From: a phage
DNA length: 56,260 nt
Strand: one strand, 5' to 3'
Sequence record: PX583170.1
Positions 1 to 56,260 of the stretch are shown one piece after another. The first letter of the stretch is position 1. Every line of letters starts with the position of its first letter. The translations under genes and the position numbers were made by a program. The notes beneath the pieces were generated by a model. The model saw only the letters and a program-made list of their open reading frames with translations. It did no database searches and was not told the origin of the DNA.

Positions 1-135
1 CGGACTTAAAATACGGTCCCTACCCCAACTTTTTCCTACAGCCTATCGGCTTAATGATAACACCAAGTTAGGCGCTTCGCTTATGAGTCAAGGTCAAAGG
101 CAATCAGAGCACGCTGTTGTAACGAGCTAGTCTTA

Positions 136-157
136 CCATTAGTTGGTTGTGATTATG
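136..157 (+). promoter_or_regulatory. Promoter-motif copy P1 (candidate phage-RNAP promoter) upstream of the RNAP gene
   Basis: ccATTAGTTGGttgtgattatg; shares the CATTAGTTG core with 13 other sites. Confidence 0.4.
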
Positions 158-214
158 AATAGGCTACGCAAGTCTAATCCGTTTCAGTTAAATCATAATC
201 AATTGGAGACTATC

Positions 215-2329
215 ATGACTAATGAAGAATATCGTGCACTGGCTGCTGATGGCGCTCGCTTAAAAGAAGAAGGCCACGGTTGGAAAGACGTGCTTGATAC
301 GATGGACCGTTGCAACCAAATGGTTGATGAAATCACTACTGCTACACAATCCGAAACTAAAACCGAAACTAACTTGGAGACTCGCAAAATGACAACTATC
401 TCAACTCAAACTATCAAATCCGTTGTCCCTGCTATCACGGCTCTGGTATACCGTGCTAAAGAGAAACAGAACTACATGCAGCCTCAGACCTGTGCTATTG
501 CTGCTCTTGCAATCTTCAAGATGATGACCTCATTCACTCGTGATGATGTTGTCCCAGCCATTGCAATGGTTGAGCTGGCTTCTGCTTCTATTGCTGATGC
601 CAACCGTTATAACAACGATTTGAAAGCAATGCACTATGTTGACCCAGCTATCAACCTCATTGGTTTGGCTAAGCACTTTGGCTTCATTACCATGAACGAA
701 GACAAGTCATTCCAACAAACTGATACATGGGTTGAACTGGTTACAACCAAAGACACAGCAGTGCCATTCACTGAGCGTGTTACATCTGAATCTCGTCGCA
801 AGCCTTTCGTTAAAGGTGGCAAAGTTAAGCCATCCAAAACTTTGAAAGCTGCAATCGAATTCCTGCAAGATACTGAGTACCATGTGGAGACTGAGATGGT
901 TCGCATCATCCAGTCCATGCTTGAGCAACGTACCTACGGTGGTTTGCAGATGCCAGAAGCAATCCAGACTGAACTTCATGTTTGGAACAATGCTGTAGCA
1001 ATGATGAATCAGGATAAGCTGTATTCTGACTACTTTGCTGATAACCGTGGTCGCCTGTATCATGTAGCATGTGCTGGCCCTAACCCACAATCCTCTGACT
1101 TTGCTCGTTGCTTGTATTCTCACAATGTTGAGAACATCGTTAAGAAGTTTAACGAAGATGGTTCTACTACCATCGCATACAACATGTTCATGGCAGAGCT
1201 GGAAGATATTTCTGGTGGTGAATGGTGCAGTGCTAAGCGTTTAACTTATGTTGCTCAGAATCCAGCTGGTTCACTTGCTCGCATGATGAACATGCCTAAA
1301 GCTGAACGTCCTTCCAAGCCATTCACTTATGTTCGTCTGGCTCTGGATTGGTTCAAGTTTGAGACTACAGGTGAGTGCGATTCTCGTGTAGGCTTTGGCT
1401 TAGATGCTAAATGTTCTGGTACTCAATATCTGGCATTCATTGCTGGTAACATGGAAATGGCTCGTGCAACAGGTCTGGTTGATTCTGAGACTAAAGCATC
1501 TGACCCATACCAGTTATCTCTTCGTGAACTGTTGAAGTTACTCGACCGTTCTTCAATGAAGCCATCTCCTGAAATCATGGATGAGTTCTTGAATCCGAAA
1601 GCTGGTCGTAAGTTTATCAAAACTCCATACATGGCTATCCAATATGGTGGTGGTAAAGCAGCATTGACTGGTTCTTCTGACTTCATTAGCTACATGACAG
1701 AAGCTCTCCAGATTCCTATGGAGAAAGCTGAGGCATTTGCTGAACTGTGTGTAGAAGCAATCCATAACGCATTGGGTGCTAAGATTAACATGTTCATCGA
1801 GAAAGCTGCTGATGCTGCATACAATCGTTGTGTTGAACTTGGCAAAGAGTACATCACATATCGCCACACTGATGGTCAGGTTGTAATGAAGCCTTGCTTC
1901 CCATCTCGTGAAATCTGTGAGGCATTCAGCATTCGTGTTGATAGTCAAACTCGTGTTATCTTTGGTCAGATTCAGGAGAACAAGCCTTGGACCATTCGTG
2001 AGTCCAATCCAACTAAAGAAGAGTTCAAGCGTACCTTCGTTGTTAACTACATCCAAGGTATTGACGCATTGGTTGCTCGTACTGTTGCAGTTAAAGCTAA
2101 AGAAGCTGGTCTTCGTGGCTTTACTTCAATTCACGATTGTTTCCGTTGCTGCTTAGCTGATGCTCCACGTATGATGGAAGTTATTCGTGCAGCATATGTT
2201 GAAATCTTCGTAACCAACAATCAATTCGAGAATCTGTCTAAGCAACTCGGTGGCATTCAGATGTATCATGAGAACATCGTAACCGAAGAGCTTCTGATGA
2301 GCGAACATGCTTACTACTTCTGTCAATGA
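215..2329 (+). CDS. T7-like single-subunit DNA-dependent RNA polymerase (ORF opens at 143; ATG at 215 has SD ggaga)
   Basis: Motif A-like FGLDAKCSGTQYLAF (T7 DGSCSGIQHF), motif B-like KFIKTPYMAIQYGGG, motif C-like TSIHDCF (T7 HDSF). Shorter than T7 RNAP. Confidence 0.85.
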   Translation: MTNEEYRALAADGARLKEEGHGWKDVLDTMDRCNQMVDEITTATQSETKTETNLETRKMTTISTQTIKSVVPAITALVYRAKEKQNYMQPQTCAIAALAIFKMMTSFTRDDVVPAIAMVELASASIADANRYNNDLKAMHYVDPAINLIGLAKHFGFITMNEDKSFQQTDTWVELVTTKDTAVPFTERVTSESRRKPFVKGGKVKPSKTLKAAIEFLQDTEYHVETEMVRIIQSMLEQRTYGGLQMPEAIQTELHVWNNAVAMMNQDKLYSDYFADNRGRLYHVACAGPNPQSSDFARCLYSHNVENIVKKFNEDGSTTIAYNMFMAELEDISGGEWCSAKRLTYVAQNPAGSLARMMNMPKAERPSKPFTYVRLALDWFKFETTGECDSRVGFGLDAKCSGTQYLAFIAGNMEMARATGLVDSETKASDPYQLSLRELLKLLDRSSMKPSPEIMDEFLNPKAGRKFIKTPYMAIQYGGGKAALTGSSDFISYMTEALQIPMEKAEAFAELCVEAIHNALGAKINMFIEKAADAAYNRCVELGKEYITYRHTDGQVVMKPCFPSREICEAFSIRVDSQTRVIFGQIQENKPWTIRESNPTKEEFKRTFVVNYIQGIDALVARTVAVKAKEAGLRGFTSIHDCFRCCLADAPRMMEVIRAAYVEIFVTNNQFENLSKQLGGIQMYHENIVTEELLMSEHAYYFCQ

Positions 2330-2370
2330 TATTAATTGGTCAAGGATGACCACAAACTTGGAGACTTATA

Positions 2371-2571
2371 ATGAACATTCAACAAATCAATCAAATCGAA
2401 AACTGTTTCAATCCTCATCATACCTGTGACATGAGCAACTTATCTCGTCCTACAGTGGAGGAGACTAAAGACTTCTTAGAATTGTTAGCAGAATATAAAC
2501 AAGAATCGCATGTACTATTGCATGCATATTTGCACAATTCTGGATACTTTGATACAGAAATACCGTTCTGA
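2371..2571 (+). CDS. Hypothetical small protein (66 aa)
   Basis: ATG with SD ggaga 8 nt upstream; followed by a terminator. Confidence 0.5.
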   Translation: MNIQQINQIENCFNPHHTCDMSNLSRPTVEETKDFLELLAEYKQESHVLLHAYLHNSGYFDTEIPF

Positions 2572-2576
2572 TATTT

Positions 2577-2603
2577 GGGAGCTTCGGCTCCCTTTTCTTG
2601 TTT
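2577..2603 (+). terminator. Rho-independent terminator
   Basis: GGGAGC-ttcg-GCTCCC perfect 6-bp stem with UUCG loop, then ttttcttgttt. Confidence 0.75.
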
Positions 2604-2623
2604 CAACTAAGTCGCATAACTCA

Positions 2624-2645
2624 GCATTAGTTGTATGTGAATCTA
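2624..2645 (+). promoter_or_regulatory. Promoter-motif copy P2
   Basis: gCATTAGTTGtATGTGAATcta, directly after the terminator and 22 nt before the next gene. Confidence 0.5.
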
Positions 2646-2666
2646 ATAAACCATTTGGAGCATATC

Positions 2667-2834
2667 ATGTTTACAGTGACCTTAGTAACCTATTATGGCA
2701 AGCAAGTTTGTGAGAAGTTTGAGACTTTGAAAGAAGCCCGTGAGTTTGCAGCTCGTGAAGAGAATATTTATGTAGACTGTGAAATCACAGATGGTGATAA
2801 GCAGTATGAAGTTGTAGCTCCTACACTCAACTGA
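2667..2834 (+). CDS. Hypothetical small protein (55 aa; ORF opens at 2631)
   Basis: ATG at 2667 preceded by tttggag SD; the earlier TTG start lies inside the promoter motif. Confidence 0.45.
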   Translation: MFTVTLVTYYGKQVCEKFETLKEAREFAAREENIYVDCEITDGDKQYEVVAPTLN

Positions 2835-2848
2835 TTCCCAATATTCGG

Positions 2849-2858
2849 ACAATATTGT
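2849..2858. promoter_or_regulatory. Perfect 10-bp palindrome ACAATATTGT (operator-like)
   Basis: Self-complementary; flanked by aatattcgg and gcatgtaatattgt. Confidence 0.35.
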
Positions 2859-2884
2859 TGCATGTAATATTGTCCCGATATTCG

Positions 2885-2906
2885 ACATTAGTTGGATATG
2901 AAGTAA
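2885..2906 (+). promoter_or_regulatory. Promoter-motif copy P3
   Basis: aCATTAGTTGGATATGAAgtaa; followed by hairpin CGGAG-aaata-CTCCG at 2913..2927; no gene for ~1 kb downstream. Confidence 0.45.
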
Positions 2907-3277
2907 AGAATACGGAGAAATACTCCGCATGACATATTGAATCATTCTAGAAACATTCAGCATGTCAGCTTTGAGTTACAGTGTTGTAATGATGTGGCAA
3001 TCATTGAACTCCCTGGGTAGGCCACCTACAGTTCCAGCAACCATGACACAGAGTAGGAATATCTATCCGAAACTTGTACTTCACCTATAGCATGTCTATT
3101 AGCTACAGTATTGTTCCTTCTCCTATTATCAAGGCCCACCCACAAGCCGGGAGATAACTTTGACAAGACTGGAACTTTTGGACATGCTTCTTTCTTTCTA
3201 CAAGAATTTGAAAGAAGAGAAGAAGTCGGACTAAGCCTCTCGTTTTCACGCAGAAGCCGCCCCGATTTTGAGCAACA

Positions 3278-3294
3278 AATATTGTGACAATATT
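3278..3294. promoter_or_regulatory. 17-bp inverted repeat AATATTGT-G-ACAATATT (operator-like)
   Basis: 8-bp arms are exact reverse complements; 51 bp beyond the repeat end at 3227. Confidence 0.4.
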
Positions 3295-3525
3295 GTCGCA
3301 GTATGGCATGTAAATATTGCTACAAATTGGCATGTTGGAATGTGGCAGAATTGTTAGAGGACTAATCACCTCGAAGATACAATCGTCTACCAATCTGGCA
3401 TGTTAATTTTGTAACAGTATTTGTGCCAATTTCGCATGTAATAGTTGTATCAGTAATGACCCAATATTCTTGCAACCCGCATGAATACTGGCTTCCAGCC
3501 AAGCGAAGGCTTTATCATCGCATGT

Positions 3526-3542
3526 AATATTGTGACAATATT
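3526..3542. promoter_or_regulatory. Second exact copy of AATATTGT-G-ACAATATT
   Basis: Identical 17-mer to 3278..3294. Confidence 0.4.
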
Positions 3543-3716
3543 GGGATAAAACCCTTTATTTAATTAGTTTTATTATGCTGTACATGGTCGGTTTTCCGTA
3601 CCTGCTTGCTCCAATCTTAATGTGCCAAATACGTTAAGTATGGGAGTAAACCTACGTGAACGTAGTGAACAATGACGCATGTTTAATTGTGACAAAATTC
3701 GTCTATTTGGCAGATG

Positions 3717-3735
3717 AATTAGTTGCAATTAAGCA
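3717..3735 (+). promoter_or_regulatory. Promoter-motif variant P4
   Basis: aATTAGTTGcAATtaagca; core retained, 3' half divergent. Confidence 0.3.
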
Positions 3736-3745
3736 TGTCCATTTA

Positions 3746-3767
3746 TCATTAGTTGCATGTGAATAAG
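3746..3767 (+). promoter_or_regulatory. Promoter-motif copy P5
   Basis: tCATTAGTTGcATGTGAATaag; ~190 nt upstream of the first gene of the unique region. Confidence 0.5.
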
Positions 3768-3955
3768 ACCAAATCTCTGTAAACTCTGCTGAAATTGTGT
3801 GACAGATTTTAGAGAGATTATGTCTCCAAGCTAATCATTGTAGTTTTTCGGCACTTGCTGTGTCACATACTCCCTACAACTTTAAGGTGGATTAAGGTAA
3901 GACAAGACCTCCACAATCGTTCTGTAGGGAGTTTTCCTTAACTTAGGAGAATAAA

Positions 3956-4174
3956 ATGACTCGTTTTAAAGATTTGGAAGATGGTGCAATCTTCTTTACG
4001 CGTGGTGGAGAACATCTGCAAAAAGTTTTGGAAGATGATGTTAATGTAAATGCTGTATTCGTTGGTGATTCTAACATTGGTGTTTTATTAAATGACAATG
4101 AGAGAACTTTTACAGAGGAGGAGTTTAAAGAAATCTCAGCCTCTGATTTAGTTCAAGAGCCAATTGAAGTTTAA
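3956..4174 (+). CDS. Hypothetical protein (72 aa)
   Basis: ATG with SD aggaga. Confidence 0.5.
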   Translation: MTRFKDLEDGAIFFTRGGEHLQKVLEDDVNVNAVFVGDSNIGVLLNDNERTFTEEEFKEISASDLVQEPIEV

Positions 4175-4189
4175 TACATAGGAGTAAAC

Positions 4190-4378
4190 ATGGACTTCAT
4201 CGTCTACTTTAAGTTAAATGGTGTGGAGCAAAGATTGTACTTCAATTCTTTACTTCGTTTGCAACAGTGGGCGGAGAAGTTTGTTGGGTATGACTTTGAA
4301 TACATTAACGCATGTACACCTGACGAACATGAAGAAATCGTGTTCAGTTCTTTAAATCAAATTCTGGAGGCCAAGTGA
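4190..4378 (+). CDS. Hypothetical protein (62 aa)
   Basis: ATG with SD aggag. Confidence 0.5.
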   Translation: MDFIVYFKLNGVEQRLYFNSLLRLQQWAEKFVGYDFEYINACTPDEHEEIVFSSLNQILEAK

Positions 4379-4539
4379 AGAAGCTCAAGTATATGACCAA
4401 AACTGTGTCATACATGGCAGCTTACGGTGCTTCAAAGAGACGTGCGAAGAAACTTGCAAAAGCTGCAAACCCTCGTATGCCAGCACGTAAGGTGGCTCAA
4501 ATCATCAATTCAGTATTCGACATATGGAGTATGAAATGA
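4375..4539 (+). CDS. Hypothetical small basic protein (54 aa, GTG start overlapping upstream stop)
   Basis: GTGA start/stop overlap with SD ggagg; Lys/Arg-rich; not in ORF track (<60 aa). Confidence 0.3.
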   Translation: MKKLKYMTKTVSYMAAYGASKRRAKKLAKAANPRMPARKVAQIINSVFDIWSMK

Positions 4540-4709
4540 ACGACCAGCAATTCAACACATTCATGCAGCAGATTAATCATCAAGAACTGATGGAAGCCAT
4601 CAAGGGCAAGAAGCCGGTTGAACGTCAATATCGTAAAATTGATAATTATATGCCAACAATCATTGCATGTGTTGGTGTTGCTATTGTTCTCTACTTCCTG
4701 GTGAAATAA
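4524..4709 (+). CDS. Hypothetical small membrane protein (61 aa)
   Basis: C-terminal hydrophobic stretch PTIIACVGVAIVLYFLV. Confidence 0.45.
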   Translation: MEYEMNDQQFNTFMQQINHQELMEAIKGKKPVERQYRKIDNYMPTIIACVGVAIVLYFLVK

Positions 4710-4802
4710 TGGACATTGTTAAGAAATTAGTATTCTGTATCGTAATGTTCCCTCTGGTGCTGCTCGTTGTGGGCAGCTTCTTAATCTGTTAATAGGTATC
4801 AC

Positions 4803-5096
4803 ATGTCAATTCAGAAATTCCTTGATGTAGCAAATGTTGCTAAGAATTCTATTCCAAGCAATCCCGATATTCTTACCTCAATGCGTGTTGATGTTGCACT
4901 TCTGGCTTTAGCTGGTGAGCACATCAATGCGCTTGAGAAGCAAGTTTCAGATTGCAAAAGTGAAATAACCACTTTGCGTGACCAGATTGCCAGCCAAGAA
5001 GCGGCATATTCTGACCTCATGGATGCGAAAAACCATTTACAGCAACGGCTTGCAGTTGCGCTTGAAGAAATAGACAGACTAACACTAACCAAATAA
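4803..5096 (+). CDS. Hypothetical protein (97 aa)
   Basis: ORF in the unidirectional early gene array. Confidence 0.45.
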   Translation: MSIQKFLDVANVAKNSIPSNPDILTSMRVDVALLALAGEHINALEKQVSDCKSEITTLRDQIASQEAAYSDLMDAKNHLQQRLAVALEEIDRLTLTK

Positions 5097-5111
5097 CAAT
5101 TGGGAGTTATT

Positions 5112-5375
5112 ATGGCTACTAAGACCGGAATGATGATTGTCCCAAGCCGTAATAACTCTTTAAGCGGCTTTACACCATATAAAATCTATGAAGTTATTTC
5201 TGGCACTGGTGAAGCAAACCTGTCAGAAGTTGCTTTGAAGTTGGGCCGTATGGTCCACTCCGAAATCTCCTGTAACGTAGTTGATGATGAAGGTAAAATC
5301 CGTTTTGTAACAATGGATTTCTTTCGTGAATTTAACCTCAAATCTGAGATAGGTGTTTTATATCATGAAATTTAA
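5112..5375 (+). CDS. Hypothetical protein (87 aa; ORF opens at TTG 5100)
   Basis: ATG at 5112 with SD gggag. Confidence 0.45.
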   Translation: MATKTGMMIVPSRNNSLSGFTPYKIYEVISGTGEANLSEVALKLGRMVHSEISCNVVDDEGKIRFVTMDFFREFNLKSEIGVLYHEI

Positions 5376-5592
5376 ATGTGTTGCTTCAACCAAAGATTAT
5401 GTTCCAGTTGGCTTCATCGTTGAAGGTGAAGCTATCTCACCTTTGGAATTTAAAGTGACTAAATCTGCTGAGAATGTTTCTCCAGCATTTCGTAAAGGTG
5501 CTGTAGTGCCTATGAATGGTGCATTCTGGACATGGCAGCGTGACCATGAAGCAGAATTTGCAGATATTTGTGAACAAGGTTTATTGCAATGA
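5365..5592 (+). CDS. Hypothetical protein, paralog of next gene
   Basis: Shares KFKCV-ST, VG-IEGE-I and WTW with the 5589..5819 product. Confidence 0.45.
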   Translation: MKFKCVASTKDYVPVGFIVEGEAISPLEFKVTKSAENVSPAFRKGAVVPMNGAFWTWQRDHEAEFADICEQGLLQ

Positions 5593-5819
5593 CAAAGTTT
5601 AAATGTGTGAAATCAACCTCTTCATCTGAGCACTCTCCGAAAGTTGGAGATGTGATTGAGGGAGAACTTATCCAAGTACACGGAGGTCGTGGATTCCGCC
5701 ACAGAGTGCTTATTTCTAAAGATAGTGACCGAAAAATGCCAGACGGTAAGCCATACTTTTCACTTGGTGAAACAGTTCCCTTAGAAGGTAGTGTTTGGAC
5801 TTGGAAAGAGGTTAAATAA
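5589..5819 (+). CDS. Hypothetical protein, paralog of previous gene
   Basis: MTKFKCVKST...VGDVIEGELI...WTW. Confidence 0.45.
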   Translation: MTKFKCVKSTSSSEHSPKVGDVIEGELIQVHGGRGFRHRVLISKDSDRKMPDGKPYFSLGETVPLEGSVWTWKEVK

Positions 5820-5882
5820 TTTCCTCAACCACTTTTGTAATGAGAGTGGTTGCTGAATATTATTAATCAACTTGGAGCATTT

Positions 5883-6173
5883 ATGAAACAACGTACTCGT
5901 TTACAGCGTGACCCCGCCACAGGCCGCTTGTTACCAGCATATTTGAAAGTTGGTGACTTAGTTTACACTCGTGACTTTGCTTTTGACATTTGCCCAAGCA
6001 AAGCATATAAAGTTCTTGCCACCAGCTTGTCTGGACCTAAAGTAATATTTGGTTCACTTGAGCCAATTCAGCTGACCGGAACCCAATTCGTCATTAAGGA
6101 TGAATCTGGCTGTAACCGAATCTTTAGCCTTGAAGGTGGCCTATCCAAATGGGAGAAGATTAAGCGTGGGTAA
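5883..6173 (+). CDS. Hypothetical protein (ORF opens at 5850)
   Basis: ATG at 5883 with SD ttggag; upstream 8-bp-stem hairpin at 5826..5852. Confidence 0.45.
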   Translation: MKQRTRLQRDPATGRLLPAYLKVGDLVYTRDFAFDICPSKAYKVLATSLSGPKVIFGSLEPIQLTGTQFVIKDESGCNRIFSLEGGLSKWEKIKRG

Positions 6174-6186
6174 GAACTACATAGAA

Positions 6187-6399
6187 ATGTTTAAAAGACT
6201 CGATATCAATGGACAAGAGTTCTTGTTAAACGATGCAAGACAAGATGTGGAGCTGTCTGATAAATATAGCTCCTCGTATCAGAGAACCATTGTAAAATGG
6301 ACGTTCTCTTACATATCCTACAATCTTCCAGGAGAAACGCTTGTGATTAGTGGTTCTGGAGATTCAGTTTTGGCAGCTTTGGAGAAACTAAAGCAATGA
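6187..6399 (+). CDS. Hypothetical protein (ORF opens at 6100)
   Basis: First ATG after the upstream gene stop. Confidence 0.35.
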   Translation: MFKRLDINGQEFLLNDARQDVELSDKYSSSYQRTIVKWTFSYISYNLPGETLVISGSGDSVLAALEKLKQ

Positions 6400-6683
6400 A
6401 CAAGAATTCAATCTTACGTTATGTTGGTAAAACAAACTACAACTTTACCAACGGTAAGAAATACAAAATCGTCGCAGGTCGTGGTGACGGGGTTCCTCGC
6501 AACAACGGTACACTCGGTGCGTATATTCAATCTCCTTTGGGTTTTGTCGTTAATGACGATAACCGCAATTTATGTTATCGTACATTCTCCGATAATTGGG
6601 AACTTGTGAAAGATTCTGGCGAAGTCAGTTGGTATAAACCTGAATCAAACATGGACCCAATTCCAATTTCAAAGATGATGTAA
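6396..6683 (+). CDS. Hypothetical protein (95 aa)
   Basis: ATGA start/stop overlap with previous gene. Confidence 0.45.
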   Translation: MNKNSILRYVGKTNYNFTNGKKYKIVAGRGDGVPRNNGTLGAYIQSPLGFVVNDDNRNLCYRTFSDNWELVKDSGEVSWYKPESNMDPIPISKMM

Positions 6684-6723
6684 ATTAACAAGGAGCATTC
6701 ATTGAGTGTTCCTGATTAATCTA

Positions 6724-6745
6724 ACATTAGTTGAATGTGAATAAC
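6724..6745 (+). promoter_or_regulatory. Promoter-motif copy P6
   Basis: aCATTAGTTGaATGTGAATaac, 18 nt before the next gene. Confidence 0.5.
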
Positions 6746-6762
6746 AACTTTTGGAGGTATTT

Positions 6763-7284
6763 ATGTTTTACACTGGTGTGGGAAGTCGTGAAACTCCCGG
6801 GCATATTTGCGAACTGCTGACTAAAGTGGCTTCCAAACTGGCCAGACTTGGTTGGGTAGTTCGTACGGGAGGTGCTCAAGGTGCTGACGAAGCATTCCTG
6901 GCTGGCTGCAACGGAAGGACAGAGAACTTTATACCTTGGAATGGTTTTGGAAGTTATGGTGGCGTAGTGCCGGACCTGAATCGAAATTGGGAATACCTGC
7001 AAAGTGTTGAAAACGTAAACCCGCTAATTCACAAGAAAGAGACAAGAAACCTCGACAAATACAGAGGATTTTGGAAACTACAGGCACGAAATGTTAGTCA
7101 GGTACTTGGGCTTAACTTGGACACTCCATCCAAGTTCTGTATCTTGTACGCTCCGACAACATCAACTGGTGTGAGCGGTGGCACCAACACTGCGTACCAG
7201 GTTGCAATGCAGTCTGGAATACCTTGTTTTAACTTATTCGACCCTGCTATAGTGGCAAGGTTTGAGAAATTTATATCTGAGTGA
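6763..7284 (+). CDS. DprA/LOG-like (SLOG superfamily) Rossmann-fold protein, tentative
   Basis: YTGVGSRETP ... VVRTGGAQGADEAF resembles the DprA Rossmann core as recalled; SD ggagg. Confidence 0.3.
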   Translation: MFYTGVGSRETPGHICELLTKVASKLARLGWVVRTGGAQGADEAFLAGCNGRTENFIPWNGFGSYGGVVPDLNRNWEYLQSVENVNPLIHKKETRNLDKYRGFWKLQARNVSQVLGLNLDTPSKFCILYAPTTSTGVSGGTNTAYQVAMQSGIPCFNLFDPAIVARFEKFISE

Positions 7285-7319
7285 TTATCAGGGTGCATTT
7301 ACGAGTGTACCCGAATAAT

Positions 7320-7340
7320 CCAATTAGTTGGATAAGAGGG
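7320..7340 (+). promoter_or_regulatory. Promoter-motif variant P7
   Basis: ccAATTAGTTGGATaagaggg. Confidence 0.35.
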
Positions 7341-7409
7341 ACAAAGCTATTCCGTGGTTAGCAATGTCGCTGAAACTTAAACTGTAATTAACTTAAGAGA
7401 ATCTTAATC

Positions 7410-7787
7410 ATGGCACAATATTCAGATGTAAACACTGGCATCATCGGCCCAAATGGCTTCAAGAAAGACCCAAAACATCCTGACGTTCGTGGACGTATTA
7501 ACGTTGACGGAATCTGGTATTGGGTATCTGGCTGGAACAAGCAAGCAAATGGTAATGAATTTACCTCGCTGGCACTCACCATCATGACTCAAGAACAGGT
7601 CGATGAAATGATGCGTAAGCGTGAGGAGAAAGCTAAAGCCAAAGCTCAACCTCAAGCTGCCGCTCAACAGCAACAGCAACGTCAACAGCCAACCCAGCAG
7701 CAGCAAACTCAGGCACAACAGCCTCAGAGTAATTCTGCATACAATCCGAACGAGCCGAAAGACTTCGACGACGACATTCCGTTCTAA
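7410..7787 (+). CDS. Small protein ending in the bacterial SSB tail DFDDDIPF (SSB-tail mimic or minimal SSB)
   Basis: ~70-aa N-terminal domain, Gln-rich linker, C-terminus KDFDDDIPF; the E. coli SSB tip is DFDDDIPF. Confidence 0.55.
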   Translation: MAQYSDVNTGIIGPNGFKKDPKHPDVRGRINVDGIWYWVSGWNKQANGNEFTSLALTIMTQEQVDEMMRKREEKAKAKAQPQAAAQQQQQRQQPTQQQQTQAQQPQSNSAYNPNEPKDFDDDIPF

Positions 7788-7908
7788 TGGAGATGCCCTA
7801 TGAAAATCTTATGTTTTATAGGGCTACATAATTGGGAAATTTCACACGAAAACGATTATGTAACCATTTGGGTTTGCAAACACTGTGCAGCAATGCGTGA
7901 GGAATATC

Positions 7909-8811
7909 ATGGCAAATAATGTTGTTGAAATACCAGCCAATTTAGTTAAAACTGGCGACATTGTATTTCACAAAGACAGAGAATATTTAATTGTACACAT
8001 CAACAGATTGAGTGATGTAGTTCAATTGCAGCACTCTGGTGGATTCTTTAACTTTGAATTGGGCCGATTAGTCAAAATAGTGGAGCGTCCTGAGGCGAAC
8101 TTTTTTGCAAAACTTGTCACAACACGAGCAGTGTTGGCATATCAGGTGCGTCCTGGCAACACTTTGTCTTATGGAACTAAATTATTTAAGATAAAGGAGG
8201 TCAAAGACCTTGGGGAAATGCCTGAAAATGTTGTTCGACTAGTCCATGAAACAGGCTACTTCGACTTTGCACCCAACCGGATAGTCCATGTTGTTAACAC
8301 GCCGTCACCAGCTTTAGGAACCCCAACAATCAAACCTCCAAGCCAAATAAATCCAACATTCCTTCCTTACGAGGAAGTAAAACCATTCTCAGACGAAGAG
8401 GATGTTAAAGGCGTTGATGTAGAAGTTGGCGATGTTATTTGGTACAAGGGTAATTGGGCAACTGTTACAAACGTGTATAAACATCCAAACTCTCCGTACA
8501 ATAAAGTCAATATTGACTACGATGGCGTAAAAGGTTTGCAAGTGCGCCTGACGTTAACCGGAACTTATTCGAGAAAGGTAAAAGCAGTAATGGAAACATT
8601 AAATATTCAAAATGCAATCGAAGCACAACGTATTCTTCTGCAAAAGCTGGAGCAAATGCTGGACCTACAGCAACTTGCACCAACAGAAGATGGCAAGATT
8701 GCAATCGGCAACTGCAACATTCGCGTGGACAAGGCATCAATCACTAAAGCCGCACGCGATGAAATGAAAGTTGCCGCAAGCAAATCCGCAGAGCTTATCA
8801 AGAAACTGTAA
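7909..8811 (+). CDS. Hypothetical protein (300 aa; ORF opens at 7885)
   Basis: ATG at 7909 with SD gaggaa. Confidence 0.5.
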   Translation: MANNVVEIPANLVKTGDIVFHKDREYLIVHINRLSDVVQLQHSGGFFNFELGRLVKIVERPEANFFAKLVTTRAVLAYQVRPGNTLSYGTKLFKIKEVKDLGEMPENVVRLVHETGYFDFAPNRIVHVVNTPSPALGTPTIKPPSQINPTFLPYEEVKPFSDEEDVKGVDVEVGDVIWYKGNWATVTNVYKHPNSPYNKVNIDYDGVKGLQVRLTLTGTYSRKVKAVMETLNIQNAIEAQRILLQKLEQMLDLQQLAPTEDGKIAIGNCNIRVDKASITKAARDEMKVAASKSAELIKKL

Positions 8812-8999
8812 TTAACAGAGGTCATTCCACTTCGAGTGGCCTCGATTAATTATTGGAGGTTATATGTGGGACATATATCTTGAAGGTGTTGATGAACCAA
8901 TTTCAACACTTAATACACAATTTATTATAGTTGGGTGTGCAATTCTTTATAAAGGTAAGCTACACACTGTATCTAAAATAGTTCAGAGGCATTAATTCC

Positions 9000-9350
9000 G
9001 TGAAAACTTTATACATTGCACTTACAATCTTATTTGGAGTATTTGCATTCAAATCAGAAGCATCTATTCGTAACTTTCAGTGTGGCGGATATAAAATGTC
9101 CGTTGAAACAATTACAATGAGCCAGCCACTCATTGCAACAATTTCTTTGCACGAAGGTACTTGGATTGAGATTCCAGACAACGGAAACCCTAACCCAATG
9201 TCTACAGTGTTCTACAACACACAGAGCAGTAAGCTGGCTTTAGTTGGTGTTGACGCTGAGGAACGTTTAGTGCTACAGATTTATCGTGACATTGACTTCT
9301 TTCATGCCAAATTTCCACTGCTATCAACATATTGTAAGGAAGTTAAATGA
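9000..9350 (+). CDS. Hypothetical secreted/periplasmic protein (GTG start)
   Basis: N-terminal signal-like MKTLYIALTILFGVFAFKSEA. Confidence 0.4.
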   Translation: MKTLYIALTILFGVFAFKSEASIRNFQCGGYKMSVETITMSQPLIATISLHEGTWIEIPDNGNPNPMSTVFYNTQSSKLALVGVDAEERLVLQIYRDIDFFHAKFPLLSTYCKEVK

Positions 9351-9580
9351 CGTCATCTGAATTTACCATTGATGGAGTACCGTACTTACTTGAATCCAGT
9401 TGCGAATATCGTCACTGGTCAGTAATTCGCGACCGAGTAGTTAAATTCTTGGAGCGAGTAGGGAAAGATGCAGCTATTCTGACTACAGCCACAGTAGAAG
9501 GGACAACCGAAATTAATCGGGAGCTTGTATCTTTTAAATTAACCATCAACCCAACAGGAAATCCATTCCGTGAAAGTTGA
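9347..9580 (+). CDS. Hypothetical protein (77 aa)
   Basis: ATGA overlap with previous gene. Confidence 0.45.
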   Translation: MTSSEFTIDGVPYLLESSCEYRHWSVIRDRVVKFLERVGKDAAILTTATVEGTTEINRELVSFKLTINPTGNPFRES

Positions 9581-9839
9581 AGAACTAGCTGACCACCTTG
9601 AGGCAGCAAAACAAGAGCTTGCAACTCACTCAGAACGTGTTGAAACACTGAAAGGGCAAGGTTCAACAACCGAAGAAATCCAACTATTTACAGATAATGT
9701 ATGGTTTTCAATGAATCGTGCACAGTTTATTCAGATTCAGGAAGACCGTCTTGCTGAATTGGAAAAGCGTGTTAAAACACTTGAGAACTTGCTCGTAACA
9801 TTGCAAGAAACTTTGGACCAGGAGCTGAAAAATGTCTAA
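9570..9839 (+). CDS. Hypothetical coiled-coil protein (89 aa)
   Basis: Heptad-like Leu/Glu-rich sequence. Confidence 0.4.
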   Translation: MKVEELADHLEAAKQELATHSERVETLKGQGSTTEEIQLFTDNVWFSMNRAQFIQIQEDRLAELEKRVKTLENLLVTLQETLDQELKNV

Positions 9840-10230
9840 TGTTAAGCTGGGCCAACGTTCTCTTGACCGGCTCAAGGGCGTAAATCCATCTCTTGTAGCA
9901 GTTTTCAAACGTGCATGTGAAACAATGCCTTTTGATGTAACTGTTTTGGAGGGTTTACGCTCTTATGAACGTCAACAAGAGCTTTTAAAGCAGGGTGCAA
10001 CCAAAGTTTCTGTTAGCCGACACATGTCAGGCAACGCTTTGGACATTGCACCATACCCAATTGACTGGAATGACCTCGAACGATTCCAAATTGTAGCTGA
10101 ACACATGTTCAAAGCCGCAGAAGAGCTTGGAGTTGTTATTCGTTGGGGCGGAACATGGGAACGAACCTTCACTAAGCCAGTGAAATGGGCCAAGTTCCTC
10201 GACGCACCTCACTTCGAACTTCCAGCATAA
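9832..10230 (+). CDS. Peptidase M15 (VanY / L-Ala-D-Glu endopeptidase-like) peptidoglycan hydrolase
   Basis: SRHMSGNALD (H-x6-D zinc motif), RWGG, C-terminal APHFELP. Confidence 0.7.
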   Translation: MSNVKLGQRSLDRLKGVNPSLVAVFKRACETMPFDVTVLEGLRSYERQQELLKQGATKVSVSRHMSGNALDIAPYPIDWNDLERFQIVAEHMFKAAEELGVVIRWGGTWERTFTKPVKWAKFLDAPHFELPA

Positions 10231-10250
10231 CTTCATCAATGGAGCATCCG

Positions 10251-10529
10251 ATGAATTACGAAGATATTCCAAGAGAGTTGAATGCACTAGAGTCAAGAAC
10301 CATCCGTGCAGAGAATATTCTCCACCAGCACCTATCAATTAACGTAGGTGATGAAAAGAAGATGCAGTACACTATGGAACTTGACGATGTAGTCTACACT
10401 GTCAGTTACAACGAGAAGGCTGCGATTCTCAGTGCGCTTATCAAAGGTGGGAATGAGCGAATCAATCAACTAAAAATTCTGGACACAGAATTGAGAGGCA
10501 CTTGGGAGAAACTAAATGCAAAACGATAA
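10251..10529 (+). CDS. Hypothetical protein (ORF opens at 10185)
   Basis: ATG at 10251 with SD ggag. Confidence 0.4.
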   Translation: MNYEDIPRELNALESRTIRAENILHQHLSINVGDEKKMQYTMELDDVVYTVSYNEKAAILSALIKGGNERINQLKILDTELRGTWEKLNAKR

Positions 10530-11076
10530 CATTACTCAAGCAGTAGAACAGCTTAAGTCCTGGCGTAAAGATGAAACCTTATTGGTTCGTTTCTACACAG
10601 ACACATATACAGGTGAAAACAGCTCTAAATTTGTAGATGCGTGGATTGATGGACTGTCTTGGCGCCACTATGATTTCGACATGCGGGAGTATTTGCATGA
10701 AGAATACGGCATTGAGTATCCAGAATCCGGTACATATGACGTAATTGAATCAAACGAAGAAGATGTTACCGAAGTTTGTTTTGTCAATGGTCTGTTCAGC
10801 ATTCGTAAGTATGATAAGTTCAATGAGCTGCTTGTTGATACCGATTTGGATGTAATTCTTGCAGCATTACGTAGTGGTGATATTGATATTTTCACTGTGG
10901 ATGACTTGAACGATATGGTCATTGCTCGGTGCGACTCAATTGTAGACTACTTTAAAAATTATGATGGCATAGAAGTTCCAGACCATCTTCGTCCATATAT
11001 CGATTGGGATGCAGTTGCGAGAGATTACGGAAGTGACTACACTTTCTCCGAAGGGATACTATTCTCAAATGCGTGA
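10516..11076 (+). CDS. Highly acidic hypothetical protein (186 aa)
   Basis: Asp/Glu/Tyr-rich throughout; strongly net-negative by eye. Confidence 0.5.
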   Translation: MQNDNITQAVEQLKSWRKDETLLVRFYTDTYTGENSSKFVDAWIDGLSWRHYDFDMREYLHEEYGIEYPESGTYDVIESNEEDVTEVCFVNGLFSIRKYDKFNELLVDTDLDVILAALRSGDIDIFTVDDLNDMVIARCDSIVDYFKNYDGIEVPDHLRPYIDWDAVARDYGSDYTFSEGILFSNA

Positions 11077-11308
11077 TTTAAATATCGCTGAACTTGAGGC
11101 TGGATTGATTGTTCACCACCAGCCTCGAAACACTTTCTATCGTATTCTTGGTCCTACAAAGATTAAAACTCACTGCGGAAGTTGGGTGGATGGGTTTGCT
11201 TACCAAGAAGTGAAGAAGTACGGGGACCATACTTTCTTAAGTATTGATTCTTCTACTATCTACACACGACCGAAAGAGCTATTTGACTCAGACTGGAAAA
11301 CACTATAG
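11069..11308 (+). CDS. Hypothetical protein (ORF opens at 11009)
   Basis: ATG at 11069 overlaps upstream stop (ATGCGTGA). Confidence 0.4.
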   Translation: MRDLNIAELEAGLIVHHQPRNTFYRILGPTKIKTHCGSWVDGFAYQEVKKYGDHTFLSIDSSTIYTRPKELFDSDWKTL

Positions 11309-11377
11309 TTCCAGGCGGGTTTCTTCGAAGTGCCAAGCGGGTTTTGTGCTCGCATTGGCCTTCGGCTTTAGTCTGAA

Positions 11378-11399
11378 ACATTAGTGGGATTTGATTCGG
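11378..11399 (+). promoter_or_regulatory. Promoter-motif variant P8
   Basis: aCATTAGTgGGATttgattcgg. Confidence 0.35.
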
Positions 11400-11517
11400 A
11401 CCACTTAGGGAAGAAAGGCATTATACACTTATCGCCAAATGGGTGTCAAGCACTTTCTTCATTTATTTAATTTATTCTTATTATTCTTTTTGTTTGGAAT
11501 ATTGGAATAATTCTGAA

Positions 11518-11539
11518 ACATTAGTTGGAATTGAATTAG
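11518..11539 (+). promoter_or_regulatory. Promoter-motif copy P9
   Basis: aCATTAGTTGGAATTGAATtag, with prefix ttctgaaa shared with P8 and P12. Confidence 0.45.
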
Positions 11540-11654
11540 TGTAATTCTGTCTGTACTCTTTTCCATTAGCAATTGTAGAGGAAGTCCACTGCAATAAGCG
11601 CAGCCTCAAACAACCAAGTCTGGACAACTTGGGAAGAGAGTGCAGCACAAAATT

Positions 11655-11676
11655 ACATTAGTTGGAATTGAAGAAA
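11655..11676 (+). promoter_or_regulatory. Promoter-motif copy P10
   Basis: aCATTAGTTGGAATTGAAgaaa. Confidence 0.45.
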
Positions 11677-12309
11677 CAACATCAGATAATAACTTTGTAA
11701 CTCGGTAGACCGTTGCGGCCGCATCGTGCGAGAATGTTCGACTCATTCTACAAAGTTATTTTCGATGGAATGTTTCCATCATATACATTTATCTTTTAAC
11801 ATAGGCCAAAGGGCCGGAATACTTATTCGCAGAAAAGCTATTCACTTGTTATAGGCGATGTATTGGGATGAATTGGAACTAAATAAGCAAGCTGTTAGGG
11901 CTGAATAATTAGAGGGTTATGCCTCATGCTTATGTTAGTCATTCGAAAATAGGTTTGTGCCACAAGCCGCTGGTGCTCTGAGGAAGTCGGACAAACAGGG
12001 CTTAGAGTGGCATAATCCGCACAAAACCGCGCCACCAGCTATGCCAAAGCAGGTGGTTTGGGTGAATGTATTGGGAAGGGTTGCAAAGCCTCTGTGACAC
12101 GCCTGAGCCGCAAGGCGACGACACTCATGTGATTAGCGTATCGCACCCTAACGGGAGTAACCCTTCGCCAATGCAGTTATCCAGAATTGACACAAACGGC
12201 AGGCAGTGGCCCGATTTTCGGCCCTCCTGCGCTGCCCTGTGGCCTGTTTCACGGGCTAAAAGATGAGAAGAGAAGTCACAAACACTGAATCGAAAATTGG
12301 AGAGTTCCT

Positions 12310-12621
12310 ATGATTCGCAAGCATTCTGCTAAAGTTTTGACGTTGAGAAATGTAGTCAGGGGGGACCATGAGGTTTCCCTACACTATGTACTAATTGGTG
12401 GTCGTTGGTATTACAATGGCTCCTCATATATGGCCTTTATATCCTCCTCTGATAAGGACGGATTTTGGACCGATAAGGGTATCAAAGGTGTGTTAGAAGA
12501 TAGCTTCCCACTCACGTTAAAGGAAGTAAAAGACGTCTTCTACCACGGCCCAAACAAGTCCATGCAAATCGCAACTCGCGAGTGGACAACTAATCAAGAA
12601 GTTTACGGAGTCCCATTTTGA
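12310..12621 (+). CDS. Hypothetical protein (103 aa)
   Basis: ATG with SD ttggagag. Confidence 0.5.
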   Translation: MIRKHSAKVLTLRNVVRGDHEVSLHYVLIGGRWYYNGSSYMAFISSSDKDGFWTDKGIKGVLEDSFPLTLKEVKDVFYHGPNKSMQIATREWTTNQEVYGVPF

Positions 12622-12908
12622 ACTTACAAGATAAATCCAAAGAAGAGCTGATTGAGATTATCCAGAAAGAGCACGAACTCGCTGGAATCACAATTAACTT
12701 TGAACTCCAGGCAATGCAAGCTGTTGCTTTGGGTCATGGTCTAATGGCTACACTCATTCATGCCAAGAATGTGTTAGGCGTTGACAACGAAAAATACCAA
12801 ATTCTGGAGAAAGCTGCGCAAGAGCGGATTTCGCAGTGCTTGGTGACATTAGTTGATTTGGGAATCGACGCAGAAACTGCGAACAAACGTATCCTACAAG
12901 GCCACTAA
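12618..12908 (+). CDS. Hypothetical protein (TTG start overlapping upstream stop)
   Basis: TTGA start/stop overlap. Confidence 0.4.
   Translation: MNLQDKSKEELIEIIQKEHELAGITINFELQAMQAVALGHGLMATLIHAKNVLGVDNEKYQILEKAAQERISQCLVTLVDLGIDAETANKRILQGH
12846..12867 (+). promoter_or_regulatory. Promoter-motif copy P11 (inside the 3' end of the preceding gene)
   Basis: aCATTAGTTGatttgggaatcg, 43 nt before the next start. Confidence 0.35.
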
Positions 12909-12909
12909 A

Positions 12910-13584
12910 ATGTCTTATCATGATGATGACAAAGAGATTGCACTATCAACGTGTAAGCAATGGCTCAATGATAATGATGCCGTCTATCTTGCCAAGGAAG
13001 ATGTTATCATTATGTGGGTCCATTTTAATCCAGAATCGAAGCGCGGTGAGTGGCAACGCTACAAGATGAAAGAGGCTTGTCGCATAATTAAAGCCACACG
13101 CGCTGGCTTCTCTGCTATGAAGTACATTAAGCCAGAGATGCTGATGCTTGCTGCACAGGAAGAAGAACGTGCGTATAAGCAAGCTGTTAAATCTCGTTCA
13201 ACTGTTCCCCCAGAGTTCTTTAATTTGGAGCGCGCTGGACACTTCAACAATTTAGAAATGTTGACACTGTGCCTGTTGCAAGAATTAGTTGGAAGAGGAC
13301 AAAACATTGAAGCTGTTTGTCTTGGAGAACTCATGAAAGAGTTGTTCTCGGCAAAGGGCTTTGCTGTGCCAAATCGAACTTTACGCTGGAAATTGTTGCG
13401 AGCAGTCGCGCAAGAAGCTGGTGTAGTTGTTCGTGACAGAACAAACCGACTCACTGTAACTGGAGTTGGGCGTTTTGTAGCAATCCAGATTGAGGGTTAT
13501 GACGAATCAATCATCACTGAACTCACTGTCGCTGAGACAAAGGATTTAGTAAATAAAACACTAGAACGATTCAATAGATATTGA
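12910..13584 (+). CDS. Hypothetical protein (224 aa; ORF opens at 12853)
   Basis: ATG at 12910, 2 nt after upstream stop. Confidence 0.5.
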   Translation: MSYHDDDKEIALSTCKQWLNDNDAVYLAKEDVIIMWVHFNPESKRGEWQRYKMKEACRIIKATRAGFSAMKYIKPEMLMLAAQEEERAYKQAVKSRSTVPPEFFNLERAGHFNNLEMLTLCLLQELVGRGQNIEAVCLGELMKELFSAKGFAVPNRTLRWKLLRAVAQEAGVVVRDRTNRLTVTGVGRFVAIQIEGYDESIITELTVAETKDLVNKTLERFNRY

Positions 13585-13613
13585 GTCGTTTGACGAATCA
13601 GAGCAGTTCTGAA

Positions 13614-13635
13614 ACATTAGTTGGATGTGGAAAGA
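13614..13635 (+). promoter_or_regulatory. Promoter-motif copy P12
   Basis: aCATTAGTTGGATGTGgAAaga. Confidence 0.5.
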
Positions 13636-13707
13636 GAAAGGCTCTTTAATTTTATCTAAGTCACGTCACCGTGGCGTGCAAAACTATTCAATATAAGGTA
13701 TATACAA

Positions 13708-14046
13708 ATGGCTAAGATTGTAACCGTAACTCAGTACGAAGCTAACGATGGTTCCCTGTTCCTGACCGAAGCAGAGTGTAATGCACATGACTTCAAACTG
13801 GAAAACGGTGCTAAAATTGAGAAAGCTGCCGAAGCGTACCTGAATACCGTTGGTGCTATCGACCGTTCTCGCTCCATGCAGAAGAACACCATCGAGCAGT
13901 TCCTGGCATTCTACCTGCCGTGGGTTGAAGCTGGCGAGCCAGAAGTTGAGCGTACTAAGTTCGATACTCCGAAAGAAGCTAAAGTTGCTGACGCAAGTGT
14001 TGCCGAAGCTGCCGAAGCTGCTGTTGAAGAAGCTCCGGTATTCTAA
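13708..14046 (+). CDS. Hypothetical acidic protein with host-like codon usage (112 aa)
   Basis: SD aaggta; CTG/CGT/GAA/CCG-rich; acidic C-terminus ending EEAPVF. Confidence 0.55.
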   Translation: MAKIVTVTQYEANDGSLFLTEAECNAHDFKLENGAKIEKAAEAYLNTVGAIDRSRSMQKNTIEQFLAFYLPWVEAGEPEVERTKFDTPKEAKVADASVAEAAEAAVEEAPVF

Positions 14047-14413
14047 GTTGCCGATGGCAAACTTGAGAGACTAAGCTAAATCGATCTGGCATGCACTGGA
14101 AGATCGTCCGGTGCTGCCTTGAACCCGCTCTGAAAGGAAGAGTGGGCTTCAATGAGCATTCTTGTGATTAGAGTTGGGAGGAAGGCCGATGCCCAAGCTC
14201 ATGGCCCAGACGAGAGTGTTCATTGAAGTTATTTCAATTTGTGCATAATTCAAACACCAGTGCATGAGCCTTCGACGGAAGGCAATGTTGGGAAATTTGT
14301 TGTGTACAAATTGAAGTAGTTTTCTGAGTCTTACGACGGGCCTAAACTGCCTGGAGTTATTGCGACTGTTTTATTCATTTAAAATAAATGCAAATGATTC
14401 TGAAATGCGAGTT

Positions 14414-14711
14414 GCGGCTTAATTAAATTTAAGTCCTCTCCGTGGTCTTCCAATCCCACGTAACCAAATTTGGCGCATTGTGGCTTCGAGATGTGATTAA
14501 TAAATCGGAGCAATAATTAATTTGTATTCTGCGATGCAATGCAGGCTTAAGTCCTCCAGTGCGCGTGGGGATGTGACAGAGTACAAACTTAATTATTAAT
14601 TTGTATTCTGGTGTTGTTCGCCAAGATTGGTGCACTCATGATTGGTAGTGTTGGGGAGCGCGGAGCCTAAAATATTATGTGGCATCTCCTACCAGAGTAC
14701 AAACTTAATTA
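14414..14711. repeat. Degenerate tandem copies of a ~70-120 bp non-coding element
   Basis: Exact repeats: ttaagtcctc (14429, 14547), attaatttgtattctg (14516, 14595), cagagtacaaacttaatta (14577, 14693). Confidence 0.6.
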
Positions 14712-15147
14712 TGCAGTTGGATATTTCTAGAGGACGGACGAGCACACTGGAATGTCTTCAATTGGTTTAGTGTGAGAAGCTATGCCAATTTGAAACGTAA
14801 CTCCTTGAGGAAGTGCTCCTCTGGATTTCCCTCCACACAGGAATCTCAAGCCTGTGGCAGTGACTTCGAAGCTGCACTGCGTAACCTAATTCACCCTAAA
14901 GTGAGTTGCCCTGAGCATGGAAATAAACTGCTCAAACCAATGATGCCCACAAAGGTGGGATAAGTTAGGTTGCCTGTTGGTACTTGGGTTCAACACCTGC
15001 TTGCACTCGCAAAGTAGTGCCTCGTACCTGAGATGAAGTGAGTCGGGACCATCAATCCCACGTTATGTCAAAACACAGTAGGCGGCTCACAGATTCTACA
15101 AGCCTCGCAGTTCGGGAAAACCTGCGTTATCAAAACCCACCCAATTT

Positions 15148-15240
15148 GGACGAGTAGCTCAGAAGGTCTGCTCCAGAGCTTAGTCAGGTAGAGCAATCTG
15201 TTCGACAGATGTGTCGTTGGTTCGAATCCAACCTCGTCCA
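15148..15240 (+). tRNA. tRNA-like gene, unusually long (93 nt); anticodon tentatively CAG (Leu)
   Basis: Perfect 7-bp acceptor stem GGACGAG/CTCGTCC, canonical T-arm GTTGG-TTCGAAT-CCAAC, discriminator A; loop GTCAGGT at 15183..15189; the D-arm could not be folded by eye. Confidence 0.5.
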
Positions 15241-15269
15241 CCCACTTTCAACAATAACATGGAGTCCTC

Positions 15270-15410
15270 ATGGACATTGATGCACTAGACAATTTGGACT
15301 TCGGTGCTGCCGAAGAAGCCATTGAAGAACTAAAGAAAAAGCAGGACGAAGAAGCAATCGTTCCTGGTGCTGGCGATAATGACTGCTCAAGCGGTGCGTG
15401 TGCCATCTAA
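15270..15410 (+). CDS. Hypothetical small acidic peptide (46 aa)
   Basis: ATG with SD ggag; ends GAGDNDCSSGACAI; below the ORF-track cutoff. Confidence 0.3.
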   Translation: MDIDALDNLDFGAAEEAIEELKKKQDEEAIVPGAGDNDCSSGACAI

Positions 15411-15418
15411 GGTGATTT

Positions 15419-15655
15419 ATGCAACAGCTTAAATCAGTAATTCTTGGCGTCCTGACTGCATTTGGCATTCTTATTGCAGTGTTCCTCAAAGGCAAAAGCT
15501 CAGGCAAAGCCGAGGAGCGTCAGGAAGCCACAGAGAAGCAACTAGATTCATTAAAAGAATCTATCGAGATTAAATCGCATGTTCAGAAAGAAGTGTCTAG
15601 CAGTTCTGATAGCAATGTCGATAGTGAGTTGCTCTCAAAGTGGGTTCGTAAGTGA
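15419..15655 (+). CDS. Hypothetical small membrane protein (78 aa)
   Basis: N-terminal hydrophobic segment VILGVLTAFGILIAVFL. Confidence 0.4.
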   Translation: MQQLKSVILGVLTAFGILIAVFLKGKSSGKAEERQEATEKQLDSLKESIEIKSHVQKEVSSSSDSNVDSELLSKWVRK

Positions 15656-16625
15656 TTACTGCTTGATTGCACAACCAATTTATTTGGATGTTGCAGAAGT
15701 AAAAATCTTATCACGCGAAACCAAAACACAGATTTTAGTCCACAATGAAACGTGGGCACAAAAGTGTTCGAAACTTACCCGACAGTGAGTTGAACAAAAT
15801 GCTCGCCATCGCATGAACAACATTTGGCAGTCCGGTACGGGACTTTAAACACACGTATATCATAGTCGAGGGAGTGCGCGACTTTAAATAACGAGACTCT
15901 AGCCACTTGTGGTATGGCAGGTGTAACTCCTGCAATTGCTCTGGGCATAACAATTAAAATTGCTGCCTCGTATTGAACGCGAGAAAGTTCAGGTAGTCAC
16001 TTCCTAGAACAGTGGCCGGGAACATACCTAGACAAAAGTGCTTGAGAACGTTAGCTCTGTCTTGCCAGCATTAATGGCACGTTGGCCGCGTAAAGGCCAC
16101 AGCGTCTGGCCAACGTATCGGCCACCAAATTCAATGGGCTAGTGCAAATGTCAGTCACTAGAAGATGTGTTGCAAAACGTCTTCCACGATGTGCAAAGTG
16201 TCAGTCACGTGCCCGCCAATTTCCTCCAACAGTTATGCCTCTGTTCAAAAGGCTCAAGAGAGCGTCTGGCATACCGTAGCGATACGGCTTAGTTGCGCTG
16301 ATTGTGTTGTGCAGAAAGAAAGTTCAGGCTTTCGTTTGGGTTACTCCTCATCCCGAAGTTAGCTGGATTCAAAATCCAGACTATGTTCCTATACACATGA
16401 AATATGCAAGTCGAGGGTTCTTAATGTTCAAACATGATGCGAGCATTAAGCGGGTTTATACTTTTCCCCGATGGTCCCCATAAACAAGGCTGATTCACTT
16501 GGGCGGTTCGAATCAAATTTAATAAGTGTCTTGGCCGCAGTGGAAACATCATTTAAGCCAATGTATTGTAATGTTCGTAATAGTCCACGTCAGGACACTT
16601 ACTTAAATTTTAACTGGAGAGAAAC

Positions 16626-16856
16626 ATGAAAACTGCTGAAATTGCCGAAGAGATTTATAAGGCCGTAATAGCCAGCCAAATCACAAGTGAAGTCCTGCAC
16701 ATGGATATTGAAGAAGTTCGCAATGCCTTTGGTGGTTTTGCAATCTTGTCAATAGAAGCTGCGGAAGCACTGACAAACACGTACAATCAACGCGAATATG
16801 AAAAGCGTTCTGTACTAAATGCGTCGATGAAAGAAATTCAGGCGTCATTAAAATAA
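16626..16856 (+). CDS. Hypothetical protein (76 aa)
   Basis: ATG with SD ctggagag. Confidence 0.45.
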   Translation: MKTAEIAEEIYKAVIASQITSEVLHMDIEEVRNAFGGFAILSIEAAEALTNTYNQREYEKRSVLNASMKEIQASLK

Positions 16857-16912
16857 TACCATTATCATGGTGCGGAGCTAATTAATCTCCCACCATATGA
16901 ACCGGAGAGCAA

Positions 16913-17563
16913 ATGATTACTGCAACACTCGTTGACCACATGGGCAGCGACCTCACAACTGTTAATGCTGCACGAGTTTCTTATGGTGCAGAGTCGCATG
17001 AAATATCTTTACGTGACGAGAAGCTGATTGAGTTTCTTGCAAAGCATAAGCACATTACGCCGTTTCGCCACGCTCAGGTAACATTGCGCTGCAAAGCCCC
17101 AATCTTCATTGCACGTCAGCTTGGCAAACATCAAACGGGCTTTAGTTGGAATGAAGTTAGCCGTCGCTACAAAGATGGTGAAGCAATCTCGATTGAATGC
17201 TTTGTACCAGATGTTGTATTCGGTCGTCCTGAGAAGTTGATGACTCAGACTGCACAACCGTTGCCACAAGATTTTGCTGACGATATTCATTATCGCATGG
17301 AAAGCCATAACAAGGCTTGCATCGCAGAGTATGAAACGTTAATTGGTTTGGGGATTGCCCCAGAGCAAGCTCGCATGGTTCTTCCACAATCCATGATGAC
17401 TACATGGATTTGGACTGGCTCACTTTATGGCTGGGCATCTATGTATAATCAACGTTCCTCCGAACACGCGCAATATGAAGTTCGCTTGTTTGCGGAAGAA
17501 GTGAATAAAATCATGTCAGAACTGTTCCCAATTTGTTGGAAGGCTCTGACCAACCAGGAATAA
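16913..17563 (+). CDS. thyX: ThyX-like flavin-dependent thymidylate synthase with a variant signature motif
   Basis: ARQLGKHQTGFSWNEVSRRY matches the ThyX pattern (RHR-x7-S ... S-x-RY) except that RHR is KHQ; SD ggaga; 10-bp hairpin at 16867..16896 upstream. Confidence 0.65.
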   Translation: MITATLVDHMGSDLTTVNAARVSYGAESHEISLRDEKLIEFLAKHKHITPFRHAQVTLRCKAPIFIARQLGKHQTGFSWNEVSRRYKDGEAISIECFVPDVVFGRPEKLMTQTAQPLPQDFADDIHYRMESHNKACIAEYETLIGLGIAPEQARMVLPQSMMTTWIWTGSLYGWASMYNQRSSEHAQYEVRLFAEEVNKIMSELFPICWKALTNQE

Positions 17564-17567
17564 ATAA

Positions 17568-19331
17568 ATGAACGTCAAGCAATGTGTGGCTAAGATTAAG
17601 CACGATGTACCAGACTGTAAATCCACATCTGGCAAGTCCTTACAGGTTTGGTTGAATGTCGATGAAGCTGGTAATAAGAACTTCTCTGGTTACTGCTTTG
17701 CGTGTGGCGTTCTAGTACCAAATCCTTATGGCAATAATCCGGAGAACATTCCAGAGATTAAAGTCAAGACTCCAGAAGAAATTCAGGAAGAAGTTGATGA
17801 AATCACTGCTTGTCCTCCGTTTGATTTAACCCATCGCAGTATTGAGCCAGAATTCTGGAAAGCTGCTGGTGTTCGACTTCTGTATTCAGAGTATGATGGA
17901 AAGACTCCAAATGCTTTGGCACATGGCTATACCAAAAATGGTAAACTTGTTCGTTGGAAGATTAAACTTCTGAACAAGAAAGTTATGTGGTCGGTTGGCG
18001 ACACCCAGGGTAACGACCCTTACAACTGGATGGCTGCAAAAGCAATTGGCGGTAAGACACTGTTCATCACAGAAGGTGAAGAAGACTGCATCGCATTGCG
18101 TCAAATCCTCAAAACTATGAACCGTGGTGGTGCATATGAAGATTTGGATTTTGCTGTAATTAGTTTGAGTGATGGAAGTGATTCCGTACACAAATGTTTG
18201 TCACCAGTTGCAGAAGAAATTAAGCAACGTTGGGAGCAGGTTGTTATCGTATTTGATGATGATGAACCTGGACGTAAAGCTGCAAAAGAAGCGTGCCGAT
18301 TGTTGCCTGGTGCAATGATTGCAACACTTCCAGCTAACGATGCCAACGATTGTTTGAAGCGTGGCTTGCTAAAAGCTACTCAGTCTGCTGTTGTATTTCG
18401 TGCTGCTCGTCCTCTTCCTACAGCACTTGTCAACAAAGAACTTCTTATGGAGGAACTTGATGACGAGGTTGAACAAGGCGTGGACTATCCTTGGCCCAAG
18501 TTAACCGACTTAATGTTTGGTCAGCGTCGAGCCGAAGTTATTACAATCGGTGGTGCAGAAGGTGGTGGTAAAACTACGCTGTCCCGTCAGATTGTGCATC
18601 ACAACATTACCAAGCATGATTGGGGAGTGTTTACTGCATACATGGAGGAAACTCCTATAGAGACATTGCGCCGAATGGCTGGCCTCAATGACAACTTGCC
18701 ATATTGGGAACCTGCGTTTACTCGTGAAGACCCTCGATATGATGAAGCTAAGTTCCGTCAAACTGCTGCGAAGATGCTTCGTAACATGGAGATTTGGGAC
18801 CGCAAGCAAGCTGGAGAAGACCCTTATGAAACCTGGGATGGGTTAAAGACGATTCTTCGTCAGATTGGACCAGACATTGATATGTTTGTCCTTGATAACT
18901 TAACCTACTTATCGGAAGGGATTTCTGCCTCAGAGAAGAACGACTTCTTAGGTAAGCTGTATGCAGATATTACTAAGCTGGCAGACCAATACCAGTTCCA
19001 TGTGAATATCTTGTCGCACCTTAACCCTGTGGCAAAAGGTCAACGACCTCATGAGGATGGTGGCCGTATTAAGAAGTCAGACTTTACTGGCTCCCGTGCT
19101 GCTGCTAAATATTCTCATGGTATGTTCGGCTTTGAGCGTAATAGCCAGGCAGTTGACCCAAACTGCTCTATTATTCGTTCCATTAAGGCTCGTAAGAGTG
19201 GTAAAACAGAAGGCTTCAAGACGTATTATGACACCGAATCTGGTCGAATTATTCAACGTTCTTGGGACGACTCGCTGTTCGAAACTAAAGAGATTGTTCA
19301 GCTTACTAAGAAGAACGGTCCACATCAATAA
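17568..19331 (+). CDS. Bifunctional primase-helicase (T7 gp4-like)
   Basis: Cys pair CFACG, TOPRIM-like FITEGEEDC and VFDDDEPGRKAA, Walker A GGAEGGGKTT, Walker B MFVLDN. Confidence 0.85.
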   Translation: MNVKQCVAKIKHDVPDCKSTSGKSLQVWLNVDEAGNKNFSGYCFACGVLVPNPYGNNPENIPEIKVKTPEEIQEEVDEITACPPFDLTHRSIEPEFWKAAGVRLLYSEYDGKTPNALAHGYTKNGKLVRWKIKLLNKKVMWSVGDTQGNDPYNWMAAKAIGGKTLFITEGEEDCIALRQILKTMNRGGAYEDLDFAVISLSDGSDSVHKCLSPVAEEIKQRWEQVVIVFDDDEPGRKAAKEACRLLPGAMIATLPANDANDCLKRGLLKATQSAVVFRAARPLPTALVNKELLMEELDDEVEQGVDYPWPKLTDLMFGQRRAEVITIGGAEGGGKTTLSRQIVHHNITKHDWGVFTAYMEETPIETLRRMAGLNDNLPYWEPAFTREDPRYDEAKFRQTAAKMLRNMEIWDRKQAGEDPYETWDGLKTILRQIGPDIDMFVLDNLTYLSEGISASEKNDFLGKLYADITKLADQYQFHVNILSHLNPVAKGQRPHEDGGRIKKSDFTGSRAAAKYSHGMFGFERNSQAVDPNCSIIRSIKARKSGKTEGFKTYYDTESGRIIQRSWDDSLFETKEIVQLTKKNGPHQ

Positions 19332-19396
19332 CAGAGCTGCTACGCTGCATGGTTCGCCCACCAGCGTAGCCCTCACCAATCCATTGGAGCCATACT

Positions 19397-21331
19397 GTGT
19401 TGTATCCTTGGGAAAATATGTATGCCAGTGACATTGAAACAACTGGTCTGTTGGAGCAAATGCGCAAGCAAGCTGCACCACGTCTTCACAACATCGGATA
19501 TATTGATGTTCTAACTCGTGAAGAAACTGTAATAGAGTGGACCGACAGAAAATCTATCCAGGCATTTCTGGACACAGGCCCAACATTAATCATGCACAAC
19601 GGCGCAACCTTTGACTTTGAAGCACTGAGGTTCCTTGGTTACGACGTTTCAAAATGTACCTTAATTGATACTTTGTTTATCAGTTGGTATCTGCAACCTC
19701 GTCGTGTTAAGCACGGCTTAGAAGGTTACGGCGAAGAGTTTGGCGTGCCAAAACCAGTCATTGAAGATTGGGAAAATCAAACTCAAGAAGAATACAACCA
19801 TCGTGTGATGGAAGACTGCAAGATTCAGTTGAAGCTGTGGGAACAGCAATACATTCAACTCTTGAAGATTTATAAATCTCCTAGCGAAGTTAAGCGCTTC
19901 GTTGAATACCTGATGACAAAAGCTCGTCAACAAGTTATTCAACAACGTACTCGCTGGAAGCTGAACATTGAGAAGGCATTGGCGTTTAAGGCCAAGCTGG
20001 AACCAATGATTAAAGAGAAGACGGACGCATTGGAAGCATCAATGCCGCGTGTTCCGGAATATGTTATCAAAACCCGTCCAGCTAAATGCCACAAGATGAA
20101 CGGGCAACTGTCTGCCACTGGGATTAAGTGGAAGGCTATTTGTGATGCAAACGGTTTGGATTGGAAAGACCCAGACCTGGCTATCAAAGTTCTTAAAGGT
20201 TATAAGAAGCCTAATGCTGGTTCCCATGTTCAAATTAAGGATTGGTTGTTCAGCTTAGGCTGGGAACCAGAAACCTTTAAGTTTGACCGCAACAAGGAAA
20301 CGGGTGAAACTCGCCAGATTCCTCAAATCACTGTGAAGGATGAAGATGGCAATCCTGAAATATGTCCGAGCTTGCATAAGCTGGCGGAAAGAAACCCCGA
20401 CTCTGGTATTCAACATCTTATTGGGATGGGCGTGTATAAACACCGTCTGTCTGTTGTTAATGGCTTCCTTCGCGACGTCGATGAAGATGGGTTCCTTACT
20501 GCACGATGCGGTGGCCTTACCAATACTTTACGCCTTAAACATCGCGAACTTGTTAACCTCCCTTCTATTCGTGTATTTGGCGGTGAAGAACTGCGTTCAA
20601 TGTTGGAAGCGTGGCGCGAAGACTACGAACAGTTAGGTTCTGACTTGTGTTCTTTGGAAGACCGCTGTAAGCACCACTTCCAATGGATGTATGACCCTGA
20701 ATACGTTAAGAAGCAGTTGGCACCAGACTATGATGCTCACCTTGCAATTGGCGTAATTGGTGGATTTATTACTGAACAGGAATCTCAGGACCACAAGGAC
20801 GGAATTAAGAAGTGTAAACAACGTCCAATGTTTAAGACCACAAACTATGCTTGTCAGTATGGTGCTGGTGTACCAACTGTAGCCCGTTCTGCTGGCTGTG
20901 ACCAGACCACTGCTGCACGACTGCATAAAGCATATTGGGACTTGAACTGGTCTATTAAAGAGATTGCTGCAAACACCAAAGTTATCACAGTTGATGGTCA
21001 GATGTGGCAACAGAATCCAGTAAACAAATTCTGGTATTCGTTGCGTACAGAGAAAGACCGCTTCTCCACATTGTGTCAGGGTACTGGTGCATATGTGTTT
21101 GATGTTTGGTGTAACAACATCATTGCAATTTGTAACGAACGTTGGGGCTGTGACCCGCTTCTGTCTGGACAATTCCACGATGAATTGATTCTCCAAGTTA
21201 AGAAAGGTTTCCGTGATTTATGGACGGACTTGCTTAATGAAGCAATGGACCGAACCAACAAAGAACTTAAACTTAACCGTGATTGTGCATGTGATGTACA
21301 GTTCGGTGATAACTACGCAGAGATTCACTAA
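19397..21331 (+). CDS. Family A DNA polymerase with 3'-5' exonuclease domain
   Basis: Exo I DIETTGL; motif B-like RPMFKTTNYACQYGAG; motif C-like QFHDELIL. Confidence 0.85.
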   Translation: MLYPWENMYASDIETTGLLEQMRKQAAPRLHNIGYIDVLTREETVIEWTDRKSIQAFLDTGPTLIMHNGATFDFEALRFLGYDVSKCTLIDTLFISWYLQPRRVKHGLEGYGEEFGVPKPVIEDWENQTQEEYNHRVMEDCKIQLKLWEQQYIQLLKIYKSPSEVKRFVEYLMTKARQQVIQQRTRWKLNIEKALAFKAKLEPMIKEKTDALEASMPRVPEYVIKTRPAKCHKMNGQLSATGIKWKAICDANGLDWKDPDLAIKVLKGYKKPNAGSHVQIKDWLFSLGWEPETFKFDRNKETGETRQIPQITVKDEDGNPEICPSLHKLAERNPDSGIQHLIGMGVYKHRLSVVNGFLRDVDEDGFLTARCGGLTNTLRLKHRELVNLPSIRVFGGEELRSMLEAWREDYEQLGSDLCSLEDRCKHHFQWMYDPEYVKKQLAPDYDAHLAIGVIGGFITEQESQDHKDGIKKCKQRPMFKTTNYACQYGAGVPTVARSAGCDQTTAARLHKAYWDLNWSIKEIAANTKVITVDGQMWQQNPVNKFWYSLRTEKDRFSTLCQGTGAYVFDVWCNNIIAICNERWGCDPLLSGQFHDELILQVKKGFRDLWTDLLNEAMDRTNKELKLNRDCACDVQFGDNYAEIH

Positions 21332-21603
21332 TGAAAATTGTATATTCTATTTACGATATGCAGGAGTTAGAGCACCATATGTTTGCTACTGATTCCGAAG
21401 TTCTCGCAAAGGACGCTGTAATGGCGTTTCTTGAAAAGATTAAGGGCAACGTATTCGCTTCGTCCGACCCACAGTCTCAAGCACTTAATGACGAAACATT
21501 TAAAAACATCCAAACTTTAATCTCGGCAACGACTTCGATTGAAGAGCTGTCCGAAGTATTAGTTGGATATGACTTCCAGCTTGCAATGTTGCAAGTTGAT
21601 TAA
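21331..21603 (+). CDS. Hypothetical protein (90 aa)
   Basis: TAATG overlap with the polymerase stop. Confidence 0.45.
   Translation: MKIVYSIYDMQELEHHMFATDSEVLAKDAVMAFLEKIKGNVFASSDPQSQALNDETFKNIQTLISATTSIEELSEVLVGYDFQLAMLQVD
21556..21577 (+). promoter_or_regulatory. Promoter-motif copy P13 (inside the 3' end of the preceding gene)
   Basis: gtATTAGTTGGATATGActtcc, 58 nt before the next start. Confidence 0.4.
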
Positions 21604-21634
21604 CTCCCAAAACTGAAATTTAAAGGTACTCAAA

Positions 21635-22501
21635 ATGGCATTTGCTGCTCCTACACTGGCCTCGAACAAGACTCCTTCTGCTGCACCATTACTGGAAGCG
21701 GGTGGTTATCCTGCTCGTGTTTGCCGTATTATCGACCTTGGCTTACAGCCTGGTTCTGCTAAATATCCTACTCCGTCCCTGAAACTTCTGGTGACTTTCG
21801 AACTGCTCGACGAGTACATGAAAGAAGTTGACAGTGAAGGTAAAATGGTCATGGTTCAAGACCCAGACGAAGATGACGGCATCATGATGGCGAAGAATCT
21901 TGAAGACAAGCCGCGTTGGTTTGACTTTGAGTTTACCTATAATGCTGACGGCTTCATGGGTGAGAACTCCCACATCTACAAATTCGCTAAAGCGATTGAT
22001 GCACTGGAAGTTAAACCTAACCTGGAACAAGGTATTCAGGGCCATCCTGCCAAGAACCTGCCGGATTGGTTGGGCGAACCTCTGATTGTTGGCATTGTTC
22101 AGTATACCAAGCAGTCAGGTAAGAACGCTGGCCAGGTTGCGAACAAAGTTGCTACCTTCTCTCCGATGAAATCTAAAGAGAAGAAAGAAGCTAAAGCCCT
22201 GGTTAACCCGACTGTCTTCTTTGACATGTCTGAGCCGGACTTAGAAGTATTCAACAAACTGCCAGGTGGCGAATCTCCGTATGCAATCAAGAACCGTATT
22301 ACTTCCGGTGTTGATTTCTACAAGACTAAGCTGTCTGCACTGTTAGGCGGTAAACCTGCTGATGAAGGCGCTGTACCAAATCAGGCTTCTGATGAAGAGG
22401 TTGATGCAGCCATGAAAGCTGAACTGGAAGCACAGGCTGCTGCAAAAGCACAGCGTGAAGCGGAAGGTGGCGCTGCTGGCGGCACAGGTATGCCGTTCTA
22501 A
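21635..22501 (+). CDS. Putative ssDNA-binding / annealing protein (tentative)
   Basis: Position between polymerase and exonuclease; Ala/Glu-rich C-terminal region ending GMPF. Confidence 0.35.
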   Translation: MAFAAPTLASNKTPSAAPLLEAGGYPARVCRIIDLGLQPGSAKYPTPSLKLLVTFELLDEYMKEVDSEGKMVMVQDPDEDDGIMMAKNLEDKPRWFDFEFTYNADGFMGENSHIYKFAKAIDALEVKPNLEQGIQGHPAKNLPDWLGEPLIVGIVQYTKQSGKNAGQVANKVATFSPMKSKEKKEAKALVNPTVFFDMSEPDLEVFNKLPGGESPYAIKNRITSGVDFYKTKLSALLGGKPADEGAVPNQASDEEVDAAMKAELEAQAAAKAQREAEGGAAGGTGMPF

Positions 22502-22509
22502 TTGTAAAT

Positions 22510-23571
22510 ATGGCTCCTTCGGGAGCCTTTAATTTGGAGCTTACCAAAGTGAGTAAGAAACGAGTATTGTTGCTGGTTGACGGCGACATGGTTGCATTCA
22601 GTCACTGTGCTGCTGAGGAATACGGCAAAGATTCAGAAGATATTAACTTTGCTAAGATTCAAATGTCAATGGATTCCAAGATGGAATTCCTTGCGAAACG
22701 TGTAGGAGCTACAGAAGTAGTCACCTGCATTTCGCCATCCAAAACATTCCGTAACGTTCTTGCCGAGAATTACAAAGGCAATCGTGATGACGTATGGCGA
22801 CCAGAAAACTTGAAGAATGCGAAAGCACATCTCATGGTTGCCTGGAATGGCGTATGGATGAAAGGTCTGGAAGCAGATGACCTCCTTGCTGTATTCGCAC
22901 GTCATGAATACGAAATGACAATGGGTAAACGTAATGAGATTAAGAGCCTCAGGCGCATTGGTCCTTGCACATATGATGAAGTCTGGATTGCGTCGCTGGA
23001 CAAAGACTTGCGACAAATCGGGCAGAATGGTGGTGCTGGTCCAGTAATTAAACATTACCAATGGGAACGAGAAACCCAGGGTATCGGTGAGAAGGTTGTA
23101 ACTCCGCAGGACTACGGCGAACTCAAACTAATCATCAAGGACAATGGCAAGTCGAAGAAGAAAGAAGTTAAAGGCAATGGCCCTAAATTCTTCTTGCATC
23201 AATTGCTTATTGGCGACTCAACGGATAACGTTATGGGTTGCGGAGTTCTTGAAGAAAGAATTTACAAAACTGGTGCCAAAGCCGGAGAAACCTATTTCCG
23301 TCGTGATGGCATTGGTGCAGTTGCTTCATTCGAAATGCTGGATGGTACAACATCCTATGCAGAAGGTTTGAAGAAAGTTATTGGTGCATATATTGTGCGC
23401 TTCGGAGATGGTTGGGAACAAGAGCTACTCAAAGTAGGTCGCCTTGTTTACATGCACCATCAAATTGAAAAGGGTAATTGTGTTCGCTTGTGGCATTACA
23501 AGAACATTAACGAATACTTTGACCTTAAAGAGAATCGTATCCTCACTCAAGAAGAGTACCTCCAGAAATAA
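22510..23571 (+). CDS. 5'-3' exonuclease / flap endonuclease
   Basis: N-terminal VLLLVDGDMVAF; synteny with T7 gene 6. Confidence 0.6.
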   Translation: MAPSGAFNLELTKVSKKRVLLLVDGDMVAFSHCAAEEYGKDSEDINFAKIQMSMDSKMEFLAKRVGATEVVTCISPSKTFRNVLAENYKGNRDDVWRPENLKNAKAHLMVAWNGVWMKGLEADDLLAVFARHEYEMTMGKRNEIKSLRRIGPCTYDEVWIASLDKDLRQIGQNGGAGPVIKHYQWERETQGIGEKVVTPQDYGELKLIIKDNGKSKKKEVKGNGPKFFLHQLLIGDSTDNVMGCGVLEERIYKTGAKAGETYFRRDGIGAVASFEMLDGTTSYAEGLKKVIGAYIVRFGDGWEQELLKVGRLVYMHHQIEKGNCVRLWHYKNINEYFDLKENRILTQEEYLQK

Positions 23572-23582
23572 TTGGAGTTGGA

Positions 23583-24107
23583 ATGGCTTACGGTTATTGT
23601 GGAACGGAAGCCAAGTTTGTATCTTGGCTCCAATCTGCTATTCGAAGTGTTTGGTCTAAACACCCAAGCAAACTCGCGCTGATACAATCTCGACGCATTG
23701 CATTGAAGGTCGGTGACTCAAAGAAACCAATCTTCCACATTCAATGCTACCATTGCAAGAAGTTGTATAAGCTCAAAGAGATTGAAGTAAACCACAAAGT
23801 TCAGGTTGGTGGCCTTCTTAAGTTGGAAGACCTGCACCGCTTTGTGGACAATCTTCTACTGGTTCAGCCAGAAGATTTGGAATTGCTGTGTAAAGATTGT
23901 CACGGCATTATTACATACATGGAACGATATGGTGTATCACGACGTGATGCAGTCATTGAGAAGAAGTGTATTGCATTTGCCAAATTGTCTGACGAAGAGC
24001 AAATTGCCAAGTGCAATCTTGCTAAAATAGAGCCAGTTCCTAAAACCAAAATCGGACGTAAGAATGCTGTCCGAGAATACCTGAGAAAGAATCTTAATGT
24101 CTATTAA
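23583..24107 (+). CDS. HNH-type or endonuclease VII-like nuclease (tentative)
   Basis: Cys pairs CYHCKK and CKDCHG flanking NHKV. Confidence 0.4.
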   Translation: MAYGYCGTEAKFVSWLQSAIRSVWSKHPSKLALIQSRRIALKVGDSKKPIFHIQCYHCKKLYKLKEIEVNHKVQVGGLLKLEDLHRFVDNLLLVQPEDLELLCKDCHGIITYMERYGVSRRDAVIEKKCIAFAKLSDEEQIAKCNLAKIEPVPKTKIGRKNAVREYLRKNLNVY

Positions 24108-24852
24108 GCTCCTCGCTGATGGTACAAGATATACAAAGGCTCACGCACATGATTGGGAAGACCCAAACTGTCTTATTCGTGGTCGATGCGAATTGTACAT
24201 CAAAATTGACGGCATACGAGCGATTCGTAATGCTTCTGGTGAGGTATGGAGCCGCAACTCTAAACCTCTCCCTCACTGCGACCATCTCAAATTTAAAGAT
24301 GCAGAAATCTTTCGCGGTTCCTGGAACGAGACTTCATCTATCCTTGGGCGTATCGACCCTCCGACCGTACCGTTATCGCAAGAAAACGTTTACGAGCTGA
24401 GTGATGGTGCTGTTGACCCACGCTTGTACATCGGCTGGTGCAAAGACCCAAGCAATGAAAACCTTAAGGCATTGATGGATAAATATCTGGCGCTTGGTCA
24501 TGAAGGTATCATTGTCCGTGATGCAAAAGGTAAATGGTGGAAGATTGTACCATATAAATATGCCGATGTGAAGATTACTGGTATGAAAGAAGGTACTGGT
24601 GCTCTTAAAGGTATGTGTGGTTCTATCTCCTCAAACTACGGCAGTGCTGGTTCAATGGTGAAAGATTGTCTGGCAGACCACGGTATTCCAGAATCTAACA
24701 CATTGATTCGTAAGTGGTTGTGGGAACATCGCCACGAGCTAATTGGTTCGATTATGCAAGTTCGATATCGTGAGAAGACAGAAGCTGGTAAGTTCCGGTT
24801 CCCGTCACTCGTTCGTTTACGTGCAGACAAAAGTGAGGAAAGTTTTGATTAA
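24097..24852 (+). CDS. ATP-dependent DNA ligase (small)
   Basis: Adenylation motif I KIDGIR; motif IV-like EGIIVRD; downstream KGKWWK. Confidence 0.7.
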   Translation: MSIKLLADGTRYTKAHAHDWEDPNCLIRGRCELYIKIDGIRAIRNASGEVWSRNSKPLPHCDHLKFKDAEIFRGSWNETSSILGRIDPPTVPLSQENVYELSDGAVDPRLYIGWCKDPSNENLKALMDKYLALGHEGIIVRDAKGKWWKIVPYKYADVKITGMKEGTGALKGMCGSISSNYGSAGSMVKDCLADHGIPESNTLIRKWLWEHRHELIGSIMQVRYREKTEAGKFRFPSLVRLRADKSEESFD

Positions 24853-25471
24853 GCGATTAGCTGTTATTCTTAATGGACCTCCTGGCTGCGGTAAAGACAC
24901 CATTGCAAATAAGATTGTTGCTGCCGAGGAACCTTACTTTCTAGGTAAGCGCAAATTCATTAAACACCAGTTTAAGGATGCACTGTATGAGCATACTGCC
25001 AAACACTTTCAAGTTGATGTGGACAAGTTTATTCACTACGCTTCGGACCGTGACCTCAAAGACTCTATCTCCCTTGCAGGTCTTGGTGGCAGAACACCTC
25101 GTCAGGCTCTTATTCACGTTAGCGAAGACGTGTATAAACCTCGCCACGGACAAGACTACTTCGGTAAGGTTGAAGCTGCTCGTGTTGAGGAACTCGCGGG
25201 GCGTATGGGTGGCATTATTAATGTCATTTATCCCGATGGCGGTTTTGGTGATGAAGTCGTTGCCATTGAGTCTGCTTATGATTTTGTCCTCATTGTGCGT
25301 TTGCATCGTGATGGTTTTGATTTCACGGGCGATTCTCGCAGATACATCAACCTCCCAGACACACCTACCCGCGTAACAGTGGACGAACATTTAGTTGATG
25401 GTAAAGTGGGTGATTCTGTATTCAAAGTGTTCAACTGGATTGAACGCGTAACTTATCAAGTAGAGAAATAA
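24845..25471 (+). CDS. P-loop (deoxy)nucleoside monophosphate kinase (TTG start; GTG 24833 alternative; ORF opens at 24743)
   Basis: Walker A NGPPGCGKDT, resembling T4 dNMP kinase as recalled. Confidence 0.5.
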   Translation: MIKRLAVILNGPPGCGKDTIANKIVAAEEPYFLGKRKFIKHQFKDALYEHTAKHFQVDVDKFIHYASDRDLKDSISLAGLGGRTPRQALIHVSEDVYKPRHGQDYFGKVEAARVEELAGRMGGIINVIYPDGGFGDEVVAIESAYDFVLIVRLHRDGFDFTGDSRRYINLPDTPTRVTVDEHLVDGKVGDSVFKVFNWIERVTYQVEK

Positions 25472-25473
25472 TC

Positions 25474-25995
25474 ATGTCTTGTATTACCCAAGTTGTTGCA
25501 GTTAAACGAGTGCATCCTAATGCGAAATTACCTGTGTACGCTACTGCTGGTGCTGCTGCTGCTGATGTTTGCACTATCTCCGATAGCACTGTTGTTATCA
25601 ATCCCGGCTGCTCTGCTGTTTTCGATACTGGCCTCCAATTCGAGATTCCAGTTGGATACGAACTCAAAGTATATAGCCGCTCTGGTCATGGCTTTAAGTC
25701 TGGTATTCGCCTGGCAAACTGCACAGGAATTCTGGACTCCGATTATCGTGGCAATCTTATGGTTAAGTTGCACAACGACTCGGACACAGCCTTTGTGGTT
25801 CAACCAGGTGAACGTATTTGTCAAGTGCAAGTTAGTAAAGCTACTCAACACCATTTCGTTGAAGTTGACCGCTTGAATGCAACTGGTCGTGGCGAAGGTG
25901 GCTTTGGCTCAACTGGTCGTGTGGAACTTGGTCAGCATGAAAGACCACATATTCCAGAAGGCTTGACAGTCCACAATCACAGCATTGCCAAGTAA
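25474..25995 (+). CDS. dut: dUTPase
   Basis: Motifs SRSGHGFKSG and GILDSDYRGNLMV. Confidence 0.85.
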   Translation: MSCITQVVAVKRVHPNAKLPVYATAGAAAADVCTISDSTVVINPGCSAVFDTGLQFEIPVGYELKVYSRSGHGFKSGIRLANCTGILDSDYRGNLMVKLHNDSDTAFVVQPGERICQVQVSKATQHHFVEVDRLNATGRGEGGFGSTGRVELGQHERPHIPEGLTVHNHSIAK

Positions 25996-26034
25996 TATTC
26001 GACATTCTCAGTAACCAATTGGAACCTATCTGAA

Positions 26035-26364
26035 ATGAAACTGTCCTCACCTGTTGTAGTAAATAACCGCAAAGTTAAATTTGCATACCTCAAGTCTAAT
26101 GTCACCTCCACCGGTGGCGGGACTTATCTCACCCGTGCACTTGCAGTTCGCAACGAAACAGGTGCGGATGTTATCGTTTTCATGCTCCCTCGTGGTGAAA
26201 ACACAATCAAGAACGTCGAACGTATCAAGCGTGGGCGCGAAGATTTAATGTCGGCTGTTAAGCCGCTGATACTGCCATTTAAGATTGTGGTGGTTGTTGG
26301 TTCTACCCAAGCATATCTGGAAGATTTCTATAAAGATATGGCCTGGAGCGATATTAAATATTAA
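26035..26364 (+). CDS. Hypothetical protein (109 aa); possible small terminase subunit by position
   Basis: Immediately upstream of the terminase large subunit; no motif recognised. Confidence 0.4.
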   Translation: MKLSSPVVVNNRKVKFAYLKSNVTSTGGGTYLTRALAVRNETGADVIVFMLPRGENTIKNVERIKRGREDLMSAVKPLILPFKIVVVVGSTQAYLEDFYKDMAWSDIKY

Positions 26365-26380
26365 GCGACACGCGTAACTA

Positions 26381-26410
26381 AGGAGGCTATCTGGCCTCCT
26401 ATCTTATTCG
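26381..26410 (+). terminator. Possible terminator / attenuator hairpin
   Basis: AGGAGGC-tatctg-GCCTCCT 7-bp stem then atcttattc; weak U-tract. Confidence 0.35.
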
Positions 26411-26419
26411 GAGTCGCTT

Positions 26420-26605
26420 ATGCGCACAATACAATGTCCTAACTGCCACTATGAAATTGCAGAAGATGATTTCATAACGCAGCAATGTCCTATCTGTGAT
26501 TCATATATGCCACTAAACCGCCTGTATTTAAAGGCCGATTCTGGTTTAGGCAGCATCATTCGCATCAATCCCGTGCAAACTCAGCCATTAGTGGATTGTG
26601 ATTAA
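26420..26605 (+). CDS. Small zinc-ribbon protein (61 aa)
   Basis: CPNC-x17-CPIC. Confidence 0.45.
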   Translation: MRTIQCPNCHYEIAEDDFITQQCPICDSYMPLNRLYLKADSGLGSIIRINPVQTQPLVDCD

Positions 26606-28643
26606 AAACAAAGAGAACGAATCAATGTCAAAGACTGATGACCTCGGACCGGAGTTTAATGATACAGTAGCCTCGTATCTTGCCAAGCACTACGGTGACG
26701 TATTAAAAGTCTCAAGAGAAAGATTCTGTATTCTATCTTTGCCATTGCTCCGTCGATATATTTCAGAAAATACTGCAATAGTTGACAGCTATGAAGAACA
26801 AATTCAAGCAGAGTTAGAAGGCCAGGGTCTTGAAAACGATGCTGTATTGCGTTCCGTTTTCAGAGCACAACTTGAGCGTCTTCGCTCTGGCGACAAGAAA
26901 GACTCGACTGCCTATGCAGATGAGTTGAAGAAAGGTATTCAAGCAGGTGTTACTGACCGTGTTGCAGGTTCCACATTAGAGGAGCCAAACTCGGAGCATG
27001 ATAACACCGAGGAACTTGTAGACAAGATTCTGCATGACCCACACAATGTGGACCCAACTGTAATCCCTGCCAAGGTTGCAGAGCGTGTTCGCAAAATCTT
27101 GATGAAAAGTTTCGAAGCCTTTGGTAAATGGCAGTTCCATATTCAGATGGGATTTCCATTTCAAGCACAAGACTTTCACGATGTAATATTCAGTGTTGGT
27201 CAAAAGGTTGTTGATGGTGAGATTGACCGCTTAATAGTGACCATTCCTCCACGACACTCTAAGACTCAGCTCATGAGTATTGCATTGCCCTTGTATTCAT
27301 TTTGCCACAATGAATCAAGCCATAACATTATCACCTCGTATGCAGAAGACGTTGTTCTTGAATCGAGTGGCTACATCCGTGCTGTAATGATGGACCCACT
27401 ATTCCAACGCATATTCCCTAAGGTGAGAATCGACCCTAACAAACGTTCTCTTGAACGCTGGGGTACAACCAAAGCTGGAGTTATGCACGCAGTACCTACT
27501 GGTGGTAAGCTAACTGGTAAAGGTGCTGGACTTCTTGTTGCAAAATACTCCGGCTGTTTCGTGGTGGATGACGTTATCAAACCAAAAGATGCCTACTCTG
27601 ACACAGTTCGAGCAGAAATCAACGACAGATTTGATAACACCTTTATGTCCCGTCTTGCCAACGATGGTTGCATAACTGATTCGTACGGAAACCAAATCAA
27701 GTGTGCCCGTACACCAATGGTTATTATCATGCAGCGAGTCCATGACCAGGATTTAGTTGGTTACATACTCCGTGGCGGCTCTTCCGACAAATACCATTAT
27801 CTCAATATCCCAGCGATTATTGAGAAAGGAGTTGGAAGTGCTGAATGGTATGATAAGTTAATCAAGAAGCAGAACTACACTCATGCTATTCCCATTCTGT
27901 ATAATTTGAACAGGAAGGAAGAGAAGTCTGCATTATGGCCTTCACGTAAGAGTTTAGAATCTCTGGAGGCAATGAAAGAGTCTAACCCATACACGTACAA
28001 TTCACAGTATGCTGGCGACCCATCTGCACAAGGCCACGGCCTTATCAAAGAAGATTGGTGGCAAGAGTATGAACCAGACGTTTTCGACAGAAGTCGCATA
28101 GTCAGAAGTTTTATTACAGCGGATACGGCATCAACTGCCAAATCTTATTCTGATTATTCGGTCCTTAAGCATTGGGGCGTGACTAAAGAGCGTGATGTTT
28201 ATTGCTTAGATATTATGCTCGGTAAGTTTGAAACTCCAGAACTCAAGACTGCTATCATCGACTTCTGGAACAAATGCAACAAGTTGGATTTGAAGTGTGT
28301 AGGTTGTATTCCTCGTGCACTGTACATGGAAGACAAGTCTGCTGGACAATTCTTGAACCAACAATTTATTAGAGATGGGAGTGTCCGAGTTTTACCGCTG
28401 CCTCGTGACGGCATTAATGGTAATGACAAGGTAACTCGATTCCTTAACGCAATCCCATATTTCTCGCAAAAGAGAATATTCTTCCCCGCTGGTCATGAAC
28501 ACATTGACCATGTTAGACGTGAAATACTTGGATTCACTTCTTTGGGTAGTGGTACTGGACACGACGATTGCGTCGATAACGTTTCAGATATGGTTGCAAT
28601 CGAATTCTCTGGCCCAAGTGCCAACTACTCCGCATGGATGTAA
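26598..28643 (+). CDS. Terminase large subunit
   Basis: Deviant Walker A PPRHSKT (compare T4 gp17 SRQLGKT), Walker B CFVVDDV, C-terminal Asp motifs ITADTAS and HDDCVDNVSDM. Confidence 0.65.
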   Translation: MIKNKENESMSKTDDLGPEFNDTVASYLAKHYGDVLKVSRERFCILSLPLLRRYISENTAIVDSYEEQIQAELEGQGLENDAVLRSVFRAQLERLRSGDKKDSTAYADELKKGIQAGVTDRVAGSTLEEPNSEHDNTEELVDKILHDPHNVDPTVIPAKVAERVRKILMKSFEAFGKWQFHIQMGFPFQAQDFHDVIFSVGQKVVDGEIDRLIVTIPPRHSKTQLMSIALPLYSFCHNESSHNIITSYAEDVVLESSGYIRAVMMDPLFQRIFPKVRIDPNKRSLERWGTTKAGVMHAVPTGGKLTGKGAGLLVAKYSGCFVVDDVIKPKDAYSDTVRAEINDRFDNTFMSRLANDGCITDSYGNQIKCARTPMVIIMQRVHDQDLVGYILRGGSSDKYHYLNIPAIIEKGVGSAEWYDKLIKKQNYTHAIPILYNLNRKEEKSALWPSRKSLESLEAMKESNPYTYNSQYAGDPSAQGHGLIKEDWWQEYEPDVFDRSRIVRSFITADTASTAKSYSDYSVLKHWGVTKERDVYCLDIMLGKFETPELKTAIIDFWNKCNKLDLKCVGCIPRALYMEDKSAGQFLNQQFIRDGSVRVLPLPRDGINGNDKVTRFLNAIPYFSQKRIFFPAGHEHIDHVRREILGFTSLGSGTGHDDCVDNVSDMVAIEFSGPSANYSAWM

Positions 28644-28857
28644 ATATGGCGGTTATCACTCGATTAGATGCCCGCTCACGCAAGAACAATTCCTTCCAGA
28701 TTCAAGATTTGGAAGGAAACATTTTGTGCGTGGTTGAGGCAGTTTCTACCACAGAGAGCGACTGTGTTAAGTTAAAGCACGAGTCAAATCTGCGACTCCA
28801 CACCTCCGACAGCATTCAAATTGTTAAGGGTAATGGAACTGTTCTAAGGAAGAAATA

Positions 28858-30466
28858 ATGACTTCCAAGAAGAAAAACAATCTCTCTGTTAAAGTTGCAG
28901 ATGGGTTAGAAAACCTTGTAACGGGGTTGGGCGGTCAGGCAGATAAGTCCACTTTTAACCAGTGGACTTTCTCAAACAAGAACGCGAACTATCGCGAACT
29001 TATGAACCGCTTCCGTGAGGACTGGGTTGCACAGAAAGTGTGTACCGTCATTCCTCAAGATATGACGCGTAAGTGGCGGCATATTGATACCGAAGAAGGA
29101 CGCAAAGCGGATAAGAAACTTCGTATTCGTAAGCTGTTCCGTGAGGCGTATCAATGGGCCAGGTTGTATGGTACTTCGTTTGTTCTGCTCGACCGCGAAC
29201 TTATGAACCGCTTCCGTGAGGACTGGGTTGCACAGAAAGTGTGTACCGTCATTCCTCAAGATATGACGCGTAAGTGGCGGCATATTGATACCGAAGAAGG
29301 ACGCAAAGCGGATAAGAAACTTCGTATTCGTAAGCTGTTCCGTGACTCAAGATATGACGCGTAAGTGGCGGCATATTGATACCGAAGAAGGACGCAAAGC
29401 GGATAAGAAACTTCGTATTCGTAAGCTGTTCCGTGAGGCGTATCAATGGGCCAGGTTGTATGGTACTTCGTTTGTTCTGCTCGACCTAAAAGGTACGGGC
29501 AAACTTGATACACCATTGCGACTGGATAACTTGAAGACTGGATGTATTAAATCCATGAGAGTTATTGACCGCTCACGCTTATTTGCCGCAGGGACTATGG
29601 TTCTGGACCCTTTGAGTCCTCACTATGGTTTGCCAGAGTATTACACTTTGGCTGGGTATCCCGGCTATATCCACTACACTCGTTTCCTTCGGTTCGAGGG
29701 TACTGAACTGCCGCTGTTCGAATTCCAACGCAACATGTGGTATTCTGATTCGGTACTTATTCCACTGCTGAAAACGATTGACCAATTCTACACAACTGCC
29801 GCTGCTGCTGCCAGCCTTGCCCAAGAAGCCACTATTGATGTGGTAACTGTTGAAGGCTTACAATCTCTGCTTACATCACCGGAAGGTGAAGCTGCTGTGA
29901 TGAAGCGCTTCAAACTCATGAAGCTGGCAAAGAGTATTTATAACGTCTTAATTCTCGACAATACGGAGAAGTATGACACCAAGTCAATTGCACTATCTGG
30001 TGTGAAAGATTTGATTTGGGAATACTTGAAGATAGTTGCTGCCGCAGTTGGTATTCCGGCTACACGTTTCCTTTCTGCATCTCCAGACGGTATGAATGCT
30101 ACGGGCGAATCTGACCTCGTAAACTATATCGACTTGTTGACTGGCTTGCAGACTTCTGTGTTCGACCCTCGTTTAGATGTGGTAGACAAGATTGTCCAGG
30201 CGCACTTTGGCATTGAAGAATATAACTACGAATGGTTAGATATCTTCCCTGAATCCAATGTTGAGAAAGCGAAGCGAGCTAAAGATTTGGCATTTGCTGT
30301 TGACCTGCTGGTTAACAACGGTACTATTACTACCGAAGTTGCAAACGAAGTCATGTTCCATTCGGGCGTGTTCGGAACTTGTGACCTTGGCAAACCAAAT
30401 CCTAATCCTCCTAACATCCAAAAGGGTAACGCAAGTGAAGCAAAACCAAAACCTGGTTCAGCTTAA
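28858..30466 (+). pseudogene. Putative portal gene split into two ORFs (28858..29364 and 29285..30466) by a scrambled tandem duplication
   Basis: Removing 29194..29485 (292 bp) gives one continuous 438-codon ORF; portal call is by position after TerL only. Confidence 0.5.
28993..29485. repeat. Scrambled tandem duplication: full 201-bp unit, then two partial copies
   Basis: Unit 28993..29193; copy 29194..29345 matches unit bases 1-152; copy 29346..29485 matches unit bases 62-201. Confidence 0.9.
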
Positions 30467-30479
30467 CGACGAAGATACC

Positions 30480-31499
30480 GTGAATGAAGTAGTTTTGTTG
30501 AACGACAAGGCTACTTTAACGACCCGTCGTTTACGTGACTCTGGCGAAATGATTGCAGAATGCACCATCGCCCGTACCGGCATCATGCTGTACAAGGCGA
30601 AAGAACTTGGTGAAATTGCAAAACATCTAGACCCAGAATCTATTTGCCGTGTTCGTACCAAGCCGGAAGTATTATTTGACGAAGCAACCATCGAAGGCTG
30701 TCGTTCAATTCCGGTTACTATCGGCCATCCGAAAAATGATGTTAACATCAAGAACAACAAAGAACTCCAGAAAGGGTTCATCGAAGGGCGTCCAGTTGCA
30801 GACGGTTCTTTCTTGGCTGCATCAATCGTTTTGAATGACGAGCAAGCTATTCGATTAGTTGATTCTGGTGTTGACCAAATCTCCTTGGGCCATAATGCTG
30901 AACTGGCTGTATCAGAAGATGATGAAGCTGACTTCGATAAAGTTCGCATTATCCCCAACCATGCTGCAATTGTTGTTCGTGGTCGTGCTCAGACTACTCG
31001 CATTGGTGACTCTGGTGAAGAGATTGCCATTGTTGATAAGGCAACCTTTGACGTTGTTGAAGCAGAGCGTGATGCAGCGCTTGACAAGATTAGTGTCCTT
31101 GAGCAGAAACTTGCTGATGCAGAAACTGCACGACTATCCGATGAAGCCATTCAGGCTGAGGTAGACAAACGTGTAGTTGCTCGTACAGCATTGCTTGTTG
31201 ATGTGGCCCGTCTTGGCGACGAGTTCTCCAACCTAGATTTCTCCGGCAAGACCGATGCAGAAATTAAGTTGGCTGTAGTTAATAAATTGCATGACAAGGA
31301 TTTCAGCGATAAGAGCGAAGACTATATCTCCGCCCGTTTCGATGCAGCTCTTGAAGATTGCGATTCCATTACTTTGGGAGATGCCCTGAATCAGTCTATG
31401 CAATTTTCTGCTAAGAAAGATTCAGAAGCTCGTAAACCTAAAGTTTCTATTTCCGAAGAAGCTAACAAACGTCGTTTAGAACGCTTCAACTCTTTATAA
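30480..31499 (+). CDS. Putative prohead scaffold and/or protease (GTG 30480; ATG 30549 alternative; ORF opens at 30258)
   Basis: Position between portal and capsid genes; coiled-coil-like DAALDKISVLEQKLADAETARL. Confidence 0.4.
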   Translation: MNEVVLLNDKATLTTRRLRDSGEMIAECTIARTGIMLYKAKELGEIAKHLDPESICRVRTKPEVLFDEATIEGCRSIPVTIGHPKNDVNIKNNKELQKGFIEGRPVADGSFLAASIVLNDEQAIRLVDSGVDQISLGHNAELAVSEDDEADFDKVRIIPNHAAIVVRGRAQTTRIGDSGEEIAIVDKATFDVVEAERDAALDKISVLEQKLADAETARLSDEAIQAEVDKRVVARTALLVDVARLGDEFSNLDFSGKTDAEIKLAVVNKLHDKDFSDKSEDYISARFDAALEDCDSITLGDALNQSMQFSAKKDSEARKPKVSISEEANKRRLERFNSL

Positions 31500-31508
31500 G
31501 GTAAGACA

Positions 31509-31982
31509 ATGCCAAAGCAAGATTGGTCTATTAATACTGGTGAAGCATATGCAGGTGAACAATATGGCCTGGCTACCACCAACTCTCAGCGCCTGACTTA
31601 CGTTGCCGAAGAAGAAATGGCAAACTTTGGTCTGGCTGTTGTTCAAGGCACGGCCTCTAATCAGGTTAAACCTGGTATTGAAGCTGATGGCACTGTTCTG
31701 GGCATTACTATGCGCCAGCTTAACATCGAATCTGCCACCCGCCCTGGTGACGGCACTGTTGCTATTAAAGTTGGCTGGCCTCTGGGCGTTATGCTGTCTG
31801 GCCCAATCATGGTCAAACTGGTAACTGCAATCACTGATAAAGACATTGGCGTATCTGCCACTGGTCAATTTGGTGGCGTTGGTGCTGGTTATACTAAAGC
31901 AACCAACCTGACTGCCCTGCGTTATCCGGCTTCCGCTGGTGATGTTGTCCCGGTCATGATTAACGTAGTCCCAAAGCCGTAA
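31509..31982 (+). CDS. Head-region structural protein (157 aa) carrying a slippery site at its 3' end
   Basis: SD aaggtaa; ends MINVVPKP*. Confidence 0.55.
   Translation: MPKQDWSINTGEAYAGEQYGLATTNSQRLTYVAEEEMANFGLAVVQGTASNQVKPGIEADGTVLGITMRQLNIESATRPGDGTVAIKVGWPLGVMLSGPIMVKLVTAITDKDIGVSATGQFGGVGAGYTKATNLTALRYPASAGDVVPVMINVVPKP
31970..31976 (+). other. Candidate -1 ribosomal frameshift heptamer C_CCA_AAG
   Basis: X_XXY_YYZ in the zero frame; the -1 frame is open from 31964 to 32557. Confidence 0.5.
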
Positions 31983-32557
31983 CGCCACCTCCAGCTCCTA
32001 CAGTATCTGCTGTTGCAGGGGCTGTAACTGCGGACGCATCTGCCTCTGATGCAACTGTAACTGTAGACAAACTGTTTAAGTTTGAGAACTCTGCGGCAAC
32101 AGATTATAACTTCGCTGTTACACCTCCCGTGACTGGTGTTTCTGTGGCGGCAAACGGCACTGTGACTGTACTCAGTGCAACGACTACAGCCACTTCTGCG
32201 ACAATCAAGGCAACAAATAAAACAGAGTCTGGCGTAACTGCATCCAAACAGATTACGATTAAGCCTAAGCCTCCTGCACCTACGGTGTCTGCTGTAGATG
32301 GAGTTGTAACGGCTGATGCGTCTTCTACTGATGCCACTGTAACTGTGGACAAACTGTTTAAGTTTGGTAACTCTACAGCAACAGACTACACCTACGCTAT
32401 TACGCCTCCTGTGACTGGCGTTTCTGTGGCTGCAAATGGTACTGTAACCGTCTTAAATGAGACAACTACCGATACCTCTGCCACGGCTAAGGCAACAAAC
32501 AAAACAACCTCCAGCGTGACTGCAACTAAAGAGATTGCTATTACGCCGAAGTCTTAA
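31976..32557 (+). CDS. Two tandem Ig-like (Big_2-like) domains in the -1 frame, reachable only by frameshifting
   Basis: No ATG/GTG/TTG between 31964 and 32128 in this frame; repeat unit PPAPTVSAV...VTGVSVAANGTVTVL...KATNKT occurs twice. Confidence 0.5.
   Translation, partial: AVTPPPAPTVSAVAGAVTADASASDATVTVDKLFKFENSAATDYNFAVTPPVTGVSVAANGTVTVLSATTTATSATIKATNKTESGVTASKQITIKPKPPAPTVSAVDGVVTADASSTDATVTVDKLFKFGNSTATDYTYAITPPVTGVSVAANGTVTVLNETTTDTSATAKATNKTTSSVTATKEIAITPKS
31988..32554. repeat. Diverged tandem duplication, 2 x 282 bp, encoding the two Ig-like domains
   Basis: Protein repeats start at 31988 and 32270; ~80% nt identity by eye. Confidence 0.7.
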
Positions 32558-32612
32558 GTTGTGATGGCGCAATTAATAGTTGCGCCTCACCAAACAAAAC
32601 GGATTAATTTAC

Positions 32613-33620
32613 ATGCCTAAGATGATTAAACTGGCGGACGGTTCTGAATTCGAACTGAACGACGCTATCACCCGTATTCAGGATTCTGGCACTGTTGTCC
32701 TGAATGACGACGATGCAGTATTCTTTCAACGCCAGCTTGAGTACATTGAAGCTCAAACTTACGACACTCTGTATCCAGAACTGGAAGCTCGTGCTGCTTT
32801 CGGTGTGGACACTACTGGTGGTGCTGGCGTAAACACTCTGACCTACCGTTCTTACAACCATGTTGGTAAAGCTCAGGTAATTAACGCCCGTGCAACCGAC
32901 CTGCCGAAGTCCAGCATTTCTGGTAAAGAATACAGTATCCCTGTTAAATCTGTTGGTACTGCATTCGACTACGATATTGATGAAGTGGCATCCGCTGCTG
33001 TTACTGGCCTCCCGCTGGAAACTCGTAAAGCAAATGCTGCTATTCGTGGTTACGAACAGTATGTTAACTCTGCTGCATGGTACGGCGATAAAGCTAACGG
33101 CTTTGTTGGCTTCTTCGAAAACCCAGACATTACTAAAGCAACTGTTGCTGCTGGTGCTGGTGGTTCTACCAAGTGGGCCGAGAAGACTCCGACCGAAGTT
33201 ATTGCTGACCTGACCACTGCTGTGTCTGCAATGTATGCCTCCACTCTGAAAATCATGCGCCCGGACGAAATCTGGATGCCTGTTGAGCATGAGCAGTACA
33301 TCTTCAACACTGCACGTTCTGAGCAGTCTGATAAGACGATTGGTCAATTCTTCATTGACAACAACCAGTTCATCAACTCCCGCGATAAAATCAAGGGTCT
33401 GAACGCAATCAAAGGTCACGGCGATGCTGGCTCTGATTGCTTCGTTGTTGTTTGCCGCAATGCAATGGGCAACCGCACTTTCCGTCTGCGTGAACCTCTG
33501 CCGCTGACCTGGCAACCAGTACAACTTCATGGTCTGGTTTATGAAGTTCCTGGCCGTGGTCGTTTCGCTGGCTTCCAAGCGATGTATCCGGCAGCAATCT
33601 CCATCAACTCCGGCATCTGA
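32613..33620 (+). CDS. Putative major capsid protein (ORF opens at TTG 32580)
   Basis: Position downstream of terminase, portal and scaffold; ~340 aa; head-completion-size genes follow. Confidence 0.5.
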   Translation: MPKMIKLADGSEFELNDAITRIQDSGTVVLNDDDAVFFQRQLEYIEAQTYDTLYPELEARAAFGVDTTGGAGVNTLTYRSYNHVGKAQVINARATDLPKSSISGKEYSIPVKSVGTAFDYDIDEVASAAVTGLPLETRKANAAIRGYEQYVNSAAWYGDKANGFVGFFENPDITKATVAAGAGGSTKWAEKTPTEVIADLTTAVSAMYASTLKIMRPDEIWMPVEHEQYIFNTARSEQSDKTIGQFFIDNNQFINSRDKIKGLNAIKGHGDAGSDCFVVVCRNAMGNRTFRLREPLPLTWQPVQLHGLVYEVPGRGRFAGFQAMYPAAISINSGI

Positions 33621-33666
33621 TAAATAGGGCGGGACTGTTCTCGCCCATAACTTAAGAGAAATAGTA

Positions 33667-34107
33667 ATGCAGATTAAGAACAACGAATCACGCAACCTTC
33701 AATTCTTCTTCTACAAGAAGGGAAAGTCTGGCAAAGCCGAACTGGACTTTGTTCACATTCCTGGTGGCGCAACTGTAGAAATCGACGATGAAATCTACAA
33801 ATCTCTTACGGCATCTCTGACGGAAGTTGAAGAACTGCGCGAAGAAGTGGTTCCGCTTGATGACGAGAATATCGGTGCTTCTGTTAAGACCGGTAAAGAA
33901 GCTCTTGTCATTAAAGAGTATTACAGCACTGGCAAAACTCGCAAAGTCAACCTGGTTAAAGAAGCAATCAAAGCTGGTTCTCTTACCATTGTTGAACGTG
34001 TGAAAGTTGGTATGCCTGACATTGATGCTATTCTGACTAAGAATGGTATTGATATTAAGGGTATGCCGGAAGACGTTAAACTGGCACTCTACGATAAGTT
34101 GGCGTAA
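33667..34107 (+). CDS. Hypothetical virion-associated protein (146 aa)
   Basis: Position in head/neck module. Confidence 0.4.
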   Translation: MQIKNNESRNLQFFFYKKGKSGKAELDFVHIPGGATVEIDDEIYKSLTASLTEVEELREEVVPLDDENIGASVKTGKEALVIKEYYSTGKTRKVNLVKEAIKAGSLTIVERVKVGMPDIDAILTKNGIDIKGMPEDVKLALYDKLA

Positions 34108-34497
34108 ATGATAACACTGACCGATTTGGTTAAACGTTATCCGGCAATGGCTGACATGACCCCAGAGCGTTTTGATATTCTAGTTGAAGATGCGAAACTC
34201 ATTATGGGGACAATCGAATCGCGTTGGTGTGGGTTTTATGACCCAGCTATGGCATCACTAATAGCGCATTGGTCTGCAACAATTGATGACCTAATGCCTG
34301 GTGATGCCGCAATGCCAGCTATGCCTGTTAGTCGTACCGATGTGGACGATGTTCAGGTAGAGTTTAGCGACCGAATCATCTCAACAATTCCATATGTTGA
34401 AGCTGATTTCATGTCTACTGTGTACGGTCAACGTTACTTGCAATGGCGGCGAATGGCATTTGCTGGGCCGAGGGTTAGCCCTGGGTCGCAGTTTTGA
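34108..34497 (+). CDS. Putative head-tail connector / completion protein
   Basis: TAAATG junction; position. Confidence 0.4.
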   Translation: MITLTDLVKRYPAMADMTPERFDILVEDAKLIMGTIESRWCGFYDPAMASLIAHWSATIDDLMPGDAAMPAMPVSRTDVDDVQVEFSDRIISTIPYVEADFMSTVYGQRYLQWRRMAFAGPRVSPGSQF

Positions 34498-34856
34498 TTA
34501 ACCAGCGTCGAGCATTTAACCGCTACACAACCACTCGTATGTATCTTGAGGTATATCAAGAAGGTTACTACGATGACAAAAATAATTGGGTTGGTGATTC
34601 ATATGCTCCAAAGAAACCCATCCGATGTACTCCCATACCTTATGGTGACAGGGATTCTGGCGTAAGCGGCCAATCGCTTAAGGCTACAGAAGTCGGAGAG
34701 CGCCAACCTGCATTCATGCAAGTACATTCCCGAACTGAAATGCCGATGAAGTCTATCCTTACTATCTACGGCCTTCGTTATAAAGTTATTTCTGTTTCTG
34801 ACTACAAGGCAGCTGGGTTCTTTGAAGTCATTGCTGCTAAGGAGTTAGAGAAATGA
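34494..34856 (+). CDS. Putative head-tail joining protein
   Basis: Overlapping start/stop; position. Confidence 0.4.
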   Translation: MINQRRAFNRYTTTRMYLEVYQEGYYDDKNNWVGDSYAPKKPIRCTPIPYGDRDSGVSGQSLKATEVGERQPAFMQVHSRTEMPMKSILTIYGLRYKVISVSDYKAAGFFEVIAAKELEK

Positions 34857-35365
34857 TTTACGATGAAGATATTCAGGCGATGAAGGATATTGTGGACGTC
34901 TGCGTTGGCGTCCCGCGCTTCTCCTATGAGATGCAAGTAAACGCACCTCGACCATCTGAAAACTATGCCGCAATAAAGTGCGTGTCGTCAGTTAATCCGG
35001 GCTTTGACGAAACTCGAATCGAAGTCCGAAATGGTGAGGAAGTATTTGTTACGAGAGGGATTCGAATCTTAACCTTCTATATTCTCTTCTCACGTCGTGG
35101 GAGTGAGTATGTTAAGTTTGACAACTCCTTCTTCCGTCCAGATGTTCAGGCTATGCTTAAGAGCAAAGGCTTTGCAACACTTGACAAAAATCCACTGAAT
35201 CTTGCCTCGTTAACTCTTGAGACAAATTGGGAATTCCGAGAAGGAATCCAAATTAAATTCAATGTTCTTCGTGAAGACGTAATGAATATTGGAACAATGT
35301 CTGACGCCAGTGTTGGCGGCAAATTCTATGATGGTGGTGAACCCATCTTAATTAAGGGAATCTAA
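34853..35365 (+). CDS. Putative tail completion / neck protein
   Basis: ATGA overlap; position. Confidence 0.4.
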   Translation: MIYDEDIQAMKDIVDVCVGVPRFSYEMQVNAPRPSENYAAIKCVSSVNPGFDETRIEVRNGEEVFVTRGIRILTFYILFSRRGSEYVKFDNSFFRPDVQAMLKSKGFATLDKNPLNLASLTLETNWEFREGIQIKFNVLREDVMNIGTMSDASVGGKFYDGGEPILIKGI

Positions 35366-36814
35366 ATGGCAATTCCAATTTCCGATATCATCCAGGTCAA
35401 CATCGCGGTATCCCCTAACGCTGTTGCCGTGGAAGGTTTTGGTCCGCTACTGTTCTTGAGCAAGCAGTTTGTTCCAGCACCAGGTGAACGTGTTCCTGTT
35501 CGCCAGTATTCCAGCATGGCTGCTGTTTCTGCCGATTTCCCATCTGGTGAAATCTACCAAGCTGCTTTGGCATGGTACTCTCAGAAACCGACTCCGAAGT
35601 ATTTCCTCGTGGGTGCTATCACTCATGAAGATGTTACTCCGGCAACTCCAGGCACTGTTACTGCATCTGCTGCTGCAACTCTGGGAACTATCACTGCGCT
35701 TACTAACGGTGTGCTGTCTATTAACGTTGATGGTGTAGACTATTCTACGGCCCCAATCAACTTCTCTTCGGCCTCTGACTTTGATGCTGCTGCCTCTATG
35801 GCAAACGCTGCACTGGTTGCTGCGGGTATTCCCGTAACCATGACTCATAGCGAAGGCACCTTTAAAGTTGTGACCGAGTCTAAAGGCTCTAACTCCATTA
35901 TCGGTGATGTATACGGCTCTGCTGCTCCAGCATTCGAACTTGATGCAGATTCAAGTCCGGTATATGTGCATGGCACTGATGAAGTATCTGTAGGAACAGA
36001 CCTGAACGCAATCTTGAACTCGACGTTCAACTTCTTCTTCGTTGCAATCGACCGCAAATATCGTGGCAGTGCTGCTGGCAATGTTCAAATGACTGTTGCC
36101 AAGTGGGCAGAAGCAAACGAGAAAGTGTTTGGCTGGGCTGACAGTGATAAACAGATTCTGGTTGCTGGTGCTGAATCTAGCTTCAAGCGGGCTAAAGAGC
36201 AGAATCTACAGCGCACCCTGCTGGTGTATGATGCTTCCGACAATGGCGACGAATATCCAGAGATTTCTATCCTGGGTCGTGCATCTACTGTTAACTTCAA
36301 CGTTGCAAACTCCTCGCTCGTTCTGGCGTTTAAGCAAGGTCCAGCTATCAAGACTGCTGACTTGTCCCCGAACCAGCTTGCTGCACTTGAGCGTGTTAAC
36401 GGTAACGCATTCATCAACGTTGGTGGGAACACTATGTTCTACAACGGCAAGATGGCTGACGGTACTTGGTTCGATACCGTGCAGGGTGTTTCTTGGCTAA
36501 CCTCCAAGATTCGTGCTAACGTGTTCAACCTGTTCTACACTTCCACTACCAAGATTCCTTGGACGGACACTGGTGTTGCACTGGTGAACCAGCAAGTAAC
36601 CCTGGCTCTGGAACTGGCAGTGACCAATGGTCTGATTGCTCCAGGTTACGACAATGAAGGCAACTTCTATCCTGATGGTTACAAAGTCTTGTCTACTGAC
36701 TTGGCTCTGATGCAATCTCAGAAAGGTGCTCGTATCTGGGAAGGCACTTCCTTCATTGCAATTGGCTCTGGCGCATTACAGGGTGCAGTTATCTCTGGCA
36801 ACTTCGTTCAGTAA
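35366..36814 (+). CDS. Putative tail sheath (or major tail) protein
   Basis: 482 aa directly upstream of a ~150-aa tube-size gene, a chaperone and the tape measure gene. Confidence 0.45.
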   Translation: MAIPISDIIQVNIAVSPNAVAVEGFGPLLFLSKQFVPAPGERVPVRQYSSMAAVSADFPSGEIYQAALAWYSQKPTPKYFLVGAITHEDVTPATPGTVTASAAATLGTITALTNGVLSINVDGVDYSTAPINFSSASDFDAAASMANAALVAAGIPVTMTHSEGTFKVVTESKGSNSIIGDVYGSAAPAFELDADSSPVYVHGTDEVSVGTDLNAILNSTFNFFFVAIDRKYRGSAAGNVQMTVAKWAEANEKVFGWADSDKQILVAGAESSFKRAKEQNLQRTLLVYDASDNGDEYPEISILGRASTVNFNVANSSLVLAFKQGPAIKTADLSPNQLAALERVNGNAFINVGGNTMFYNGKMADGTWFDTVQGVSWLTSKIRANVFNLFYTSTTKIPWTDTGVALVNQQVTLALELAVTNGLIAPGYDNEGNFYPDGYKVLSTDLALMQSQKGARIWEGTSFIAIGSGALQGAVISGNFVQ

Positions 36815-36824
36815 GGTGCGATAA

Positions 36825-37280
36825 GTGAAACAATATTCTTTCTATAATACCGACCTCATTATCGACGGTGCTCGTGTAGATGGTTTTACCTCTGGTAATT
36901 CCATCATCACTGCTCGTCGTAACGCACCTCAACACCTACCTGTTATTGACGCGTATGGTAAGTTGGCTGTAGCTACTACGGCTGACTTGTCTGGTACTAT
37001 TACTTTCCCGCTTCTGCAAACCGCAGACTGGAACGAAATCTTGTACAGCCGTGCTCAGTTAACTCAGGCAACTGGCCTGTCTGGCAACAAATCTCTGTGG
37101 CAACCGCTCCAGATTCAGATTGTTGACAAGATGGGTGATGTGCTGGTCAATGGTGTAAACGGCGCTATCTTGCAGCAACCTGCAATTCAGCGTGGTGTGT
37201 CCTTCACGTCTAACGTGTGGTCTATCTTTGTAGAGCGCCTCCAGATTAAGACTGGTTCTTATCCGGAGATTGGCGTTTAA
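36825..37280 (+). CDS. Putative tail tube protein (GTG start)
   Basis: 151 aa between sheath-size gene and chaperone. Confidence 0.4.
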   Translation: MKQYSFYNTDLIIDGARVDGFTSGNSIITARRNAPQHLPVIDAYGKLAVATTADLSGTITFPLLQTADWNEILYSRAQLTQATGLSGNKSLWQPLQIQIVDKMGDVLVNGVNGAILQQPAIQRGVSFTSNVWSIFVERLQIKTGSYPEIGV

Positions 37281-37291
37281 TTGGAGTAAGT

Positions 37292-37750
37292 ATGGCTTGT
37301 GAATTGCTTCAACGTGAATTCACAAACTCCAAAGGCGAAACAGTGTTAGTCGTTGTTCGACAATTGTCGGCTTCGGCTGCACTGTCTCTTCACGCGGAGT
37401 TGGTAAGCAAGTTAGGCTCACGAGTATTTCCATTCATCGAAGGTAAATATAACTTCGCTGATATTATATACTTGATGCAGCAAGTAGAGCATACCGTATT
37501 CACAGAATTGTTTAAGCGTGTTATCAGCATGCACTCGTCCATAGATGGACAAGAAATCAAACCTGCATTATATGATATGCAGTTCAATGGCGAATTGATG
37601 TTGTCTTGCCATGTCTTTGCTTTCGTGCTCGAAGCAAACTTCCTTGATTTTTTCAAGCAAGGGCTCGAAATCAACGAACAGAGACGATTGGAGGCGGAGG
37701 AAGCATCCAAGCTGGCAGAGCAGAAGAATTCGAGTCCGGAGACAGTTTAG
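37292..37750 (+). CDS. Putative tail assembly chaperone
   Basis: 152 aa immediately upstream of the tape measure gene; acidic C-terminus. Confidence 0.4.
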   Translation: MACELLQREFTNSKGETVLVVVRQLSASAALSLHAELVSKLGSRVFPFIEGKYNFADIIYLMQQVEHTVFTELFKRVISMHSSIDGQEIKPALYDMQFNGELMLSCHVFAFVLEANFLDFFKQGLEINEQRRLEAEEASKLAEQKNSSPETV

Positions 37751-37909
37751 TATCCCTGTTCCCCGACATAAAATATTTTCTGCATCGTCCTATAATCGAA
37801 GACAGTTCTCTCTGCAAGCTACATGAGTTGCAAGATGGAACCTATTCGATTATGGACTTATTGCTATTCCACGACATTCTCGATTTGCGTAAGAAACTCG
37901 AACCAGTAG

Positions 37910-40900
37910 ATGAAGACAATGGCTAATCAAAAAGATTTAATGAAGTTGAGCGTTAATGAGTTAATTGCATTAGGCTCTCAAAGCGGTCTGACTTTCCATG
38001 CTGGTATGAAGAAGTCGCACATGGTTCAACAACTTAGTGCGAGCGCTGCTTCGGGATGGCTGGATACAAATGCAGAATTAATGGGCGGGTCGTTCGAAGA
38101 TGACAGTTTAATTACTGAATCTTTGGGTGACTCTTCCATGATTTCAGACGCTGCCCACATTGCACAAGTGCTTTCAAGTGCTGGCTACACAGAAGCATTT
38201 CATGCAGCAATGAATGGCCCATCACACCATGTAGAAGCTGTTCACGCATACATGGAAAGGCTTGGCGTTAGCACAGATGATGTGTGGATGCACATGCCGA
38301 AGCCAAATCCGAACTTACCGCAAGGTAACTTCAACATGCTTAATGCCTATATGCGAGATACCTTGCAAGGGCATCAAGATATTATGCCGGAAATCCCAGG
38401 TCATTATGCTGGCGATATTATGGCAGAATACTCCACCAACCGTGGAAACATTGCTGACTCATATAACTACATGGCTCACATGTATGTTGACCGTGAGCAA
38501 TACAGCAATCATGAACAATACGCAAGAGACATTAGTCGAGTTGCCAAACGTCTGGAACGAGAGTTACCCTCAGCCTTTAAGGAAGTTGGGTATACATCCG
38601 CATCTAATGTAGGAAATAAATCGGCCCCACATATTTCTTACATGGATGCACTCCCTCAGATTGGTTCTCCTTCAATTGTTTCTGGCATTGCACATCCTCG
38701 TGCACCTCTTAACGCATCTGGACTACCACTTGGCTCTTATGGTTCTGGCATAAATCCAGAATACTCCCTCACTGCATCATTAACTGGTGGCACTGGTTGG
38801 AGTGAACCAAGCAAGGCTTTGTATTCTTCTATTAGTGAAGCTGTTAAATCTGCTGCCAAAGTTTATTCTGGCTCCAAAGGGATGCTGAATACTCGTCACG
38901 AAGTATCTGACCGTGACATGATTATGGATAGTGCAACACGCTACACGGATTTGGAAGAAGCCAGAAGCGGATACGAAAACCTTCGTTCTGAACTTGCAGA
39001 TGAGCCAGCTTATTCTGCATCAAGTGTTCGAGCCATCCTCGAAAACACTTATGATAAAATGGATGCCGAACCTGTTCGCATTCCAAAGATGAAGGGAGCT
39101 TCACAGCGAGTCGATAAAGATTCACTGTCAACATCTACAGATTTTACAGCACAACTTGGAGAGGCCACCAATTGGAACTCTGCAAGAATGCGTCGCGAGG
39201 AACTTGCGATTGCAAACATGGATAGTGCTGGATTCCGTGATGTATCAGACTATGGCACAGGACGTTCCAAGTCCCCCGTCCGATTCCACGACTTAGAACA
39301 GGGCAGCCAAGAGTGGCTAGACTTCCGTAAAAATTATGACATAACTGGCTCAACTGTTGGGACCTTTTTAGGAAACAACCCATACACCCGACCTTGGGCC
39401 GGTATGATTGATAAGATTGGCCTATCTCGTAGTAAAGAGCACAGCGATTTCACCAAGAAGATGTTCGCTGATGGTCACAGGACGGAAGAAGAAGCACGCG
39501 CTCGTGTTAGTAAGGAATTTGGATTTGATATCAAACAAACTGGCGCTATAACAAATGACAACTATCCCGCCTTCATGTATTCTCCTGATGGTCTTATTGG
39601 GGATGATGCCATTTGGGAGCACAAGAATCCGCAAAGGGCTGGTAAGTTTGCTGACCTTCTTAAAGGCGACCATCCAGACTACATGGACCAAATTCAATTT
39701 GGTATGCACGTTTCTGGCCGTTCTCGTGCTTTGTTCTCACAAACCATCAACGACGAAACACGTTCACAATGGATTGAGAAGGACGAAGGATGGTACGAGA
39801 GAAACCGAAATCGCCTTGATTCTGTGCTTGGCCGTCTTGATGCTGGGCGAGAGTTTGTTAGAAACAATGCTGGATTAGGGCGAGAAGAGCTGATTGCTGG
39901 TGCAAGAAGTGCAATGACTGGTGATGGAATCTGGAAAGATATTCGTCAAAAGTCTACTCGTGGCTATTCTGCTGTTGCTGGTACCCCAGAAGACCCGTTT
40001 ATTGGTTCGCGTTCTTCGTACAATCCAGAAGCATCCTACTCTGACTACAAGCCAAACTTTGTAATGCACGAGCAAAACTTTCCGGCAACCACTGGAAATG
40101 GTGACACCGGAAATGACTCGATGGCATTGTCTGTTAAGAAAGGTATCCTTGCTGCTCAGGAAGAAAACAGGCAGAAAGGTATCGGTGCAGATGCAGACTT
40201 TGACGGCAAAGCTGATTCAATGGGCTGGAACCGTGAGAGATTTGACGCTGCCAATGGCGGTGGATATTCTGGCGGTGGCGGTGGTCGTGGCGGCAACTTC
40301 ACAAGTGGTGGCAACTACTATGATGACTACGGTCGCATGGGTGGTTCACTAGCTGCTGGTATTGCTGGTGGCAGTATTGGTTCAGCAACCAACGGAGTTA
40401 TGCAAGCATTGATGGCAACTCCTGCGGGACGTATGGCTGCCGTAGGCATTGGTGCTATTCAGATTGGCAATGAAGCTGCTGAATACATGAATGACTTTAT
40501 CGGCAACTCGCTTGATGCTGGTGTGATAAATCCTAATGAATATTCTTCTATGTCGCAAGGCTTGGAGATGTTAGGACTCAATTCACAACAAGCGGCACGT
40601 CTGAATCAAACCACACATAGTGCCTACAACACCCTGCTTAACGGCGACCCCAGCGCCGCTGTGAACATCGTTCGCGGCAGTAGGGGATTGCTCACCATAG
40701 GTGATATTCGTGCGACAGGCGGCGACCCTGTGGCCCTGGCTCGCATCATGCAGGAAAGGGGCAAGGAGCGTGGCTGGAGTCAGGCCCGTATCGCAGGTGC
40801 TGCCGAAATGGCTGGCCTGAATGGGATGGCGCGAGCCTATGACCGCACGGAATACAGCCATGAGCAAGCTGGTTCGGTGGTAGAAGCGGGTAGAAACTCC

Positions 40901-41635
40901 GACTTTGCCGAAGGTATGGCCCAATCGGAAATGTTGCAGGGAAGCCGCGCACGGATGCTGCCAAGCTACAACGTGCCACAAAGTGTCTTATCTAATGGTG
41001 CTTCTGTATTTGAGGCTGGCAGTGATGCACTTGACGGTGTACGCACTGGACTGAATAAGACGCGAGAATTTGCTGGAAATGTTTACGACTTTATCGCTCA
41101 AGAGGAATCTGGCGGTCGTGAATATAATAAAGATGGTTCTCGTGTAACAAGTCGCACTGGTGCTCGTGGGATAATGCAGATTCTCCCTTCGACTGCCCGT
41201 GACCCAGGATTTGGAATCAGGCCGTCTGATGGAACTCCAGAAGATGATGCACGAGTTGGTCGTGAATACTATGACGCAATGTACAAGCGTTATGGCGACC
41301 ACGAAAAGGCAATGGCTGCTTACACCGATGGTCCTGGCACTGTTGACAAAGCTGTCGATAAGAATGGATTGGATTGGCTAACTGCTGTTCCTGTACAAGC
41401 ACAGAATCGCGTCAAAGCATTCCGTGAATGGTCCAAGTCTTCTCAATCTTTGGAAGAAGGTGCTACAGGGTTTACTCGTAATGGAATGTCATACGGTCAA
41501 ACCCAAACTGTTGTTAATGTTAAGATTGATGCTAAGGTCAACAACCAAACTGCTTCTGCTACAGTTGCAATTCCTGGTGGTCAGACTGTGACTCAACAAA
41601 TGAACATGAACAACGGTGCGCAACAAAGAAGGTAA
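37910..41635 (+). CDS. Tail tape measure / internal tail protein with C-terminal lytic transglycosylase (SLT) domain
   Basis: 1,241 aa; Gly-rich segment GGGYSGGGGGRGGNF; SLT-like QEESGGREYNKDGSRVTSRTGARGIMQILPSTA. Confidence 0.65.
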   Translation: MKTMANQKDLMKLSVNELIALGSQSGLTFHAGMKKSHMVQQLSASAASGWLDTNAELMGGSFEDDSLITESLGDSSMISDAAHIAQVLSSAGYTEAFHAAMNGPSHHVEAVHAYMERLGVSTDDVWMHMPKPNPNLPQGNFNMLNAYMRDTLQGHQDIMPEIPGHYAGDIMAEYSTNRGNIADSYNYMAHMYVDREQYSNHEQYARDISRVAKRLERELPSAFKEVGYTSASNVGNKSAPHISYMDALPQIGSPSIVSGIAHPRAPLNASGLPLGSYGSGINPEYSLTASLTGGTGWSEPSKALYSSISEAVKSAAKVYSGSKGMLNTRHEVSDRDMIMDSATRYTDLEEARSGYENLRSELADEPAYSASSVRAILENTYDKMDAEPVRIPKMKGASQRVDKDSLSTSTDFTAQLGEATNWNSARMRREELAIANMDSAGFRDVSDYGTGRSKSPVRFHDLEQGSQEWLDFRKNYDITGSTVGTFLGNNPYTRPWAGMIDKIGLSRSKEHSDFTKKMFADGHRTEEEARARVSKEFGFDIKQTGAITNDNYPAFMYSPDGLIGDDAIWEHKNPQRAGKFADLLKGDHPDYMDQIQFGMHVSGRSRALFSQTINDETRSQWIEKDEGWYERNRNRLDSVLGRLDAGREFVRNNAGLGREELIAGARSAMTGDGIWKDIRQKSTRGYSAVAGTPEDPFIGSRSSYNPEASYSDYKPNFVMHEQNFPATTGNGDTGNDSMALSVKKGILAAQEENRQKGIGADADFDGKADSMGWNRERFDAANGGGYSGGGGGRGGNFTSGGNYYDDYGRMGGSLAAGIAGGSIGSATNGVMQALMATPAGRMAAVGIGAIQIGNEAAEYMNDFIGNSLDAGVINPNEYSSMSQGLEMLGLNSQQAARLNQTTHSAYNTLLNGDPSAAVNIVRGSRGLLTIGDIRATGGDPVALARIMQERGKERGWSQARIAGAAEMAGLNGMARAYDRTEYSHEQAGSVVEAGRNSDFAEGMAQSEMLQGSRARMLPSYNVPQSVLSNGASVFEAGSDALDGVRTGLNKTREFAGNVYDFIAQEESGGREYNKDGSRVTSRTGARGIMQILPSTARDPGFGIRPSDGTPEDDARVGREYYDAMYKRYGDHEKAMAAYTDGPGTVDKAVDKNGLDWLTAVPVQAQNRVKAFREWSKSSQSLEEGATGFTRNGMSYGQTQTVVNVKIDAKVNNQTASATVAIPGGQTVTQQMNMNNGAQQRR

Positions 41636-41641
41636 GGAGTT

Positions 41642-41667
41642 GGGGAGAAATCCCCAGCTTTCCTTTT
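41642..41667 (+). terminator. Rho-independent terminator after the tape measure gene
   Basis: GGGGA-gaaa-TCCCC stem with GAAA loop, then agctttcctttt. Confidence 0.6.
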
Positions 41668-41689
41668 ACATTAGTTGAATATGTATTAA
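41668..41689 (+). promoter_or_regulatory. Promoter-motif copy P14
   Basis: aCATTAGTTGaATATGTAttaa, 20 nt before the next gene. Confidence 0.5.
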
Positions 41690-41708
41690 TTTCAATAGGT
41701 ATATTGCA

Positions 41709-42818
41709 ATGCCGTGGCTACGCAGAGTTGAGGTAATAGTTTCACGTAAAGAAGACCCAAGCATTCGAACAGTATTTAAATCACATCGTATTGATTTTGA
41801 AGTCCGTTCCACTGTTGGGTGGCCCGCCGATACAGCAAACATAACTCTGTTTAACTTGTCATTAGAAGAAGTTAAGTTCCTCCAGGACAAGACCTACGGA
41901 GATATGTATATTGAAATTCGTGCAGGGTATGCAGAAGATGAACGTTCGGACTCTAGTGGTGGGACTTCTAGTGGCGGCGTTAAGAAGTTTGGTCAAAAGG
42001 CAGAACAGAGCGACCGCGTAACAGTGTCTACATCACTACCAACCATCTTCTCCGGAATTATTACAAACGCAGTTGGCTACAGAAAGCCTCCTGAACATGT
42101 AACACAATTGTTTTGCATTTCCAAGGCTTATGGTGCATCCACTGATTTCAAACAGTTGACTGCAATCAAGCCTGGAACCAAGCTCATTGATGCAATGCGC
42201 TCAATGTGTTCTGACTATGGATTCAATACCATCTCCACATTTGGTGTTGAAGATTCAATCCTTGAAACAGTGATGCCTCGTGGGCGTGTGTTTCATGACA
42301 CATTCTTAAACGAATTCCGTAACATGCTTGGCGAGTATAACTTGCTATACACTGTTACAACTGGTGAAGTTCAAATCTTCCCAGACACCTTTGGTGATAA
42401 AGATGCAGTAAACAGAATGTCCAAAGACAGAGAGCCAGTTAAGCTGGATGCCAACTCAGTCATTGGAAACCCTGTTGCTGGAATCTGCACCTACACTTTA
42501 AACACATTCCTAAACCCATCTTTCCAACCAGGGATGATTCTTGATGTATCTCCTTTGCTTGGAGATGAGCTACTTGCCAATGGTGTTACCTCTGTTTCAG
42601 GGGAAGGTATTGTACTTAATACAGACCAGTCCGTATTCCGGTGGGCTGTTGAAGACAAATACTTTATCATGGAAGTTGTGCATAAAGGTTCGACTCACAC
42701 AACCACTTATCAAACATCAATCACTGCAATCCTGGGTGGCAATACAATGATGGGTGGTAAGGAAGCTGCGTGGCAGGAAATGTATGCTAACAGTGGAATG
42801 GCAATGGAGTCATTTTAA
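41709..42818 (+). CDS. Putative baseplate / distal tail protein (369 aa)
   Basis: Position after tape measure. Confidence 0.4.
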   Translation: MPWLRRVEVIVSRKEDPSIRTVFKSHRIDFEVRSTVGWPADTANITLFNLSLEEVKFLQDKTYGDMYIEIRAGYAEDERSDSSGGTSSGGVKKFGQKAEQSDRVTVSTSLPTIFSGIITNAVGYRKPPEHVTQLFCISKAYGASTDFKQLTAIKPGTKLIDAMRSMCSDYGFNTISTFGVEDSILETVMPRGRVFHDTFLNEFRNMLGEYNLLYTVTTGEVQIFPDTFGDKDAVNRMSKDREPVKLDANSVIGNPVAGICTYTLNTFLNPSFQPGMILDVSPLLGDELLANGVTSVSGEGIVLNTDQSVFRWAVEDKYFIMEVVHKGSTHTTTYQTSITAILGGNTMMGGKEAAWQEMYANSGMAMESF

Positions 42819-43705
42819 TGTCTATCTTTGATACCGACCTCATTGGTGGTGTGTCCTCTGGTTTGAAGAATTTCAGCTACGGGCATCATCCATCTATTGT
42901 TATGTGGTCCAATGGACCTGCAACACAGAAGGAAGAGGAGTCGGGGCTATTTGGTGGGTTTGCGAAATCTCTTGAGAGCTTGCCTGTTGTTGGTGAGTCT
43001 GCCACCGAAAGTTTTAACTCCTTTAAATTCGATGCTATGGTTAGTGAAGAACATGCATCTGAAACAACTGTAACCAAGTTCCCTGTTAGTTCTGGGTTCC
43101 TGGTTAGCGACCATGTTATTAATCAGAACAGGGTACTTAAGTTAACCGCTGTTGCTGTCAACATGCAGAACTCCTCTATGTGGACTGCATCTGTGCAAGG
43201 TTTGTCTGTTGCTTCTGGTGCAATCTTCAACAGTCCAGTTATCCCAATTCTTGGTGGGATTGCTGGGGGCGTTGCTTCTGCATTTGAGACAAGCAACCGA
43301 ATCCAGTCTACTTACGATTTGTTTAACAGCTTCCGTGTTACGGGGCAGAAGTTATACATCTCCACCATTCTGGGACCTTATTTGAATTGTGTAGTAACCT
43401 CAATCAAAACCAAACATGATAAGATGACTTCTGCAATGTTGTCTGTTGAAATCTTGTTTGAAGAGTTGCAAACGGTAGGGGAAGATGTTCTTGCCAGCGA
43501 GGCTCGCAAGGCAATGGAATCAATGTCTGACTACTCTGAATTTGCAAAGGTTGCGCAGAGTTTAGGAATGGGTGTTCTTGGAGGTGTTCCACTCCCGGGA
43601 CTTGGTGCTCTTGGCACTCCTCCAACCAAACAGTTATCCAACTTGAAAGGTAAGTTGAGCAAACTCGCTTCTCCACTTTCTTCTATCAAGGGACGTATTC
43701 TATGA
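42818..43705 (+). CDS. Putative baseplate / tail protein (295 aa)
   Basis: TAATG junction; position. Confidence 0.4.
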   Translation: MSIFDTDLIGGVSSGLKNFSYGHHPSIVMWSNGPATQKEEESGLFGGFAKSLESLPVVGESATESFNSFKFDAMVSEEHASETTVTKFPVSSGFLVSDHVINQNRVLKLTAVAVNMQNSSMWTASVQGLSVASGAIFNSPVIPILGGIAGGVASAFETSNRIQSTYDLFNSFRVTGQKLYISTILGPYLNCVVTSIKTKHDKMTSAMLSVEILFEELQTVGEDVLASEARKAMESMSDYSEFAKVAQSLGMGVLGGVPLPGLGALGTPPTKQLSNLKGKLSKLASPLSSIKGRIL

Positions 43706-44064
43706 TTGAGCAGGAACATCAAGCTCTTAAGCAAATTGCTGACCTTCTGCCACCTGGATATGTGAAAAGTGTTCCTTACAACATAAGGAAGGATGTGTCG
43801 TTTGAGTTTAATGGTGTAACAGTTAAAATGTCTGCACTCTACTTGAACGAACCTCTAAACTGCTACATGTTTGACTTAGCTTGGGGAGCCACGAATAAGA
43901 TATTCGGAATCCCTATTCGATGCGGTATTGATATTCTTAAGCAATACAAGACCCCGCTCCCAAACATGTATGCAGCTAACACAGTATTCCCTGGTGAAGA
44001 AGTAACAAGCTACCGACAACTCTACCTATTCATTATTGACGAGAGTGTACTTGAACGTGGCTAG
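43702..44064 (+). CDS. Hypothetical tail-module protein (120 aa)
   Basis: Overlapping start; position. Confidence 0.4.
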   Translation: MIEQEHQALKQIADLLPPGYVKSVPYNIRKDVSFEFNGVTVKMSALYLNEPLNCYMFDLAWGATNKIFGIPIRCGIDILKQYKTPLPNMYAANTVFPGEEVTSYRQLYLFIIDESVLERG

Positions 44065-44851
44065 TCATAACAATAACCAAAATGCTCCTGATATTAACAC
44101 AAGTTATCCAGGACACATCTACAACTTCGATGCAGCAACGCAGACTTGTGAAGTCCAGCTTGCAATCGAAAACTTGTTCGTGGGTTATGCCGAAGCCTAC
44201 ACCTTGCAGCCAAAACAAAGGTTGCAGGGTGTTCCTGTTCAATTTATTCAGGGTGGCGGCTGGAGTTTAACTCATCCGGTTCCAGATGGCACTCCATGCT
44301 ATGTCCATTTCTCCCAGCGAGGGATAGACCATTGGTTGTCAGAGAATAAAAGTAGTGCTGGCTTAATAAACGGGCGACCTGCCCCAGAGTTCAGCCAACT
44401 GTTCTCACACAATGCTGCCGTATGTACCATTGGGACTCAGCCTTTGACTAAAGTTATTCCAGGATTTAATGGTGGAGTAACAGAACTGCGAAACGCAGAC
44501 AGGAGCCAAAGACTAACATTGCATGGTGATGGTTTAATTGAAATCATTACTGGTGCTGCGAAGATTCAAATCACAAAAGATTCGGAGATTCTCGTTGAAG
44601 TTACGTCGCAAGCTACAGTTAAAGCGCCGCAGATTACATTGGATGGCGATACGACCGTTACAAAATCCCTAACAGTGATGGGCGGTATGGCTGTATCTGG
44701 GACCAAAGATGGCTCTACTGCAACGTTCACTGGTAACTTTAAGATGGATGGTAACATGGTTCAAACTGGTTCCCTCACTCTTAATGGTATTAAGGTTGAT
44801 GGTCACACTCACACTAACCCAGAAGGCGGCGATGTTGGGCCGATGAAATAA
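44036..44851 (+). CDS. Putative baseplate spike (gpV-like)
   Basis: C-terminal LNGIKVDGHTHTNPEGG, an HxH motif like those at phage spike tips. Confidence 0.45.
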   Translation: MTRVYLNVASHNNNQNAPDINTSYPGHIYNFDAATQTCEVQLAIENLFVGYAEAYTLQPKQRLQGVPVQFIQGGGWSLTHPVPDGTPCYVHFSQRGIDHWLSENKSSAGLINGRPAPEFSQLFSHNAAVCTIGTQPLTKVIPGFNGGVTELRNADRSQRLTLHGDGLIEIITGAAKIQITKDSEILVEVTSQATVKAPQITLDGDTTVTKSLTVMGGMAVSGTKDGSTATFTGNFKMDGNMVQTGSLTLNGIKVDGHTHTNPEGGDVGPMK

Positions 44852-45222
44852 TGGCTGGAAATTTAGCTCTTGATTCAAACCACGACATTATTATTGGTCG
44901 TGGAACAACTCGTATTTCAGGTGCTGCTCAAGTCGCTCAATTAGTTAAGTGCAGATTGCTGACAATCTTCGGAGAATGGAAGCTCGACAATTCGTTGGGC
45001 TTACCGTGGTTCGAAGCAATCTTCACAAAGCAAGTACGTCCCTCGGATATTGAGGCAGCAATAGCCAACATCATCCGTGGAACTGCTGGTGTCCAGCAAC
45101 TAATATCTATAGATATTGATGCAGACTATCGAGCCAGAAAACTTGGAATCTCCTTTACTGCATTGTCTGACTATGGCGACATTACGGAATTCTTAACATG
45201 GCAACAATCAAATACGGCGTAA
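44851..45222 (+). CDS. Putative baseplate wedge protein (gpW/gp25-like)
   Basis: 123 aa; position between spike-like and J-like genes. Confidence 0.35.
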   Translation: MAGNLALDSNHDIIIGRGTTRISGAAQVAQLVKCRLLTIFGEWKLDNSLGLPWFEAIFTKQVRPSDIEAAIANIIRGTAGVQQLISIDIDADYRARKLGISFTALSDYGDITEFLTWQQSNTA

Positions 45223-46355
45223 CAGAGAACGGCTTTGTTCGTAAGCCTGTGGCCGACGTTGTATCAAGCCTTAATAACAAATTTATTGCCGCATTTGGTT
45301 CCAACTTTGATATAAGTCCGGAATCTCCCGATGGACAATACATTGGAATTATGGCAGACGAAATAGCTTCGTGCTGGGAACAGGCCGAACAAGTATTCAA
45401 CGCATTCCGTCCAGGCGCTGTGTCTGGTGTTGGGTTGGATAACGTTTGTGAGCTAACAAACACTGTTCGATATGTCAACAAGCCTTCACAAGCAACTGTT
45501 CTGTGCAAGGGCGATACAGGGACTATTGTTCCTGCTGGTTCTGTTGTAACTGATGGAACAATGCGCTTCGTGCTGGACACAGACGTAACACTACCAGGTG
45601 ACGTAACTGTTATCGCAGAAGAGCCAGGTGAGTATTATATCGCACCTAACACCATCAACAAAATTGTAACTCCTGTTGCTGGTTGGGCTTCTGTTAACAA
45701 TGAAACGGCTGGTGAGACAGGTATTAACTATGAACCAGACCCACAACTTCGAGCACGTCGAGAAAAGACTACGGCAGTCAGTAGCACAGCCACAGTCGAA
45801 GCCATCTATGCTTCACTCGCTGACCTCGATATTGATTACATTCGTGTTCGTGATAATGATACCGGCTCTCCTATTGGCAATCAGCCTTCGGGCACTGTAT
45901 TTGTTGTAGTTGATGGCGGCACCAATAACGATATTGCCCGTCGAATCTACAATGCCAAAACTGGTGGCGTTCCTACGCATGGCGATATCACAATCACTGT
46001 GGCAGACTCAAAAGGTTATCCGCACGATATTCATTTCAGCCGACCAACTTACACAGACATCTATGTCAAAGGTACGTTCCGTCGACGTGCAAATGCCAAC
46101 TTGAGTTCTAACGATGCTATTCGTCAACTGACCGAAGCAACTGTTAACTATCTCAACTCCCTACAACCAGGGCAGAGTGTGGTATGGTCTAACATGTTTG
46201 CTCCTATCATGGCTGCAACACAGTCGCTTGAAATTGATTCCCTGTTTATTGGTATTGCTCCAAACCCAACTGGAACAGCAACCATTGATTTGGATATCGA
46301 TAAGCGTGCTCGTGGCGTTGCTGCCAATATAACCTACACTGATGTAACGGTATAA
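45198..46355 (+). CDS. Putative baseplate J-like protein
   Basis: 385 aa; position. Confidence 0.4.
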   Translation: MATIKYGVTENGFVRKPVADVVSSLNNKFIAAFGSNFDISPESPDGQYIGIMADEIASCWEQAEQVFNAFRPGAVSGVGLDNVCELTNTVRYVNKPSQATVLCKGDTGTIVPAGSVVTDGTMRFVLDTDVTLPGDVTVIAEEPGEYYIAPNTINKIVTPVAGWASVNNETAGETGINYEPDPQLRARREKTTAVSSTATVEAIYASLADLDIDYIRVRDNDTGSPIGNQPSGTVFVVVDGGTNNDIARRIYNAKTGGVPTHGDITITVADSKGYPHDIHFSRPTYTDIYVKGTFRRRANANLSSNDAIRQLTEATVNYLNSLQPGQSVVWSNMFAPIMAATQSLEIDSLFIGIAPNPTGTATIDLDIDKRARGVAANITYTDVTV

Positions 46356-46356
46356 C

Positions 46357-46998
46357 ATGGCTGGTAAACATGGCTTAGACATGCTGCTTTCGCAGTATGC
46401 ACTTTCACCAAACCTTCGCAAGTATATCTCCATTTTCTTGGAAGAGTTTGCAGAAGTTAAACAAGCCATGACCGACTCAATTAAGTACAGATACTTGGCA
46501 GACTCATTCGGCATCATGGTTGATGACCTTGCATATATTGTGGGGGCTTCTCGTGTAATTCATGGTGCCGCAGCACTTGGGTACTTTGGTTTCTATGCCA
46601 ACCCAGGTGCATTCTCTGCTGGTGATGATAATGACCCAAATGTCGGTGGTATTCTGAAATCAGATTACGACAGGGACTCTGGCGACTTTGTTCGAACAGA
46701 TGCACAGTTGAAGGCTGCAATACGTGCCCGAATCATTAAGATAACTGGCAACTGCACTATCGAACAAATCATCACGTACATTGAGTTGGTCGTGGGAAGA
46801 GAGCTAAAACTTCAAATCGTCGAAGGATTTCAGACAATGGACTATGTTGTTCATGAAATGTTGTCTGTACCTGAGAAAGTTCTTATGGCGCACATGCTTC
46901 CAAACTTTAAACCTGTTGGTGTTAAGATTACCCTCAGAGATGCTGGAGGCAATATCGCCTTGGTTTATGGTTCCAAAGATTATCCTCCGGAGAAATAA
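46357..46998 (+). CDS. Putative baseplate / tail fiber-associated protein (gpI-like)
   Basis: 213 aa; position. Confidence 0.35.
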   Translation: MAGKHGLDMLLSQYALSPNLRKYISIFLEEFAEVKQAMTDSIKYRYLADSFGIMVDDLAYIVGASRVIHGAAALGYFGFYANPGAFSAGDDNDPNVGGILKSDYDRDSGDFVRTDAQLKAAIRARIIKITGNCTIEQIITYIELVVGRELKLQIVEGFQTMDYVVHEMLSVPEKVLMAHMLPNFKPVGVKITLRDAGGNIALVYGSKDYPPEK

Positions 46999-48146
46999 TG
47001 ACTCAACGTCTTAAGTTTAATTTTCCCTGGGCGCAAGATGGTGAAGTTAAAGACCCGGACTTGGACACCACTGCGCCAAGTTTTATCGCAGACAGGTATG
47101 CCAACTTAGGTTGGGAGGTTGAAAAGCCACCTAACGAGTGGCAAAACTTTTTATCTCAAATTAGCGATTTAAAGATTATATCCCTCCTGTTTAGCGGTAT
47201 TGCTGAGTTTGATTCAAGTGTAACTTATCAGGTTGGCGCAGTATCCTCACTTGATGGGGTTGTTCGTGTGTACACTCCCAAAGGCTGGGAAGATGTATTG
47301 GACCTCAAAAAGGTTGATTACCTTAACGATGTAAGTAACTTGAAGTCTATTTATGATGGGCACATGGCTGCAACCAACCCACATAAAGAGACTGTAGACA
47401 CCATCACAGACAAAACTTACAACAAGTTCGCTATAGATAGTGCCTTTGGAAGTGAAAAAGACCCAAGAACTATTGCGTACCACAAGCTGCAAACTGGCCG
47501 TGTACACCAAGAAACTCCGCAACAGCTTGGGACACTTCCAACATCTGGCGGCAAGTTTTCCGGTCCTGTATCATTGTTGGCTGGGATGAAGTTTGGAACA
47601 AACGTCACAATTCGAATGAGCCCAGGAAATGGGAGAATCGAGATGCGTGCAGGTAATAGGATTTTATCCATTGATGCACTTGGCAATGTTCTGTGGAGCA
47701 TAGTTGGTGGTGAAGAGTACCCGGTGATGACGGAACTGAACTACTCAGAATTTCAGATTCGTTGGGGAAACAGGTTCGCACTGCCACAACCGTATCTCGA
47801 CATGAACCTTAAAACATCTATCAATGATGCCATGTCAACTCGCGGTTGGACTATAAACACATCAGATACTCCAGTGTTTCATCCCAAAGGTGGTATTAAG
47901 GTTGATGATAACACAATAACCTTTGGAGGTTTTGATGTTACATGCCCAACATCAATCATTATGTACGGAAGAGATGCTGCCGGAAATCTTATTACCGCAA
48001 GGTCTATAAAGGCTCCATCTGCCGGATATACCTCAATGGCGACCTTGTTGACAAACATGGGATTCACTTCTGCCGTTTGGGTTGAAAGAATTACTTGTTA
48101 CCCAACTCTTACCGCATATCAACAATCAATGTTAGTGAGGCCATAA
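46998..48146 (+). CDS. Putative tail fiber / baseplate protein
   Basis: TAATG junctions on both sides. Confidence 0.4.
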   Translation: MTQRLKFNFPWAQDGEVKDPDLDTTAPSFIADRYANLGWEVEKPPNEWQNFLSQISDLKIISLLFSGIAEFDSSVTYQVGAVSSLDGVVRVYTPKGWEDVLDLKKVDYLNDVSNLKSIYDGHMAATNPHKETVDTITDKTYNKFAIDSAFGSEKDPRTIAYHKLQTGRVHQETPQQLGTLPTSGGKFSGPVSLLAGMKFGTNVTIRMSPGNGRIEMRAGNRILSIDALGNVLWSIVGGEEYPVMTELNYSEFQIRWGNRFALPQPYLDMNLKTSINDAMSTRGWTINTSDTPVFHPKGGIKVDDNTITFGGFDVTCPTSIIMYGRDAAGNLITARSIKAPSAGYTSMATLLTNMGFTSAVWVERITCYPTLTAYQQSMLVRP

Positions 48147-49540
48147 TGGCAATTCGTCCTAAACTGAACCGAGTCTGGACCTCAAACAACTCTGTCGCAA
48201 GACGTGACCCAGGAGATGAAAAATATCTCAAGGGTTGGGTTGCGGAGATTCCGACCTATCAGGTTCTTAACTACCTGCAATATAAGATTGACACCACAAT
48301 GCTTGCACAAGCAGAACGTGGAATCTTTGAGTGGGGCAGTGATGTAAGTTATGGCGTTGGTAGTTTGGCTTGGGACGAAACAAACAAAACTATTTATGTT
48401 TGTACTGTCGCCAGCCCTAACAAAACACTACGCCCAAGTGCAAACTCTGCACAGTGGAGTCCTAGCTCCATCCAAGTTTCTCGTGCGAATTACGACTCAA
48501 TTGTTGCAGCAATAAATGCACACATTGCAGACGTAACCACAAACCCGCACAAAGTAACTGCTGCACAAATTGGTGCATACAACAAGTCCGAACTGGATAA
48601 TATTGTTGCCAACTACCGTGCAATGGTTCAAGCACACGTAACGGATTACAACAACCCGCACAAACTTACTGCAACTCAGGTTGGTGCTGTTCCTGCAGCT
48701 GGTGGCGCATATACTGGTGAAGTTACTTTCACAGCTGTGTATCTGAATGATTCCAAGACTGCCCAGATTGTTAACGACGGTGGTCTATATATTCGCAATG
48801 GTAGCTACTATCTTGGAATCAATGGAACTACAGGCAATGCAGAAACTGGCACTGCCTCAAGTAAGTCTAATATTGTTACGGAACTAGGCTTCCCAGATGT
48901 GAAGGCAGCGCAAGAGCCAAGATATGCTGTTGAACTTCCGGCATATGAAATGCCGCTTATTAAGTCTGTAAACATTCTTCGTGGCGCTGGGATTTTCAAC
49001 ACGTTTGCAACAGAACCTGCTTACAACGAGGCTCTTGGTGGGGCACTGGCTTTTGTATCTCCGGATGCTGGTTCTTCGGGAATAAACTGGTACAACGATG
49101 CGCAGTTGTCGAATGGTTCCATGTACACGATATGTGCAGACTATACGAAGATTGCTCAAGACGGTGCGGATGGTAGCTGGCAATTTGGCTTTGGCATGGA
49201 AACCTTGAAGGTTCTTGTATGTTTTGACGGTGGCGTCCTTCTGCGATATCGAAACCCGTCAGGGGTCCTTGTAAACACTTCCAAGGTTATCAGTCCTGCT
49301 GTCGCAACTGTTGGGAAATGGTCCAGAATTTGCGTAACAGTGTCAGACAGCACTGCAAGAATATTTGTTGACGGTGTTATTGTAGCCCGACACAGTATTC
49401 CAGGCATAGATTCCAACAACCGTCGGCCAACACTATCGACGTGGACCAAATCTTCTGCCGTTACAAGGGCAGAGTTTGCTGCACGGTCTTTTCGTATTTG
49501 GGACAGTGCGCTGTCAAATGAACAAGTTTCAACTTTATAG
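48146..49540 (+). CDS. Putative tail fiber protein (ORF opens at 48095)
   Basis: ATG 48146 overlaps upstream stop with SD gtgagg; repeated NPHK(V/L)TA(A/T)Q(I/V)GA segments. Confidence 0.45.
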   Translation: MAIRPKLNRVWTSNNSVARRDPGDEKYLKGWVAEIPTYQVLNYLQYKIDTTMLAQAERGIFEWGSDVSYGVGSLAWDETNKTIYVCTVASPNKTLRPSANSAQWSPSSIQVSRANYDSIVAAINAHIADVTTNPHKVTAAQIGAYNKSELDNIVANYRAMVQAHVTDYNNPHKLTATQVGAVPAAGGAYTGEVTFTAVYLNDSKTAQIVNDGGLYIRNGSYYLGINGTTGNAETGTASSKSNIVTELGFPDVKAAQEPRYAVELPAYEMPLIKSVNILRGAGIFNTFATEPAYNEALGGALAFVSPDAGSSGINWYNDAQLSNGSMYTICADYTKIAQDGADGSWQFGFGMETLKVLVCFDGGVLLRYRNPSGVLVNTSKVISPAVATVGKWSRICVTVSDSTARIFVDGVIVARHSIPGIDSNNRRPTLSTWTKSSAVTRAEFAARSFRIWDSALSNEQVSTL

Positions 49541-49548
49541 GATTCAAA

Positions 49549-50574
49549 ATGGCTAAAGGTTACTCTTTAGATGCCCTCGTTCTAGAACGTTGGTCCAGAT
49601 ATGCAACTCCGATTGGCATTCGTACAGACATAAATAAGTTAGATGGTGTTGATAATGCAGGCATCTATATGGTGTCTTCAAACAGTGCCGCAGGAACTAT
49701 TAATGGTCTGCCAGTTAAGATGGCTGGAGTTTTAGAGGTCCTTCCCTGGACAGCTACAGGACAGAGTATTCAAAGGTATACTGTATATAATACCTCAGAG
49801 GAATACTCAAGAACTGAAACTGGTGAACCAGGCCTGTGGACGGATTGGCGTAAGAAAATAGATGTAAGGAACGTTTTCGATGCCATTTACCCAATCGGCA
49901 TTGTTCTCCAGTTTGACAACGCCACCAACCCGAACAACATGTTCACCGGTACTGTGTGGGAACAAATTGTAGATGGTCGTTCTTCCCGTGCTGCAACTGG
50001 CCCAGAGGCAGGCACAACTGCTGGTCAGATTGGTTCAGTAGGTGGGTCTGATACCGCCACAATTGCTGTAGCCAACCTACCAGGCCACACGCACGGAATG
50101 CAAAACCACACCCACGGTATTGCAGCCCACTCGCACACAATGGCCCACACTCACACCATTAACCACGACCACGGTGCGGTAACATCAAGTTCATCTGGCA
50201 ACCATGCGCACAGTGTAAGTGGAAGTACGTCATCTGCTGGGGACCACACGCACTCAATAGGTGGGGCCGTCTCTGTTGCTGCTGGCGGTGGTGCCACCAT
50301 TAACCAAAACCAAAGTGGTGTAAACACTCGCTCTGCTGGTGCTCACACACACTCAATAAGTGGGTCTACCAACTCTACTGGCGCTCATGCACACACTGTG
50401 GACCTTCCAAACTTCACAGGTACAAGTGGTGGCTCTAGTGCGGGTAGCACTGGCGGCACGGCACTGACCACTGGTGGCCCTAGTAACAATGAAACGACCT
50501 CAACTGGCAGCGGGACCGCACTGAATGTGTGTAACTCTGTACACTACTATGCCTTCTGGAAACGGACGGCTTAA
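49549..50574 (+). CDS. Tail fiber / receptor-binding protein with His-x-His repeat tip
   Basis: GHTHGMQNHTHGIAAHSHTMAHTHTINHDHG...GNHAHSVSG...GDHTHSIGG...GAHTHSISG...GAHAHTV. Confidence 0.5.
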   Translation: MAKGYSLDALVLERWSRYATPIGIRTDINKLDGVDNAGIYMVSSNSAAGTINGLPVKMAGVLEVLPWTATGQSIQRYTVYNTSEEYSRTETGEPGLWTDWRKKIDVRNVFDAIYPIGIVLQFDNATNPNNMFTGTVWEQIVDGRSSRAATGPEAGTTAGQIGSVGGSDTATIAVANLPGHTHGMQNHTHGIAAHSHTMAHTHTINHDHGAVTSSSSGNHAHSVSGSTSSAGDHTHSIGGAVSVAAGGGATINQNQSGVNTRSAGAHTHSISGSTNSTGAHAHTVDLPNFTGTSGGSSAGSTGGTALTTGGPSNNETTSTGSGTALNVCNSVHYYAFWKRTA

Positions 50575-50581
50575 GGAAATC

Positions 50582-50923
50582 ATGGAACGCTTATCCATTC
50601 AGATGTTTGTGGACCTAATGCACCAATATGGCGTATGGCATGGATTATTGGCTGGCCTAACGGCTTTAATCCGTGGGGCATATGAAAGCGAAGGCTTAAG
50701 CAAGGCGCTGCTGGATGCGGCGCTGTGCAGCTTAATCGGACTGTTTGCCTTTCATGTCGCTGGTACATTTGAAACCTTCACAACTAATGTCACTATGCAG
50801 TTAGTTCTGGCTATCGTGATTGGTGTCATCGGTGCAAACCTCATTATCACAACTGTCAGGGAAAGTTTCTCTGGCGCAATCAAACAACTTAATCCTTTGA
50901 CGTGGTTCAAGAAGGCACGATGA
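50582..50923 (+). CDS. Putative holin (ORF opens at 50525)
   Basis: ATG with SD taaggaaa; three hydrophobic segments; directly upstream of endolysin. Confidence 0.5.
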   Translation: MERLSIQMFVDLMHQYGVWHGLLAGLTALIRGAYESEGLSKALLDAALCSLIGLFAFHVAGTFETFTTNVTMQLVLAIVIGVIGANLIITTVRESFSGAIKQLNPLTWFKKAR

Positions 50924-50940
50924 AATGATAAGGAACCCGA

Positions 50941-51495
50941 ATGCTATCATTCAAAGTCCTTGCAGTTCTGGCAGCTTTAGTTCACATCAACGCCCCAGCT
51001 TCGGTTGGGGCAGTGAATTCTGCTATTACAGATTTTGCAAGTCATTCTTATTTAAATGGAAGTCTGAAACTATCTTCTTCACAACGCAAAGAGCTAGAAT
51101 GCTACACTAAAGTTATCTGGTATGAAGCTCGCGGAGAAGACAAACATGGAAAGATTCTGGTAGCTAATGTCGTCCGTAATAGAACAGAGTTCGGGAAGCC
51201 ATTCGCTAACACCGTTTGTGATGTTGTCTATCAACGCAATCAATTTGCATGGACACGAGAAGCAAAGAAGAAGAATGCCCAATGGAAGCATGTAGCAAAG
51301 ATTAATTATGCCACAGAACAACAACAAGTTCTGGACACTATTAATGTTGCAATCTCTTTTGTATTATTTAATCAACCCTCTGTCACCAAAGCAACCCACT
51401 TTTGTACAGCATCGGAGAAGTGCAACTTCAAGAATGTTAAAGGTTTGGGACGTTATGGTGGTCATAAATTCTATGAGTATCTAGGAAATCTGTAA
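50941..51495 (+). CDS. Endolysin, SleB-like cell-wall hydrolase with N-terminal signal or SAR segment
   Basis: [24 protein letters not shown]; core [28 protein letters not shown]. Confidence 0.6.
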
Positions 51496-52595
51496 TGGCT
51501 TACACTACCTTTTCACAAACCAAGAATAACCAACTACTGGAGCCAATGTTCTTTGGTCAGAACGTTAACGTTGCTCGATATGACCAACAGAAGTACAGCA
51601 TCTTCGAGAAGTTAATCGAGAAGCAGTTATCTTTCTTTTGGCGACCTGAGGAGGTTGATGTTAGCCAGGACCGAATTGACTATGCTGGTCTGCCTGAATG
51701 CGAGAAGCACATCTTTACCAGCAATTTACGATACCAAATCCTGCTTGATTCCATTCAGGGACGTGGACCAACCACAGTTTTGCTGCCAATTGTGAGCATT
51801 CCTGAGCTGGAAACTTGGATTGAAACTTGGTCATTCTCAGAGACAATTCACTCCCGTTCTTACACACATATTATTCGTAATATTGTTACAGACCCGAGTG
51901 TCATTTTCGACGAAATTGTGGAGAATGAGCACATTAAAATGCGTGCAATCGGCATCTCCCAATATTATGACGAGCTTCAACATCTAACTTCCATGTGGCA
52001 TCTGCATGAAGATAAAGTTTCTCTTCGTGAGCTTAAGAAGAAGCTGTATTTATGCCTCATGTCCATCAATGCACTGGAAGCAATCCGCTTTTACGTCAGT
52101 TTTGCTTGCTCATTTGCCTTCGCTGAACGCAAGTTAATGGAAGGAAATGCCAAGATTATTCGGCTAATTGCTCGTGATGAAGCACTTCATTTGACAGGAA
52201 CTCAACACATGCTGAACCTTCTTGCAAGCGGTGTTGATGACCCAGAAATGGCAGAAATTGCTAAAGAATGTCGTGAAGAATGCCAGAAATTGTTCGAAGA
52301 TGTGGCCCAACAAGAGAAAGATTGGGCCGATTATTTGTTCAAAGATGGCTCAATGATTGGCTTAAACAAGCAAATTCTGTGCGGATATGTGGAATATATC
52401 ACGAATATTCGTATGCAAGCAGTTGGATTGGATGCTCCATTCAAAGGTGCTACTAACCCGATTCCTTGGATTAACGCATGGTTGAATTCGGATGCTGTAC
52501 AAGTTGCTCCACAAGAAACGGAGATTAGTTCGTACCTTGTCGGGCAGATTGACTCCGAAGTGGACACCAATGCCCTGGGCGGATTTGAGCTGTAA
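51495..52595 (+). CDS. nrdB: Class Ia ribonucleotide reductase beta subunit (NrdB); no NrdA in the window
   Basis: Near-collinear with E. coli NrdB as recalled ([11 protein letters not shown]...[11 protein letters not shown]...[16 protein letters not shown]...[17 protein letters not shown]...GQIDSEVDT). Confidence 0.85.
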
Positions 52596-52617
52596 CGATT
52601 ATATGTGAGAAGAGATT

Positions 52618-52642
52618 CGATGCGTTAGCGTCGTTTCTCTTT
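52618..52642 (+). terminator. Rho-independent terminator after nrdB
   Basis: CGATGCG-ttag-CGTCG stem (6 bp, one G-U) then tttctcttt. Confidence 0.55.
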
Positions 52643-52683
52643 GAACTAGAATAAAACAAGTAAATTAAATATTTATTTATTCC

Positions 52684-52701
52684 CAATATTGCTACAATAT
52701 T
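52684..52701. promoter_or_regulatory. Near-palindromic CAATATTG-ct-ACAATATT element related to the leader palindromes
   Basis: Lies in an AT-rich tract with poly-T runs and three ACGAGACT(C)-like repeats at 52907..52970. Confidence 0.35.
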
Positions 52702-53168
52702 AAGAGTAATATTAGGAATGCGTAAAGTTCAAAACCAAATGGTACATGGTCGGTCAACTGTACCTCCTTCGGAGAAGGTACCTGGATAGAAATTCGTTCA
52801 TGGTCGGTCAGCTGTATCTAGCCGAAATTTGTTCGAACAGTTGTCTGACTATGAAATAAATTTTTTTTTATAATTTTTTTTTTATTTTTAAATATTGCTA
52901 CAGAATTAATGAGACTAGAATTCGTAACAAAGCTACGAGACTCGAATTGTTTCAATATTAACGAGACTCAATCTGTGACAATATTATAATTTTTATTTTT
53001 GGGCCAGCGGGGAGGGGAAGCCCAACGTCCTATCGGACTTAAAATACGGTCCCTACCCCAACTTTTTCCTACAGCCTATCGGCTTAATGATAACACCAAG
53101 TTAGGCGCTTCGCTTATGAGTCAAGGTCAAAGGCAATCAGAGCACGCTGTTGTAACGAGCTAGTCTTA

Positions 53169-53190
53169 CCATTAGTTGGTTGTGATTATG
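53169..53190 (+). promoter_or_regulatory. Promoter-motif copy P1 (right repeat copy)
   Basis: Identical to 136..157. Confidence 0.4.
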
Positions 53191-53247
53191 AATAGGCTAC
53201 GCAAGTCTAATCCGTTTCAGTTAAATCATAATCAATTGGAGACTATC

Positions 53248-55362
53248 ATGACTAATGAAGAATATCGTGCACTGGCTGCTGATGGCGCTCGCTTAAAAGA
53301 AGAAGGCCACGGTTGGAAAGACGTGCTTGATACGATGGACCGTTGCAACCAAATGGTTGATGAAATCACTACTGCTACACAATCCGAAACTAAAACCGAA
53401 ACTAACTTGGAGACTCGCAAAATGACAACTATCTCAACTCAAACTATCAAATCCGTTGTCCCTGCTATCACGGCTCTGGTATACCGTGCTAAAGAGAAAC
53501 AGAACTACATGCAGCCTCAGACCTGTGCTATTGCTGCTCTTGCAATCTTCAAGATGATGACCTCATTCACTCGTGATGATGTTGTCCCAGCCATTGCAAT
53601 GGTTGAGCTGGCTTCTGCTTCTATTGCTGATGCCAACCGTTATAACAACGATTTGAAAGCAATGCACTATGTTGACCCAGCTATCAACCTCATTGGTTTG
53701 GCTAAGCACTTTGGCTTCATTACCATGAACGAAGACAAGTCATTCCAACAAACTGATACATGGGTTGAACTGGTTACAACCAAAGACACAGCAGTGCCAT
53801 TCACTGAGCGTGTTACATCTGAATCTCGTCGCAAGCCTTTCGTTAAAGGTGGCAAAGTTAAGCCATCCAAAACTTTGAAAGCTGCAATCGAATTCCTGCA
53901 AGATACTGAGTACCATGTGGAGACTGAGATGGTTCGCATCATCCAGTCCATGCTTGAGCAACGTACCTACGGTGGTTTGCAGATGCCAGAAGCAATCCAG
54001 ACTGAACTTCATGTTTGGAACAATGCTGTAGCAATGATGAATCAGGATAAGCTGTATTCTGACTACTTTGCTGATAACCGTGGTCGCCTGTATCATGTAG
54101 CATGTGCTGGCCCTAACCCACAATCCTCTGACTTTGCTCGTTGCTTGTATTCTCACAATGTTGAGAACATCGTTAAGAAGTTTAACGAAGATGGTTCTAC
54201 TACCATCGCATACAACATGTTCATGGCAGAGCTGGAAGATATTTCTGGTGGTGAATGGTGCAGTGCTAAGCGTTTAACTTATGTTGCTCAGAATCCAGCT
54301 GGTTCACTTGCTCGCATGATGAACATGCCTAAAGCTGAACGTCCTTCCAAGCCATTCACTTATGTTCGTCTGGCTCTGGATTGGTTCAAGTTTGAGACTA
54401 CAGGTGAGTGCGATTCTCGTGTAGGCTTTGGCTTAGATGCTAAATGTTCTGGTACTCAATATCTGGCATTCATTGCTGGTAACATGGAAATGGCTCGTGC
54501 AACAGGTCTGGTTGATTCTGAGACTAAAGCATCTGACCCATACCAGTTATCTCTTCGTGAACTGTTGAAGTTACTCGACCGTTCTTCAATGAAGCCATCT
54601 CCTGAAATCATGGATGAGTTCTTGAATCCGAAAGCTGGTCGTAAGTTTATCAAAACTCCATACATGGCTATCCAATATGGTGGTGGTAAAGCAGCATTGA
54701 CTGGTTCTTCTGACTTCATTAGCTACATGACAGAAGCTCTCCAGATTCCTATGGAGAAAGCTGAGGCATTTGCTGAACTGTGTGTAGAAGCAATCCATAA
54801 CGCATTGGGTGCTAAGATTAACATGTTCATCGAGAAAGCTGCTGATGCTGCATACAATCGTTGTGTTGAACTTGGCAAAGAGTACATCACATATCGCCAC
54901 ACTGATGGTCAGGTTGTAATGAAGCCTTGCTTCCCATCTCGTGAAATCTGTGAGGCATTCAGCATTCGTGTTGATAGTCAAACTCGTGTTATCTTTGGTC
55001 AGATTCAGGAGAACAAGCCTTGGACCATTCGTGAGTCCAATCCAACTAAAGAAGAGTTCAAGCGTACCTTCGTTGTTAACTACATCCAAGGTATTGACGC
55101 ATTGGTTGCTCGTACTGTTGCAGTTAAAGCTAAAGAAGCTGGTCTTCGTGGCTTTACTTCAATTCACGATTGTTTCCGTTGCTGCTTAGCTGATGCTCCA
55201 CGTATGATGGAAGTTATTCGTGCAGCATATGTTGAAATCTTCGTAACCAACAATCAATTCGAGAATCTGTCTAAGCAACTCGGTGGCATTCAGATGTATC
55301 ATGAGAACATCGTAACCGAAGAGCTTCTGATGAGCGAACATGCTTACTACTTCTGTCAATGA
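53248..55362 (+). CDS. T7-like single-subunit RNA polymerase, second copy
   Basis: Protein identical to 215..2329. Confidence 0.85.
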   Translation: MTNEEYRALAADGARLKEEGHGWKDVLDTMDRCNQMVDEITTATQSETKTETNLETRKMTTISTQTIKSVVPAITALVYRAKEKQNYMQPQTCAIAALAIFKMMTSFTRDDVVPAIAMVELASASIADANRYNNDLKAMHYVDPAINLIGLAKHFGFITMNEDKSFQQTDTWVELVTTKDTAVPFTERVTSESRRKPFVKGGKVKPSKTLKAAIEFLQDTEYHVETEMVRIIQSMLEQRTYGGLQMPEAIQTELHVWNNAVAMMNQDKLYSDYFADNRGRLYHVACAGPNPQSSDFARCLYSHNVENIVKKFNEDGSTTIAYNMFMAELEDISGGEWCSAKRLTYVAQNPAGSLARMMNMPKAERPSKPFTYVRLALDWFKFETTGECDSRVGFGLDAKCSGTQYLAFIAGNMEMARATGLVDSETKASDPYQLSLRELLKLLDRSSMKPSPEIMDEFLNPKAGRKFIKTPYMAIQYGGGKAALTGSSDFISYMTEALQIPMEKAEAFAELCVEAIHNALGAKINMFIEKAADAAYNRCVELGKEYITYRHTDGQVVMKPCFPSREICEAFSIRVDSQTRVIFGQIQENKPWTIRESNPTKEEFKRTFVVNYIQGIDALVARTVAVKAKEAGLRGFTSIHDCFRCCLADAPRMMEVIRAAYVEIFVTNNQFENLSKQLGGIQMYHENIVTEELLMSEHAYYFCQ

Positions 55363-55403
55363 TATTAATTGGTCAAGGATGACCACAAACTTGGAGACTT
55401 ATA

Positions 55404-55604
55404 ATGAACATTCAACAAATCAATCAAATCGAAAACTGTTTCAATCCTCATCATACCTGTGACATGAGCAACTTATCTCGTCCTACAGTGGAGGAGACTA
55501 AAGACTTCTTAGAATTGTTAGCAGAATATAAACAAGAATCGCATGTACTATTGCATGCATATTTGCACAATTCTGGATACTTTGATACAGAAATACCGTT
55601 CTGA
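55404..55604 (+). CDS. Hypothetical small protein, second copy
   Basis: Identical to 2371..2571. Confidence 0.5.
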   Translation: MNIQQINQIENCFNPHHTCDMSNLSRPTVEETKDFLELLAEYKQESHVLLHAYLHNSGYFDTEIPF

Positions 55605-55609
55605 TATTT

Positions 55610-55636
55610 GGGAGCTTCGGCTCCCTTTTCTTGTTT
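55610..55636 (+). terminator. Rho-independent terminator, second copy
   Basis: Identical to 2577..2603. Confidence 0.75.
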
Positions 55637-55656
55637 CAACTAAGTCGCATAACTCA

Positions 55657-55678
55657 GCATTAGTTGTATGTGAATCTA
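55657..55678 (+). promoter_or_regulatory. Promoter-motif copy P2 (right repeat copy)
   Basis: Identical to 2624..2645. Confidence 0.5.
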
Positions 55679-55699
55679 ATAAACCATTTGGAGCATATC

Positions 55700-55867
55700 A
55701 TGTTTACAGTGACCTTAGTAACCTATTATGGCAAGCAAGTTTGTGAGAAGTTTGAGACTTTGAAAGAAGCCCGTGAGTTTGCAGCTCGTGAAGAGAATAT
55801 TTATGTAGACTGTGAAATCACAGATGGTGATAAGCAGTATGAAGTTGTAGCTCCTACACTCAACTGA
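55700..55867 (+). CDS. Hypothetical small protein, second copy
   Basis: Identical to 2667..2834. Confidence 0.45.
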   Translation: MFTVTLVTYYGKQVCEKFETLKEAREFAAREENIYVDCEITDGDKQYEVVAPTLN

Positions 55868-55917
55868 TTCCCAATATTCGGACAATATTGTTGCATGTAA
55901 TATTGTCCCGATATTCG

Positions 55918-55939
55918 ACATTAGTTGGATATGAAGTAA
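55918..55939 (+). promoter_or_regulatory. Promoter-motif copy P3 (right repeat copy)
   Basis: Identical to 2885..2906. Confidence 0.45.
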
Positions 55940-56260
55940 AGAATACGGAGAAATACTCCGCATGACATATTGAATCATTCTAGAAACATTCAGCATGTCA
56001 GCTTTGAGTTACAGTGTTGTAATGATGTGGCAATCATTGAACTCCCTGGGTAGGCCACCTACAGTTCCAGCAACCATGACACAGAGTAGGAATATCTATC
56101 CGAAACTTGTACTTCACCTATAGCATGTCTATTAGCTACAGTATTGTTCCTTCTCCTATTATCAAGGCCCACCCACAAGCCGGGAGATAACTTTGACAAG
56201 ACTGGAACTTTTGGACATGCTTCTTTCTTTCTACAAGAATTTGAAAGAAGAGAAGAAGTC

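What the first reader, a model, noticed from the sequence alone, without database searches (positions are those of the whole stretch)
51495..52595. Host-like NrdB with no NrdA partner in the phage
The 366-aa product is close to collinear with E. coli NrdB as I recall it but lacks an internal segment. No ORF in the window resembles NrdA or any other RNR large subunit. The phage subunit would have to pair with host NrdA, or the gene is a recent host capture. It is the last gene before the right repeat and has its own terminator.
Basis: partly seen in the sequence, partly recalled or inferred. Interest (0 to 1): 0.5.

Follow-up and report, generated by a model that had tools for sequence, protein, structure and literature searches.

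The report
Phage reductase small subunit without partner
This phiEcoM-GJ1-type E. coli phage carries an intact, strongly conserved copy of only the small (radical-generating) subunit of ribonucleotide reductase. It most likely teams up with the host's large subunit to make DNA precursors; the oddity was already recorded for this phage group, but nobody has tested it.

Summary
Window 51495-52595 (+) encodes a 366-aa class Ia NrdB that is 82% identical to, and collinear with, E. coli NrdB, except for a 10-residue deletion that removes the beta-hairpin. The window has no NrdA or other large subunit. The gene is the last one before the right 3,227-bp terminal repeat.

The window is a Carltongylesvirus (Chaseviridae). 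All 46 records of that genus carry the gene. Sister genera (4HA13, Faunus, Y2) go straight from endolysin to the operon terminator, so nrdB is a genus-specific insertion.

"Recent host capture" is rejected:
- Nucleotide identity to E. coli nrdB is 71% and synonymous sites are saturated.
- GC3 matches the phage (0.44), not E. coli nrdB (0.62).
- The phage alleles themselves differ by dS of about 0.8.

Selection is strongly purifying (dN/dS 0.03-0.08). All iron ligands, Tyr122, the radical-transfer residues and the invariant positions of the NrdA-binding tail are kept.

The best reading is an active beta2 that forms a hybrid enzyme with host NrdA, as poxvirus R2 does with host R1. This is inferred, not shown. 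Dwivedi et al. 2013 already listed phiEcoM-GJ1 as nrdB-only, so the finding is known and of modest interest.

The parts
51495..52595 (+). nrdB: class Ia ribonucleotide reductase beta subunit, 366 aa
   Evidence: ORF. PF00268. NF006576 equivalog, 700 bits. E. coli R2 structures E=8.5e-200. 82% identity, with all catalytic residues conserved.
51483..51497 (+). Shine-Dalgarno AGGAAAT followed by TAATG, where the endolysin stop TAA overlaps the nrdB ATG. This points to translational coupling and co-transcription with the lysis genes.
   Evidence: Sequence read directly. The same SD is reported for ST32 ORF79.
52002..52016 (+). Deletion junction (codons H170-E-D-K-V174). It replaces the 15-residue beta-hairpin segment of E. 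coli NrdB (literature residues about 170-184).
   Evidence: Alignments. AF2 models show strands 174-178 and 181-185 in the cellular homologue, against a 6-residue loop between helices 155-170 and 177-210 in the phage protein.
52488..52592 (+). C-terminal 35 residues (E. coli literature residues 341-375): E350, Y356 and the NrdA-binding tail [20 protein letters not shown]
   Evidence: All but two (N343A, V351T) of the positions invariant in 116 cellular NrdBs are kept; the tail anchors are among those kept. The changed tail positions are the naturally variable ones. There are 12-14 synonymous and 0 nonsynonymous differences between phage alleles.
52605..52646 (+). Terminator-like stem-loop ending the late transcription unit
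   Evidence: -21.9 kcal/mol, z=-4.5. Sequence-invariant in 7 relatives. Homologous hairpin downstream of the endolysin in 4HA13 and Faunus, and a comparable strong hairpin in Y2.
50941..51495 (+). Endolysin, the gene immediately upstream (context). The holin ORF lies at 50525-50923.
   Evidence: ORFs. Annotated in relatives.
53034..56260 (.). Right copy of the 3,227-bp direct terminal repeat (left copy 1-3227). It contains the RNA polymerase gene.
   Evidence: Exact repeat, 0 mismatches. Repeats of about 3 kb are a family trait: 3,234 bp in Mangalitsa and 3,120 bp in 4HA13 by PhageTerm.
41667..41679 (+). Nearest upstream copy of the strand-specific motif ACATTAGTTGRA. It is a candidate phage-RNAP promoter that would drive the unit ending with nrdB.
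   Evidence: There is no copy between 41667 and nrdB.

Best explanation
The gene encodes a catalytically competent diferric-tyrosyl-radical beta2 subunit of class Ia ribonucleotide reductase. An ancestor of the genus Carltongylesvirus acquired it, without nrdA, from an Enterobacterales-type source, possibly through another phage. It was inserted between the endolysin gene and the late-operon terminator.

During infection it is made from the late transcript. It uses host iron and the host cofactor-maintenance machinery. Through its conserved C-terminal tail it binds host NrdA (alpha2) to form a hybrid alpha2-beta2 enzyme. This raises or sustains dNTP synthesis for phage DNA replication, alongside the phage's ThyX, dNMP kinase and dUTPase.

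Shown here: gene identity, integrity, the conserved residues, purifying selection, absence of a phage NrdA, and the insertion history. Inferred: binding to host NrdA, enzymatic activity, and a benefit to the phage.
For: 1. It is a true class Ia NrdB. Kept residues are the iron ligands D84, E115, H118, E204, E238 and H241, the radical residue Y122, and W48, D237, E350 and Y356.

2. Selection is strongly purifying among nine phage alleles. dN/dS is 0.03-0.08 at dS up to 0.8. The 35-codon tail shows 12-14 synonymous and 0 nonsynonymous changes between the two main alleles. The gene is intact and full length in all 46 genus records.

3. In the tail, E350, Y356, L357, G359, Q360, I361, D362, F373 and L375 are invariant in 116 cellular gammaproteobacterial NrdBs and are all kept. 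The residues that differ from E. coli sit at naturally variable positions. T4-like NrdB, which has its own NrdA, has a diverged tail (45% over the last 20 residues).

4. There is no NrdA in the window, in DE15 or in 4HA13.

5. The phage already invests in dNTP supply: ThyX, and dUTPase and dNMP kinase as annotated in relatives.

6. There is a precedent. Most chordopoxviruses encode only R2, which forms functional hybrids with host R1 through its C-terminus (PMC2900304).
Against: - There is no direct evidence of binding or activity.
- The tail is no more conserved relative to E. coli than the rest of the protein (dN 0.16 against 0.15).
- Two positions invariant in cellular NrdBs are changed (N343A, V351T).
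- The gene sits at the end of the late lysis operon with no promoter-like element of its own. That is an odd time to make a DNA-precursor enzyme.
- Sister genera that infect E. coli (4HA13) do without it, so any benefit is accessory.
- The effect of losing the beta-hairpin is unknown.
Confidence: 0.7

Rival explanations
1. Recent capture of the host gene that is not (yet) adapted to the phage: a passenger with no selected function.
For: High protein similarity to E. coli NrdB (82%). Location at a genome-end site where accessory genes tend to be inserted.
Against: Nucleotide identity is 71% and dS is saturated against E. coli. GC3 is 0.44 against 0.62. The gene is present and intact in all 46 genus records. 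dN/dS is 0.03-0.08 and dS between phage alleles is 0.78. The tree places it outside the cellular Enterobacterales.
Confidence: 0.02
2. The protein binds host NrdA (or heterodimerises with host NrdB) but acts as an inhibitor or modulator rather than as an active radical donor. Alternatively, it has a function unrelated to RNR.
For: Late-operon expression. Loss of the hairpin. In vaccinia, a catalytically dead F4 (R2) protein that still binds R1 is dominant negative.
Against: Every catalytic and radical-transfer residue is conserved under strong purifying selection. An inhibitor would not need them. The R2lox-type models score only 26 bits against a cutoff of 274.
Confidence: 0.06
3. The phage encodes an unrecognised, highly divergent or split large subunit, so that NrdB has a phage partner.
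For: Many small ORFs of unknown function lie in the early region.
Against: tblastn with NrdA gives E of 0.8 or worse. The nine longest ORFs checked (393-1241 aa) have other Pfam assignments. Remaining ORFs are under 390 aa and lie in structural modules syntenic with annotated 4HA13 genes. RNR large subunits are over 500 aa.
Confidence: 0.02
4. It is an active hybrid enzyme, but the phage beta2 was selected because it changes regulation or robustness. Examples would be weaker dATP-induced alpha4beta4 inactivation, a more stable radical, or independence from host nrdAB transcription and NrdR control once the host is shut off.
For: The hairpin is eroded stepwise only in this orphan lineage: -4, -7 and -10 residues in the three allele groups. 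NrdBs of phages with their own NrdA keep it. R292K, D302Q and Q306G are fixed next to I297, the beta residue that packs into the NrdA cone domain in the inhibited ring.
Against: I297 itself and the SMIGLN loop are conserved. By helix topology, the hairpin (between the helices ending at 171 and starting at 187) and the I297 loop lie at opposite ends of the bundle; this is an inference. No published role for the beta-subunit hairpin turned up in the papers read. Erosion may simply reflect a dispensable decoration.
Confidence: 0.15

Closest known systems
E. coli NrdB (R2, class Ia beta2; PDB 1RIB, 7AI8, 6W4X)
   Same: 82% identical and collinear. Same iron ligands, Y122, W48, D237, E350, Y356 and hydrophobic tail anchors.
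   Different: The beta-hairpin is deleted (10 residues). There are 66 substitutions, 43 of them fixed in all phage alleles examined. It is encoded without nrdA or yfaE, has phage-like codon composition, and is expressed from a phage late operon.
gp75 of phiEcoM-GJ1 and ORF79 of ST32 (Carltongylesvirus NrdB)
   Same: Same gene at the same position, after the endolysin and last before the terminal repeat. 92-99% protein identity.
   Different: GJ1-type alleles are 372 aa (4-residue hairpin deletion), FXie-2024a is 369 aa, and the window/ST32 type is 366 aa. dS between allele types is about 0.78, while the adjacent endolysin differs by 0.085.
Poxvirus R2-only genomes (vaccinia F4 paradigm; Gammon et al. 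2010, PMC2900304)
   Same: The virus carries only the small subunit. That subunit is host-like and keeps the C-terminal motif that binds the large subunit. It is proposed (in poxviruses, shown) to form hybrid enzymes with the host large subunit.
   Different: Eukaryotic class Ia enzyme and unrelated viruses. The hybrid is experimentally shown there and untested here.
T4-type and Privateervirus phage NrdAB
   Same: Phage-encoded class Ia beta subunits used to boost dNTP supply.
   Different: Those phages carry nrdA next to nrdB. The T4-type tail has diverged (45% identity over the last 20 residues) and the hairpin region is longer, not deleted.

Membership tests
Class Ia RNR beta subunit (NrdB) | Profile match above the curated threshold | tested here: met
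   PF00268, 168 bits against a cutoff of 33.6. NF006576 equivalog, 700 bits against a cutoff of 346.
Class Ia RNR beta subunit (NrdB) | Di-iron ligands D84, E115, H118, E204, E238, H241 and radical Tyr122 (E. coli numbering) | tested here: met
   All conserved and invariant across the alignment.
Class Ia RNR beta subunit (NrdB) | Radical-transfer residues W48, D237, Y356 and E350 | tested here: met
   All conserved.
Class Ia RNR beta subunit (NrdB) | C-terminal tail able to bind the alpha subunit | tested here: inconclusive
   The sequence determinants are kept and under purifying selection. Binding itself cannot be tested with these tools.
Class Ia RNR beta subunit (NrdB) | Tyrosyl-radical formation and support of nucleotide reduction | not testable with these tools
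   Needs EPR and enzyme assays.
E. coli-type (gammaproteobacterial) NrdB architecture | Beta-hairpin between the helices ending at about residue 171 and starting at about 187 | tested here: not met
   Ten residues are deleted. The AF2 model of the cellular homologue shows strands 174-178 and 181-185, while the phage model shows a 6-residue loop. The models have low overall pLDDT (58-60), but pLDDT is 75-87 in this region of the cellular model.
Complete phage-encoded class Ia RNR (nrdA + nrdB) | A large-subunit gene in the same genome | tested here: not met
   No NrdA by tblastn. The nine longest ORFs checked are otherwise assigned. None is annotated in DE15 or 4HA13.
Viral small-subunit-only strategy (poxvirus F4-like hybrid RNR) | Only R2/NrdB is encoded, with a host-compatible C-terminus | tested here: met
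Viral small-subunit-only strategy (poxvirus F4-like hybrid RNR) | Physical and functional complex with the host large subunit | not testable with these tools
   Requires pull-down and activity assays.
Carltongylesvirus (Chaseviridae) | Collinear genome of about 53 kb, direct terminal repeats of about 3 kb, single-subunit RNAP, near-identical core genes | tested here: met
   TerL is 96.6-99.9% identical to genus members. nrdB is 95-97% identical at the nucleotide level to Bp10, PO103-1 and DE15. The repeat is 3,227 bp, against 3,234 bp in Mangalitsa.

The most novel reading that the evidence does not exclude
The orphan phage beta2, which has progressively lost the beta-hairpin and fixed substitutions around the I297 loop, forms with host NrdA a hybrid reductase whose control differs from the host enzyme. 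Examples would be weakened dATP-driven alpha4beta4 inactivation or a longer-lived radical. A phage could then deregulate host dNTP synthesis by supplying one small subunit.
Probability: 0.1. Interest if true: 0.6.

Novelty: already known. Interest (0 to 1): 0.3.

Why it matters
If the hybrid enzyme is real, it is the bacterial-virus counterpart of the poxvirus R2-only strategy. It would show that supplying only the radical-bearing subunit is enough to raise host RNR capacity. My recollection of Hristova et al. 2008, which I could not read here, is that the active radical content of beta2 limits E. coli RNR activity in vivo.

The three natural hairpin-deletion alleles (-4, -7 and -10 residues) are a ready-made series for asking what the E. 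coli beta-hairpin does.

As it stands, the gene is a correctly annotated, previously noted accessory metabolic gene of a well-sampled phage genus.

Tried and rejected
- **NrdA and YfaE search.** tblastn of E. coli NrdA and YfaE against the window, DE15, 4HA13, and the right ends of Faunus and Y2 found nothing.
- **Promoter scan.** The sigma-70 scan around the gene gave 8 sites against 6.5 expected, so it was uninformative.
- **Hairpin and the alpha4beta4 contact.** I tried to link the hairpin to the dATP-inhibited ring. The papers I could read name beta I297 and alpha residues 19-27 and 35-43, and do not mention the hairpin. Chen 2018, Hristova 2008, Cotruvo & Stubbe 2011 and Jamalludeen 2008 were not held.
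- **AF2 models.** Both models had low overall confidence (pLDDT 58-60) because the alignments were shallow. I used them only for local secondary structure and ran no fold search, since 82% identity to solved structures makes one unnecessary.
- **Tail comparison.** Comparing the tail with phages that own an NrdA did not discriminate. Privateervirus tails are about as E. coli-like as the orphan's, 70% against 75%.
- **Recent capture.** Rejected.

Full report
**What is there**

The ORF at 51495-52595 (+) starts with ATG and encodes 366 aa. It matches Pfam PF00268. It matches the NCBIfam equivalog model for class Ia RNR beta at 700 bits, against a cutoff of 346. It aligns end to end with E. coli R2 crystal-structure sequences (E=8.5e-200).

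A global alignment with E. coli NrdB gives 300 identities over 366 aligned positions (82.0%). There is one 10-residue gap: E. coli ...HLLGEGTHTVNGKTVTVSL... becomes ...HLHEDKVSL.... The following residues are all conserved:
- the iron ligands D84, E115, H118, E204, E238 and H241;
- the radical residue Y122;
- W48, D237, E350 and Y356.

AlphaFold models are of low overall confidence and were used only for local secondary structure. In a cellular homologue (P0005, 95% identical to E. coli NrdB), the segment forms two strands, 174-178 and 181-185, between two long helices. In the phage protein a six-residue loop joins those helices. The "missing internal segment" is therefore the beta-hairpin.

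**Context**

The window is a complete genome of the phiEcoM-GJ1/ST32 type (genus Carltongylesvirus, family Chaseviridae).
- nrdB is 95-97% identical at the DNA level to phages Bp10, PO103-1 and DE15.
- The large terminase is 96.6-99.9% identical to genus members.
- Window 1-3227 and 53034-56260 are identical. This matches the roughly 3-kb direct terminal repeats described for the family: 3,234 bp in Mangalitsa, 3,120 bp in 4HA13, and the ICTV profile.

So nrdB is indeed the last sizeable gene before the right repeat.

Its ATG overlaps the endolysin stop codon (TAATG) and an AGGAAAT Shine-Dalgarno sequence precedes it. A stable stem-loop follows at 52605-52646 (-21.9 kcal/mol, z=-4.5). That stem-loop is sequence-invariant in seven relatives. 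Homologous hairpins, with the same CGTTAG loop and flanks, follow the endolysin in 4HA13 and Faunus, and Y2 has a comparable strong hairpin there. It is therefore the family's late-operon terminator, not one brought in by nrdB.

**No partner**

tblastn with E. coli NrdA and YfaE finds nothing in the window (best E=0.83). The nine longest ORFs checked (393-1241 aa) have non-RNR Pfam assignments, and a tenth, 216-aa ORF is ThyX. The annotated relatives DE15 and 4HA13 list no large subunit, and local tblastn on them is negative.

**History**

All 46 genus records contain a full-length copy at 91-99% protein identity. The next-best phage hits are only about 76% identical and belong to unrelated phages.

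The sister genera Sabourvirus (4HA13, also an E. coli phage), Faunusvirus and Loessnervirus (Y2) have holin, then endolysin, then tiny ORFs, then RNA polymerase, with no nrdB. The gene is thus a genus-specific insertion between the endolysin and the operon terminator.

It is not a recent capture:
- blastn to all 5,426 complete E. coli genomes gives 60-80% identity, 71% for the best.
- Synonymous sites are saturated against E. coli.
- GC is 0.431 and GC3 is 0.439, matching the phage genome (0.442). E. coli nrdB has GC 0.505 and GC3 0.623.
- The protein is 77-82% identical to Enterobacterales and Vibrio NrdBs. E. coli NrdB is 87-95% identical to other Enterobacterales.
- A neighbour-joining tree puts the phage clade outside the cellular Enterobacterales, beside Pantoea phage Survivor and an unnamed sequence, in 168 of 200 bootstraps. 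Long-branch attraction is possible.

Within the genus there are three allele types: 372, 369 and 366 aa. They show a stepwise shortening of the hairpin by 4, 7 and 10 residues. The 366- and 372-aa alleles differ by dS=0.78, while the abutting endolysin genes of the same two phages differ by dS=0.085. This indicates old allelic lineages shuffled by recombination at the endolysin/nrdB junction.

**Is it functional, and with what?**

Pairwise dN/dS among nine phage alleles is 0.03-0.08. In the last 35 codons, which hold E350, Y356 and the alpha-binding tail, the window and GJ1/PYps3T alleles differ by 12-14 synonymous and 0 nonsynonymous changes.

I compared the tail with 116 cellular gammaproteobacterial NrdBs.
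- The tail anchor positions invariant in those proteins are all retained: E350, Y356, L357, G359, Q360, I361, D362, F373 and L375.
- The differences from E. coli at positions 353, 368, 369, 371, 372 and 374 fall at naturally variable positions and use residues seen in cellular proteins.
- The exceptions are N343A and V351T. Position 343 is invariant in the cellular proteins; position 351 varies there, but threonine is not among the residues seen.

A T4-type NrdB, which has its own NrdA, has a diverged tail. Privateervirus NrdBs, which also have their own NrdA, keep an E. coli-like tail, so the tail comparison is consistent with the model but not discriminating.

These data argue for a catalytically active beta2 that must dock on a gammaproteobacterial class Ia alpha2. 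The only one available is host NrdA. The phage also encodes ThyX, and its relatives are annotated with dNMP kinase and dUTPase, which fits a dNTP-supply role. I put this explanation at about 0.7. Binding, activity and benefit are inferred, not shown.

**Points against, or unexplained**

- The gene appears to be transcribed with the late lysis genes. No sigma-70-like site stands out. The nearest copy of the strand-specific motif ACATTAGTTGRA, a candidate phage-RNAP promoter, is at 41667.
- A sister E. coli phage lacks the gene.
- The consequence of losing the hairpin is unknown. The one beta residue I could find described at the dATP-inhibited alpha4beta4 interface, I297, is conserved, though R292K, D302Q and Q306G are fixed nearby. 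By helix topology the hairpin lies at the opposite end of the bundle from the I297 loop; this is my inference. I therefore give the "altered regulation" reading low probability.

**What is already known**

GenBank records of the genus annotate the gene as the RNR beta subunit. The ST32 paper lists it as the last ORF, 366 aa against 372 aa in GJ1.

Dwivedi et al. 2013 state that "two phages only contain nrdB". Their Table S1 lists phiEcoM-GJ1 as one of them, and they note that it is unknown whether incomplete RNR gene sets are functional.

The closest mechanistic precedent is in poxviruses. Most chordopoxviruses encode only R2, and vaccinia F4 forms functional hybrids with host R1 through its C-terminus.

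What this analysis adds:
- the insertion history;
- rejection of recent capture;
- the strength of purifying selection on the tail;
- the stepwise erosion of the hairpin;
- the deep allelic divergence.

**Verdict**

This is a real, ordinary-to-mildly-interesting accessory metabolic gene. Novelty: already known. Interest: 0.3.

Noticed in passing
window 2884, 6723, 11377, 11517, 11654, 13613, 41667 (+); weaker copies at 135, 2623, 3745, 12845, 21555: A strand-specific motif, (A)ACATTAGTTGRA(wtTGAa), gives 19 matches at up to 2 mismatches against 4.4 expected. All good copies are intergenic and on the + strand. It is conserved and + strand-only in DE15 (12 against 0) and in the sister genus 4HA13 (15 against 0). 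In the Faunus right end it also flanks the RNAP gene, though there 2 of 5 hits lie on the - strand. The copy at 41667 directly follows a hairpin and T-run. The 2022 ICTV profile says Chaseviridae RNAP promoters have not been identified, so this is a candidate.
   Followed up: partly
window 2827-3603 and 52672-52909: Two sets of short repeats sit next to the terminal-repeat boundaries at both ends. The palindrome AATATTGTGACAATATT occurs four times (2840, 3278, 3526, 52685). CATGGTCGGTCAnCTGTAyCT occurs three times (3575, 52737, 52791). They may be operator, promoter or packaging signals.
   Followed up: no
window 50941-52595 compared with L006 (phiEcoM-GJ1): There is a sharp discontinuity in divergence. 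The endolysin differs by dS=0.085 and the abutting nrdB by dS=0.78 between the same two phages. In the Yersinia phage PYps3T and in MLP1 the endolysin is the divergent gene (dS about 0.8). This looks like a recombination mosaic with a breakpoint at the gene junction.
   Followed up: partly
L014 (Pantoea phage Survivor) 3995-5379; L018 (Erwinia phage Ea35-70) 6001-7134: These jumbo phages carry an E. coli-like nrdB (70-77% identical) with no nrdA within 4-6 kb. In Survivor a yfaE-like ferredoxin (65% identical to YfaE) follows it. Neither phage is among the 40 best-ranked phage NrdA matches, which extend down to about 61% identity to E. coli NrdA. They may have a distant or divergent nrdA, or be further nrdB-only cases.
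   Followed up: partly
window 28993-29436 and 31988-32551: Two internal duplications lie in the head-gene region. One is a pair of 100% identical 152-nt copies 201 nt apart, with a third copy at 69%. The other is a 282-nt tandem pair at 77% identity. They could be real duplications or an assembly artefact.
   Followed up: no
E. coli genome collection: 202 E. coli plasmid records gave partial matches of 60-80% identity to the phage nrdB. SSU5-like phage-plasmids encode an NrdA about 63% identical to E. coli NrdA, which probably explains these hits.
   Followed up: no
record PP952070.1 (H26): 'Staphylococcus phage Pel53' (host given as S. hyicus) is a 53.7-kb genome with a GJ1-type nrdB. It is 85.6% identical to the window at the nucleotide level and 92% at the protein level. 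The host label looks doubtful for a Carltongylesvirus.
   Followed up: no
window 143-2329 / 53176-55362: The mechanical ORF for the RNA polymerase (728 aa, TTG start) begins inside a copy of the ACATTAGTTGG motif. Relatives annotate a shorter protein: 618 aa in DE15 and 647 aa in Faunus. The true start is probably further downstream.
   Followed up: no
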